Shown: positions 1 to 64,000 of the stretch, piece by piece
How positions within the stretch are numbered: the first letter of the stretch is position 1
Layout: the number at the start of each line of letters is the position of its first letter
From: Lepidodermella squamata
Taxonomy: Eukaryota > Animalia > Gastrotricha
Reading direction: 5' to 3'
Length of the DNA: 64,000 nucleotides
Assembly: GCA_047495785.1 (NCBI GenBank)
Contig: JBLDXI010000016.1
Coordinates: 372,001-436,000 of the forward strand
Made by a program: the position numbers and the translations under genes
The notes under the pieces: generated by a model
What the model was told of the DNA's origin: nothing
The model's input: the letters and a program-made list of their open reading frames with translations, nothing else
The model's database searches: none

Positions 1-143
1 CACGATGAAATAATCTGTCTCTTAAACACTTCGTCTTTCTCAGCTGCCGACTTTATACCCGGTACAAACAGTTTGTGCATTTTTTATACTTTTATTTGTA
101 TGAAAATTGCTTTCATTTCAAAATATTATGTCTTTAAATACAT

Positions 144-1892
144 TTACTTCATAGCTTTTAAGACTTTGAAAGATGACGGAAAAAAATTGCGCCAATAAAA
201 TTCAATTATTAAATCGACCGAGTTCGCCCAGGTTTCGTCTTTTTGTATTGTTAGTAGCAATTGCTGATCAGGAGTCCACAGCAAAAGATACGCAATTCGT
301 CGACCCGTGCAAACCAGTGTCGCCTGTATTTGGTGAAACCAGGGATGCCGCTCTTGTAAGTGATATTTGCCGCGCAAATACTTGATGGCTGGCACTTTAC
401 CAGCTCGAATTTGACCAGTCAAAGTTACGGCTCGCTTCTTTGATGGCCTGCAGGAGAACAAACATTTGACCTATCAAAAACAAGCTATTTTTAAGAATAA
501 ATTAATAAAAAAAGCTTCAACCTCTAAAATAGCGTCATCTCGCACTAAACCATCAGGGCTGGCGCCGAAAATTCCCGATGAGTGCAACCAGATGCCGGTG
601 TGTTTAGAAGAACCAAAACCAAGCTTCTCAAAAGCAGCAATGCCATCACTCTCGTGCTGCACGCCGTATCTTACCGCTTTCACATTCTAAGCATTTCGAT
701 ACTTGAATCGAATTTTCACATAACAAAATAATAAACCTATAACGAGGGAATCATGCGTAATGTTCACGAGGTAATGATTGAACGTAAAATAAATAAATTG
801 TAGGCCGGGTTTGCAGGGTCAAAGTACAACTCTAAAAATAGCGCGCGACGGTTAAAAATAGCACTATTCTGTAACGTTCTATGTGTAGTCTTATTTTTCA
901 AATTTTTCAGATTTTTCAAACTATTTTAGAAATTCCACTATTGAAATAACCCAGAATTATCAAGATAAATTTAAATAATCTGGAGAATCTGAAGAATTTG
1001 AAGGTTTTCGGAAAATCCGATCTTAAAGTAAGAATTTTCTAGCTAATCATAAGTGAAGCCGTCAATTCAAGGAAAAGCTAAGAGATAGGTTACAATCGAT
1101 GTTCTTTCGATGAGTTACTCTGCATTGTAGGCCGGGTTTCGTAAGGTCAAAGTCCAAAGCATGATTCACGCTATTGAAATAATGCAGTTAGTTGTTAGCA
1201 TATTTTTTCAAATTCTTCAGATTCTCCAGATTATTTAAATTTATCTTGATAATTCTGGGTTATTTCAATAGTGGAATAATCATCAACAGCTTGTCGCATT
1301 TGTGACCACGGGACAGCGTGATGAGCCGATGTGGTTTCGCGTTCGAGTCGGCAGACTTACATCTTCGATGATTCATGCAGTGTTCAACACCGTCAAATCG
1401 AAGAAATTTCTTGAGACTGGAGAGATGCCGAAATCAATGAAGAAAATTAACTGTTTGCCTAGGAGGAAAGAGCATTTCAATCGTTTTCCCCTCGAGGCTA
1501 GGTATATCCTCGAAAAACTTCCTCCAGGCCCTGTCAGTTTTTGAAAACGATGACTTGACCGCCATCATCACTGCAGCCTTGTGCTTGCAACGTCCTAGTC
1601 CACGCTTGCAGCCACACGTAGCATTCTTAATGCCGAGCTTGTCATCCAGATCCATCTTCGAAGAAATCTTATGATTAATTGTTAACTATTAATTGAGAAA
1701 ACATACTTCCACCGAATAAGAATGCGTCCGATATGAAGACCAGACACTTCCATTTACGTGTCCTGTGTCACCGTCGTAGCATATACTTCGAACTCGATTA
1801 AACTTGAGGTAAAGTTCGCCATGCTTCTTAAAACTCGCATATTCGTCACCAAAAAACTCTTCTATCCACTTGTCTTTAACAACACTGGACAT
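144..1892 (-). pseudogene. SWIM zinc finger + YqaJ-like PD-(D/E)XK exonuclease gene (ISL2EU/Harbinger-type accessory protein), disrupted by an internal inversion
   Basis: Spliced minus-strand exons: 1892-1707; 1655-~1440 with SWIM motif CGCKRGLGRCKH; 687-522 with GASPDGLV..ILE; 470-144 with VKC...WFHQIQATL. The middle YqaJ exon (TGQR..W...RVGRLTSS) lies on the + strand at ~1272-1445. Confidence 0.75.
932..1277. repeat. ~71-bp inverted repeat (932-1002 / 1207-1277) at the inversion breakpoint
   Basis: attccactattgaaataacccagaatt...gaagaatttgaa is the reverse complement of ttcaaattcttc...tcaatagtggaat. Confidence 0.9.
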
Positions 1893-2260
1893 TTCTTTAA
1901 TGAAAATGCTGATATGTGATGTGGATCATAGTTTGATAGCAAAAAACAGCATTCAAATTGCATATGAGTGACGATTACGACCTCTGAAGCACTAAAACCC
2001 AGGATAACGTTGTCCGTCGGCGAGGAAAGCGGAAGCATCCGTAAAACGAACGCGTCTTCATGGTGACCGCCATTTGTAAAATCAAAAATTCTTGTATATT
2101 TAGGCAAGATATATGTCGTTGTATTTCTAAAATCGAGTGTTTTCAAATTTTAATAAATGACAAAATTTCATTTTTTTGGCCAATCAGCTGCGGCGGTCTG
2201 GAGAATAATTATTACGGGCTGCGGGCTGCTCCATCTCGCATTTGAACTAGATTAAGTTGA

Positions 2261-2405
2261 AATGTAAAACGATTTTGTCTAGTGGGCAGCGCCGTGATGC
2301 ATCACGGGATCAACTTGTTTTTAAACTATTTAAAATATGCTGCCATTTTATTTATGTTTACAAAATCACGTGCTGTACGGTTTTGTCGAATGTCCAGGCT
2401 TAAAA
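2261..2405 (+). promoter_or_regulatory. Conserved upstream block of astacin-like gene 1, homologous to 26261-26400
   Basis: Shared tgtaaaacg..ggcag.gccgtgatgcatcac..aaactattt.aaat..aaatcac..gctgt..tccaggcttaaa at the same position upstream of homologous first exons. Contains the palindrome GTGATGCATCAC. Confidence 0.5.
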
Positions 2406-2491
2406 TAACCGATGGGCCAAACAGATGTATTTCTGCCCTATTTTAATGCTTCATAATTTTATTATCTGTTCTTGAGTCATCTTCAGTTATA

Positions 2492-5400
2492 ATGCCAAAA
2501 TTTATAGCATTTATTCTTACATCTGCTGCTCTAATAATCGATGCCACAAGTGGCCAAGTAAGAAATTGTTTGAGTCTTCTGCTATCCAATTTTTTCCTCC
2601 AATTTCTACAGCAATTTGTCGGAAATAAAACTGAAGACAAGGCCGAAGTGAAGAGGATTCTCTGCGAACTCGACTGTAAAATAGCATTGGACTACGACCA
2701 ACCCTGTGTAAGTGATTTTATTTTCTTTTTTTTTTCTAACCAAAAGTTCCTCACACCCCGGCATTTCTAAAAGCTAAAACACGCAATTTTAAGAATAACC
2801 AAAAGTCTCAATTTTAGTTGGCTCATGCAGGACGCGAAGTACGGGGGGAATTAGGGATATCGTACACCCCAGTTCGGCAGGCAAGAGGGTAAAAACTCCC
2901 AAAAAACCTTAGGGTCATAAAATTGGGGTTCTACAGTTCGAGAATCCTACTTCGCTCACTGACTCCTAAGTTTTAATGCATTTTAAGCCCGTTTTCGGCT
3001 TGAAAATTCACAAACAATTCGAAGCTATATTTGCTATTTGCTCACAAATTAACTTTTACAAGTAGTGAGCCGCTCAAAACGTTTAACACTAAGGCAGAAA
3101 ATTATCACATCAAGATTCCTTGTTACAACGCCACTGGTACGCCAGACTACTTGATGACATAGCAGTCGAATAGGACAAAGAACAGGGTTCGCGGGAATCC
3201 GATACGATTCGTTACCGTGAAGGTCTGCATTTTCTGCAACCGTGGGATTTTTCCTTAAACTGAAATGCATATCCGTATTTAAATTGCTGAAACAGGTGAC
3301 TGTCACATCAGCTAATTATTTATTCTAAAGGCAGCCCCGGTCGATTGGTCTAATCGGTTTCAAAACATAAATAATGAACGTTCAGGAAAAACCGCTACAT
3401 TAAAAATTTTTGAATGTTCACATTCTAAATTACAAATTTTTCAAATTTTTCGATTTTCGAAGCTAAATCCTAAGTAGCATGGTAATTGTTTATGACGGGG
3501 AACTCCCGTTGTCGTAGGTCATGTTCGGTCTGTCGGTCTGTCGGTCGTCAAGGAGGATAAATAGCGGTGTAGTCACAGTTACCCGATGCCTGTTTTCAAC
3601 CCTCCTATGAAAAGTCTCCCGGGCACATGCAATTCGTACTGCTTTTCGGCTTGTGTGACATGGCAACTTTTGGCGTGCGACTAGCGGTGGTAGCCCCTGG
3701 CCCGCTCACGTTTGGTAAAAACCCTTACGCTACGTACGCGCTCTATTTTTACTGAGTAAGCAAATGTGACTAACACGTAAATGTTCATATACTTGCACAT
3801 TCGTGATTTGTAGCTCATCCTGAATTGAAGCCCCCTGAGCAACAATACATTGAGTTGCAAGCCCATCTCAAATAATAGCCGGGGCTACTACGTAACTTGG
3901 TAAGATGCGTGATATGGATCCTAATGCCAAGTCAACCATCATGGATGATGGGTGTGCACGAAAAAGTTATACGTGGGTTATACGTGGGCACGAAAGAAAG
4001 CGATGATGCTTAGTATATCTTTGTTCGGGGTTAAAGCGATTGCGAAGGTGTGGGATGAACGCAGTGCGCAGTAAATGTATCCGGGTTAGCATTGCCTCTA
4101 GCTGAAGCCCCTAATACCACGTTCGAAAAACTTATTTTTATTTTGTTCTTTGTTTTTAAACATGCTGTTTGTTCCCACATGGTTGGTTATTTTTTGCTTC
4201 AATGGAAAATGTGATTCCGCCCGGTGTTTCCGCCCGGTGATTCCGCCCGCTCACGCGTTTAAGGTGGATCTTTTATTTTTAATTTTAGTTGATTTCCAAA
4301 TCAGTAAATTACTGGACAAACCAGACTCCTTCAAGAAATTAGACCAAGAAAACTACAATTTGAACCAAATAAAGCATTTTAACAATAGCCAATTTTATTT
4401 AACACGTAAATTGTGAGAGATTAGCTTATACAAATCGAAAAGTCAGTTCTGGAGTTTTGGCATGCACAGTGCAGTATTTACTTGAAAACTGGCGTCGACC
4501 GTGAACTGAATCGCCGGCGGACTGATCGCCCTAGTCGAATTTGCCTAGAGGAAATTCGGCCATTTTCTGCTACTTAAGAATTGCGGTTTTCACGAGCTGA
4601 TTGTTGCATTGGTAGACTGCATTTGGTTAGAATCGACTGCGTTTCCGAGGATTAGTCGCGGTTGCCGAGCGTGATTTTCACCAAAACAAATTCAGTGCGA
4701 AAATAATTCGATTCGAAAGAGGAATGAAACAAAAAGAATTTGTTAACCGATTTTTTAAGGTTGATTTTTCAATTCAAACGAAATTAATTTAAACAGACGC
4801 CATGGGTGTGAGTGGTTGTGCATTTTATCCAGATTTCGAGCGGAAAATGGGTTTTTTTGGGATAATATAGCCCTTGAAATAACTCGATTTCAGCCCTTGA
4901 AAATACCCTCGGGCTTCGCTCCGCTACGCCCTCGGGCATTTTCAGCGGGCCGAAATCTCGTTTCTGCCCTCAACACCGTTAAGGATTCCTTAATTTCTAT
5001 CGAGCAAATTCAAATCCCAAGAGGAAATCAGGTTAAAAATACATTGAAACGCACAGTTCGTATGAATAGAAATCAGAAACTTTAAGGAAAGTAGCACCTG
5101 CAAGCGGAGTCTGTGCTTATGAAAATAGCATCCTAAGTAATAATTCCGGATGTCGGAGTATAGGCATCTTCAAAGCACGCTTTTAAGGCATCGAATTCTG
5201 GCGATACCTACGACCTACGACAGATCAGTTGTGATCAGCCAGAATTCGTGATTCATAGCATGATTTGTCTCTTTCTTCTCACCTTGTTGTTGTCGTTCCA
5301 TGCCACACAGGCGCGTAAGCCTTATCGCTTGCACACTCCCTTTACCTTCCCCTATGGAGATCATCGCATCCGTCCACGCACTTCGTGTCCTATCAAACTC

Positions 5401-8400
5401 AGACCTACGAAGAAGCCCAGGCCTACAAGTAACGCATGTACTTGTTACATAAAAATCGAATATCACGAAGAGTCCGAAGTGACAGTTCCCAAGAAGAGAG
5501 ATTAGTTTCCGAGTTGAATGTCGGGCAATGAGCTTCCTGAAAGCATGCTTTGAAGGCGTCAAATTCTAGCGATTCCTGCGCTCTAAGACAGATCATTCAC
5601 AATTCAAATTCCCATAATGAACTCTCTCTACATTTTCGTATTTCTTTCAACGTTTTCTGCCTCAGTAACGGAAGCGCGTAAGCCATATCGCTTGCGCACT
5701 CTCCTTTACCTCCCGCTATGGAGAAACTCGGGAGACTATCGCAACTGTCGTTGGGCTTTTCAGTCGGCGTACGATTTCGTTAACAATCGAAGCGATATTT
5801 TACCCGACTACCACCTCGAATACGATTATCGTGACGAAGGACCACAGAGTGTGGCAGTAGCCTCTTCGAGCATCTACTACATTCGACAAATGCTTGATTC
5901 CGAAGACCCGAGTCTTATCATGGCTCCGCTTAATATCGGTGTTCAATTCACGCCAGGATGTAAAAGTTGGGGTAGGGTTGCATCGCATATGAACATGGTG
6001 ACAGTATCGATGGGCTGCATTTCACCGGCTATGGTTGACCGTCGAGATCTCTATCCTAACCTGTGGCGAATCAAGGCATCTTCTCAGTTGACTATGATGG
6101 CGCGCTTAAGCTTCATATTAAGAGCAACACCTTGGAAAAAAGTCGCAATCGTATTCCCAGCTGGTGAAAGCTCTTTCGGTCTCGAGGCAGCTACCTTCGC
6201 TGTTTCGATAAACAACAAATTCGGCCTTGCTATTCAAACAATTGAAGCTAGCCCTGATTTCAGCGACGACTTTATGCAGACCTTCAACAAAAAAGACATC
6301 CGAATCTTCTCATTTGAGAACGGCGACTCTTTGCTCATGATTCAATTCCTCTGCCAGGCCTATTTCAGCGGTATTAAGGGGAATAAGTACATATTTCTGA
6401 CTCTGACTAGTTCTTACACGGACCCTAACCTCGCCCCGCCGTCTTATTTCCCTACAAATTGCAATTCGACGATTTACATGGAGCAAATGGGCAGGGTTTT
6501 GTATTTTGGTGCCCCCTCTACATTAACGAATGATGGAAAGACGAAGGATTATCTTGGAAATACGATGCCAGAGTTCGATAGTTATTTCAGGAAAACTTAC
6601 CCAGTTGACACTCGCATGATAGATTTCACAGGGAGATATGGTTGCTATGACATGGCTCTTCACTCCATTGTTGTCCTAAACGATTCCGAATACCTCCTCA
6701 ACAAGCTGAATTCCTCACTCAAGGAGTATCGCGAAGACCCGAGAAAGGTCATGTTAGCGGTAAACAGTAGTGCTGGAGGGGTGAGGTATCGGAATCAGCA
6801 GCTTGGCTATTTTCATTACTCTTCGAGAATGGAAATGGACTATGAAGTTCAGATGGTCTTCACTTGGTCCCCGGCGACAGGCATGAAGGCGAGATATAGG
6901 ATTCAACTGGATGAAAATGCAACTTTGAGCAATGATACGGCTTCATTTAAAGTTCAAGAAATGTCAGCATTTGAACCTGGATTTCTACCCAGAGACTCGG
7001 CGTTCGAAGATTTAGTCGATATCGGGGTTCCAATCGGAGCTTTCGGATTTCTAACTTTTACGGCTCTCATCATGGTTCTTATTCAAATCAGTGGCATTTC
7101 ATGGGTGATATTGACTGAAACGAAGACTGATGGTAAACGGTTGGAGGATATCCTAATGATTACCAGCTGCGTTTTCCTAGCTGGAGGGTCCGTTTTAGTG
7201 ATGGCACCAACCATAATCAGAAATGACGCCATTTGTGAAGCTTCCGTACTCACTGTTGCTTTAGGTCTTTCGCTGTTGTACAGCGCGTTAGTTTTCCGGC
7301 TTCGGACAGCGTTTAAAATTCTGCTCCAGAATGAATCACGACAAATAAATCGTCCAAATGATGCAAAGGACGAAGCTTCATATTTCATTCGGACAGTTTT
7401 CTTTCTGTTCTTAAACCTGTCCGTTGCTATTGCATGGGCGACAGCTGATCCTTTCGTAGCTGTAGTAGTTGAGCCGGACAAGTCGAGATATTACGATGTG
7501 GAAGCTGACACTTATATCACGAACCACTCAGTCGCATGCTCTTCAAGTTCGACTGGACATTGGCTGATAGCGCTATTGTCCTTGGACGCATTGGTTCTCG
7601 CAAATGGGGCGATCTATGTTGTGAAACTGAAAGGAAGTCCGTATCTGCCCTTCTATCCCTTCGTGAAGCGATTAGCTGTCACTGTTGTAGCTTCTTCGAC
7701 GTTGTTTCTAGCGACTGTAGCTGTTGTCGCCATGCTGAAATCGGGCAGCGGTCGAGATTTGGCAATTTGTGTTGCACTACAGATACAATCTGCTTTGGTT
7801 AGCGCTTTGCTTTATGTTAAAGTTGGAAAGGGCGTGGATAATACTGGTGAATCTATGCCTCGAATTCCGACCAATCAAAGTCATATGCGGAGCAGATTCA
7901 TGTCTGTCGGACAACCTGTTGTGAGAACCAGGTTTCACAGCCGTGGATGAAGCCTAATAATCATTCAGCATAGAGGATTCCATTTATTTTATTTTTATGT
8001 CGTATCTAGGTCGAGGCATTTTGTTAAATGTCTTTTCACGTTGTGTATTCAACTTGTTCACAATATTTCAACTTCTAAGTGGAAGCTAACAGTTATCAAT
8101 CAAAGAGTTCGATTTGGCGAAATTTGAACGTGTTTAAACCATGAATCCGGCGGGGAAAAAAGTGATCAAAGATTGTACTGAGATTACCAGAAAAACACAT
8201 ACGATATGCAGTTTTATCAAATATTAATACAGTGTCTCCGAAACCGGAGATGTTAAGTGAACTATGAGTGGATATAGGATGATCGTGAAGGTTCACCGCC
8301 TGAAGGTTGCTTTCTCACACGTTTTAACAACGGCACGTCTGGAACCACGTCTTCAATGATCGAAGTAAAGGGGTATGCGCAGTATCTTGTCCCAGTTCAA

Positions 8401-11400
8401 GTGGGCTGTGAAACCAAATTCCAAAATATCAAAAGGGACAACTTGGCCAGAAAATTCGATAAAACAATCCCTAGTTCCACGTTCTTACTTCGTAATCTGC
8501 CTTGCCTTGGTAAAATTTCAAGACAAAATAAGAATTGAAGAATGATTCGTTTTAAATTCGCAATTCCGATGCAAATAACAAATAATGTTGCTGCCTACTC
8601 GCCCACTTTTTCTGTCATGTATGAATTCTGTCTGGTCGTGTCATGTGAAAATTGCTGAGCCCCACTAAATAATGGTTGGCTTTTTGCAGATTTCATGTGA
8701 CGATTACGTCTTGAAGGAACCGGCGCCGAGTCGTGAGGTCGCGCTCGCCCACTATCGAAACTATGTAAACCGCGGCATCGACTCGCCAAGCTTACCCGTG
8801 GCTGATTCTAACCTGTGGCCGCTGCCGATTAAAATATTTTTCTATGCCGATTCACAGTGTAAGTTTCGTTGTCACGAGTTTCCATGCCTTATACCCTGCC
8901 CTTAGATGATTACGAATTTCAAGCGCGGGTTATTGAGGCACTGGAACTGTACAAACGAGAGACATGCATCAGCTACAAAATTGCGACAAGCTACTCTCCC
9001 GGAACCATATACGTGCAAAGATCCTATGGGTAAGTGATTTAGTCTTCTGCTGTTTCATTATTTGCTCCATTTTTAGAGGCTCGACTTGGGACGTTGAACC
9101 GGGGAAATATGCGGATCCACAGTTCGTGGTAATGCGTATAGAGGTAAGAAGTTAAAACATGAAATATCAGAATGTAGACGCTCTGTTGATATTGAACCAT
9201 ATTCAACAAGGGGTTGAACTATTCTCTCCTTTTTCTTTCCAGGGTATTCACAAGGTGCTTGCTCTAACACTTGGATTGGTAATTTTTCTAACTTTGCGGT
9301 TGAATTTTGTCGAGATTTCGAGATATATTGATATCAGCCGTACGAACATTGGCGACTCGACCGCGATGAATACTTGAAAATCAAGAATCCCTACTCGTAA
9401 TAAATCTTTCCAATCTGCGTTGATCCATTCTTTTGCCATTGACATTATCAGGTGGACAACATTATACAAACCACATCCACGCGATCACGGGGTGCCCTTC
9501 GACTTTGCCTCGGCAACAATGGTGCACCCTTCCGAAGATGATGGAGATTTCGAGCCGAAAGACTGGCGTTATGTTGGCGCCATGAACTCGAAATTTCCCT
9601 CATTCAATAATTTGAAGACTCTAAATTTGATGTACGATTGTGCGGGTACGTTCACTCGCATTTGCTTTTCTACAGTTCTATTTTTTCGATTTTGATCTGT
9701 ATAGCCCGTTGTAATGGCAAATCACCCGATTGCAAGTACGGCGGCTACCGCGATCCAAAGGCCTGTTATCGATGCAAGTGCCCGCCCGGTTTCGGCGGCC
9801 CGACTTGTGAAGCCACGCCACCTTTCGCCGGCGAGAACTGCGGAGGTGTTTTGAACATTCCTGAATGTACCACCATCGAAATGAAGTCACCTAACTACCC
9901 GAATAAGTACCCTATTGGCAGTAGCTGTACGTGGTGGGTCGTATCATCCAAGGTATTGCTTCGCATTGATAAATCACATTTATATTTATTGGTTTCGCCA
10001 ATAGCCTGGGCTAGTATTCGGATTCAGTGAAAGGCCAGATCTCAAAAAGGGCATCAGTAAGTGAAGATCTAAATATAGTCGAGATTTGAGAGATTGAGAA
10101 TCCTGTTATAGCGGAGACTGGCTTTTCAAGATACACTGATACATGCATCGATTACGTTGAATTTCGCAATCCAGTCGATGGAACGTTGCCATATCCTCGC
10201 TTCTGTTCATATGGCGTCACTTCTGGTAAAATTTACGAAACCAATGGTACGAAGGCGATAGTCTATTTCAAATCGAACTCGCCGAATCCTGGCAAAGGGT
10301 TCCGGCTACTCGCTCGCTCGAGCTGCTCAACAGACAATTTGCAAGAGTTGACGTTATCGCCGATCGGCTACGACTATGAGGGCAGGGTGTCGGTTACCTC
10401 TAACGGCCTTGCTTGCCTTAATTGGCCAATTCCTCACTGGATTGACAGTTTCTATGATCTCATCAAATTTCCGAGGGGCGATGTCATCAGACCATGGAAC
10501 TGCGTACGCAACCTTAATTCGTTAACGACTGGACCGTACTGCAACACGGCTCAAGGGCTGCAAACAGCAGCCAACTTGCCGTCCACCCCTATCAGTAAGT
10601 TTGCAAATCGTACTTTAACGATCAATGTGAGGAATAATCTGCTAAAACGATCATCGGAGAAAATTATCTAAAATTTAGATTTAATATTTAATATAGTTCG
10701 GTTCAGTGATTTCGCCCTATGAGAATGGGGAATGAGGGGAATCTTTTCCTCTGGGGAATATTGTAAATATCAATTATAATTTACCCAGATAGAAGGTTTC
10801 AGCTCTACTGTCACGAATTTTGAGCAATCAGACGATAATCATTAATCGATATGCTAAATCTTTCTCCTTCTTCGATTAATAGGCCCACCACTGAAACGCT
10901 GCTTGTCGATATCAACTCAGCAGTTCATGGGGTGCAAATTTGTTTGCCCAACCGGCGAGTTTGAACTCAAAGCTCCACACAACTTCTACGGCGAAAACTG
11001 CAAAAAAGGAGTAAGTAATTCCACTTTCTTTGAATTTGCAAGCCCTTAAATGCCTTCTCTGCTGGCAGGCTGCCAAGAAGTGTTATACAACTAGCACGAA
11101 GAAATACCGATGCATCAATGACGGGGCTAATTGTGACGGGGCAGACGAAGTTGAAGTCAGTTTGCTTTCGATTCAATCTAATTAGCGTTCGTTAATTGGT
11201 TTTCTGCTAGGTCGATGTGATTTTTTCAAGATACAGATTTTTCGCCCGCAACTGGCTCGATTGCAATCACGTATTCGGTCTGGTAATTAGGCAAATTGTC
11301 TTCAGAACTTAGCCTTGAAATTGTTTTGTCAGAAATACTATCAGTGCTATGAGAAAGATGCCATGAATTTCGTCGACTGCCGCAGATCTGGATGCAATAA

Positions 11401-11533
11401 TGACGAGGTATGTAGACTTTTTTCATCATGTATCCTTTTGAAACGTTCTCAACGAGTTATTTTGCAGTATGGTCTCGGGGCCTTCTATTCGCCAACTCAA
11501 TGTTACGCCAATTTCGAACAATCGAAACGTTGA
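2492..11533 (+). CDS. Astacin-like gene 1 (multi-exon): signal peptide, inactive astacin domain, EGF, CUB, kringle-like, Cys-rich C-terminus
   Basis: Exons join in frame: MPKFIAFILTSAALIIDATSGQ|..ILCELDC..QPC|ISCDDY..WPLPI..ETCISY..GIHKVLALTLGL|PYEHWRLDRDEY..FDFASATM..LNLMYDC; EGF CKYGGYRDP..CKCPPGFGGPTC; CUB SPNYP..CTW..DYVEFR..RFCS; kringle-like GYDYEG..C.NW..GPYC; stop at 11531-11533. Intron 2 spans 2708-8689. Confidence 0.85.
5260..5390 (+). pseudogene. 5' fragment of the class C GPCR (signal peptide + ARKPYRL), then frameshifted
   Basis: MICLFLLTLLLSFHATQARKPYRLHT matches the N-terminus of 5617..7950. The upstream aaagca(c/t)gcttt(t/g)aaggc motif recurs at ~5170, ~5540 and ~27745. Confidence 0.7.
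5617..7950 (+). CDS. Intronless class C GPCR, GABA-B-receptor-like (signal peptide, Venus flytrap/ANF-receptor domain, 7TM)
   Basis: 777-aa ORF with VNNRSDILPDYHL and YPNLWR..WKKVAI VFT motifs and no cysteine-rich linker. Seven hydrophobic segments follow residue ~470, with TM3 Cys (AICEAS) and ECL2 C..S...W. Confidence 0.85.
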   Translation: MNSLYIFVFLSTFSASVTEARKPYRLRTLLYLPLWRNSGDYRNCRWAFQSAYDFVNNRSDILPDYHLEYDYRDEGPQSVAVASSSIYYIRQMLDSEDPSLIMAPLNIGVQFTPGCKSWGRVASHMNMVTVSMGCISPAMVDRRDLYPNLWRIKASSQLTMMARLSFILRATPWKKVAIVFPAGESSFGLEAATFAVSINNKFGLAIQTIEASPDFSDDFMQTFNKKDIRIFSFENGDSLLMIQFLCQAYFSGIKGNKYIFLTLTSSYTDPNLAPPSYFPTNCNSTIYMEQMGRVLYFGAPSTLTNDGKTKDYLGNTMPEFDSYFRKTYPVDTRMIDFTGRYGCYDMALHSIVVLNDSEYLLNKLNSSLKEYREDPRKVMLAVNSSAGGVRYRNQQLGYFHYSSRMEMDYEVQMVFTWSPATGMKARYRIQLDENATLSNDTASFKVQEMSAFEPGFLPRDSAFEDLVDIGVPIGAFGFLTFTALIMVLIQISGISWVILTETKTDGKRLEDILMITSCVFLAGGSVLVMAPTIIRNDAICEASVLTVALGLSLLYSALVFRLRTAFKILLQNESRQINRPNDAKDEASYFIRTVFFLFLNLSVAIAWATADPFVAVVVEPDKSRYYDVEADTYITNHSVACSSSSTGHWLIALLSLDALVLANGAIYVVKLKGSPYLPFYPFVKRLAVTVVASSTLFLATVAVVAMLKSGSGRDLAICVALQIQSALVSALLYVKVGKGVDNTGESMPRIPTNQSHMRSRFMSVGQPVVRTRFHSRG

Positions 11534-12515
11534 AGGCTGGCTAAAATCTCCAGCGAAGCCTTGTTCGAGAGGCTGACCAAACTCTCTTCTTCCTTCATCT
11601 TTCCCTTTCACTCTGAAAATGTGTCCATTGGAACATTTTGTCAACAAATAAATCGATAATTTACAGGGCATCTATTGTGTTTGAGGTACTTCATCGGCAA
11701 TAAGAAGGGAACGGATCTGAATTAAATGCGAAACATTTGAAATTCCTTGTGAATTTTTATGAACGAATGCTTGATCCCAATTTTGATAACAACGTTCCCA
11801 TTTCACACATTGGAGCAAGCTTTTATAAAGTGGTTCGGCTTTTGAACCTGCCATGCCCTCGTTTTTTTATATTTTGATTTGAGCACGAGGGAAGTTATTT
11901 TTAACCTTCACGCGTGCGGATCGAGCTTGCAAAATATTGAAAAATACGAGCAAAATACGTTGTGATTGGACTTGAAGTTGTCCAAAACGAGAAAAGCGCC
12001 ACCAGCCTAAATTATATTTCGTGATCTCTAAAAATACAGGTTGCCACTATTTTCATTTCTTCTTCATAAAGCCTTTATTTTCACTTAAGTATTTCGAGCG
12101 TGGCACGATATTGAAAACATTTTTCCGACTTATCCACTCGATTATCTCCCAGTGAAATGTGAATGATTCCAAAGAAAATCACCCCTGACCTTTTCAAATT
12201 TCACTTAAATTGTTTGGCCAATTGTACAACATTTCGCTTTATAATCCTGATTGCTGGTTGCTGGTTATTAAAGCAAATTAAACCAGGTTTTTGAGAGAAT
12301 AGGTCCAACTGAATTGCTTACTAGCTCTTCCGTCGCCCAACCTAGTACTAGGACTGGCGCGGTTCAACTTCGGATCCGCTTGGTACGGCGGCAAGCCAGA
12401 CTTCGATCGTTCGCTTTCTGATACTTCAGCTAGCAGAAAAAACGAGCGTCCTCTTGTGGAACACGGTAAAAACGCTGCATTAAAAAGACGGCAAAATGAT
12501 TTTACGGTGATTGTG

Positions 12516-12760
12516 TGTTGTGTCTTGTCCAATCCAGGTCAGATTATTGAGGTCAAGTAGGAAAAGCACATGGCCGCTACTCACCACGTGGTAGCTGGGC
12601 TGGTCGAGCTTCGCCATTATGGTCATTATGTTTTATGGCTGTGTTGAATAAATTGCTTTTCTTGATCATATGGATTTAATGTTGCTATACTGATAGGGGA
12701 TCTTTTACGATTAAATAAAATACAAGAAGATTGTCAATTGGTCTTTTGTTAAACACAACA
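12516..12760 (+). repeat. 5' LTR
   Basis: TG...CA ends; direct repeat of 16876-17120. Confidence 0.97.
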
Positions 12761-12783
12761 AATTGGCGACGCAGTAAAAGCAA

Positions 12784-15700
12784 ATGGCGGATCCAGTAGC
12801 AACAACGGCAACCGACACAATGGCTCAATTGCTGCAACAGCTGGTCACTTTGAATATCGCTACTCAATCGACGCTGAACAATCACAGCGAAGCTATTCAA
12901 AAGCTGCTAGCAGAAAATGAAACGAAAACGACGCGAGAGTTCGCTGGTTTCAACCCGCAAACCGAATTGTGGGAAGACTACAAGGGCAGGTTCGACACAT
13001 ACGCCCGCGCTCATGGTAAAACCAGTACGAAGGCAGCATATTTCCTGGCTTGTCAAACGGATGCCATGTATAAAGAGCTGCAGCTACATGCAAAACAGCA
13101 ACATGACAAAGAAATCAACAACTTGAAGTACGAAGAAATTTGTGCATACATGGCGTCGCAATACGACCCGAAAAAGTTTGTCGTCCGCGAACGGCACAAA
13201 TTTTGGTCCAACATGGGTCGGAAGACAAATGAATCAATTCAACAACTGGTAAGCCGAATCCGCGCCGACGCTGCTACCTGCGATTTTCCATCTATCAAAG
13301 ATCCCCTCGACGAAGCGTTAAGAACTCGGTTTATTTGCTCAATCAAAAACGAAGCAGTCTTGCGAGCCTGTTACAAAATCAAAGACGACGAACTTACCTT
13401 CGCCAAAGCAGTTGAAGTAGCTATCGAAACCGAAGAGGCGGCTAAAACAGCGAAAGAAACGGTCGCTCCGGCGCCTCAACCGGTTCATCAATTGTCTGCG
13501 AAACCTAAAAAGTTCGGTAATAACTCGAAATTTCAACGAAAGAATTTCCAAAAATCGAATCAACAATCATCGCAACCACCAGCAAACCAGCCCTTCCAGC
13601 TGCCTTGCGGATCTTGCGGTAAATCAGGTCATCCTCGAAAAAGCTGTTTCTATCGCGACTACGACTGCAATGCATGCGGTAAACATGGTCACATCGCAGC
13701 AGCTTGTCGCTCAAACAACGCCGAAACTAAACCGGTCAAGGTTATCACGCTTCATAATCACAAATCGATCGCACTGCATAAAGTTACTGATTCGACTGAA
13801 GTCGTCTACGAAGATATTCGTATAAACAATCAAATTTTCACTTTCGAAATTGACTGTGGTTCACCGGTTAATTTCATATCGGAAGATTTCTGGAAAATTT
13901 TGGGCACACCAAAACTGGATCCCTCCGATTTCAAATTCGAAAGCGCTTCAAAACATGCGTTGGAAGTCCTGGGCATCGTGCAGCTACCGGCTTCTACGAC
14001 TTCGGTTGGTCCTTGTCAGTTAACTTTCTATGTCACTCCACTACCCAGTTTGAACCTGATTGGTCGCGACGGGATAAAATCGCTGCGAATCTCAGTCGAT
14101 CAAAAACTCGGAATCGTTCCGGTACCAGTCAACAAGGTCTTTGATCATCTCGAACCTGATTTGGAACTTCAAGAGAAATTACGTAAGGCGTGCGACGAAT
14201 TTCCTGATTTTTTCAAGGAAGAATTAGGCGAGCTGAAAAATTTTGAGTTGGAAGTAAAATTCATCGATGATTTTCAACCGGTATTTTGCCGACCCCGACC
14301 AGTTCCGTTGGCTTTGGTTGAAGATCTTAACAATGCTATCGAGGCAGGTATCAAACGTGGAGTATGGGAACGGACGTCTTTCAATGAATGTGGCACGCCG
14401 GTCGTTCCAATCATTAAACCACCTCTGCCGGGTGAAACGGCTCGAAAACTGCGAGTTTGTGGCGATTATTCGGCTTCTCTCAATGATCAGATCGAACCAC
14501 ATCGTCATCCACTCCCGTTACCGGAAGATATTATGCGAAAATTGCAAGGCGGTCATATGTACAGTCAAATCGATTTGGCCGATGCTTACAATCAAATCCG
14601 ACTGGGTCCGAATTCACAGAAACGCCTAGCGCTGAGTACTCATCAAGGTGTCCTATTGCAAAAACGACTACCTTTTGGTATCAAATCGGCACCTGGGTAT
14701 TTTCAACAAATCATGGAATCGCTTACTGCCGATTTGCCAGGCGTGGCTTGTTTTCTTGATAATGTGATTGTCACGGGACGAGACGCGGCTGATCATCTTG
14801 CGAATTATCGAGGTGCTCTCAAGCGGTTATCTGAGGCTGGGCTACGAGGTCGTTTGAAAAAATGCGATTTTGCTCTGCCAGTCATGCCGTGTTTGGGTCA
14901 TCTTTTGTCAGCGGAAGGCCTGGGAAAGGGTCTGAAAGTCGAGGCGGTTTTGAAGATGGCGCCGCCGGTTGATGTTCCAACTTTACGCTCGTTTCTGGGT
15001 CAAGTGCAGTTTTATGCAAAATTTTTACCGCCTAATTTAGCCACTGTTCTTGAACCTTTGTATCGTTTAACTAAACAAGGTGAATCGTGGTGTTGGGGTG
15101 AAAAACAACAAACTGCTTTCGAGGAAGTCAAACGCTTGTTGGCTTCAGACGAGGTGTTGGTTCATTTTGATCCGAGCAAACCCGTTGGTATTGCGGTCGA
15201 TGCGTCACAAGTTGGTATTGGTGCTGTTTTGTTTCACCGATTTCCCGACGGTTCCGAACGCCCGGTTGCAAATGCATCGAAAACACTGTCATCGGCTCAG
15301 CGGAACTACAGCCAAATTGAAAAAGAAGCGCTGGCAATCATTTTTGGTCTTAAAAAATTTCATAATTTTTTGTTTGGTAGACACTTTTCGGTCGTCACTG
15401 ATCACAAACCACTGTTGGCTTTGTTCAACCCGAAGAAAGGTGTGCCGCAAATGGCTGCGAACCGGCTAGCCAGGTGGTGTTGGATGCTTCAACAGTACGA
15501 CTACGAAATCGAATTCAGGCGAACCGAAGACCATGGCAACGCCGATGCTCTGAGTCGTTTACCGGTCGGTGAAGATCCCAAATTCGATGGGGAGGAAAGT
15601 GCAGATGATGTTGATATGGTTCTGACAATCAAAACAATCGGGTACCAATCAACGAATGAAGCAAACGCTATGACTCGAGAGTCGGTTCGTGACCCAATCG

Positions 15701-16839
15701 TGTCCAAAGCCGCGATGTTTATTCGAAATGGTTGGCCTAATCAACTGGATGAACAAGAGCTGCGAGATCTTAAAAAACTCTCACCGTATTTGTCAGTTAA
15801 CGGACCTTGTGTATTTTATGGAAACAGGTTGCTTATTCCCAAGAATTTGCGTGAAGATGTTCTGAAAGTCGTTCACCTGGGACATTTCGGTATCCAGCGA
15901 ATGAAGCAACTGGCTCGAACGGCGGTCTACTGGCCGGGTATCGATGATGCGATAAATAACCTGGCTAAAACCTGTTCAAGCTGCAACGAACATCAAAACA
16001 ACCCGATCAAAGCACCTGTTCACCCTTGGTCACTTCCGGAACAACCTTGGACTCGAGTTCATGTCGATCATGCGATAAATTTCCTCGAGTCGAATTGGCT
16101 GATCTTGGTGGATTCAACATCGCGCTATCCTTGCATTCACCCCACCAAATCACTGACGGCCAAAACGACTTTGGAATTGCTCGATGAAGATTTCGCTCAC
16201 TTCGGTTTTCCTCAGGTGCTGGTTACCGACAATTTTCCCATGTTTCATTCAGAAGAATTTCAACGGGGTTGTGCTGATCGGGGAATCATCCACTTGACTG
16301 GCGCACCGTATAAGCCGGAAACTAACGGACTAGCTGAACGATTTGTTGAGACCTTCAAAAACTCAATGAAAAAGTCATCGTTAACGAAAACGGATGCCTT
16401 GAACGAGTTCCTGATGGTCTATCGTCGTACTCCTTTGGCGAATGGCTATTCACCAAGCGAATTACTCAACGGTCGCCAAATCCGTGCAAAAATTGATACT
16501 CTGGTGTTAAACCCGATTTTGAATGACCAAAAGCGACAAGCGACTCGAACCGAAACGGCGACTACGGCAACCACCTTTACTACCGGTGATGAAGTCTGGG
16601 CTCGTGTCCTGGGCGGTCGTCTCGCGAATCGTGATCCAAAATGGGTAGCTGCGGTTGTCGAACAAGTTTGTGGACCCCGACGTTATCAAGTTCGAGTTCT
16701 ATCTGATGATTTACTTTGGACTCGTCACGTCGATCAACTTTGTCCACGTTTTGGTGATGCTCCACCTGAACCTCCGGTGATCAATCAAACTCCTGAAATT
16801 GGCTTACGTAGAAGTCCGCGCTTACAAGTTCGTCTGTGA
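12784..16839 (+). CDS. Gag-Pol polyprotein (two CCHC knuckles, protease, RT, RNase H, integrase)
   Basis: CGSCGKSGHPRKSC, CNACGKHGHIAAAC; FEIDCGS; RLPFGIKSAP, FLDN; VDASQVG..EKEALA..TDHKPL; HLGH..CSSC, VDH..TDN..AERF. The PR-RT-RH-IN order indicates Gypsy. Confidence 0.95.
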   Translation: MADPVATTATDTMAQLLQQLVTLNIATQSTLNNHSEAIQKLLAENETKTTREFAGFNPQTELWEDYKGRFDTYARAHGKTSTKAAYFLACQTDAMYKELQLHAKQQHDKEINNLKYEEICAYMASQYDPKKFVVRERHKFWSNMGRKTNESIQQLVSRIRADAATCDFPSIKDPLDEALRTRFICSIKNEAVLRACYKIKDDELTFAKAVEVAIETEEAAKTAKETVAPAPQPVHQLSAKPKKFGNNSKFQRKNFQKSNQQSSQPPANQPFQLPCGSCGKSGHPRKSCFYRDYDCNACGKHGHIAAACRSNNAETKPVKVITLHNHKSIALHKVTDSTEVVYEDIRINNQIFTFEIDCGSPVNFISEDFWKILGTPKLDPSDFKFESASKHALEVLGIVQLPASTTSVGPCQLTFYVTPLPSLNLIGRDGIKSLRISVDQKLGIVPVPVNKVFDHLEPDLELQEKLRKACDEFPDFFKEELGELKNFELEVKFIDDFQPVFCRPRPVPLALVEDLNNAIEAGIKRGVWERTSFNECGTPVVPIIKPPLPGETARKLRVCGDYSASLNDQIEPHRHPLPLPEDIMRKLQGGHMYSQIDLADAYNQIRLGPNSQKRLALSTHQGVLLQKRLPFGIKSAPGYFQQIMESLTADLPGVACFLDNVIVTGRDAADHLANYRGALKRLSEAGLRGRLKKCDFALPVMPCLGHLLSAEGLGKGLKVEAVLKMAPPVDVPTLRSFLGQVQFYAKFLPPNLATVLEPLYRLTKQGESWCWGEKQQTAFEEVKRLLASDEVLVHFDPSKPVGIAVDASQVGIGAVLFHRFPDGSERPVANASKTLSSAQRNYSQIEKEALAIIFGLKKFHNFLFGRHFSVVTDHKPLLALFNPKKGVPQMAANRLARWCWMLQQYDYEIEFRRTEDHGNADALSRLPVGEDPKFDGEESADDVDMVLTIKTIGYQSTNEANAMTRESVRDPIVSKAAMFIRNGWPNQLDEQELRDLKKLSPYLSVNGPCVFYGNRLLIPKNLREDVLKVVHLGHFGIQRMKQLARTAVYWPGIDDAINNLAKTCSSCNEHQNNPIKAPVHPWSLPEQPWTRVHVDHAINFLESNWLILVDSTSRYPCIHPTKSLTAKTTLELLDEDFAHFGFPQVLVTDNFPMFHSEEFQRGCADRGIIHLTGAPYKPETNGLAERFVETFKNSMKKSSLTKTDALNEFLMVYRRTPLANGYSPSELLNGRQIRAKIDTLVLNPILNDQKRQATRTETATTATTFTTGDEVWARVLGGRLANRDPKWVAAVVEQVCGPRRYQVRVLSDDLLWTRHVDQLCPRFGDAPPEPPVINQTPEIGLRRSPRLQVRL

Positions 16840-16875
16840 CGTCTTTGCTGCGGGTCTCAAAGACTGGTAGGGAGG

Positions 16876-17120
16876 TGTTGTGTCTTGTCCAATCCAGGTC
16901 AGATTATTGAGGTCAAGTAGGAAAAGCACATGGCCGCTACTCACCACGTGGTAGCTGGGCTGGTCGAGCTTCGCCATTATGGTCATTATGTTTTATGGCT
17001 GTGTTGAATAAATTGCTTTTCTTGATCATATGGATTTAATGTTGCTATACTGATAGGGGATCTTTTACGATTAAATAAAATACAAGAAGATTGTCAATTG
17101 GTCTTTTGTTAAACACAACA
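16876..17120 (+). repeat. 3' LTR
   Basis: TG...CA ends; direct repeat of 12516-12760. Confidence 0.97.
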
Positions 17121-17281
17121 TTGTGATTTCACGTATTTTTACCTTTCTTATTTTTAGCTTAATGTTCTTACCGCAGATCATGATTGCTGTGTTTTTTACG
17201 AAATTTTGCCGTGAAAGTCTCTTAAAACTTATTCTTTTATTCTTTTATTCTTTTAGCTGAACTTTTCCAATCTTGTCTAAG

Positions 17282-20200
17282 ATGAAAATGGCGTCTATCG
17301 TTTGTGTCCTTGCCATCGCTAATCTGCTAATGATAATTACTGCCACAAATTCTCAGGTAACATTTCTAATAGATTGTGGAATGATTGCTTATACCTTTTA
17401 TTTGCAGTCAATTTTCAAGAATCAAACCGACGAAACTAAGGCAGAAGCAAGGCGAATCCTGTGCGATCTCGACTGTGAAATCGCGCTGGACCGCGGCCAA
17501 CAATGTGTGAGTGAAGATGGGGATGGCGAGAAATACTGCTTCCTTTCTTGATTTTAATTTAATTTTTCGAGTTTCCGAAATATAATACCTTGGATAAAGC
17601 GGCGCGGCGAGACTTAAAGTCAAAGTTGCAAGTAAAAAAAAATCAAACCAAAATAAACCTCGATAAATTGATCAGGAGTTTTCAATTTTTTTCGGACTTG
17701 TTTCGGCTAACTAATTGGATTTGCAGGTTTCATGCGACGATTACGTCTTGGAAGAACCCGTGCCGAGTGTGGAGGACGCAACTGGCTACTACCAAAGATA
17801 CATGACCCGCGACGCCGATTCTCCGATACTCGCCGCTGCTGCATCTAATGCTTGGCCGCTGCCGGTGAAGATTTACTTCTACAACAATGCTGAGAGTGAG
17901 TTCAGTTTATGCTTTACCAGCAGTCCTTTGTTTTATACAGTTTGTTTCAGAGGATGCAACATTCCAGGCACGATACATAGAGGCCTTGGAGCTATACAAA
18001 CGGGAGACTTGCATCGATTACATAATTACCAAGGATTTCGTTGCGGAAAACCTTTACGTCGACAAAACAAAGTAAGCGGCTAGGATCAGAGTTTGCTCCA
18101 TGCAGATTAATACTGACTTCTCGTATAATTTCAGGAAAGCATCCGTTTACCTGAACCCTGGAAGAGTTACCGATTGGCAACTAACTGAGACGCGTCTAGA
18201 GGTAAGATATCGAAACTGTCAAAACAACCATCTGCCTTTAATTAATTATTTAATTGATAATAATTGCACGTAAATTTAGAGCTGCTCAGATAATTTTTAT
18301 TTCATAATAATAATAATTATGAAACCAGAGATGAATTTCCGCTGTTAATAACGGAAAACAATGCCATCCGGTTAAAAATTGATCTTTGATCTCTGACATT
18401 CTCTGAAAATTCGATTTCGTATTTATACCGAATCGTTCACGGCAATCCATTTTTATGCTTATCAAGGGTATTCATTTGCGCCTGGCTATCGCTCTCGGAG
18501 TGGTAAGTTTCGAATTAGTTGGTTGGAAACTAATTCATTACACCTTTTCGCCCTACTAAGCCTTATGAACACACTCGATTTGACCGCGATCGATACCTGG
18601 AGTTTCATAAATTCGATTGGTAGAACACTCCGTCCTTGGATAAATGTTTCATGATTTGTGTATGATAAGGTGGACAACTACTTACTGGCCGACTTCAATG
18701 GAACACAGCGTGCCGTTTGACTACGCTTCCGCGACCATGGTGCATCCGTCCGAGCAAGGCGGCATTCTCGAACCGCATGACTGGCGTTTTATTGGAGCTA
18801 TGAATTCGAAATACCCCTCATTCAACAATTTCAAGACACTAAATTTGATGTACGATTGCACAGGTGAGTTGATAGTGCGAAAATTGAGGTGAAACTAACG
18901 ATTGCGCTGTTTTCGAAGTCCGGATTGTACTTTTCTCATTCCAAATGAAAAATTGCATCTTTTCGCTCTGTATAGCCCATTGTACTGGCAAATCGCCTGC
19001 TTGCAAGCACGGCGGCTACCGCGATCCGAAGTCCTGTGATCGATGCAAGTGCCCGCCTGGATTCGGTGGCCCGACCTGTGAAGACATGCCTCCTTTTCCT
19101 GGTGAAAATTGCGGATGTGTGCTCAATATTCCTACATGTACCACGATCGAAATCAAATCCCCAAACTATCCCGACAACTACCCTGCTGGCAGTAGTTGCA
19201 CTTGGTGGGTCGTATCTTCAACGGTACGATTTCTTCTACTTACCTCATTATTTGTTGTTGCACTTGAACGGGTTTTATTCTTAACAGCCGGGAATAGTAT
19301 TCGGATTCAGTAAAAAGCCTGATCTTACAGTTGGCACAAGTGAGTTCTATCTTGAAAGAGGAATGTGTAAGCATAATGAAAAACATTCACATCTTGCAGG
19401 CGATAGCGGTCGGTCGAATTACACCGATTCCTGCATTGATTACGTGGAAATACGCAATCCAGTCGATGGGACGGCGCCCTACCCTCGATTCTGCTCATAT
19501 GGCGTCACTTCTGGTAAAATTGTTGAAACCAATCGTACGAAAGCGGTAGTCTACTTCAAATCGAACTCGCCAAATCCTGGCAAAGGCTTCCGTTTACTCG
19601 CTCGTTCGAACTGTCCAACAGACAAAAAGCGAGAGTTGAAGTTATCGCCGATCGGCTACGACTACGAGGGCACGGTGTCAAATACTTCCACCAACCTTAC
19701 ATGCAACAAATGGCCAAGTCTGGATTGGATGAACGATTTTTACCAGCTTCTGAAGTTTCCGAGGGCTGATGTCAACCGATCGCTAAACTACGTCCGTAAT
19801 CTTGATTCGCTGCCAACTGGCCCTTACTGCAACACGAACGAAGGGCAGCTGCCTGCTCCAGCTAACAAACCGGCAACCCCTATCAGTGCGTTTCAACTAT
19901 AATATTTATCACCCGATACGAGTGAATCGAAAATCCCAATTAAATTTCAAAAACTGACAGACCAAATACTCATTTTTGAATTTTCTTGAATTTCATTAGA
20001 TAAATAGATAAATAGTCGATTTCGCGGTCTATCGAAAGAGCCCAGCTACATCTTGTAGGTTCGCACGATTATTTTTCTAGAATTAGTTGAAATCAGCTGT
20101 AAATACGATCAGATGTACATTTGTATCATTGACAGGCCCGCGTCTAAGACGCTGCGTGGCGACGAAAAAGAAGGAATTCATGGGATGCAGAGAAGCATGC

Positions 20201-20778
20201 CTAACCGGTGAGTTTGAACTCAAGACTTCACAGTGCTTTTTCAGTGGTTCATGCGATAGAGGTGTAAGTTTATGCTCTACTTCGTATTATGGCCGCTGAA
20301 TTTTTCGTCTGCCAACAGGCTGTCAGGAAATGTTTTACTAAGAGAACGGGCACCTACCGCTGCATCGACGCTGGGGGAAAGTGTGACGGTGTAGGCGAAA
20401 CTGAGGTTTGTGCCTATGTGGTTTTACCTATTCAGTGTTCCTTAGTTGGCCATTCCACTTTTAGGTCGAAGGCGTTTACTCGAGTTACAAATATTTTACG
20501 TGCAATTGGCTCGTCTGCAACCACGTATTTGGTAACGTAAGTGGGATTTTGCGAGATTTTGCTTTTGATCATGCAATTTTCTGATATTTAGAAATATTAC
20601 CAGTGCTACGAGAAAAACAGCCGTGTTTTCATCGAATGTCGCCTATCAACAGCTGGATGTCGTAGCAACGAGGTATGTATCTTGTTTCATCATTGACATG
20701 TCTCTACATTGTAATTTGCAGTTTGCTCTTGGGCCATTCTCTACGCCAATCAAATGCTACGCCAACCTTGAGTCCTAA
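17282..20778 (+). CDS. Astacin-like gene 2 (multi-exon, inactive astacin-EGF-CUB-kringle-like-Cys-rich)
   Basis: Same exon structure as gene 1: MKMASIVCVLAIA..|..ILCDLDC..|VSCDDY..ETCIDY..GIHLRLAIALGV|PYEHTRFDRDRY..FDYASATM..LNLMYDC; ends CYANLES* at 20778. Confidence 0.85.
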
Positions 20779-21172
20779 GTAATATACTATGGAAAGATTC
20801 AGTGGGCGGAGAGCCACTTTATCGCTCAGACTTGATATGTTTTTGTGTCTATTTTAAATCTCGCTAACGAATAAGAATTTCCACGTTGCTATACCTGTCC
20901 GGAATTGCTGTTATTTCGCCATTAGGCAAGTGATCAAAAATTAATAAATAAATTATAAGTAAAATCGCAAATCGTCGTCACACGGCCAATACATCTTTCA
21001 TCCACTTTTCAAATAAAAAATTAAGCACAGAAAATCGAATGACTGATGCAGGAAAGAATCCGCAACAAATCAGAAAAGCGGGGGAAGGGGAATCCCTCCC
21101 ATCCCTTTTCTTACTCCGAAACGAGTCAGAAGTTCAGTCCAGAGAGCGCAGTAGGACAGCAGAACTGGTTAA

Positions 21173-24100
21173 CCCTCTAATGCCGGCAGCTTCTTGGCTT
21201 TATACAAACTGAGTTTACTCAATCGGTCAAAACTGACTCAAAATGAGTATATACAGCAATCTACGTGTGTATACTCAACCGGGACCTCCTTTTTTGGACT
21301 TTGAATTATGAAACTGAGTATACACCTGTGCCAATTGAGTTTACTCGTACAAAAAAAAATGTCTAAATACGCACTTGAGTATACTCATGAAGACCCAAAA
21401 ATTACTCAGATCAACCTGTGTTAACTCAAAATGTGTTTATTTTCAATTGAAAATGAGCAAGAAATTAGCCGCAGTGCGGCCCGAATTGACGAAAGCACGG
21501 GTCGATACAAAGCCCGACATCGCACACCCGACATTCGTAGGCCGAAACGGGAACTCGGCTGCCTGGTTTCCGTGTAGCCGTGCAAAGAGCGCATTGGCGC
21601 ACGCGGCTGCGTGTTGAGCCGGCATAGGTTCCGATGTGTTGTGGCCAGTGCCCGCCAGACTTCCACGCATCAGACGGAGTTGTCGCATCGACGGTTTTGC
21701 CGAGTTTGTGCTTTAGTGCCACGGCGCGCTGACGAGAGAGCCCAGCGGCGATCAGCTCATCGATGAGACGGCGGCGGAACAACAAGGAAGGGTAGTTCGG
21801 GCAATTGGCGAGATGTTTGTACGCGATGAAGGCGTTGTTGATGCTCGTTTCGAGGCCGTAGTAAATGACTGGAAGGTGCCATTTCTTCCCAGGCAAGGTA
21901 CAATCATAGCTTTCGCGCAGACGATCCGCGACGTCGACGCCACGCATGAATCTTTGATAATCGACTGAAACCGGTGAGCAAGGAACTTCGAGCTTCTTTC
22001 CGTCTTTGCTTCGCCGGTCGATTTTCGCCGTCGCAGAGCCAGTGTGGCACGTCGAAAGGTAGTTCACGACCCGGTTGTCCTGCCAAGACACATAGAGAAC
22101 GTTGCTGCCGAAAAACTTGAATCGAACGTCGCCACGCTTCGGCTTCATGCTCGGCTTGATCGGTACGTTCTGGTCCAGGCCGGCCCGATTCGCACGAACG
22201 GTGCCAACAGAATGGATCTTCGCCGACCACAGCCGATTGACTAGCGGCAACGAGGTAAACCAGTTGTCCATGTAGAGGACGCGCCAAAAGCCGTGTAGAA
22301 CCGACGCCAACCGAGTAACAATTCGTTCCGCCAAGCCAGATTCATGGGCATCATCGACGGTGCCAACTGTAACGAATAAACGCAGAGACTAATCATGACC
22401 AAGCGAAAATAAAAATGGTAAAACTTGCCTGGGTCACCTTTGCCCGTGTAGAGTATCACACGGCAGATGTAACCGATCGGCGTCAAAGCGAGCGCAAAGA
22501 ATTTGAGACCGCGCTTCACTGGCTTCATTGGCATATACTGCTTGATTGACGTGCGGCCTTTGAACGCGGTCATCTGCTCATCTACCACAACCTTGAAAAA
22601 AATCGAATAATTACACCAAAATCAGAGTAAGAAAATGACAAACCTCTGCGCCGATCTGATAGTTGCCGAACCAGGCATCATGCAGCCGATCGAGATAGGC
22701 CCTGACCTTGTGGATTTTGTCGAAATTAGGATCGTCTCGAGGCACGGCATCTTTGTTATTGGCAGCATGTAGAAACCGAACGATTTGGCGAAAGCGATCT
22801 CGAGACATAATTTTCGCAAAAAACGGTTGGAAGAACATCGGGTCCGAGTTTTCCCAGTAGTGTTTCGCTGCTGGTAGATCGATTATTCCCATCGCGATGA
22901 CGCAGGCGAGAAAGCTGAACATCTCATGCACATCGGTAGCGACGAATTGCCCGATTTCCGGGTGCTCAGCGTACATCTGCGCGGCGTAGCGATTTGTCTC
23001 CTTCACCAGCATAACAACAACTGGATACATGAGCAGGAAAAACGGCAGAACTTTAGGGTACCGTTCAGCTTCGCGATTTTCAGTGAGCTTCGAACTGCCA
23101 GCTTTTTCGGATTTCGGTTTCTTGGCAATCTTCTTGGCAATCTTCTTCGGTGGCCGTTGCTCATCGGCTTCATCGCTGCCGTCGTAATCACTTTGATTGC
23201 TCTTCTCGCCACTCTTCAAGTCAGTGCGCTCGGCCGTGCCCTCGCCACTCGCTTCTTCAGCGATCTCTTCATCGCCATGAGTACCTGACTTTTGCCCTTG
23301 CTTTTTCTCGCCGCTCTCGTTGCCGGTTTCTTCATGTGTAGCCTGTTGACTGGTGCTTGCTTCGGATTCTTCAGTCGAGGGCGGTTGCCATTCATCGGTC
23401 CATTTCGACGCAATATCAGTAACTATCATCAAACGTAAAAAATTATTTCATTCAAAAATGATAAGTTAATAATTTACCTCGACTCAGTGCCTCGACTCGT
23501 TTTGCGAACTCATCGGTTGGTCGGCTTTCGAGGTCGCACGTGGTAATGTTGAGCTCGCGTTCCTCGTTCAGCTTGCTCCATTTGCTGGGCACCTTGAAAT
23601 CGGCCAAGGGTCGGTCCAGTTCATCATCGGACGATTCAACCTCGGATCCAGTTGACCCGATTTCATCGAGGTCGTGAACGGTGTAGACTTGATGGTCAAG
23701 AGCATTAGGCATGATTTAGAAAATTTCATAAATTTTGAAGAATTGAGCTGAGTTATTTTGCCATCGGCTGTAGCTGAGCTTTTATACGTGATTTCAGTCA
23801 TTATGATGTATTAATTATTATTATTCAACAACAGCAAGAGCAATCAGTGTTGCGTAACATCTGGCGTTGTCCTGGTCATGTGCAAACATCATTAAAAACT
23901 TCACCCTCTCAAAAAATCATGAAAAAAAATAAGTTAAAACAGTTATTCGTGAAGTCGACGGGTAAACTCAATTGGCAGTTGAGTTTATACGCAACTGAGT
24001 CAAATCATTCACTCAAAACCGGCCGCGCGGGCGGCCGCCATGTGTTTATACAAAAAAATGATTGAGTAAACACACAAATCATCCGACCACCTGACGCGCG

Positions 24101-24271
24101 CACTCACCTGTGTTACGCAATCAACGCGCCGACTTTGCGGTTTTCGGAATCGGGGAGCCCTGATGGCCAACTACAAAATTGCCAAGCGGTTAGGCCGGCA
24201 AAAATCGGGAAGTATGAAAATTCAAGGTGAATAGCGCCAGTTTGAGTATACACGTTTTCGGCATTAGAGGG
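21173..24271 (-). mobile_element. Complete piggyBac DNA transposon
   Basis: 13-bp TIRs CCCTCTAATGCCG / CGGCATTAGAGGG; TTAA TSDs at 21169-72 and 24272-75; subterminal TGAGT(A/T)TAC repeats. Confidence 0.95.
21465..23712 (-). CDS. piggyBac transposase, 4 exons, apparently intact
   Basis: Removing three introns (~23477-23424, ~22645-22592 and a GC-AG intron ~22428-22369) gives one frame with VDEQM, YMDNWFT and MRGVDVAD (DDD triad) and C-terminal CALC..CRVCDVGLCIDPCF. Confidence 0.9.
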
Positions 24272-24747
24272 TTAATATAAGGAGAATCGACCAAAGGGTC
24301 CCTTTCGTATTTGACTGAGTTCACCGTGAGGGCCGATTGAACAGGTAAGGATGATCCCACACAAAGGAATTTCTATTTGGTCTATTTTGCCTAGGTCAAT
24401 GTCAGGATACAATGGTATTCCTCGCGCCACGCTTGTCGTTGTTTTTGTTACCGAACTTCACAAAACTAATGATGAATAGGGGATGCCTTAATTTTGAAAA
24501 AAATCACACCTCTGTTCCCAATTTTAAAATGATTATAGTTTCAAAACAATGTGAGATATCGGTCTGATTGTTTCAAATTCTTGAATTCTTGTCGCCAACA
24601 TTGAGAAGTAAACTCAAAAGTCAAAAGGGCGATCAACAATTCATCAAATGAAATTACTGCCAAAGTCAAAATTGTCCTTGTGGCCGTGTTAGGGTTGAAT
24701 GATATCGATTTTTCATTCATATCTAATATATTTTCCTATTATCATTT

Positions 24748-25699
24748 CCCAGTCAAAACCCTGTAGGCCTAGACTGGGCATATGTAGGCTCCCGGTCTCT
24801 CTGGGCCTAAGGCTAGGCCTAAATTTGAGCGATAATCTAGGCCTAGTCTAGGGTTTTAGAGGTAAGTATACCTAACAATAATTAAGTCTATGGCTACTGG
24901 TCCCTGAGCTCTCAGGCGCCGGTAACCATTGCAGATCGACTCGTAACATTGTTTGAAAGAATCGAAAGACAAATCGCTCGATGTTGACTTGTGTCGGTGG
25001 TTGGAGTCGAACCCGGGTCGCCTTGCCAAAGAGGTGGACGCGCTACCACTAGACCAGCTGGTCACGCTTATACGGTAAGGGTTAATAGGGGTATATATCC
25101 ATGGTCACCCACGGTACTCACAGAGGGTGCCTGGATCCCAATATCGCTGTCCTATTTGTGGATGACTTATTTTTATTTTTATTTTTTTATTTTTTTATTT
25201 CAAAAACGATTTCTAGTGCAGTTTTTCACGGGGAATATATTGGTGCAATCCGTTTTTATGTCTGACCCATGGTCATTATTATACAGCCAATTGTGAGAGG
25301 CATAGCATTGGGTCAAGTAATAAGGCTGAAATGCCAGACTTTGCAACTATCATTTTTCGAGTTGCATCAACCAACAAACAACATCAATTATATGGCCACA
25401 AGATGCAATGATTTCACAAATTCTTGCGATATGCTCCAGGAATTGTGGGAAATGGACATATCATACACACAAATGATATACGCATGATGCAATCTACTTC
25501 ACTCAATTCCTAGGCCTAGTCTGGGCCTAGAAAATTCATGAGAAAATTGGCTAGGCCTAGACCAGGCCCAGCATTCTCGGGCCATTTTCGAAGCTCTGTT
25601 GTTAGGCCTAGCCTAGGCCCAGACCTGACCTAGGCTAGGTTCAATTAGGCCTACACTAGGCCTAGGAGCCTAGTCTAGGCCTACAGACTTTTGACTGGG
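24748..25699. mobile_element. Non-autonomous TIR element (CCCAG...CTGGG) with TAGGCCTA subterminal repeats and an internal tRNA-like cassette
   Basis: cccagtcaaaa.cctgtaggcctagact vs agtctaggcctacag.cttttgactggg; flanked by ATTT on both sides (or TT if the ends are TCCC/GGGA). Confidence 0.8.
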
Positions 25700-26560
25700 A
25701 TTTACCGATTCATTTGAGATCTCGCTTTCTAAAAATGCTCAAGTGTTATTTGATCGTCTACATTCTATTTCTTATCGCCTCCACCGTCGCACCTGGCTAC
25801 CTTAATAATAATCACTACGTATACCCAGAGTACACCGCCGAAGCAGAACGCCATCACAACAGCTGTCCAGGGCGAATAATTTTCTCCGCTCGCGCGTGGG
25901 CAGCACGTACTTGAACGCCTCTCATGACAAAGCGGAGCGGCTAAAGCAGCGACGCCTCAAGATTATGCGCTGCAATCGTCTTTTGGTGGCAAGTCGAGCT
26001 GAACAGATTGTCACTGGATTGTTTCTTGCTTACATGCTCTCATGTATGATCAGTTGCTTTTGTTTGATAAGGATAAAAAAAACTTGAATTTTTGGACTAG
26101 CCTTCCCAGTCATCTCAACTCGCCTTCGGCTCGTTTCGATTCGTAAATCTCGGCCGGCTCCGTTCAGATATAAACTTTTTACTCATGTTATACCATAAAA
26201 ATATAAATAAGTGAAAATAGGATCCAAATCAAATCAAATCAAATCAAATCCAAAGCACTGGAGTGTAAAACGCGTTTGTTCATTAGGCAGAGCCGTGATG
26301 CATCACCTGACCAAACTATTTGAAATAATGTCATGCCAGTTAATTTTTCATGTTGGCGAAATCACACGCTGTGCGTTTTTATCGAGTCTCCAGGCTTAAA
26401 GCTTTTATTCGGCTTTTCTTGGCTTTATTTGATAGATTTTATAGGTTTTCCGCCTTTTACCGACACTGGCTAATATGTTTATGTCGCAAAATGCTGTCTT
26501 GTTGCGCTGACTTGAAGCTGAATAATTTCAAAAACTGTCTGTGAATTTCGGTCCGTTGTA

Positions 26561-26770
26561 ATGGCTGAAATTGGACGCGATTATCCTGCGGCATCCGCCG
26601 CTGGCATAATAATCGATGCCGCGAACGCTCAAGTCAGACTTCTGGCTTCTGACTTCTGACACACAGTCAAAGTAATTCAGACCAAACGGCTTTATTATAA
26701 AAATTGAAGTGAATTATAAGGGAACTCGACTGTAAAATCGCATGGTATACGATGAAACATTTTTAAGTGA
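26561..26770 (+). pseudogene. Decayed copy of astacin-like exons 1-2
   Basis: ataatcgatgcc...caa|gt and gaactcgactgtaaaatcgca match 2533-2560 and 2666-2686; frameshifts present; no downstream exons found. Confidence 0.7.
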
Positions 26771-26798
26771 AGTTGATGTTATTTATCATTAAATCTTA

Positions 26799-26951
26799 AA
26801 TTTTTAATGTGAACAACAGCGCGAAGAATTTGCGACCATTTTCCTTTTTTATTTGAGACTGAAGATGACGTCAGATGACGTCGAAACGTCACAATCTCAA
26901 ATAAAGGAAAATGGTCGCAAATTCTTCGCGCTGTTATTCACATTAAAAATT
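26799..26951 (+). mobile_element. Penelope-like element pseudo-LTR remnant (inverted structure) with a minimal hammerhead ribozyme core
   Basis: ~60-bp inverted arms around CTGAAGA-TGACGTC-AGAT-GACGTC-GAAAC-GTC, followed by AATAAA. Confidence 0.7.
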
Positions 26952-27831
26952 ACAAAAAAGAAACATCTTATCAAGTCTGGAATTCACGGGTTAAAACAGT
27001 GTGCGAAGTACCCCAAGTAAACGCCTCGTAAATAAAGAATCAGCAGCTTTATTTAGAAAAGACATAATGAATTAATATAACCTTTTGTTAGGCGAGAACC
27101 TAACTGCTTCAATAATGCGCTTGCAATCATCCTCTGCAGAAATCTCCGTCTTTCGCAGCAGAATTGAGTCAGTTCATCAGAAAATCTAAATTAACGATCA
27201 TCTCAAATAACAGTGGATGAAGATGGATCTCCGAGGTGCGCTTGTCCAGGTACGGGTATTTCCAGCCCAGAATTTATCTGACCAAAGGTTTTTTTTGTTT
27301 TCATGCCTGGACCTCACTTATCCGTGCTGTTCAGCTAGATTGGGACTCAGAGAAGCAGATAAGGAGAATTTCTAATTCTTGGACGTTCCATGTTCATTTT
27401 AGAAGCATTATCTTGACTATTGCGGTGCATGCCATGATGTCATTAGTTGAGTCATAGTGAGTGTCAAAGCTCAGATTAACCGCTTTTTTGTGGCGAAGGC
27501 TACTACGCAAAGGCAATCGCGAATATGCGCAGTAAATCGTTTCCGGCTTCGCAATGCCTTCAACTTTGTTTCGAGACATGTTCGAGATTTTTCCGGCGTT
27601 TTTTCCAGCTCAGCTAATTCGAAAGCTAACAGGAAATCATGTTATGAAGACATTAACTTTAGCGCAGGATACGGAGAGAAACAGTAGGGGAAGTAGCCCT
27701 GGCAATCTCCGGAGGTTCCGGATGTCGAGTGGTGGACGTCTTCAAAGCACGCTTTTAAGGCGCCAAGTTCTGACGATCCCACGATAAAAGACGCATCAGT
27801 CAAAATCTAGCTTTCAATCTGCATCCTTAGA

Positions 27832-29094
27832 ATGATTTATATTTGTATTCTAACGTTTTTGTTACCGTTTTCTGCCTCAGTAACGGAGGCACGTAAGCCT
27901 TATCGCTTGCGAACTCTCTTTCACCTCCCCATATGGAAAAACACGGGCGACTACCGCAACTGTCGATGGGCTATACAGTCGGCGTACGACTTCGCGAATA
28001 ATCGAAGCGACATCTTACCCGACTACCACCTCGAATTCGACTATCGTGACGAAGGCTCACAGAGCTTTGCCGTAGTTTCTTCGAGCATATACTACATTCG
28101 TCAAATGCTCGACTCTGAAGACCCAAGTCTTGTCATGGCTCCGCTTAATATCGGTGTTCAATTCACGCCAGGGTGTAAAAGTTGGGGTAGGGTTGCGTCG
28201 CATATGGACATGGTCGTAGCATCGTTTGCCTGCATTTCGCCAGCCATGATTGACCGTCGAGATCTATATCCAAACCTGTGGCGAATCAGGTCAAGTGCTC
28301 AACTGACTATTATGGCTCGTCTGAGCTTCATATTGAAAGCTACGCCGTGGAAAAAAGTCGCCATTGTATTCCCAGCAGTTGAGAGCTCGTTCGGTTTCGA
28401 GGCAGCTACCTATTCAATGTCGATCAACAATGGATTCGGCCTCGCGATTCAAACTATCGAAGCTAGTTCTGATTTCAATGACGACGTTATGCAGACTTTC
28501 ATAAAGAAAGACGTTCGAATTTTCTCATTGGAAAACGGCGACGCCATTGTTATGATTCAATTCCTCTGCCAGGCCTATTTCAACGGTATTAAGGGGGATA
28601 AATACATATTTCTAGCGCTGTCTAATGCTTACTCAGACCCTAACACTGCTCCGCCGTCTTATTACCTGACAAATTGCAATTCGACAATTTACAGAGAGCA
28701 AATTACCAGGGTTTTGTATTTTGGTGCCCTCTCTACATTCGCGGATGGAAAGTCCAAAGATTATCTCGGCAACACAATGTTAGAGTTTGATAGTTATCTT
28801 AGGACAACTTACCCAGTTGACTTACGTCTGCCGGATTACTCAACAAGGTACACTTGCTACGATTTAGCACTTCACTCAATTGTGGTCCTGAATGATTCCG
28901 AAAGCCGGCTTCAAAAGCTGAATTTGTCAATGAAGGATTATCGTGTAGATCCAAGGAAAGTCATGTTAGCGGTCAACAGCAGTGCTGGTGGGGTCAGGTA
29001 CCGAAATCAGCTACAAGGCTTCTTCCACTACTCGTCAAGAATGGAAATGGAAATGGAAATACATTCATTTTTTTCAGGTGGGCTCGGCAATTAG
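27832..29094 (+). CDS. Class C GPCR paralog truncated near the end of the Venus flytrap region (420 aa, no 7TM)
   Basis: Colinear with 5617.. up to HYSSRMEM, then runs into a MITE at 29062 that supplies the stop; the 7TM half is absent downstream. Confidence 0.75.
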   Translation: MIYICILTFLLPFSASVTEARKPYRLRTLFHLPIWKNTGDYRNCRWAIQSAYDFANNRSDILPDYHLEFDYRDEGSQSFAVVSSSIYYIRQMLDSEDPSLVMAPLNIGVQFTPGCKSWGRVASHMDMVVASFACISPAMIDRRDLYPNLWRIRSSAQLTIMARLSFILKATPWKKVAIVFPAVESSFGFEAATYSMSINNGFGLAIQTIEASSDFNDDVMQTFIKKDVRIFSLENGDAIVMIQFLCQAYFNGIKGDKYIFLALSNAYSDPNTAPPSYYLTNCNSTIYREQITRVLYFGALSTFADGKSKDYLGNTMLEFDSYLRTTYPVDLRLPDYSTRYTCYDLALHSIVVLNDSESRLQKLNLSMKDYRVDPRKVMLAVNSSAGGVRYRNQLQGFFHYSSRMEMEMEIHSFFSGGLGN

Positions 29095-29417
29095 CGGCTT
29101 AATTAACTGCTTAACACCAAGATCTGAGTCGCAAAAATTCATTGATCGAAAAATGCCTCATAAAAATGGCAGCAATGCTATGATTCATCGCAATTTTGCA
29201 TATTCATGAACCTTGAAGCTGATGCCTAAAAAAAACCTTGGTAAAACCGCAAATGCATTAAATTAAAGAACGCAGGAGTAGAAAATAAGTCGAATTTTTA
29301 TATAAGACGATTCGTCGTAAGTAGAGGATTCTAAAAATCCAAGTCCCATGGTCATAACACTCACGCCTGAGAAGTAGTTAAGCCGCTAATTGCCGAGCCC
29401 ACCTGAAAAAATGAATG
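29062..29417. mobile_element. Tc1/mariner-type MITE
   Basis: ~41-bp TIR cattcattttttcaggtgggctcggcaattagcggcttaa; TA on both sides. Confidence 0.85.
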
Positions 29418-30046
29418 TAATGGGAGAATGCAGCAAAAGGCCTTGCTATTATTGCTAAAACCACATTTTTTGCCTCGTCCACAAAAATAGTATTTTTTGC
29501 CTCGATCAGATGAATTTTGTATGTGTTTGTTAAGAAGTGTCGAGTCCATACTGCTATTAGTCCCAAGTACAAGCACTCATCCTTGTAGCCTTTACCAAAC
29601 AAGCCAAGTTGTGGACCCACACTGGCAGCTGTAATTTCAAATGATTGCGAGTTGCGAGTTGAAAAGTCATTCCAGCATGAGAATTGACCGACCTATCGAA
29701 TTATTTAGCATATTCAGACTTGCTTAGGCAGCTTGTTAGCTTTCTTAGAAATTACGTTAGGATGAGAAAAATGCGAGCCAGGGGCCGGCTTAGCACTGCG
29801 TGAGCAGCAGCTAGTGTAAACAACTCTCTCGCTTAACTACTTTCATGCTCGATTCTGGGCGCACATTCCTAAATTACTTTTCCCAACTATTTGCTCAGCT
29901 TCTAATTAGAAATAGCTAGGGATCCAAACTTCGGTAAAATCACTAATTGAAAATCAATCAAAATAAGCAAGCTCAATCTAGGTATCTAATCAATTGTAAT
30001 AAAATCCGAATATTTTCTGAAATTTTAATCTAGAAAATTCGAAATA

Positions 30047-30424
30047 CAGCGTGTCCCAGAAGTTGCGCAACTATTTTATATTTTGGCAATTTTTTCTAGG
30101 AAAATCAACTGTTTTTTTCTAATTAAACCAACCACGAGAAAATTCCATCTTTTATCCGCGATTTAACCGAAGAAGTAAAAAATTAACCGGGTAACCCCGA
30201 TGGTAACTGGTTCGGTAATTTTCGTTATTTTACTCGGTTGGAACAAATTTCTCCGGACTTTTTACTCTGGATTAACAAGTGGCATACTTAATTACTATTC
30301 TTGTGATTTTTTGAATTTTTCTAATTTTTTTCGGGCCATGAGATGTGACTTCGACTCTCATTTTGGAGTTTCTGAACCCTTTTCTGTGTATTTTCTTTGC
30401 TTGCGTTACTTATGGGACACGCTG
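30047..30424. mobile_element. Tc1/mariner-type MITE
   Basis: TA|cagcgtgtccca...tgggacacgctg|TA. Confidence 0.85.
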
Positions 30425-30735
30425 TAATTTGAAATAATTTTGAAATGATTTATTGATATTCTTTTGTGAAAATTTGAGATAATCATTAGTACATAAAATG
30501 ACTGAAATACTCTTGATCTGGCAATAAATTGCATTGCAATGCCGAAGTGAGACAATTGAAAGAATTGGGAAATCTAATGCCGCGACAATTTTATAAAAAA
30601 AATCCTCGTAAATGACTGGTTTTTATACAACGAAAAATAAACACCGAATAGAAACCAGTTGTAACCGGTATGGTTTAAACGGAAAATAAACACTAGTGAA
30701 CCCTGCCTGTTGGGCATTAGACGTACCACATTATA

Positions 30736-31080
30736 GGGCGACTTTGCAGTCACATGACTAAGGTCAAAGTCCGTCTATTTTTTTCTGGTCTTGGTCGCGC
30801 GGTCGCGCAGTCGTTGTGGTCGGGCGGTCGTGTAAAAAAATGCTCGCTTAAAAATGAGAGAAAAAAAACGATGCACCACCAGGAGTCGAACTAAGGATGT
30901 TGGAATAAAAAACCATGTTTTTGATCCACTACGCCACCAATTCATGACAATTAAGAGTTTCTATCAGTGGATCCGATTGGCAACAATATGGGTGTAAATA
31001 TTTTCGCGGCCGATTTCTTCAACTGGTGGCGTAGTGGATCAAAAACATGGATTTTTAGTCATGTGACTGCAAAGTCGCCC
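30736..31080. mobile_element. PIF/Harbinger-ISL2EU-like MITE with an internal tRNA-like cassette; a related left end is at ~56290
   Basis: Perfect IR (cattata)gggcgactttgcagtcacatgactaa / ttagtcatgtgactgcaaagtcgccc(tataatg). The superfamily is inferred from the GGG..CCC ends only. Confidence 0.75.
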
Positions 31081-32142
31081 TATAATGCAGGACGCAGCGC
31101 CTCGATTATAGCGCCTGATGTTTGTGTTATTTTTTAATAAGGTCGGCATATTTTTATCTTTCAAAAAGGTCGGCGTGGCTAAAAATAACCTCATTAGCAG
31201 TGATCGTTATTTTTCTTCTGTGAACAGCAAAAAATATCGTTCATATCGTTCATCAGTCACTTATTCATGCAAAGATTCAGTTTTTTGTTGCGACCTAACG
31301 ATCTCGATCTTGAAGAAAACGGCGGCCGCGAAAAGATCAGTTGTTTTGTTTTCACTTTTTAAATTTTATTATCAATGGCAAATTGTTGTTATTCACGTCA
31401 CGTGATTTTTTGCGCAAACCCAGATAACGGGAGCTTCGAAGTCGCTGCGCCCTGGTACGTCTCATGGAGCCGGGGCGGGAGGGGATCGAACTCATGCCCA
31501 TCGATCTTGACGCTCAATGCACAGCAGACAGTAAAATTACCGCGTGTCCTGATTTTTTCAAGATTATTTCTGTGAATTTAATATAACGTATTGTGAATCG
31601 CGTGTGACGTGCGCGAGGAGTGGTAAACAAGCCCCCACGGACAACAATTCAGTGTGAAAGGACGTGAGGCATCTCTCAAAAAAGCTATCGATGAGCACGC
31701 GATAGCTTCGAGCAGAACAAACCAACAATTTTAGTTATTATTGCAATTTTCAATTTCAAGTGAATTGCCAACTTGCTAGGTGCTAGGAAACAACCAGCTG
31801 CCCCGTTAATCAGAAGCCTAGCCCTGTACCATGTAACAACCAACGATCTTTTTATAATGAATTTTTCTGAGCTGATTTCGCCAAGAGTTTGGAACGTGAA
31901 CTATTGTGTACACTCAGGGTCCTATCCACTCATTATGATCTCAATTAATTTCAAAGGTCTACAAAACCTCTGGTTTCCTACTAGTCGACAATTTCGATCG
32001 TCTATTGCTAAAATCCCTCCTACTGACAGCTTGCTCGTCTTGTGTTCTCTCATAGATACTTTGTTACTCAATTTCTCTGAAAAGAGCTTTAATGAATGAC
32101 TTTTGGAAACAATCTTTTTCGATTCGGAAATTTCGGAAATTC

Positions 32143-32300
32143 CAGGGTTCCGACTAGGCCCAGCTCTGAGGGGGGTAAATCGAGCATTTTGAGACAAAAA
32201 ATTTGCAAATCAACAGGGGGGGGACCCTTACGTTTTTCAGAAATTTTCGAACGCCAAGGGGGTTTATTTACCCCACTTACCCCCCGTACTCGGACCACTG
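32143..32300. mobile_element. hAT-type MITE (same family as 53541-53669)
   Basis: CAG...CTG ends; 8-bp TSD GGAAATTC. Confidence 0.85.
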
Positions 32301-32504
32301 GGAAATTCACTAAAATGTAAGAAAATCAGTCTATCGATGCTCAAAATGTGCCTATTCATCTGTTCTTCAAACTTCAAAATGACATTCGTATGTTTATTAC
32401 TTTCAGGGCATGAACTCTAAACTCTAAATTTCTCCAAGCCAGAAAAATTGGACAATGATAGTAAAATTATTTCATCTTTTCCTAAAATTTATAATAATAA
32501 ATAT

Positions 32505-33360
32505 CCGTTGAGCATTTTTGCTCAATTGCTAAACCTGTGCTCAATTTGCTCAACGCGTGCCAAAGCAGTGCACAATTTGCGCTCAATTCGTGAACAACTA
32601 GAGCTTAACCAGAGGATGAATCATCAAAAAGTGCTCAAAATGTGCTCAAAATGTGCTTAACACGTCGTATGACACGCGTTGAGCACACCAATAATTATTG
32701 AAAATATACCACGTCATTGATCAGTCAATTTCTGGTTCCGATATTAACCCGATACCAGTGGCGCAATCGATTCGATTGCAGGCCTTGATTTTCAAAGTCA
32801 CTGGTTCGATTCCCGGTCACGACCGATTTTTCATTGGTTTTTTGGTTTTTTTTTACTTTCCTTGAAATTATACTGGCAAATGGCAATACTGCCGAATCCC
32901 GAAACTGGCCGTTTGTAAAAAAACGGCCAATGACGGCAGTGGTGCCTACTGCCAATACGGCAAAATAAAAAAAATCCACGCTAAATCGGTTTTTTGTGAT
33001 TGATTTTCTAAGCGAACCAGTGGCGCAATCGATTCGATTGCAGGCCTCGATGTTCAAAGTCACTGGTTCGATTCCCCGCCCTGACGGATTTTTATGAATT
33101 TCTCTGCAATTTAAAAAATTTGACTGCTCAACGAGTGCTTAAAGCGAAAATTGATGATTGCACAATGGGTGCGTAAACACTGCTCAAAGTGCTCAACGTT
33201 CGCTACTCGAATGCTTAATGAGTGCTCAATGACTGCGCAATGACTGCTCAATGACTGCTCAATCGCCTAAAGGCTGCACAATGACTGCACAACGAAATGC
33301 TTAACAGTGCACAATTATATTGAGCACGGGAAATAATTCTGCTCAACGAATGCTCAACGG
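32505..33360. mobile_element. Non-autonomous TIR element with TGCTCAA subterminal repeats and two tRNA-like cassettes
   Basis: ccgttgagcatt / aatgctcaacgg termini, 2-bp flanking duplication, many tgctcaa/tgcacaa repeats. Confidence 0.8.
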
Positions 33361-33424
33361 ATAAATAATATCATTAACATGTTGTTTTGTTCCATTAGAT
33401 ATTTTTTCTGTGCATTATTGAAGT

Positions 33425-36400
33425 ATGTTATTCTCGCACTGCTATCTCATCTTGTCCTTCGCCTTCTTGATCTATGGAACTGCCACGAGCGTAAGTGAAG
33501 GCCATTTATTGCTAACACCTCATTTTTTAATTATCTTCCCATGCAAAATATTTATCATAAGTTCCCACAGAAATATGATAAAAAGAACCATATATCGTGA
33601 TACTAAATCGTGTGTGAATTGTGTGCAAATTCAACGGTGTAATAGTTACGATAATTTCCGTTACCTTAGTGAAAATTATTTCAAATAATCCACATTTATG
33701 ATAGCGTACGTTACTGTAAAGAACGTACGATCAATTATGCCCCAATGTTACCAAATACACATTTTTATAAAAATGTTCAAGACATTATTGCGATTTTTTC
33801 CAATTTTACAGAGAAATATAATTATTTTGAGAGGAAATAATAATGAGGCAACAAAATTTATTTTCTCTCAATGAGTGGGGTCATGAATATTCTCTAATTT
33901 TTTTCTTCATCAATCAGCGTAAATAATGGGGGTTCTATTTTTAGAAATTTTCATTCTTGCTGTTAGAAACACTGATTTTGAAGTTGAAACAGATTCCATT
34001 AGGTCGTTATTCATACCCTCTTTTGTTAAAGAATGCAGCCAACTAAGTCATACAGCAATCAAACTCACAGGTAAATTTCAATTTGGCTACACGTGGCAAT
34101 ACCCCGATTTTTCACGATGTAATGGGGACATGCGTGAAAAAGCCTCTTTCACAACGTCAATTTGTGATATTTTGTCAAGATTTTTGAACGACTTTGCGAT
34201 CACAATTTTTGGACGGTTTTTTGCGTCCAGAAGGATTTTAATGGAGAGATGCTAGGAGTGTCGATTCCATACAGTATTAGTCCCAAGATTTTTTGCTTCC
34301 AGCCAATACCTCCCAGGCGGTTATTTTGCACCGTAACCAATATATTTAGCAATGGGCTCCATTTCTATAGGATTTAGACTGGCGCTGAATTAGCATTTCA
34401 GGGCCATCTCGCACCATTAAAAGAGATTTTCATTGAACATCAGTGTGCGACTTTCAGAGGGGGATGGGGGGATCATCCCCCCAGCTCGGCCGGGCCAGAC
34501 AAAAAAATGAAAATTTATCCCACTGTTTTGTTAATTTTGGAAAGTTCTGGGGCGTGTTTTAGTGGAAAATCTCCAAAATGTTCTCGCTTCGCTCGGTTAT
34601 TAGCCGAAATGACTCGTCATTTTGGCAAAAACAGCAAAAAAATATTTTCCATCCCCGGGAGCTCGGGGATCGAAGATCGCACCCTGTTGAACATAGCGCA
34701 ATGTTCTTCTTCGGGGAAGGACATAAAGTCGATTTTTCGCCAATTACGCGGAAAATGTGGTTAACTAGTGTTCCTTAGCCTTGCCAACAGCCTTGTTGGT
34801 CTCGCTATCTTCTTTCCCAAAATTTTGCCGCAGACACTCACTCTACGCTCTGCTACTCGAATAAGTCGAATGAAAGCATGAGGTTGGGCGCGCGCGTTAA
34901 CACACGCACAAATAAATTTAGATTTATTTTCCTATTATTATTTCTTTTTAACCATAAAACCGCGCATATTTGCTAATTTGCTGAACTTTCCTCTTTGAAG
35001 CCGAATACCGCACTGCCCGAATAAAAAATCATGAAATATATTACTTTAGAGTGCTCGACCCAACGAACAAAGTTTACGGGCTCACGTAGAAAAAATGGTC
35101 CTAAATACGACTTGAAACACCCCTATTAACCTGAAATTTATTTGAGGCTGACATTAGTTTCGGCTGTACGGTATCAAATGTATTCTTTAAATTCCACACA
35201 GTTGAAAAGTTATCAAGGCGCAAAAATTCGCAATCGGCGCCGCGCGCTTAAAACGTTGCGAAAAATTTACACACGGAAAAGTCTGCCGAAAATCTATATT
35301 ACTAAACGACGAAGGTCCTCAACGGCTAAATTTGAATTTTCCTTTGTATTCGGCGGCATGCTTAAATAGTATACTTCTACTCACTGGGTAGCCAAGTGCT
35401 TAGTGTCATTAGATAGAGAATAAAAAACTACTCGAGCGAAAAATGCCAGATTTCGAATCCGTCAAATCCGCAGTGTCAAAAATGCCAAAAAACAAATAGA
35501 GCGCTTTCTGATTTTGAACGCAATTTAATTTAAAATACGAAAACATTTTTAAACTCTTAGTTAATTACTAAATCAAATTCTTATTAATTAAAATTTAAAT
35601 ATTTTCCATGGCGACGCGTTTGCGGGGAAATTCAAAAATTCCGGTCGCCGGGCGCCGCGTCGCCTGACCTTTGGGGTTCCATTATCTCAACCAAGGACAC
35701 GTCCACGGGGTCGGGGCATGGTAAATTCGTGCTCAGCATGGTCGAATTGATAACTACAGCATGAGAAAAGCAAATAAATCGAAAAAAAATTAATTATGTT
35801 GATCTCATGCATTGTCGTCACTATTCACAGGTACCATGATGGAAGACGCTCTAGATGTTACTCCTTGAGGGCGAATGGCGACTTTTAAAAGCTTTTACTA
35901 CTGCTTTTCTTACTTAGATTTGTTGATTTCGTAGAAATAGATGGTTAATTAGTGTTTTCACATCTCATGAACGTCCTTTGCAAGATGTTGGATGTTCATG
36001 TTACGCATCCCTTTTAGGTTTAACCTCACTCAGCCATTGCAAGATCTGAGAGCATCTACCAAGATCATTTGATTAATGAATCAACTATGCTGAGTAAGAA
36101 AAACAACAGTAAAACCTTCGGGGAGTAATCCATCACCTCAAGGACTGAACTAATTCGACTTAGCCATGTTACAAGTGTTCTTGCCTGTGCATGAATCAGA
36201 TATGCTAACCCTTTCATATATTCACATTTCTATCTGGGCTTTCTTATCAAATCGACCATGTTGATGACGAATCTTACGTGCGCTAACCTCAGGGACGTGT
36301 CTTTAGTTGAGATTTTAGAACCCATCAGTGTAGTCGACGCGGTTACCAGTGATCCGAAATTTGAGAAATTCCACGGTGAGTATACATTGGCGCCCGCTAA

Positions 36401-39400
36401 GCGGGCGCCTGTTATTTACTAGTTAACCATAAATGTACTTATGTTATACCGTAAAATATCGAATTGTCAAAGCTACTCGACCTATGTTTTTGAGGACAAT
36501 TCTATATTTGTATGGTATAACATGAGTAAAGAGTTCATTTCTGAACGGAGCCGACCGAGATTTACGAATCGAAACGAGCCGGAGGCGAGTTGAGATGAGT
36601 AAATCGAGTGCGGCGAGTTCAGATATAAACGATTTACGAATGTTATACCGTAAAATATCGAATTGGCCAAGCTACTCGACCTATATTTTTGAGGACAATT
36701 CTATATTTGATGTATGTCAAATAGCCGTCATGAGATAATCGAAAGTATTCCTTTCACATCAACGCGCGGGCTCATTTTAGGTTAATAATTTCGACTTAGG
36801 CGCTTTGCCGCGAAATTTTAGCTCTCAACAATCTCAACAACCGTAAATAGTTCTAAGTAGCTGAATGACTCTTAAGTAAGGTGATTTGGTCACGGACGTG
36901 GTAGTAAATGTCACCTGTTTTACAACCTCTTGACACACGTCGCGCACACGTCGCGCGCCCACTGCCGAGCCTCTCTCGCGCACGCGGTTGAGTGGCGTAG
37001 ATGTTGTGTAAACAATACGTTGAGGAAATAGCATGTTGAGGAAAGGCGGTTGAGGAAAGGCGGCACCACCGCAATAACTAACTTGACCCTTGAGCATGTC
37101 TTAAAACACAGCGTCAGAGAGCGATTATCAGAAAGCTTTTATCGACAAATGCGGAACGAGTACTACAATGTGCTGGTAGCTCAGTCCGAGCCGTCGGAGA
37201 AGAGAGTCAAGGCTGTTCGTCTCTTGTACCTGCAAGCAGGGTTGCAAAAGGCTACGACAAAGCGGTGCAAGTGCAATAGCGGGACATTTTGCACTGAGAA
37301 CTGCCACGGAGGAAAATAAAGTTTTCCTTCTTGGCTTTTTATTTCGTTCTTGGTTTAAAATCTAGATTTTCGAGGGAGCTTTTAAAAACGATCTAGATTT
37401 TTAAGCAATTTGCTCCACTTACGGCAATAATAATATACAATAATATACCCAATTTGCCCATCTTTTATTCGCTTGCTTAAAAAACTAAATTTTTGGGCAA
37501 AAATAATTTCGCTCCACTTTCAACTACATACCCATATCCATAATCCATATACGAACTACGTTTAATCATTTTCGCGACTGATAATCATGATTCTTGTAAT
37601 CTCGCAGGTACCGTATGAAGAATACAACCATGAAGAAAAATTATCTAATTTGAGTCCCGGGGAGGCGCAGGCTCGATTGAACAGTTCCTCGTTTAATGTA
37701 AACAAAGGCGACGGAGACCCGGTACTTAAGGTTGCTGATCCTCAGGCCTGGAATTTACCGATCGGCATTTCCTTTGCTAAAAATTTTCGTAAGTTGTTTG
37801 TTCATTGACGTAAGACAGTTTTTGACTCGCACCCTTTCAGCTGCTGAACTGAAAGTCGCTGTGATAGCGGGTTTGGATTTGTACAAGCGCCACACTTGCA
37901 TCGACTACGTAATTCATGAAACCGCGGAAACTGGCGATTTGTCTATCAACACAGGACTGTCAGTTTAAGCTCTATACCTTTCCCTCGCGATCGGGTTTAT
38001 TAAGGGCCCTCAAAACGATCTTGCTAATAAACCCATCTCAAAACGGTTTGCTAGAATTCTTTAGCTATAAGATCATTTTGAGCTGCAAATCAGCTGAAAA
38101 GCGATTTGTTTAATTTCAGCCAGCAGTGTTTTGTCCTAGAGCTGTGCCGGTCCTAATTTCAGAGCCTCCGGTCAGGTTCGTTTCGGTCCTCGTAAATTCA
38201 AGGACCGGACCGGGTTAACCGGAAAGGACCGCCGGTTAACCGCTTGCTTATTCATCGATTATCGATTATTGATTATCGGCGATCTTTTTATTTTTTTGTG
38301 AAGTGCTCTTTCTGAAGCCACACTAAAACGAATAAGTCATTGATTTGAAGTATTCTCAATCTCATATTGAGTATGCTTAATGTTTAACCGCTTGTCATGG
38401 CCAATTTGAAATCATAAGCTACAGCCCGGGTTAACCGGCAACCTTTTAGAAGGCGGCCCGGAACGACCAGGTCCTTCCGGTCCGAGGTTAACCGGGGGTT
38501 AACCCGGGCTTTTTCGGACCAGCACAGCTCCGCGCGCGCTATGTTGGCTCGATTGACGCGTAAATGCACCTCGTGCGCATAATTGCCTCACGCGCGCTGC
38601 AGAATCTGAAAAATTAAGTCCTACATCGTCAAGAATTGAGCTTCAAGTGTCGATAAGCGCCCAGTAATTACGATTTCTTCGAGTGTTTTATTCAGTTTTC
38701 AGAGAATTAGGTATCTGAATATTAATTACTCCGTTAGAAAAAATATTTTCCAAATTACAACACGAGAATAAGTTTTAGTAGGACCTCTTGTTGCTTAACA
38801 TTGTGGAATTATCCACACATCGCGCTGTGGAGTTCTTGCGTAAGCGTTGTCGTCAATTTCGTCAAAAAAATGAAATTTTAATTTTTTTGATACAGTGCTC
38901 CCTCGATAACTGCACGGGGTCGGGGTCCAGACCCGTGTTATCGAGGGAAACAGTTAACGAGGGATTTTCGTTTTTTCCTTGAAACAGATGGTGCCACGCG
39001 ACCGCTCAGAGTCCAAAAAAGTGTTGCAATTAAAGAGGGTATGTTGACAGCGGGGGTGCAGTTATCAAGGGAGCACTTGGCATGTCTCTACACACGTCAG
39101 TGTGAATGTGACGTGTGGCGTATGAAGCCTTTTGTTTTGGCCTCTTGATTCGCGTTTAAAAACTTACTTGCCACCCTAAATTCTACCTAAAGCCTAACGG
39201 AACAGAAAAATTCTTTGCTTTTCAGCAAAGCAGCATCAAAACCCCTAAATGCAGGAAGCGCTACTGGAACCGCAACCGTCAAGATTACCGTGAGTCTACT
39301 TTTCATTATTCGGATATCTGTAGTGATTTTCTTTGGGACCCGAACTCGAGCCCGAGCCCGGGAGGCATTAATTGATAATCTCGTGCTTTTCATTTTATTT

Positions 39401-41662
39401 TCCCTTTCATTGGCAAAGCCGCTTACTTCATGAGACGTGCCAGGATGCGGCGCCTCAATTGATTCAAAACCTGATCCGTACATAGTATGTACGCGAAAAA
39501 TTTCATTTTGAAACTATGTACGAGTCTACACTGTCACTGTCGATCAATGTTTTGATTGGGCTATGAAACATTGGCAAATAATGGCGGATTTTGAGTGAAT
39601 TCACTGTCTCTCTCGATATTTCTCTCAATTAGGCTATCCACCGGAGTTTGGCGTTTGCTCTTGGAGTGGTAAGCCGCCAACAACTGCCATCTATGTTACA
39701 TGCGTTGACCTTGCCCTATTTTAAAGCCATTCGAGCACACTCGTCGTGATAGAGACTCTTATCTTGACATTATTAATCCAAGGTATGAAAAAGCGCATGC
39801 CCTTTTCATGCCATTCGTTGACAATTATAACTAGAAAATGGAATAACTACTCGCAACCTGATGGCATCAGTGACTACGGGGTGCCATTCGACTACGCCTC
39901 GGCTACGATGGCACATCCACTTGAAGATGGAGGCGATTTCTACCCAAAGGACTGGCGATATGTCAGTGCCATGAACGCCGCATTTCCGTCGTTCAACAAC
40001 CTAAAATATCTAAACTTGATTTACGACTGCATGGGTGAGTTATAGAGCTCTGGTTTTGTTATGAATCGGAGAGATAGGAAATGTTTTCGTGGCAAGCTCC
40101 TGTTTCACTTTACCTATATAATACAATGGTTTTTAAGAAACTCCTATCTTATATAACATTATAGCAAAATGCAATGGTCAGTCTCTGGACTGTAAATATG
40201 GCGGCTATCAAGACCCTAATAATTGCAGCGTTTGCAAATGCCCGCCTGGCTTCGGTGGTCCAACTTGCGAGGCCTTGCCTCCATTCCCAGGTGAAACTTG
40301 CGGGGGTGTCATCAACCTGCAGCCTTGTGTCTCGCAAGTCATCGAATCACCCAACTATCCCAACGGTTACCCTGTTGAAAGCAAATGCTCTTGGCGAGTA
40401 ATCAGCAGCCAGGTTAGAAACGTCATGACTGGCATAGCTCAGGTCTTAAAAAATAACTGATTTTCAGCCTGGCATTGTGATGGGATTCGATGGCAGGCCT
40501 GATCTTACAGTTGGTTCTGGTAGGTTCCTACCATTTTTAGTGGCGACTATTTTTGTGTCAAATAGATGGATTAAAAACATTTAATATAACCGGCACGTTT
40601 TTATCTTCCTTCTGACACAATTCGTAACTTTCTCACATTCACCCATCAATGCATCTACTGTATCTCGCTTGATTCATTATTTCGCAGTGGCTAGCGGTTA
40701 TTCATCACATTACGATGACTCCTGTTACGACTACGTCGAATTTCGCGATCCTATCGACGGCACTAAGCCATACTTCCGATTTTGTTCATACGGCGTTACC
40801 TCGGGCAGAATCTACGAGACCGCTGGCAATACAGCAGTGGTGCATTTCAATGCCAACTCAAACACGACTGCCAATGGATTCCGACTCGTCGTTCGATCCT
40901 GCTCGACCGACAACAAGGTGGAGCTGAGACTGACGACAACTGGCTACGACTACGAAGGCCAAGTTTCGAAAACCAAATCTAACATCACGTGCAAGTCGTG
41001 GCCGGTAGCAGCTGACATTTTAACGAATTGGTATCAGAACTTGCAGTTTCCTCGTGCGCTGGTGAATGAATCGCAGAATTACTGCCGGAATCCCGAATCT
41101 CGCTCGACTGGTGCTTACTGCTTCATCGACGACGCTCGCAACCAGACAGAGTCTTGTGACATTCCGCCAGTTGTGGCCAACGGTGAGATATGTCTTATTG
41201 CTTAATTCTCGATAGCTGAAAAAAACTGATTGATGACTTTGCTCAGGAACCAGCTCGAATCCAGTATCTGATAAGATCCGTTTCCGATGTGGATCCAAAG
41301 CCACCAAGAGATTCACAGCATGCCGTCGCCAGTGCAACAACGCCACTGAATTCACATTCCTCAGCCATGGCACTGTTTACGAAGACAAATGTTCAACAGC
41401 GGTTAGGTTTTGCTACTCTCAAAAAACGTGGTTGCTATTAACAGTATTTTGCGTTTCAGACTACTAGAAAGTGCTACTCGGCTAGCAAAGGCCTCCGATG
41501 TGATGGCAAGTGCAATGATGACGAGTTGGAAGTAAGCCAATTGCCGATTGTCATGAATCTTATTGAAGACTTCTATGCCTTCTGAATTATCAGGTCAACC
41601 GGTACAACAAATACATCCCGTTCGGCAGAAACATCGACTTATGCTTGGGATTGATCCAGTGA
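33425..41662 (+). CDS. Astacin-like gene 3 (multi-exon, inactive astacin-EGF-CUB-kringle-Cys-rich); first exon and 3' end less certain
   Basis: Signal exon MLFSHCYLILSFAFLIYGTATS|gtaagt. Exons from 37608: AWNLPI..HTCIDY..AIHRSLAFALGV|PFEHTRRDRDSY..FDYASATM..LNLIYDC; EGF, CUB, kringle NYCRNP..GAYC..ESC. Confidence 0.78.
34441..34686. mobile_element. hAT-type MITE
   Basis: cagtgtgcga / tcgcaccctg ends; 8-bp TSD TTGAACAT. Confidence 0.85.
35293..36422 (+). mobile_element. Non-autonomous Helitron
   Basis: 5' A|TCTATATTACTAAA; 3' hairpin GGCGCCCGC-TAA-GCGGGCGCC (36389-36409) 9 nt before CTAG|T; no TSD. Confidence 0.75.
36441..36709. repeat. Short hairpin element (36511-36652) inside a ~70-bp direct repeat; a half copy lies in reverse orientation at 26110-26197
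   Basis: atgttataccgtaaaatatcgaatt...ctatatttg at 36441 and 36640; tatggtataacatgagtaaa / tttacgaatgttataccgta imperfect IR. Confidence 0.75.
38137..38532. mobile_element. hAT-like MITE remnant with GGTTAACC repeats
   Basis: gagctgtgccggtcc / ggaccagcacagctc; TSD not resolved. Confidence 0.6.
38893..39079. mobile_element. pogo/Tc1-like MITE
   Basis: TA|cagtgctccctcgataactgcac / gtgcagttatcaagggagcact. Confidence 0.75.
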
Positions 41663-42491
41663 GCCGGAAATGCCGATTTCACCAGTTCTAGAATTGCTAA
41701 CTTCATCGCCCTATTAACTATTTCCAGAGTTGTGATTTAGGCTTATTTTCGCCGCGTATAACAGGGTCGAGCTTTGAACTCTATTAGCTATATATATATA
41801 TACCACAAATAGCATATGAAAACCTTTTTTCCTTGAATAAAACAACTTTATTTCGCGAGATTTGTTTTTATCGCCACTGACCAAGCAAGTTATCGCTGTG
41901 TTCGAATCAGTTGATGTCATGGCGTTAGTTGCCGTATTATTTTCAGTCTAATGGCGGTTAGCGGTTACGCTCATGAGGTTGCGCTCACGAGAATAGACCA
42001 TCAATCTGTAGCTCAAAAATTGTACCCATTCCCAACCTAATTTCATTCATTTTATAGCAAGGTGTCCTACGAGCCATTCTCATAGAGAACCGCTCATGTA
42101 TGATTATTAGCAGCAGCAGCAGTGTGTTTTATTTCGAAATAGCAATATATATTAGCACCGGCCACGGGTGGGCTCAGGGCGCATCCAAGAGGACAACAAT
42201 TAGGATGAAATCATCACTTGTTTTTTGGTCAATACAGTAAGAGAGTAAGACGTACACAAATTATTTCCTTATTTAGCTTTTTTTTAACATAGTAACGGAA
42301 AAGAGTGTTGTTTTTGTTGGGGCCCGACTCCGAATTCTACCCGTAGGCGTTCGGTCCGGCCCGTACGCAGACGGGTAAGATTGATTTGCCGCTTCGCGCT
42401 CGGGCCGCTTGAAAACATGCCCGTATGCGACGTTTACTGTAAATTATCAAATTCGAAAGAATCACGCTTCACCGCACACGGGCCGGCCAAG

Positions 42492-42735
42492 GTGTCGGCC
42501 CGAGCACGGCGGAGAACAATAGGAACCAGCGCTATTGTTGGGCACCGCGCTCGGGCCGTCGGGCTCGGGCCTCTGGAATCGGACCGCCGGGCCTGGGTCG
42601 CCGAGCTCGGGTCATCCTACAACCAACGCCCAACCCGATAACTGTATCAAGTCCCGGCCCAAGCCCGGCGGCCCGAAAGCGGCGCCTAACAATAGCGCTG
42701 GTTCCTATTGTTCTCCGCCGTGCTCGGGCCGACAC
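42492..42735. mobile_element. GC-rich foldback MITE
   Basis: ~50-bp perfect IR gtgtcggcccgagcacggcggagaacaataggaaccagcgctattgtt; internal CTCGGGCC repeats. Confidence 0.8.
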
Positions 42736-43080
42736 TGGTGTTTATGAACACTCGGCGCGACTGTCGCATGAAACGCTGATGCGACGGTACGACACGCGAA
42801 AACGTCGGATAGTCTGTGAACAACGACGCGATTTTCGCACCCGACAGTGCGACGGTCGTATGCGAAATATTCGTATCCGAAAATTCGCACATTAGTGAAT
42901 CCACCTTAAGAGTTGGCCTCGCAGTTGGACGAGAATTTCTAAGACTTCCAATGCTTGTGAAACAACTTCTGCTACCTTCCTGGTATTTTAATTAATTACT
43001 CTATACATATATATATATATGACTCTCAACGGCTGGCTCATTTGTTGAATCTTAACCTTGTAAACAGTCACTCGTCTCAT

Positions 43081-43190
43081 CTAAGGCTACTCCTGCTACG
43101 GTCTGGAGATGTATGTTGATTTTGATAATATCTACTAGTATTGATGTAGCACTAAATGACTATCCTCAGGTTGAGCGCAATCCAGGGCCA
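43081..43190 (+). other. 2A/StopGo-like peptide LRLLLLRSGD|VERNPGP split by a 59-nt intron (43111-43169)
   Basis: cta agg cta ctc ctg cta cgg tct gga gat|GTATGT...CCTCAG|gtt gag cgc aat cca ggg cca. Confidence 0.8.
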
Positions 43191-43849
43191 GTGAACGGCG
43201 GCAATCCCCTGCCCGGAAAAATTTGTTTTCAGTCTGTGAAGACAGGGAAGACGTTTGGCGTTGTCCCAGTGGCTTTTCAACCAGGAGCTTCAAGTGTTGC
43301 TACTAGACCTTGGCTAGCAGTTACCTAACAACCTACAGCCTCCGCGCCGGTTGTTCCTAAGGTTAAAAGAGGTAAACCTTGATTTTCGTTACGCATTTGC
43401 CAAAAACATCTACATTGTTAAGTTATTATTAGAAATTGGCGTTGTGCGAATTATGGATGTCGATCCGCCTGTGATCAAATCTGTCATTATCACGCCTGCC
43501 GGAGCAGTGGTCAAGACATCGTCGCAGCAAGTAACCGCTGTCGTCGAGGGAAACCAGCCACCTGCAAAAGATCAGCATCTGCTACCTATTGCTAAATGTT
43601 ACGCTTATCGCAGGATCGTTCGAAAGATGATGAATTTGCGTAAAAATGCGCCTTCCAGTCACAACTACGTTCGAATGTCTGCCGCAAATCGCGTTGCTCC
43701 AACCGAAGTCGGCCGACGTGTTTGTGTTCGATGCGAGGCTTCTAAAAAGATGGTCGCCGACCTATGCCGCCAGGTTCAAGACATGCGTAGTGAAGAGTGC
43801 TTTTATCCGCCGAGTTTGCATCAAATGTAATGCTGCCAAGCAGATAATA

Positions 43850-46635
43850 GGATGGATGGATGGATGGATTTATAAGCCCAATCGCCAGTTGCCCGACGAT
43901 ATGCTTGGGTATCGGTTTGAGAGTTTAGCACCCGAGTCACCGCTGTAGCGATGTTTTACACGGGTCAAGTGGCACAAAGGAGTAGAAAAATAAAAATAAA
44001 TTAGAAAAATAGATTACGGATCTAATAAAATAATATCTTCGAGTTGCTCTTTCGCGAATTCGACGACGTAGGCAGCTTGACGTGTGCTTTTTGACGAGTT
44101 CATTTGCCGGATGAAGTCGGTTGCGCTGTTCCACGCTGCCGTGCCACGATGGAGAACGGTTCGTTGACTAGTGGTGTTGCTGTGGTCAACAGGAAGACAT
44201 CCTTGGGCTTTTTGACGTGTCTCCCTCGCGGCTTCTCTCTTTGTGAAATCAGCGATGAGTAGATCGGGTGCTTCACCATGGAGAATCTGCCAGACCAGTT
44301 TGATGGTGTGAACTTTTCTTCTTCCCGCTAGCGAGATCCAGCGAAGGTCGCGGATGAGGGGTCAACAGAAAAAGTGTCCAGCTTCATCATGAGTGCTCTG
44401 ATTCCGGCGCGCTGGTGCTTTGTCGAGCTTCTTCAAGGCTTTCACGGAACCAGCTTCGAGGAGGATGTCGCAGTAGCCGACGCGAGATTCGATGAGTCCG
44501 TTGTAGATGGCCTTCCGAGCATCCAGGGGAACGCCATTTCGACCAGCTAGGCGGAGAGCATAGGCGCCACTGCGGCATTTTTGCTGCAATGTTTTCGACA
44601 TGGTGTTCGAAAGAGATGCGGTAGTCGATTTCAAGTCCTAGGAGAGTCATTGTAGGTTGTGGAGCGACGAGAATGCCGTTGACGTTCACTTCAGGCAGTT
44701 CGTCGTCAATTTTAAGCAGTTTCGGTGCCAAAAACATTATTTGAGTCTTCTTTTCGTTCAGCCTCAGGCTATTTTACCGGAGCCAAGTTGCTACTGAGGT
44801 TAGTTGTAATTCGAGTTTCGCTTTAACTGAGGAAATTGAGTCACCAGAGGCATAGATAGTGGTATCATCAGCGTATAGGAATATTCCGCAGTCAGGGTCG
44901 GTTACCAGACTTGGTAATTCGTTTACGTAAATGGTGAACAGGAGAGGCCCCAGAACACTCCCTTGAGGGACGCCGTACTTGATGGGTAAAGGTTCAGATG
45001 AAGCATTGCCAAGTCGGACGACTTGTTTCCTGTTATCAAGGTAGTCGCGAAACAACTCGATGGAATTACGATCGAAGCACAATGACTCAAGGGATGCGAG
45101 AACACTCTCGGGGTCTAAATAATGAAATGCTTTTGAGAGGTCCAGGCTGGCGACCACCACGTATTTGTCTTGAGATGCAGCGGTGATCCACCTGTCGAGC
45201 TGAGCTTCGATGCAGCTGACGGTGTTATGGAATTTGCGGAAACCAAATTGCCTTTGCGAGAGAAGCTTGTGAGTGTTCAGGTGGTTTTTCACTTGGGCAC
45301 TGACGCAGCGCTCGAAGAGTTTTAGAGCTGAGGGCAGGATGGAGATGGGGCGGAAATTCGACGGTTCGCCCTTGTCACCGTTTTTGTGGATCGGTGTGAC
45401 GAAGCTCGTTTTCCATACGTCGGGAATCTGTTTTTCCTCGATGATCTTGTTGAAGAGTTTGACGTAGGCTTTCCTGATGTCGTCGTCTTCAAGAGCGTCA
45501 CGTATGCCATCGGCGCCAGTGGTCTTCTTAGTTGAGAGTTTCTTGGCGTTCAAAATGATGTCTTGTTCTGCGATGGCGCGCAGTGAGAATAGCTTGGCAT
45601 CTTGCCGTGATCTGATGAAATTAGGCAGCGGAAGAGATCGTGCTACTAGTTCACCGACCGACACGAAGTGTATTGGTTCAGCTTTTTGCAGGTGTCGATG
45701 GCGGTTTCCGGATCGATGGCATCGTGTTGTTTTTTTGGCGGAAGAAAATCTCTCAGAACAACCCAGATTTCTCGAGGATCACCTTTCGCGTCTTTGAATC
45801 GTCTCGCGTAGTATTCACGACTCCACTGTCTCGTCAGCCTGCGAACTTCTGATTTGGCTTTTTTAAAGCGAGCGATCGCGGTGGCAGTAGAGTTCTCAGC
45901 GTTTGCGCGCTCGGATGCTGCTTTTTCCCGTATTCCTTTGAGCAAGGTCGAGCCAGCTTCGCTGGATGGATCGAGGTTCAGTCGGTTTCCTTTCTTCCCG
46001 TTAGCTCCAGGTTTTATGGTGATCTCCTTCTTTGGAGCGATAATGTCAAGAGTCTCGGTTAGGCTTTCAACCAGATGGCGTTCCAGTTCATAAGCAGTGG
46101 CATCTTCGCGTATAACTTTTTTGAGCAGTTTCTGGCTTGCCATCGCTGTGCAGACAGTAGATGTGTAGCCCTTGAAAATTCGAACGGTTGTTTTGAATGA
46201 TTTAGATAGCTCCACTATGGTGTTGACTACTGAGGCAGTTCCGAAGTGATCCGATAGACCAGGTACGGTGGCTGACGCTAATGTGATATCAGTTGACACA
46301 AATGTGGTCTAGGCAGGTTCGGGATGCTGGTCTGGTGATCGTGTAATCTTCGGTGATGTGGAAGCCGAGTGAGGAAGTTATGCTACTGAGTGAGTTGGAG
46401 AGCTTAGGTTCAAGGGTGTTGATGTTGGAATCTCCGTGTATGACGATTTGATAGCCGGTTTTATTTTCAAGATTGATTTTTACCAATAGAGAGGCGATTT
46501 CATCCTTCCAATTAGGATGATCAGGAGGCCTGTAGATTGAATATACTCTAACTATTCCTTTTTCGTTTTAATGTCAGCGAAGATGTTTTCGATAGAATGT
46601 TCGATAAAGCCGAAGCGGACGACGGACGACGCGGA
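43850..46635 (-). mobile_element. 5'-truncated CR1/L2-group LINE (APE endonuclease C-half + RT), frameshifted
   Basis: IYRPP, HGDSN, CLDHI, SDH; NFRPISIL, QFGFR, LDLSKAF, GVPQGSVLGPLLF, YADDT; 3' stem-loop then ATAAA(TCCA)n tail ending at ~43850. Confidence 0.92.
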
Positions 46636-49095
46636 TCGATTTTTTCACGAGTTTTTGACCTTTCTAGAGGAGCAAATTAAAGATTCCATTGATCCGGGCT
46701 CATATCGATTTGGTCTCATTTCTCTGGACGCAACGGCTATTTCATCAGGTCTCGAAATCATCGATGAAGGCAACACGATAGTTGGAATGAGCCTAGATGA
46801 ACCTGGAACGCCTGCATCTCAGTGTATTTCGATTGTTCTTAAATTTGTTGAAAACGTAACAGTCCTAAACATTGCTAACTATCCTATGGTCAACATGCCC
46901 GTGAATATGATATCGCTGTTTTTGAAGAAACCATCGAGCGACTTTATCGATAATCCACTCCAATCACTGTGATTGCCGCAACATGGGACGGGGCAGGTGA
47001 AAATTGGTCGTTGTTCAACGGACTTCGGGAAAAATTCGGCCTGGGAGGTTATCCCCATCCGTTTGCTGATGGTGTCGTCGTCCACCTTTTTTTCGACCCG
47101 CCGCACGTTTTGAAAATTTGCAGAAACGCCATAGTGCATAAAATGGTGAGTACTTCATTTTCTTATCATTTTCATCAGTTACATGAAGTACAGAATGGTC
47201 CAAATTGGTCCCGAATTATTAGAAAGCGAAATTGATTAGAGATAAGCGCGTGGTATTTATGAGCGGGGGCCAACATTCAGACAATCACTCAACATTTTTT
47301 GTAAAATAAAGGTCAGCTGGTAAAATTCCAGGTAAAATCTCGTGGCTTCATATTTCTATCCCACGGTTACCTGTATTTTTTTCTGGAATTTATGAGATTT
47401 TCTAGGAATTATGCAAAACAAGCCTAAATCCGATCAATTTTTTCCAGTGATCTTAATTTTACAGCTGTCGATAGATTTCGCGAAGATTGATTTCAGCGGA
47501 TTTTCTGCAGTTATGGAAATGAAGCTGCTTGATCTGTTTCCGAAGACCGGCATCGGCCGGGTTAACTTTCGATACATCGTTGAAATTTACGAGCGAGATA
47601 AAAATCGTCTCCTTCAACGCAGCACACGATTGAACAGCCATATGGTATACACAGTGCAACAAAAAAATGCCGCGCAGAAAATGAATGTAGCCTATGCTGC
47701 TCGAACTCTATCACGCTCGGTGGCGATTGAGATTTTATACTCGCACCCGGGCGATATCGAAGTACTATCGCTGCTACTGCATTTTTCTGCCTGCTACTCG
47801 ATGCATGGTTTGACTGCATGAATGGCGAGAGTAATATTGAGGGTAACATGGCAGTTGAAAAATACATCTATAAGCCGAACCTTGCTCCTTATGAAAGTCC
47901 CCTCGATAAGCGGCTGATCTGGCTCATCGATGTGTTGGTCCCCTTCATTGAACAGGTTCATATGGATAATAAGGTGGACAAATCAACCTTGTCATGGCAG
48001 GTCATCGTGCTTTGGTCGAAACCTCTACGAATATGGGGAAGCTGACCAACTTCGCCTTGCTAAGAGGCGTTCGACAATTTTTCCCTGCGCGTGCCAACCA
48101 GGACCACAACGAAATGGTTTTCAATCAGCTTCGAAGGGACGGCAATTCCTCCAAATCGAACCCGACGTTTCGTGCGATACAAGGCAGGGCGAGTAAGCTC
48201 AGGATTTGCTGTGGCCACTGGAGCGTATCGCATGGCGCAAACGTTCAAATTCGCAGTGCCATCACCACCATATCAATCGCGACTGCTCGTAAATTGAAAA
48301 AGATTTCTAGGCAGAGGGCGAAATTAAACGGCCTTCATCGAATCTATTTGCCAGATCATCTTGAATTCGACCATAATACAGTGGCCTGGGTCGCCGGCTT
48401 TATCACGCGCAAACTAGAGTTTGAAGCCCGCAAATGCGTATTTCAGCGAATACGTTGATCTCAGATCTAGGGGCGGGGCTTGCCAACCGAATGCCGATGT
48501 GCTCGCTATTGTCAAATTAGCCTTGTCCAAAGCTTATCGAAACGACCTCATAACCGAAAAAGATTTGCAACCGCTGTCTAAAAAGCTGGGTGATAATCTG
48601 ACCCGGCTACAGGACAAAACATGTGGCGTGTTGCTGAAAGTAAAATTCATGTTGGCGCGTCGAACGGTTCGTTTTTACCGGGATAAATTTGGCGCTTCAA
48701 CCTTGGCTCTTAGAGCCAGCTTGAAAAGATTTAAAAAAGACTGAATTTCGTGTGTTTGTGTCAAATAATATCTCAAGCAATTATTTAAAATCGAGAAACT
48801 TGGGGGTCGAAATTTTTTTTTTGAGAGAACATGTGCTATTGCTCCGTTTCAGCCCAATAAATTATTTTCGTTTTTGAACAATGTCTTTTCGAAGAGTGAA
48901 AAATGATTCATCGTGGTTTTTTGAATGGCGCGATTTGCTGAGAATCACTAGCAATGGTTTACCAAACGTTGGTATGGCAAATATTTAATGAGATGATTCA
49001 TCACATTAAATTTGAAAATATGAACTTTGCCCCTTATTAGCCTGACTTCAGTTTTTCGCGTCCGAAAACCTCTTAGTGCGGCGTCCTATCTACGT

Positions 49096-49429
49096 CACAT
49101 GACACATGGCTGATTTAATCATGGCCATTTTTATTCAACAACAGAGCATCCATTTCGCTTTGACGCACGTGCCGGTCTTTAGCTTGCCGTATGTTATTAT
49201 CCAATTATCCATTATCTAATAAAAATTAATAGTCATTATCCAACCGGCTTGCCGGCTTTAAGCTATATCATTAAAGCGGCCGTCAACCTCTAGAAGAGAA
49301 AGTGTGAACGTATCACATGACGTATCAATGGCATACGGCAAGCTAAAGACCGGCAAGTGCGTCAAAGCGAAATGGATGCTCTGTTGTTGAATAAAAATGG
49401 CCATGGTTAAATCAGCCATGTGTAATGTG
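49096..49429. mobile_element. Foldback MITE with ~100-bp TIRs
   Basis: acacatggctgattta..gcttgccgtatg is inverted as catacggcaagc..aatcagccatgtgt; TSD not resolved. Confidence 0.8.
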
Positions 49430-50758
49430 TAACTAACTTCGAAAGAAAGCGATAGAATATTTGAAAAACCATAACTGATGACCTGTCATCTGCCAGACAA
49501 TGATGTCTTGCAACCAAAGAAACGTTCGAAAAGTAGCCAACAGCCAATCGGAAATGATGCAATTTCATTGAAGTTGTTACCTGTTAGATGAGACTTAGAA
49601 GGCTTCGTCGTAAGGAGTCTTTAATCATTATCAAATATTATATCGGCCGTTATGAAACTGTCATAAAATGAAAATAAGCAGATATATGTCACCTAATTCG
49701 CCATCGTCTAATCTAAATTTTTGCACCAATAATTAAACAATTTGAAATGAAACGAGACCACAGCTAGCATCAATTTGATAACGATAATTGATTGGAAAAA
49801 GTTCCCGTGACACATGTGAAATAAGGCTTATTACAAACGTACCTATTTTATTGAATATTTTATTACAGTCAATCATTACAGTATAACGAAACTGCATTAA
49901 TCAGAGATTGCAATACCATTTTCACAATACTGAAAGTTTACTAAAAACAAGAATGTTGCAACCGCTTGCCGTCATAGCTCAGGGTTTCTGTGTGCATTCC
50001 TCCTGATCAATCCTGTGTAAAACCAAGTCTCGCCAGGCAGCTAAACGAGGAACAACATCGTACAAATCATCTCTGTAAAAGAAATATCTTCAGTAGAATG
50101 CAAATTCTATAGATGTGTAACTTTTTATCACATAGCAGTGTAATTATAAAAGACCCTAAAAGCGCAAATGGCTAAAGCGGCTACCTGTTCTGCCCCATCC
50201 GCAAATTAATACGGCAAATATTGCACATGACACTTTATACATGTGAGCCTGAATTTGTACATTCTACTTGCTTTAACGTTAAAATGTTTGAACAAGTCCC
50301 CAGTTTTCACCAAATTTCACCCTTTAAAGAGATTTACAATGTTCTGCACTTCGCATAGCCTCTAAAAATCCAGAAATTGAATGAACTACGAACTAGCTCT
50401 GGTCTGATATCGAATTTCTGATACCTTGATGCTAAAATTACAGAACGGGCAATGCTTAAAATGCTTGAAAGTCTAGTACGATTGTCGAAAGACTGAAAGA
50501 CTGAAAGACAAAATCTTGAATGTTACGTTCTTTGACTCCTTTTCAGATTGATATGTAACAACTTTGTCACGCCTTTATTTTTATTTTCGACTAAGGTACA
50601 AGGTTAATTTATCTAAGACATGCTATAATCGAATAACTAGCGTGATATAACATTATTAGATTACTGAGCATTGCTTTGCCGTCGATCCGCGTGATTTCGC
50701 GTATAAACATCATCCTGCTGCGATTATCGCACATTTGATAAGTTCCATTTAGTCATTT

Positions 50759-51610
50759 TTAGTTGGCGCAGTATTCAGTATTCAAGTTGTACATCGTCAG
50801 GGAGTCCATTGTGTTTGCGTTAGTCGAAGCAAAAGCGAGGAACAGAGCTGAACAGCAGGCGCGGAAAGAATTGAACCCGTAAGCCGATAAAGATGTTTTT
50901 GGCTTTGACTTACAAGTCGGTGGAATAACAAAATTACTTATGACTTGAAGAAATACGAGTTAAACATACAGGAACTGCAGCTGCGAGCAGAGAGATGAAA
51001 TTTGTATTCGTCGTTGAAGGGTCGCAAGAGTGTGGGAAGTTGAAGCAACGAGCGGCATCTGGCGCTGTGCCCTGTGTGCAAGGCTTGTACGGAGTCGTAT
51101 CGGCTCCAACTATGCACATAGTTTGCGCCGTAGGCAGCGTTGACACGACTTGGTAGAAAACGTTAGGTGCCGGGCCAGCTCCGGCGCAACAGGCGGAGAA
51201 TGAGTCGTAGGTGGTAGCTGGAACGACAGCCTATATGATTTGAATGATAAATTTCAGCCGATTAATTGAGTTCAAAGTGCGTGATTCACAGTAGCACCGC
51301 CAATCGCAGCACAGTTAGCCCCAGGGTTCGATAGGCAGAACTTCATAGCCGTCGTAGAGGTTGTGACAGAGTTGACTGTACATAGCGTGAATTGGCCCTA
51401 ATAGTTAAGAGAGCGATGATTTTCAAAATTGTGTTAACAAAACGTTACAGCTTGATCGCAAAACTGCGAGTTTGTGCAGCCGCTTTCAGCGCAAGTTAGT
51501 CCAGAGGAGCAGGTCGAAGACGGGCACGGCGTCGAGGCAACAGTCGATGGCGGGCAAGCCTCGACTGACGTCGCAGCAACAGCTAACAGGGTGGCTAGGA
51601 AAATTCTCAT
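50759..51610 (-). CDS. Secreted Cys-rich protein A (unrecognised family, 4 exons)
   Basis: MRIFLATLLAVAATSVEACPPSTVASTPCP..|GQFTLC..KFC..|..YDSFSACC..YKPC..CFNFPHSC..|..FNSFRACC..EYCAN*. Confidence 0.85.
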
Positions 51611-52100
51611 ACTCGCAGGATGATTTTAGCAAGTTTTGAAAGAAATTAAATCTGGCTCGGTAGTATTTGGATGTGCTTCATAGCCGAATCCCGTGACTGT
51701 CTGACCACATTATCTACGGTAGTTGAAATCAAGTGCTTCCAGTCACAAAAACTATGAGGCGTTATGAAAGTCAACAAATTACCGTAAACATGTGATTCAC
51801 TCCGAAATTTGGTGAATTTTGCGCATTCGCCATTTCCAGACCATAATAATTGATGCCATTATTGTAATGTGGATGCGCGTGATCCCAGGATGATATGTCA
51901 AGTTATCCCGATGAAGTTCGCAGACGGAATCGGCTACCGGAGGGCGTTGCTACGACTTGTTAACAAGTTTCAGTAGTTTCAAACGGCATATCTAGGTCTG
52001 AACGTGATTCAAGTTCTGAAGGACAAGCTGCGTGCTGTAAAATGCTAGCCACAGTCGAAAGGGCAAAATTTTACTTTTGACAATTTTCGTAGCAACAACC

Positions 52101-52912
52101 ATGCTAGCTGCTGTTTTACTGCTGGCTTTGATTTTGATCACCGACCAGGCCCAAGCCTGCCCGCCATCAACGACCGCCGCTACGCCGTGTCCTTCAGTGG
52201 TAACTTGCGTGTCTGGAACCTCATGTCAGCAGACCGCTTGCCCTAAATCAGGCTACGCTTGTTCGACTAAGGTATGAAATCCCGTGAAGGCGAATGCCGT
52301 ACCATTTTAAAAGCTTTCAGGGCCAATTTGCGCAATGCACGGTCAACACCAATGTCATAGCCGCTGCAGCCAAATTCTGCCTTTCGACTGGCTCGTGTAC
52401 AGGAATTACTGGCGCATCTGTAAGTTTCTCGTTGTATTCGCTCAATTCCGCTCACCTTTTGAGCTTCTAGGGGACGGGAACGACTGCCAACTCGTTCCTG
52501 AGCTGTTGTTCTGGCTTGAGCCCCATAACATCGACGATTCAGTACATCCAACTGACGATCAGCAGTACGCCCACGACAATGTGTGTTGCTACGAGTGACG
52601 TAGCAATGTACAGGATGTGCAACACTCCGAGTGCTGCTGTTATGGCTGGCGCTTCGTGCGTTCGCTTCCCGAGCTCGTGCGAAACCAACAAGGTTCAAAT
52701 GACAACGACAGTGGTTAGTTGAGAACCAGTAGCATATTCTTGTCACTTGCTGCCTTTTTCTATTACAGGAAGGAGTCACAACTTTTGTGTACGATACTTT
52801 CCGTGGATGCTGCAAAGCAATTCAACTTTCCTCTACGCCAACATCATCTCAATTCACATCTGTCGATGTTCTCGGCGTTACGGTCGATAAATGTGTGGGT
52901 GTGCAGACTTGA
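52101..52912 (+). CDS. Secreted Cys-rich protein B (4 exons)
   Basis: MLAAVLLLALILITDQAQACPPSTTAATPCP..|GQFAQC..KFC..|..NSFLSCC..YRMC..CVRFPSSC..|..YDTFRGCC..DKCVGVQT*. Confidence 0.85.
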
Positions 52913-53540
52913 TAGACGGATAAACGCGGCTACAGTAAACTGCTGGAATTTCGCTATCGATGAACTCTCCGAGTAACTGCACAGCTGTTATAATAAAAGG
53001 CATTAGGATGAATAAAAGGCTTCTACATTACCTTCGTAACACGTGTTGTAATGAATACAAGCGGCTATTTATCGCATGTAGGATATTATCCATTGAGTCA
53101 ACACAATGGGAACCGGAGGGTAGCTTGTTGAAAGCGGTCATTTCAAGCATCAAGCTTCATAATGTGCCTTCTTATCATCCATCCTACAAGAATCTGGTTT
53201 TTCATACTATCCTATTCTCCTATTCTTCTTGATTCGCTCGGAATTCCGAATTACAGCTTGCCGCTAAATATCTTTTGAGTTGTATCGAATCCCCAGACTA
53301 GATATATTATTAATCTTTGGTAAACCTGGAATATCGGCGTTCTATCTGTATCAATCGATTCGCTGAGCAAACCAGTTTGATATCCCATTCAGGCCGAAAT
53401 TCGTAAAGTTCAATTCAAGGTTATGCAATCCATATTTCTTATTCCAGCCTTCTGGGGGCTCATTAACATATTTTTGAGAGTATAATGCCCAGTTTAAATT
53501 GCATAGCATCTAGGAGGATTTTTTAGATAATTATTGAATC

Positions 53541-53669
53541 CAGAGACCCGACTAGGTACAGCTCTGAGGGGGGTAAATCGATTTGGAAATCAACAGGGGG
53601 GACCATTACGTTTTTCAGAAAGTTTCGAACGCCAGTGGGGTTTATTTATCCCCCGTACTCGGAGCACTG
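53541..53669. mobile_element. hAT-type MITE (family of 32143-32300)
   Basis: Shared internal sequence; 8-bp TSD ATTGAATC. Confidence 0.85.
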
Positions 53670-53878
53670 ATTGAATCGACAGAGTGATCAGATGAGTTTC
53701 TGTGCGGTGTTCAAAACGTGCATTTCAATTTTAGTGCGATCAAATACTGCCTCGACTGATATCAGTGTCTTTTATTGATATTATGTACAATTCATTGACA
53801 AACAGTAACGTAGGCATTATTGTGCCAATAGCAGATGAATAATAGATAAGGCGTTCCGTTCCGCGCTCCACAATTCAA

Positions 53879-54725
53879 TCAAAAATTTTGTTGACAGGAG
53901 TCAAAGCTACCATCCGAGATAGTCGACGGTGCATAAACGCCCTTTGCTGTCGGCTGCAATATAGCTGCGCAGCATTGCTGGAACGTAGCGAACGAGTAAG
54001 CTGCCGGCACAGGGGCAACATTCTGGAATAGTGGACCTCACTATGCACTCATCTTAAAATACTTGCACAGGCAAACTTACGGTCGACGCTAACTGGGATC
54101 CTCCCGAGATACACGAACTGGGCAGGCGAATGCAACCCCCCCATTTATTAGCCAACGAGCCTGGACTGAAGGAGCACACCTTGTATGGCAGCGCTTCGTT
54201 AGTGCCGTAACAAGTGGTTATTAAATATCCCCGATATCTCGTTGACGTAGTCTGATCATAGAAAACATTCGACCCAGTAGCAGCACAGCACGACGCAAAG
54301 TCGTTATATGTTTGCAAAGGGTTAGCAGCCTTTATGGAAAGATGCATTCAATATGAATCAAAACAATGAAAAGTCAGGCTCACGTAAGCATTAGTTCTTA
54401 ATTCAGTGCTGTCGCATGACTGTCCGGGATTATTGTAGCAAAAGCCGATAATCGTATTCAAATTCGTTTTGTATTGGCACAAGGTATATTGATTCTATTG
54501 AAAGAAATGCAACTCTCCTACTAGACATTGGCACCCTGGAAGATAACTCACAGCCAAGGCGCAGGCTGTGCCCGAAGGACAAGCTGTGGCACCACACGAA
54601 ACACCGGATGGGCACGAAGCTGCATTAGGGCAGGGCGTCGCAGTCGACGAGGTCGTCGAAGCAGGACAGGCGACTGCAGCTCCCAGAAGGGTGGCGAAGA
54701 GCGCAACAGTTGACAGTACAGCCAT
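53879..54725 (-). CDS. Secreted Cys-rich protein C (4 exons)
   Basis: MAVLSTVALFATLLGAAVACPASTTSSTATPCP..|NQYTLC..GFC..|..YNDFASCC..YKVC..CIRLPSSC..|..FATFQQCC..DSCQQNF*. Confidence 0.85.
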
Positions 54726-55151
54726 TTCGAAAATAACACTAAAAGTTGTAAGAAAAGGTCGACCTTCTGCTTTATCGGGTTGAAGCAACCCGTCTGAACC
54801 GTTTCGATAAAACCGCGATTGCATTATTACATCAAAGTCGAATTCATTCGACTAAAAATCGGAAATTCGAAACCAATGAATTGACAAATAATGCAACTCA
54901 TTGGTTCACTTTTTTCTACAAAATACCGAAAAAACATAATTCTGAATATATTATTTCACCCGTTCAAAATTGACTGGTTGATACGGTAGCTGTCATGTTG
55001 CTCTTGTGATGTTGAGGGCGGACAAAACATGACCTAATGATGAAAAAATCACAAGTTTTAGGAGTGAGAGTCAGACAAGCCTTTGGCGTGTTCGTAAAAC
55101 TGGTTGGGTGGCTGTGTTTTCTGCATTTTCGTACACTAGCTAGCTTGAGAA

Positions 55152-56000
55152 ATGCGTGCCTTTTTTTCAGCCCTGCTCATCTCCTACGTAGCTGCCTGCC
55201 CCCCGTCAACGACTACAACGCCTTGCCCAACAGGTAGATTTCAGGCTTCTAGAATATTCTATAAATACGCAATGCTTATTGTCTGAAAGCGACATGCCCA
55301 ACCGGCCAAGTCTGCGGTGGCTCCACATGTCCTACCAGTCAATATTGCGGAGCGCCGGTAGGCTATAATATGTATTTTCAAGCAATTTCAAGCTTTGTGT
55401 ATTTCAGGGCTCCTATTCACAATGTCAACTAGCAGTAACCAGCGGTCAGGTCACCTTTTGCATGAATAGGGCCGGCGCATCGTGCGGTCTGCTAACAGGG
55501 GGAGCGGTACGCTTTGCGTTCAGTTCAGAGTATTGAACACTCATGGCTGTTATTTCGTAGACCTTGGTCGGATCGACAACTTACACGACGTTTGACTTGT
55601 GCTGTTCGGGGTTGAGTGCACAAGTTACTGATGTTTTGCCTTTGAGCCCGCCGCTACAAGTCTGCATCGCTACACCGGATACGGATGCTACTAAAGTTTA
55701 CAAAGTCTGCGCGCCGACGTCAACCATTGGCAATGGCGTGTGTTACCGCTTCCCGTGGACCTGCGACTCGACGGCGAAAGTTTTCGCCACTCAAACAGTA
55801 AGTCTACAGCGTAATGATCATCCGTTTTCAATCCACATTTCTCTCTGTAAAAGACCCCAGCTAATTTGTTACTTGGTTCTGGGTCCTACGCTTCATTCGT
55901 ACTCTGCTGTGTATCTTTGAGTTCTCCCACTGCGAAGTTGTCATTCTCAACAGCGACGATGTACGGCTTCACTATGGAGAAATGTGCGCAGAATGCGTGA
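55152..56000 (+). CDS. Secreted Cys-rich protein D (5 exons)
   Basis: MRAFFSALLISYVAACPPSTTTTPCPT|ATC..|GSYSQC..TFC..|..YTTFDLCC..YKVC..CYRFPWTC..|..YASFVLCC..EKCAQNA*. Confidence 0.85.
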
Positions 56001-56416
56001 TCGATTACTTGGATCGGATAAACATTGCTAATATCTCCAACTTGTGGATATCGCGGGGTGGGCAACAGAAGATAAGGCACGCAACTAACTTGACGGATAT
56101 GACGAAATATTGTTTTACGCCAGTTTTTCTATAAAAGTCGTTATGTCGCCTTCGTTATCAAATGACAGAAGCGTTCCCAGAATTTAAGTTGTAATTGCCC
56201 GTTATATCTATTTTGTGCCAAAGTAAACAAAAATGACGATCCATTCGGTTACTGCCTCATTCAAATATACTTATATCATCTTCCATTATAGGGCGACTTT
56301 GCAGTCACGTGAATAAAGGCAAAGTCCACCTACGTTTTTATTGACTGATCGGCCGGTCGGTCGGGTGGTCGCACAGTTGCTCACTCTTCACGATTTATAG
56401 TGGCGAAATCTTGTCA

Positions 56417-56699
56417 CAGTGGGGGAACACAGTGGCGCAGTGGATCGAGCGCCCCCTCATCATCGTGAAGGTCGTGCGTTCGATTCCAGCTGCCCACAGA
56501 GCAACACCAAAAAGTGTTGCGGCCTTGAACAAGTCGCTTCGCCCCAGCTCCCGGGCCTGGACATGCGAAGCCTGTGTGTGCGCATGATTCCCTGTGTGTC
56601 TGTGTTAGGCAGTAAAATGCCCACTCCTTCAAAACGGGAAACCGTTAGAGACGTTTAGTCGTAAGGAGTATAAATAAAGCCATATTATTATTATATTAT
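56417..56699 (+). mobile_element. tRNA-derived SINE
   Basis: A box TGGCGCAGTGG, B box GTTCGATTCC, central CCTTGAACAAGTCGCTT, (ATT)n tail, 11-bp TSD AAATCTTGTCA (56406-16, 56700-10). Confidence 0.9.
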
Positions 56700-56918
56700 A
56701 AATCTTGTCAAGCGATCGCTCTTGGATTTATAGGAAATCCATCGTTTTCAATATATCAGTCTACCTTCTGAAATGGCTTCTAACACACTTAAATGGGAAG
56801 TTGAGAATGTAATAGGGAAGTTGAGAAATTTTAATAAATAAACAAGTTTAATAGGGTTTTGTCAGAGAAATTGTCAGAAATTTGTCAGAGAAAGTCAGAG
56901 ATTTCAAATTTGAATTGA
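56541..56918. repeat. 378-bp direct repeat, copy 1
   Basis: Identical by eye to 60288-60665. Confidence 0.95.
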
Positions 56919-59900
56919 AATGGTTTATTATTATTTATGAACATTATTAAATGGCCCGCTTCACCAACCCGTAGGTTAAATGTGAAGGGTATCAAATCGA
57001 GTAAATATCCACGACACATAAGTATTGGGCTCATAGGGCCTTAAGGGTCCTAGAATTAAGTTTTGAAAAATATTCCTTTATATCAGACAACATACATCCT
57101 AGTTTAACACAATCTACATAATCTAGGTAATCGTATCCTTAAATTTCAATAATCGTATCCTTAAATTTCAAATTAGCATGACAACATAGATTCACAATTG
57201 TAACATCATCACGACAAATTTACAAATAATACAAAGTTAGAAATTTTGACAGCCGACAGCCTCAGCTACTGCCAGTTCCGCCCCGGGCCACCGCCTAAGC
57301 GAGTCGCCACCCGGGGCCCAACTGCTGCCAGCAACGACGAACAGCTAGAACCATACCAACCCGCCAACTGCTAAGTAGACCATGAAGAACCAAGCCAAGG
57401 GTTCGAACCCCCGCCGTTGTCAAACGAAACTAGACCAAGGAGAACAGGAACGAGAAGAACCAATTTCCACCAGCACCAGCATAGTCACTAGCGCACCCCG
57501 CGAACATACGCACATTCAACAGGCTAATATGAACCCCAATAAAACCAATAACCCTCAGGCTTCAATTACCGCCAATTAAATTAGGCCGCAGTTACCAAGT
57601 GCAACCTTAGTCGCGAATCCTAGCGTTTAGAACGCCTTACTTTCTCGTAATTCCCATTCAAGAACAGTAACTTGAAACAGATACGGCCGGAACGCGATCA
57701 ATCCCAGATGCCGGTTAACTTTACATCCCCCGACAACTAGGCGAAAGCGCTAGCAATATCAAAGCCGTTTTAACAACTTGCGATCACTCCCAAATACCGG
57801 TTGACATTTCATCCCCCGGAAATTAGGCGAAGGCACAACCAGACAACAAGATCGAGAAACCAACAACTCCCGGGCGGCTGCCAGCACCGAGGCAACGGCC
57901 AGCAGCGAGCAGTAGTTCCGCTACGAGAGTGATATGAAGTACCAGAATTAAAACCGCATAGCCAACTTAAAAGACGGAAATTGAAGCACATAGGCCCAAA
58001 TTTGTTTTCCGCACCCATTAGCCCACGAAATGCCGTAGTCCGAAGCAGAACTAGCGACTTACAAACACTCGAAAATAAGCTAGTGAATAAGTGCATAATT
58101 GGCATCCGGATGAACCACATCGCAACGCTGTATCAGTGGGGCGATAGGAAGTAATGGCAGCAAGCCAGATTGCACCACACAGGTCTCCGAAGTTGCCTGC
58201 GGTAGCTGATAGGACGGCCCATTCACACCGTATTGCTGCGGTGCGATAGACGAAAAGCCATATTTCATGGCATATTGAAAGGCAGCAGTTAATTGCTCTA
58301 CCATACTAGCCAGGCGGCTGATTTCGGCCGCTTGTGAAGCAACAACATCTTGCAAAGACGTAAAGAACTCCAACCGCAAATCCACGGGAGCAGAAGGAGA
58401 TTGATCTTGCGCAACCGCCCCCACAACCACATCCGCGAATGATACGCCTTCGCGAGAAGTTGCATCTCTCTTACTACTGCTAATCGCCTGGGCTTCAACC
58501 AACTCTGCGGCATCGCTGAACTTCGGCCTTGATATGCGGGCAACCGCGAAAAAAGGCTGAATGAGAACCGTTACAACGGGCACAGTGTTGCGACGTGCTA
58601 TCACAACGCCACCTATCATGGCCAACTACGCCGCACGTAGAGCACCTCAGAGCTGCTAGGCATTGCGCCGTTGAATGTCCAATGCAGAGACAACGACTAC
58701 ACACTATCACATCCGGCGCAGAGCGCCACGAGCGCGCTTTAACTTGATAACCATAAAAGTAGAACCCATCTGCGATCAGCTGCTCATGCACAGCCGTCGA
58801 CTTACATAATACACCAAAGCTACAGGCAGTGCCAGCTATTGGCCAGGCGTCATCGATAATCTCGTCCCAGCCACCTAAGATTTCTTCAACAGACATTTAC
58901 AGACGGCTTTAAGGCGATCGACATCGCGAAAACGAATGCGTACAGCCTGTGGTTGTTCAAATTTCGACGGCCGATGTGGGCGCGCCGACCCGCCGAAAGC
59001 ATCAGCAGGCCAATCGGCCTTTGATAACACGGCTCTTAAACTATATGCATCTGTGCATAGGATGCCAAAGCCGCCACGAGGGTATATCCAGACATTATTA
59101 TGCTTCACATCAGGTGCTATGCGATGCAACTCTCGAACGCAGAGGAAAAGCGAATTAAAAAATGGAGAAATGCCATCAATAATGACGATATTGCAATCAT
59201 CAGAAATATATACAGCCATTTGCCCTTCATCGCTATTTGCCGTGGTATCGCCGTAGCCAGATTCGCAATAATCAGCGCCTTCGATAACTGCTGTTTGCGC
59301 CACATCAAAACGAATGCGTAGAGGCATTGGCGGCTCTGAGCCATCCACAACGCCAAAATTAGAATTACGAACTATCTCTTGCACAGCAATCAGAACAGGC
59401 TTAGAGCCATTAGGAACGAGTTCAATACCATCACCAGATTCAAGAACATGCGCCGCAATACCAAGGGGTTCAGGCGCCGCGAACGTAATAGACTTGGTAT
59501 TTGTTTGTACCGCATCAAGACGAGTGCATATAGACATTGGCGGCTCTGAGCCAGCCACAACCTCTGTTACTTGCGCAGCGTGAATTTCCGGTATGTCAAT
59601 GACAGAATCGCTACCAGAAATAACGGCGACGTTAGAAGCAAACGTTTCCACAACTTTTATATCATCAAACCGAGTGCATAGAGGCATTGGCGGCTCTGAG
59701 CCAGCCACAACGCCACCTTTATAATTAAGATCTAGCTCTTGCGCGACAATAGTGTCAGGCTTAGTGCCGCTAGGAACCAGTTCAGAATCACTGCCAGCGT
59801 CAAGATCAGAAGACGCATCACTAGCTTCGAGATCAGGCGCACTAGATTTAGCACGATTTTTAATCCTCCTACGCGTTTTCCTCGACGGAACACGCCGAGA

Positions 59901-60287
59901 ACCATCATCATTGTAGTCTCTGGCATCGCGAGCAATCAAGTCAGCAATTATTTTTGGTGATCCGACTTCCTGTTCTATCGATTCCATCAAAAGCACCAGC
60001 TTTTTAAGGCGGGGATTCCTAACCTGCCAAGCAGAAGATTCGCTAGCAGGAATGGGAGGGCCGATAGACGGCGGGGGAATATACGCAAGGATAGTTTCCA
60101 AATCCGCTTTGGAATATTCAGGCCGTTTATACATGATTCTCAGAAAGGTGATGATTCAATCGCAGCCTTAAGGCCGAAAAGGAAATACAATTTCTTAAGG
60201 CAAAAGTTTTTTCTAGAAAAATTTTTCCAAGTCAAAAAATGGACTTTGAGCCCAAAACTCGGATCGAAAAACCAGGAACAAAATTCA
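56919..60287 (-). mobile_element. Non-autonomous non-LTR-type element encoding only a frameshifted gag/ORF1-like protein
   Basis: ORFs 60134-58875, 58896-58495 and 58625-58080; three knuckles CSRCLCIGHSTAQC, CSTCGVVGHDRWRC, CARCNGSHSAFFRGC and an SFADVV motif; no EN/RT; (TAA)n/AATAAA at the 3' end. Confidence 0.8.
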
Positions 60288-60665
60288 GCCCCAGCTCCCG
60301 GGCCTGGACATGCGAAGCCTGTGTGTGCGCATGATTCCCTGTGTGTCTGTGTTAGGCAGTAAAATGCCCACTCCTTCAAAACGGGAAACCGTTAGAGACG
60401 TTTAGTCGTAAGGAGTATAAATAAAGCCATATTATTATTATATTATAAATCTTGTCAAGCGATCGCTCTTGGATTTATAGGAAATCCATCGTTTTCAATA
60501 TATCAGTCTACCTTCTGAAATGGCTTCTAACACACTTAAATGGGAAGTTGAGAATGTAATAGGGAAGTTGAGAAATTTTAATAAATAAACAAGTTTAATA
60601 GGGTTTTGTCAGAGAAATTGTCAGAAATTTGTCAGAGAAAGTCAGAGATTTCAAATTTGAATTGA
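60288..60665. repeat. 378-bp direct repeat, copy 2
   Basis: Identical by eye to 56541-56918. Confidence 0.95.
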
Positions 60666-60910
60666 CCGCCAAAGAAATTTCTAAAAATAAAGAAATGCGT
60701 GAAAAAAAACATAATTCGGGCCACCCTGAAATGACAATATGCACATCAACGCAACTCATTTGCATAATCACATATTCATTATGCGTCATTTTTCAATCGG
60801 TTATTTCCTGCTCTGGTAATCATTTTGAACACGTCGTTATTGCGATTCACACGCTGTGTTACAGTGTACTTGGCCGCCCCATATGGTCCCGGTTGCGGTT
60901 TTGAAAGGAT

Positions 60911-62300
60911 ATGCCACCTTCGTCATTCGTACTGCGATTTATTCTACGATTTTCTGCGATTATTAACCCGGAGCTATTCGCTCGGGCTACGGATACCATA
61001 GCCCGGGTTCGAAATGCTGATGTCGCCCGTGGCGATCGCAATCGCCTTGCCGATTTGCGTCGTCGTTTTATTGACACGCATATGTCGGGCGAAACCAGAC
61101 CTGTCGAAGAATGGGTCTATGATAAAACAGCCATGCCAGTCATACAAGTTCACAGTACGAGACCGCTATTTCGGCCAGTATCTCGTCATAGGTTTGTCTC
61201 GCAAAACGCCGTTGCAAGTGCCAGTGGCACCCGTTGGCGCCCTCGTCGGCGTTGGAGGGGTGGACGAGTTTGACTCATGCGATGACGCGTCTGACTCCGG
61301 TTTTGACGACGAAGCAGAGCAAGAGGCAGTCACTGATTCAAGCGCAGGAAATGTTATCACTGACGAGATGGAGCTTAACATGCTGAAAGTCGGCACTCAG
61401 GTAGTGTACTACCACTCCTTGAAAAGGGCTATCTTGGAACTCACTGCTAACGCCGTCAACATAACAGATAGCCACGAGTTTCCCTTCTCTATGTCGCATT
61501 TCGCTGCGATGCGCAAAGCCGCTAAGCAAGGTATTTACTTAATCTACGTAACCTATCTCGCTGGTCAACGTTTCTCATTTTAGCTGGAATGGGCGCTCCA
61601 ACTGGCGTGCGGCTGTTGAGTGTGAGGCATGCAAGGCAGGCCTGTCAGTCGGGATTGCATCTAAACAACGCCGTTTACTTCATCCTGGTGTTATGCAGTA
61701 TGGGAACTGGCGTAGAGATTCAGTCCATAACTGAAGGTGACGTCAGCAAGCGGCAACTCAAGAATGGTCAGTGGCACGTGAACGTAAAACTACGTCACAG
61801 GAAAAAAGATACCGGGGCCGAGGGCGGACCGTCGACCAACAAAAAAACCTATGTTCTGAAAATGTACGACCACGACCTGGGTCGGGGGTCGGGACTATTC
61901 GTCGCCTGATGCAAACGCGCGTCTATCGGTTGTACGGTTTTCGAAGCGTTGCGGGAAAAGCTACGACAATTTCCAAGCAGTAAAACGAGCGCTCTCCTAC
62001 GTACCCCGAACGTTCCGCAAAACAGCTGTGAGTCCAAAAACGATGGGTCTCCTGACGAAGACGTTGATGGCTCCGCTCGGTCTTGCTCACCTATATTCGA
62101 ACTACAGCTGGCGGCGCTTGGCGATAAATGTCCTATCTTCTTGCGGCTACCCGCAAATAAAATTGCCCTTCATGTTGGCCATTACAACACCTTTAGCATC
62201 AACCGCTACGACGGTAATTTTCTTAATCATACATTTGCTGATCCTTCCATTTCACTGAAGAACTGAAGCCAGCTGCAAGAGATGCAGGCGAGCGTGTTTT
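60911..62300 (+). pseudogene. Decayed Crypton-like tyrosine recombinase (DUF3504/KCTD1-ZMYM type)
   Basis: NITDSHEF..AAMRKAAKQ|AGMG, LNNAVYF..GVEIQSI..GD..NG..RKK..GG; across frameshifts YSNYSWR..INVL..GY..IALHVGHYNTFSINRY (HxxR and GH..Y boxes); intron ~61531-61582. Confidence 0.65.
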
Positions 62301-64000
62301 CGGCTGTTTTCGGTGACAGGCCAGTCGATGATGCCTTCGAGGACGCCAAAGAACTGGACTCTAGCGACGTCTCCGAGCCTCCTGCCGCTTCTTCCACTTC
62401 TCTCGAGTTCGAACTGCTTGGGCTGCCAAGGCTGTTATCGCCTCTTCGTTCGCCTTTCGCTTCACCGCCTTCGATTCACCTGTTCAACCGCCTGCTTTCG
62501 CTTCACCTGCTTGATCGCCTCCGGCTACGTCTCGGTGCTGCAAGTGCGAAAGCGTCAACGCCTCCAAGCCTGGCTGCCAGTAGCAGCGCTGGGCTTGCTG
62601 ATTCGGCGGCTCCCGCATAAAAGCGGCGAGTTATCACCCTGCATGGCATCGCCAGAAATGCGCCGAACGTTGCGATTCATTTCCACGATGATGAAGACGA
62701 CGAGGCGGAACCGCCATCATACGACATTGGCAAAACTTTAGATTTATTATTTAACGACCATCCACCCGAAGGTGCTCTCGGTCCGGATGTCAGAGTCACA
62801 TAAAACATGATAAAATTGACAGTGCACAGATCGGTAGATAATTTAAAATAATATTGTTTTCTATTTTTTATGAATAAGATGAATTGTTTTTTTTGTTTAA
62901 ATTTTGCCGCGAATGACTCGTCTGAAGTTAGCTATGTGATGTTTCCGGAGTCAGAATTGAGTTTGTTTGGCGATTCGGACAGGCTCAGAGGGCGACCAAG
63001 GCCTTTGCTATAACAGACTATAAATTTAATGTAGTTATTTTGTAAGCTCACGTTCCCCATGAATCTAAGGGCCACCACAGGCCCACAAAACTCCCAGGGA
63101 TCCCAAGGCTCACTAGGCTCCGAGGCTCAAGGCTCGAGGCTCAAATCTCAGTGATTCAGAGACACTCAAAAGGCTTCCTAGGATCTGTCTAAGAGAAAGA
63201 GTACAAAACAACCTGTGGAAAAACCTGTGAAACAGAAGAAAGCAAGCAAGTTAGGTACATCAAATTCTCACATTTGTTACCAGCTTCCCTGTGTAAAAAA
63301 CGACAGAACCACGGATTAAGTTAGAGTATTTTGGCATGATCATCCGCGTGATATAAAAAAAATTCCGAAAATTCCTTTTTATTATTGAGACGTCCCATTC
63401 GTTGAATGGATGGGCCGAAGCCATGGGTCCCGAATGAGCGCTCTTAGGGTCGCTTGTTGGGGTCTCTTGAGGACAGCTCGGTAGCGATACAAAAATTGAA
63501 ATATTACAAACAAATAAGTTAATTTTTGCGACAACTCAAGAGTGACAAGCGGGCCGGATAGGTCGTCAGTAAAATTAATTATTTAAAAATTAATTTAATT
63601 AAGCATGGGTCAAAATATGTGCACCATTAAAAAGGAGGTTATATTTATATAGCAATAAATGTACGCGTCTTAGCACTGAATTTTTTGGCTGATGCCCTCC
63701 CTGAACCTAGGATTTTTATCAAAGCAACCTAGTACCCAAAGCTAGGAAATTTATTGATTTGTTGGGTTCGAAGACGGCTCGAAAAAATAACTGATTTGTA
63801 AAATCGATATTTGGAATCAATCACGGCTCTGCAAGCTGAAGAATTACTCGTAAGCTGGCTGCTTATAGTGAAATACGCGTAATATGAAGATCTATCAGTT
63901 AGGTTTGATAGTAAAAACAATTAGATTCCAGAAATTCGAAGAACCATATTTAGTGGAAATCTAGTGCTGGAGTCTCGAAATTAGCGCTGGAACCCTGAAT

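What the first reader, a model, noticed from the sequence alone, without database searches (positions are those of the whole stretch)
42951..43371. Intron-split 2A (StopGo) ribosome-skipping motif ahead of a P-like transposase
Seen: removing a canonical 59-nt phase-0 intron (GTATGT...CCTCAG, 43111-43169) joins LRLLLLRSGD to VERNPGP, a perfect GDVExNPGP consensus with the usual Leu-rich tract. It is invisible in the six-frame track. A second plausible intron (42983-43067) links it to an upstream Met (MLVKQLLLPSC|HSSH..), and a third (from ~43372) links it to the downstream coding block. Known: 2A-like motifs occur in RNA viruses, in APE-type non-LTR retrotransposons and at the N-termini of some invertebrate genes, and Drosophila P transposase is controlled by regulated splicing. 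Inference: a DNA-transposon gene in which splicing assembles a translational skip signal, since intron retention shifts frame and destroys the motif. This would be a splicing-gated StopGo switch. This copy is decayed (TAA at ~43326, LINE insertion), and the link to the transposase is positional.
Basis: partly seen in the sequence, partly recalled or inferred. Interest (0 to 1): 0.85.

Follow-up and report, generated by a model that had tools for sequence, protein, structure and literature searches.

The report
Intron-split 2A leader of P transposon
The window holds a dead copy of a P-type "cut-and-paste" DNA transposon whose family places a virus-style 2A ribosome-skipping peptide, readable only after a short intron is spliced out, between a small hydrophobic leader protein and the transposase. 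I found no report of this arrangement for DNA transposons, and no RNA data exist to prove the splice.

Summary
Removing the 59-nt GT..AG intron at 43111-43169 joins ..LRLLLLRSGD to VERNPGP.

It is not chance:
- The same phase-0 intron between GD and (V/I)(E/Q)xNPGP sits ahead of eight P-type elements on other contigs. It survives where the introns themselves are about 50% identical.
- Genome-wide, acceptor-preceded motifs number 11, against 0 in the control.
- In copies C4 and C29 the exon that starts with VE(R/S)NPGP runs in one open frame into the P transposase domains, so the link is by reading frame.

The family is a genuine, recently mobile P-superfamily transposon. It has ~28-bp TIRs starting CATGAG, 8-bp target duplications and two 99.9% identical copies.

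In intact copies a 110-185-aa hydrophobic ORF splices in frame (phase 2) onto the 2A exon, which gives leader protein, 2A, then transposase.

The window copy is a relic. It has no left TIR, a TAA at 43326, a non-LTR insertion and possibly chimeric halves.

The "splicing-gated switch" is unsupported. Retaining the intron ends the whole ORF, not only the skip. No RNA run exists for this organism, so neither splicing nor skipping has been shown.

The scan flagged the same design on other pieces of this genome.

The parts
42914..42982 (+). It holds the ATG at 42952 and ends ..CCTTCCTG before the donor GTATTT, in phase 2.
   Evidence: Similarity to the C4 copy begins about here (MAFFT alignment; the blastn hit itself starts at 43042). 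The frame is open upstream of the ATG in both copies, which differ by an in-frame 9-nt indel. Sequence upstream of ~42914 is an unrelated high-copy repeat.
42983..43067 (+). Intron 1, 85 nt, GTATTT..AAACAG, phase 2.
   Evidence: The equivalent phase-2 intron is present in C4, C29, C66, C24, C25 and C46, at 53-87 nt.
43068..43110 (+). Exon 2, 43 nt, encoding (C)HSSHLRLLLLRSGD, the upstream half of the 2A-like peptide.
   Evidence: Exon-2 lengths in the four subfamilies (43, 58, 37, 85 nt) all leave remainder 1 on division by 3, as the phase 2 to phase 0 model requires.
43111..43169 (+). Intron 2, 59 nt, GTATGT..CCTCAG, phase 0, lying exactly between GD and VE of the motif.
   Evidence: The position is conserved in every P-type copy that has the motif. 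Retention gives a frameshift and stops.
43170..43371 (+). Exon 3, encoding VERNPGP VNGGNPLPGKICFQSVKTGK.., with a disabling TAA at 43326-43328.
   Evidence: C4 has ACA where the window has TAA. Within RLLLLRSGDVERNPGP all three window/C4 differences are synonymous.
43372..43432 (+). Intron 3, 61 nt, GTAAAC..TATTAG, phase 1.
   Evidence: It is conserved in C4 (GTAAGA..TATTAG).
43433..43850 (+). [quoted passage not shown] Homology breaks at a (GGAT)n run.
   Evidence: It is 85% identical to C4 in both nucleotides and amino acids. In C4 this exon continues without a stop into the RNase H-like domain.
44362..46486 (-). Non-LTR retrotransposon (LINE) fragment inserted into the element.
   Evidence: RVT_1 scores 1.2e-29 on ORF 44774-45664(-).
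46571..47235 (+). Transposase remnant, RNase H-like N part (..LISLDATAISSG.., ..ATWDGAGENW..), spread over two frames.
   Evidence: tblastn to the C29, C66, C25 and C24 copies gives 67-78% amino-acid identity (100% over one 13-residue C24 fragment), and 62% to C4. In the C29 paralog (SLDAM, WDGAGEN) these two Asp motifs align with AFDEM and VSDLG of Drosophila P transposase 6p5a; the window has the same motifs by eye.
47411..47821 (+). Transposase remnant, GTP-binding insertion domain.
   Evidence: PF21788 TNP-like_GBD, 2.1e-06, above the gathering score.
47994..48744 (+). Transposase remnant, C-terminal region in two overlapping frames, ending ..LKRFKKD and a stop.
   Evidence: PF21789 scores weakly. 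Identity to the C-terminal ORFs of C29, C66 and C46 is 57-62%.
49075..49101 (-). Right terminal inverted repeat, CATGTGACGTAGATAGGACGCCGCACT.
   Evidence: It matches the family TIR pattern with 2 mismatches, with 0 expected by chance. No left TIR is found in the window at up to 3 mismatches.

Best explanation
Window ~42914-49101 is a dead relic of an autonomous P-superfamily DNA transposon. It is 5'-truncated, carries a stop codon and is interrupted by a LINE.

In intact family members one multi-exon gene appears to encode a polyprotein with three parts:
- a small, fast-evolving hydrophobic leader protein of about 110-185 aa with at least one TM-like segment;
- a 2A/StopGo-like peptide, ..LLL(R/Q)(S/C)GD|(V/I)(E/Q)xNPG, followed by P;
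- a transposase of about 900 aa with a P-element HTH domain and an RNase H-like core carrying a GTP-binding insertion domain, but no THAP domain.

A conserved phase-0 intron lies between GD and VE, so the motif exists only in spliced mRNA.

Inferred mechanism: at NPG|P the ribosome releases the leader and carries on, producing a free transposase that starts with Pro. Molecules that fail to skip would stay fused to the hydrophobic leader and could be kept on membranes, away from the nucleus. Unspliced RNA ends a few codons after GD and cannot yield transposase.

What is shown: the sequence anatomy, its conservation across copies, the reading-frame link to the transposase, and the transposon identity. 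What is inferred: the splicing itself, the skipping, and the fate of the fusion.
For: Motif and introns:
- They are as described in the window.
- The same split occurs in C4 (VERNPGP), C29 (VESNPGP), C66/C24 (VQSNPGP) and C25/C46 (IQLNPGP). C60 carries the same motif string as C25/C46. Splice ends are canonical, and intron sequences are diverged to about 50% identity.
- There are 11 acceptor-preceded motifs against 0 in the control, and 0 unsplit GDVExNPGP.
- Within the 2A core, window and C4 differ only at synonymous sites: 3 synonymous, 0 nonsynonymous.

Link to the transposase:
- The C29 exon starting VESNPGP is a 473-codon ORF with Tnp_P_element HTH and TNP-like_RNaseH_N. The next ORF has TNP-like_GBD.
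- That ORF aligns to Drosophila P transposase 6p5a, with both Asp motifs aligned.

Transposon identity:
- TIRs of ~28 bp start CATGAG and occur at 148 sites against 0 in the control.
- Target-site duplications are 8 bp at C25 and C46.
- C25 and C46 are 99.9% identical over 4.4 kb and have different flanks.

Upstream ORF:
- It joins the 2A exon in frame through a phase-2 intron in C66/C24, C29, C25/C46 and C4.
- Exon-2 lengths all leave remainder 1 on division by 3.
- Hydrophobic segments reach a Kyte-Doolittle 19-residue mean of 2.0-2.9.

Precedent:
- N-terminal 2A-like leaders that also act as signal sequences are known (PMC4981915).
- 2A-like sequences sit at the N-terminal region of non-LTR retrotransposon ORFs (PMC3708506).
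Against: - No RNA run exists for this organism. The only run found behaves as DNA and holds the region unspliced. No transcript-derived protein was found. Splicing therefore rests on comparison of copies alone.
- The most recently mobile copies (C25/C46, C66/C24) have Q in place of the key Glu. Core residues of 2A are largely intolerant to change in mammalian reporters (bioRxiv 10.64898/2026.09.24.754024), and Nematostella non-LTR variants with changes at this Glu were inactive where tested (PMC3708506). Skipping may be weak, or not needed for transposition.
- The upstream hydrophobic ORFs are barely alignable between subfamilies: C66 against C46 gives E 0.01, and C66 against C4 gives nothing. 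In C29 the ORF is split by a ~0.9-kb insertion.
- The C7 copy shows no NPGP within 4 kb upstream.
- The one close outside relative lacks the motif.
Confidence: 0.62

Rival explanations
1. The exons are real and spliced, but the 2A-like sequence no longer skips, or never did. On this reading it is kept as the end of a hydrophobic signal or anchor leader, or as a linker, and the transposase is made as a fusion or from an internal start.
For: - E is replaced by Q in C66/C24 and C25/C46, and C25/C46 include the youngest copies.
- Nematostella non-LTR 2A-like sequences carry changes at this Glu (E to S, A or I, and ES to QL), and the two such sequences tested were inactive (PMC3708506).
- C29 has an in-frame Met just after NPGP and another just before the Leu tract.
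Against: - NPGP is invariant in all copies, and GD(V/I) is kept across subfamilies whose flanking residues and introns have diverged freely.
- Window, C4 and C29 meet the full (G/H)D(V/I)ExNPGP core.
- Some single-substitution 'Class X' cores are active (bioRxiv 10.64898/2026.09.24.754024).
Confidence: 0.22
2. One reading: a regulated, splicing-gated StopGo switch. Controlled retention of the intron inside the motif would decide, by tissue or by germline, whether the skip signal and thus active transposase are made. This would be analogous to IVS3 control of the Drosophila P element.
For: - The intron sits exactly inside the motif in every copy, and the motif is absent from unspliced RNA.
- From general knowledge, P elements are a classic case of splicing control.
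Against: - Retention frameshifts into stops within a few codons, so it ends the whole ORF. Any coding intron would do the same, and introns 1 and 3 have that effect too.
- No conserved intronic element is visible. Intron 2 is 47-59% identical between subfamilies, which is close to unconstrained.
- No expression data exist.
Confidence: 0.1
3. The predicted splicing is spurious. The hydrophobic ORF would then be a separate upstream gene ending at its TAA, the NPGP string would be an untranslated or chance relic (for example a captured retrotransposon fragment), and the transposase would start elsewhere.
For: - In every copy the upstream ORF meets a TAA at or just past the proposed donor (..GG|GTAA in intact copies).
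- No RNA evidence exists.
Against: - That TAA is part of the donor consensus.
- The frame is preserved across two introns in four subfamilies despite different exon and intron lengths.
- The transposase exon has no conserved ATG, and in C4, C29 and C66 a stop lies immediately before V.
- The motif is kept by synonymous-only change.
Confidence: 0.06

Closest known systems
N-terminal 2A-like signal sequences of Strongylocentrotus purpuratus NLR proteins (Roulston et al. 2016, PMC4981915)
   Same: A short hydrophobic, Leu-rich leader ends in D(V/I)ExNPGP at the head of a cellular ORF. Skipping and fusion give differently targeted products, which is the dual-targeting idea used here.
   Different: Here the motif heads a DNA transposase, follows a longer 110-185-aa hydrophobic ORF, and is split by an intron. 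No activity or localisation was measured.
2A-like sequences in APE-type non-LTR retrotransposons (Odon et al. 2013, PMC3708506; L1Tc/Ingi)
   Same: A mobile element uses 2A in the N-terminal region of its enzyme ORF. Natural variants at the key Glu occur, including an ES to QL variant in Nematostella that recalls the IQLNPGP of C25/C46.
   Different: Those are class I elements without introns. This is a class II (P superfamily) element with the motif interrupted by a spliceosomal intron.
Drosophila P element and THAP9-type transposases (PDB 6p5a)
   Same: TIRs begin CATGA.., target duplications are 8 bp, and the gene is multi-exon. The RNase H-like core carries a GTP-binding insertion domain, there is a P-element HTH domain, and both Asp motifs align.
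   Different: Pfam detects no THAP domain. A hydrophobic leader ORF and a 2A-like peptide precede the transposase. None of the 150 best-scoring relatives among 1.84 billion representative proteins contains NPGP.
Viral class A 2A peptides (FMDV F2A, T2A, P2A)
   Same: The core GDVExNPGP has an upstream Leu-rich tract and is placed between two protein-coding parts of one ORF.
   Different: The host is a DNA element in an animal nucleus, and the coding sequence is discontinuous in the genome.

Membership tests
Class A 2A / StopGo peptide | C-terminal core (G/H)D(V/I)ExNPGP | tested here: met
   The spliced window product reads RSGD|VERNPGP. C4 is the same, and C29 reads RSGD|VESNPGP. The core is not met at the Glu in C66/C24 (VQSNPGP) or C25/C46 (IQLNPGP).
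Class A 2A / StopGo peptide | Suitable upstream tract (hydrophobic or Leu-rich, about 10-20 aa) in the same ORF | tested here: met
   The tracts are LRLLLL, ATLLL and ISLLLL immediately upstream, with 77-216 open codons before NPG.
Class A 2A / StopGo peptide | The motif is contiguous in the translated mRNA | not testable with these tools
   This requires splicing of intron 2. No RNA run exists, the DNA-like run shows the unspliced locus, and no transcript-derived protein was found. Only comparative support is available.
Class A 2A / StopGo peptide | Co-translational separation at NPG|P in a eukaryotic translation system | not testable with these tools
   This needs a reporter assay.
P-superfamily DNA transposon | Terminal inverted repeats and an 8-bp target-site duplication | tested here: met
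   Family: ~28-bp TIRs and 8-bp TSDs at C25 and C46 (9 bp at C29), with 148 TIR sites against 0 in the control. Window copy: right TIR only.
P-superfamily DNA transposon | Transposase with P-element HTH, an RNase H-like core split by a GTP-binding insertion domain, and catalytic Asp residues | tested here: met
   PF12017, PF21787 and PF21788 score above their gathering scores in C29. PF21788 is found in the window remnant. Alignment to 6p5a places both Asp motifs. The third catalytic residue was not checked.
P-superfamily DNA transposon | N-terminal THAP DNA-binding domain | tested here: not met
   Pfam gives no THAP hit in any exon tested. Not all P-like transposases carry one, so this does not exclude membership of the superfamily.

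The most novel reading that the evidence does not exclude
In this compact animal genome, DNA transposons of several superfamilies have adopted viral-type 2A ribosome skipping. P elements are shown here, and MULE-type elements carry unsplit 2A-like leaders. According to other unchecked scan notes a Helitron does the same. On this reading each element expresses a small membrane protein and its transposase from one mRNA. In the P family the motif is deliberately interrupted by an intron, so only properly spliced element transcripts can make free, nucleus-competent transposase. Read-through or unspliced RNA makes none, and non-skipped product stays tethered to membranes. Together these would form a built-in dosage and compartment control of transposition.
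Probability: 0.3. Interest if true: 0.85.

Novelty: new variant of a known kind. Interest (0 to 1): 0.7.

Why it matters
2A/StopGo is known from RNA viruses, non-LTR retrotransposons and a few invertebrate genes. In the paper library available here, no paper links NPGP-type 2A to a natural DNA transposase or describes a 2A motif split by an intron. A 2026 survey still describes eukaryotic examples as sporadic and retrotransposon-based.

If the splice and the skip are real, three things follow:
- Class II elements can run a polyprotein strategy.
- Motif searches on genomic ORFs systematically miss 2A signals that are assembled by splicing.
- There is a natural system for asking what a membrane leader does for a transposase.

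It would also supply new natural 2A variants (x = R; E to Q) to test.

Tried and rejected
- RNA evidence. The look-up of sequencing runs returned only one run, not on record as RNA, holding 85% of the words of the C29 element. Laid on 42700-44400, it gave a 574-nt contig identical to 42882-43455 with both introns present and no joint at 43110/43170. It behaves as DNA, so it says nothing about splicing.
- Transcript-derived proteins. A HMMER scan of 1.84 billion representatives and a word-based scan of 5.8 billion proteins found one close relative (P0001, 55-56% identity). None of the 150 best hits contains NPGP.
- The contig that encodes P0001 (L055) starts with a related TIR but has no NPGP. 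Its first coding exon could not be aligned convincingly to the post-2A exon. I therefore do not claim that its start codon is positionally equivalent to the Pro after NPG.
- Left end of the window copy. No left TIR is found at up to 3 mismatches, and there is no similarity to the 5' regions of C66, C29 or C46. Sequence upstream of ~42914 is unrelated high-copy repeat.
- Homology of the upstream hydrophobic ORFs. There is no Pfam hit and the Atlas gives only generic membrane-like hits below 0.9. BLASTP is marginal between C66 and C46 and finds nothing against C4 or the MULE leader. A shared origin for the leaders is not shown.
- Taxonomic placement. The Atlas search with the kringle/CUB exon was uninformative.
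Copies were only compared.

Full report
**1. The observation**

- Exon 2 (43068-43110) encodes (C)HSSHLRLLLLRSGD.
- A 59-nt intron follows (43111-43169, GTATGT..CCTCAG).
- Exon 3 starts at 43170 with VERNPGPVNGG...
- The other two proposed introns also have canonical ends and the right phases. Intron 1 is 42983-43067 (85 nt, phase 2). Intron 3 is 43372-43432 (61 nt, phase 1) and joins exon 3 in frame to ..EIGVVRIMDVDPP...
- A TAA interrupts exon 3 at 43326-43328.

**2. Is it chance?**

No.
- The window is contig C16 (372001-436000) of a 121-Mb, 151-contig animal genome.
- An uninterrupted GDVExNPGP coding string occurs nowhere in that genome.
- VExNPGP occurs 12 times, against 0 for the reversed control.
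- The acceptor-preceded form AG|(V/I)(E/Q)xNPG occurs 11 times against 0.
- Eight of those eleven sites belong to P-type elements: C16, C4, C29, C66, C24, C25, C46 and C60. All but C60 lie a few hundred bases upstream of P-type transposase homology. C60 lies inside a 2.2-kb TIR pair and was not inspected.

In each of the seven copies modelled, the upstream exon ends ..GGNGAT followed by GT, and the next exon begins right after AG. The spliced junctions are:

| Copy | Junction |
|---|---|
| C16, C4 | RSGD / VERNPGP |
| C29 | RSGD / VESNPGP |
| C66, C24 | RSGD / VQSNPGP |
| C25, C46 | QCGD / IQLNPGP |

- Intron 2 measures 59, 59, 53, 56, 56, 64 and 64 nt. None is a multiple of three, and all have in-frame stops if retained.
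- Between subfamilies the introns are only 43-59% identical, so the junction is conserved while the intron sequence is not.
- Between the window and C4, the three differences inside RLLLLRSGDVERNPGP are all synonymous. The rest of exons 2-3 has 12 synonymous and 16 nonsynonymous codon differences.

**3. The link to the transposase**

- In C29 the exon beginning VESNPGP is one 473-codon open frame. It contains the Tnp_P_element HTH and TNP-like RNase H N domains.
- After a short intron, a 437-codon frame follows with the TNP-like GTP-binding insertion domain.
- The first frame aligns to Drosophila P transposase (6p5a). SLDAM aligns with AFDEM, and WDGAGEN aligns with VSDLGTGN.
- In C4 the exon after intron 3 runs for 489 codons into the same domains.
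- The motif is therefore tied to the transposase by reading frame, not just by position.

**4. What the element is**

- Comparing copies defines ends with ~28-bp terminal inverted repeats, CATGAGACGTAG(C/G)TAGGACGCCGCAGCT.
- Target-site duplications are 8 bp at C25 (AAGTTAAG) and C46 (CAAATTTC). C29 has 9 bp, and C66 has no matching duplication.
- C25 and C46 are 99.9% identical over 4.4 kb but sit in different flanks. Transposition was therefore recent.
- The TIR pattern occurs 148 times against 0 in the control. Many sites are pairs 0.4-2 kb apart, which indicates short internally deleted derivatives.
- The 2A exons lie 1.3-2.5 kb inside the left TIR, so they are part of the mobile unit.
- Pfam finds no THAP domain.

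**5. A new point: the upstream ORF**

- In C66/C24 a 111-codon ORF starting with ATG ends at ..CTCGG followed by GTAAAT. Splicing to the acceptor ..ATACAG, whose next base is C, continues in frame into YFKATLLLRSGD.
- The same phase-2 join holds in C29 (..CGCGG, GTAATT to ..TTTCAG, then T) and in C25/C46 (..TTCCG, GTAAAT to ..AACAG, then A).
- Exon-2 lengths are 43, 58, 37 and 85 nt. All leave remainder 1 on division by three, as this model requires.
- The upstream ORFs are strongly hydrophobic, with Kyte-Doolittle 19-residue means up to 2.0-2.9.
- They have no Pfam family and are barely alignable between subfamilies.
- The window's 'exon 1' ends in the same phase (..TCCTG, then GTATTT). Its frame is open upstream of the ATG at 42952. 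Window and C4 differ there by an in-frame 9-nt indel. In C4 the frame extends to a hydrophobic 129-aa product.
- The design looks like hydrophobic leader protein, then 2A, then transposase.

**6. State of the window copy**

- Homology to C4 starts near 42914. Upstream lies an unrelated high-copy repeat containing an 80-nt inverted repeat.
- There is no left TIR.
- Homology breaks again at a (GGAT)n run near 43850.
- A non-LTR reverse-transcriptase fragment occupies 44362-46486 on the minus strand.
- The transposase remnants at 46571-48744 are spread over several frames.
- The right TIR is at 49075-49101.
- The 5' block is 85% identical to C4. The 3' block is closer to the C29, C66 and C25 types (57-78% amino-acid identity) than to C4 (about 60%). 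The two halves may therefore come from different elements or from a recombinant.

**7. Expression**

- The only public run found for this organism is not on record as RNA.
- Laid on 42700-44400, it gave a contig identical to 42882-43455 with both introns present. Depth was single-copy (about 35) between repeats at depths of hundreds to thousands. There was no joint at 43110/43170.
- Protein databases hold one close relative (P0001, 55-56% identity). Its contig has a related TIR but no NPGP. None of the 150 best hits has NPGP.
- Splicing and skipping remain inferences from comparison of copies.

**8. Mechanism**

The most likely mechanism (about 0.6):
- Spliced mRNA encodes one ORF.
- At NPG|P the ribosome releases the hydrophobic leader and continues, making transposase that begins with Pro.
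- Product that is not skipped stays attached to the leader, in the manner of the dual-targeting 2A signal sequences of sea-urchin NLRs (PMC4981915).

The main caveat:
- The youngest copies have Q at the Glu position.
- Core residues of 2A are largely intolerant to change in mammalian reporters, although G11 to N, V13 to I and the x position are tolerated and some single-substitution cores are active (bioRxiv 10.64898/2026.09.24.754024).
- Nematostella non-LTR variants with changes at this Glu were inactive where tested (PMC3708506).

The 'splicing-gated switch' is not supported as such:
- Retention ends the whole ORF.
- Introns 1 and 3 would have the same effect.
- No conserved intronic element is visible.

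**9. Context and novelty**

- Unsplit 2A-like leaders in this genome (..LLLANDVEMNPGP..LLQSGNVEMNPGP) precede FAR1/MULE/ZSWIM-type transposase fragments. In one of these families a multi-TM open frame lies upstream.
- Other notes from this scan report the same split motif in further P copies, a Helitron and a single-copy gene. I did not check those loci.
- The searchable literature has no paper linking an NPGP-type 2A to a natural DNA transposase, or describing an intron-split 2A.
- I class this as a new variant of known kinds: a known recoding signal in a known transposon superfamily, in a new arrangement.
- Interest is high at the family level. This particular locus is a relic.

Noticed in passing
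L037 (G000:C48:947929-950948), also L035, L038, L039 and L028: An unsplit 2A-like leader (..HHRVLLLANDVEMNPGP) follows a multi-TM open frame. Downstream lie FAR1-like and MULE/ZSWIM RNase H-like transposase fragments. At least five copies exist on different contigs.
   Followed up: partly
L029, L033, L036 (G000:C3:918598, C24:4672358, C42:1017009): A second unsplit variant, ..FYVLLQSGNVEMNPGP (Asn in place of Asp), heads another MULE/ZSWIM-type transposase. The three copies are nearly identical.
   Followed up: partly
L031 (G000:C11:1196954-1196973, minus strand): ..LKLIHDDVEHNPGP lies in a short 77-codon open frame of unknown context.
   Followed up: no
G000:C1:4939549, C9:3393278(-), C28:109310: Three more acceptor-preceded I-E-x-NPG sites are not near the P-type transposase hits.
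   Followed up: no
window 42492-42735: An 80-nt inverted repeat (93% complementary, 84 nt apart) lies inside a GC-rich stretch that the DNA run covers at depth 700-4600. It is a high-copy foldback or MITE-like repeat that abuts the truncated left side of the P copy.
   Followed up: partly
window 44362-46486 (-): A non-LTR retrotransposon fragment has an RVT_1 domain (1.2e-29) and an upstream 217-aa ORF. It is inserted between the two halves of the P copy.
   Followed up: partly
window 40669-41205 (+): A host exon encodes a kringle domain (2.8e-15) and a partial CUB domain just upstream of the repeat cluster.
   Followed up: no
genome-wide: The window's TIR variant CATGTGACGTAGATAGGACGC recurs as many inverted pairs about 420 bp apart. 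These look like a MITE-like non-autonomous family. No intact autonomous copy with this TIR variant and the window's 5' region was found.
   Followed up: partly
L052 (G000:C29:3635450-3641400): The C29 element is flanked by a 9-bp direct repeat (ACCCAGCCC) rather than 8 bp. A ~0.9-kb insertion splits its upstream hydrophobic ORF, although its transposase frames are intact.
   Followed up: partly
L055 (Logan contig of SRR21620664): The only close outside relative (55-56% amino-acid identity) starts with the TIR CATGTGACCTACCCAGGACGC. It has no NPGP and no long hydrophobic ORF in the ~690 bp before its first coding exon.
   Followed up: partly
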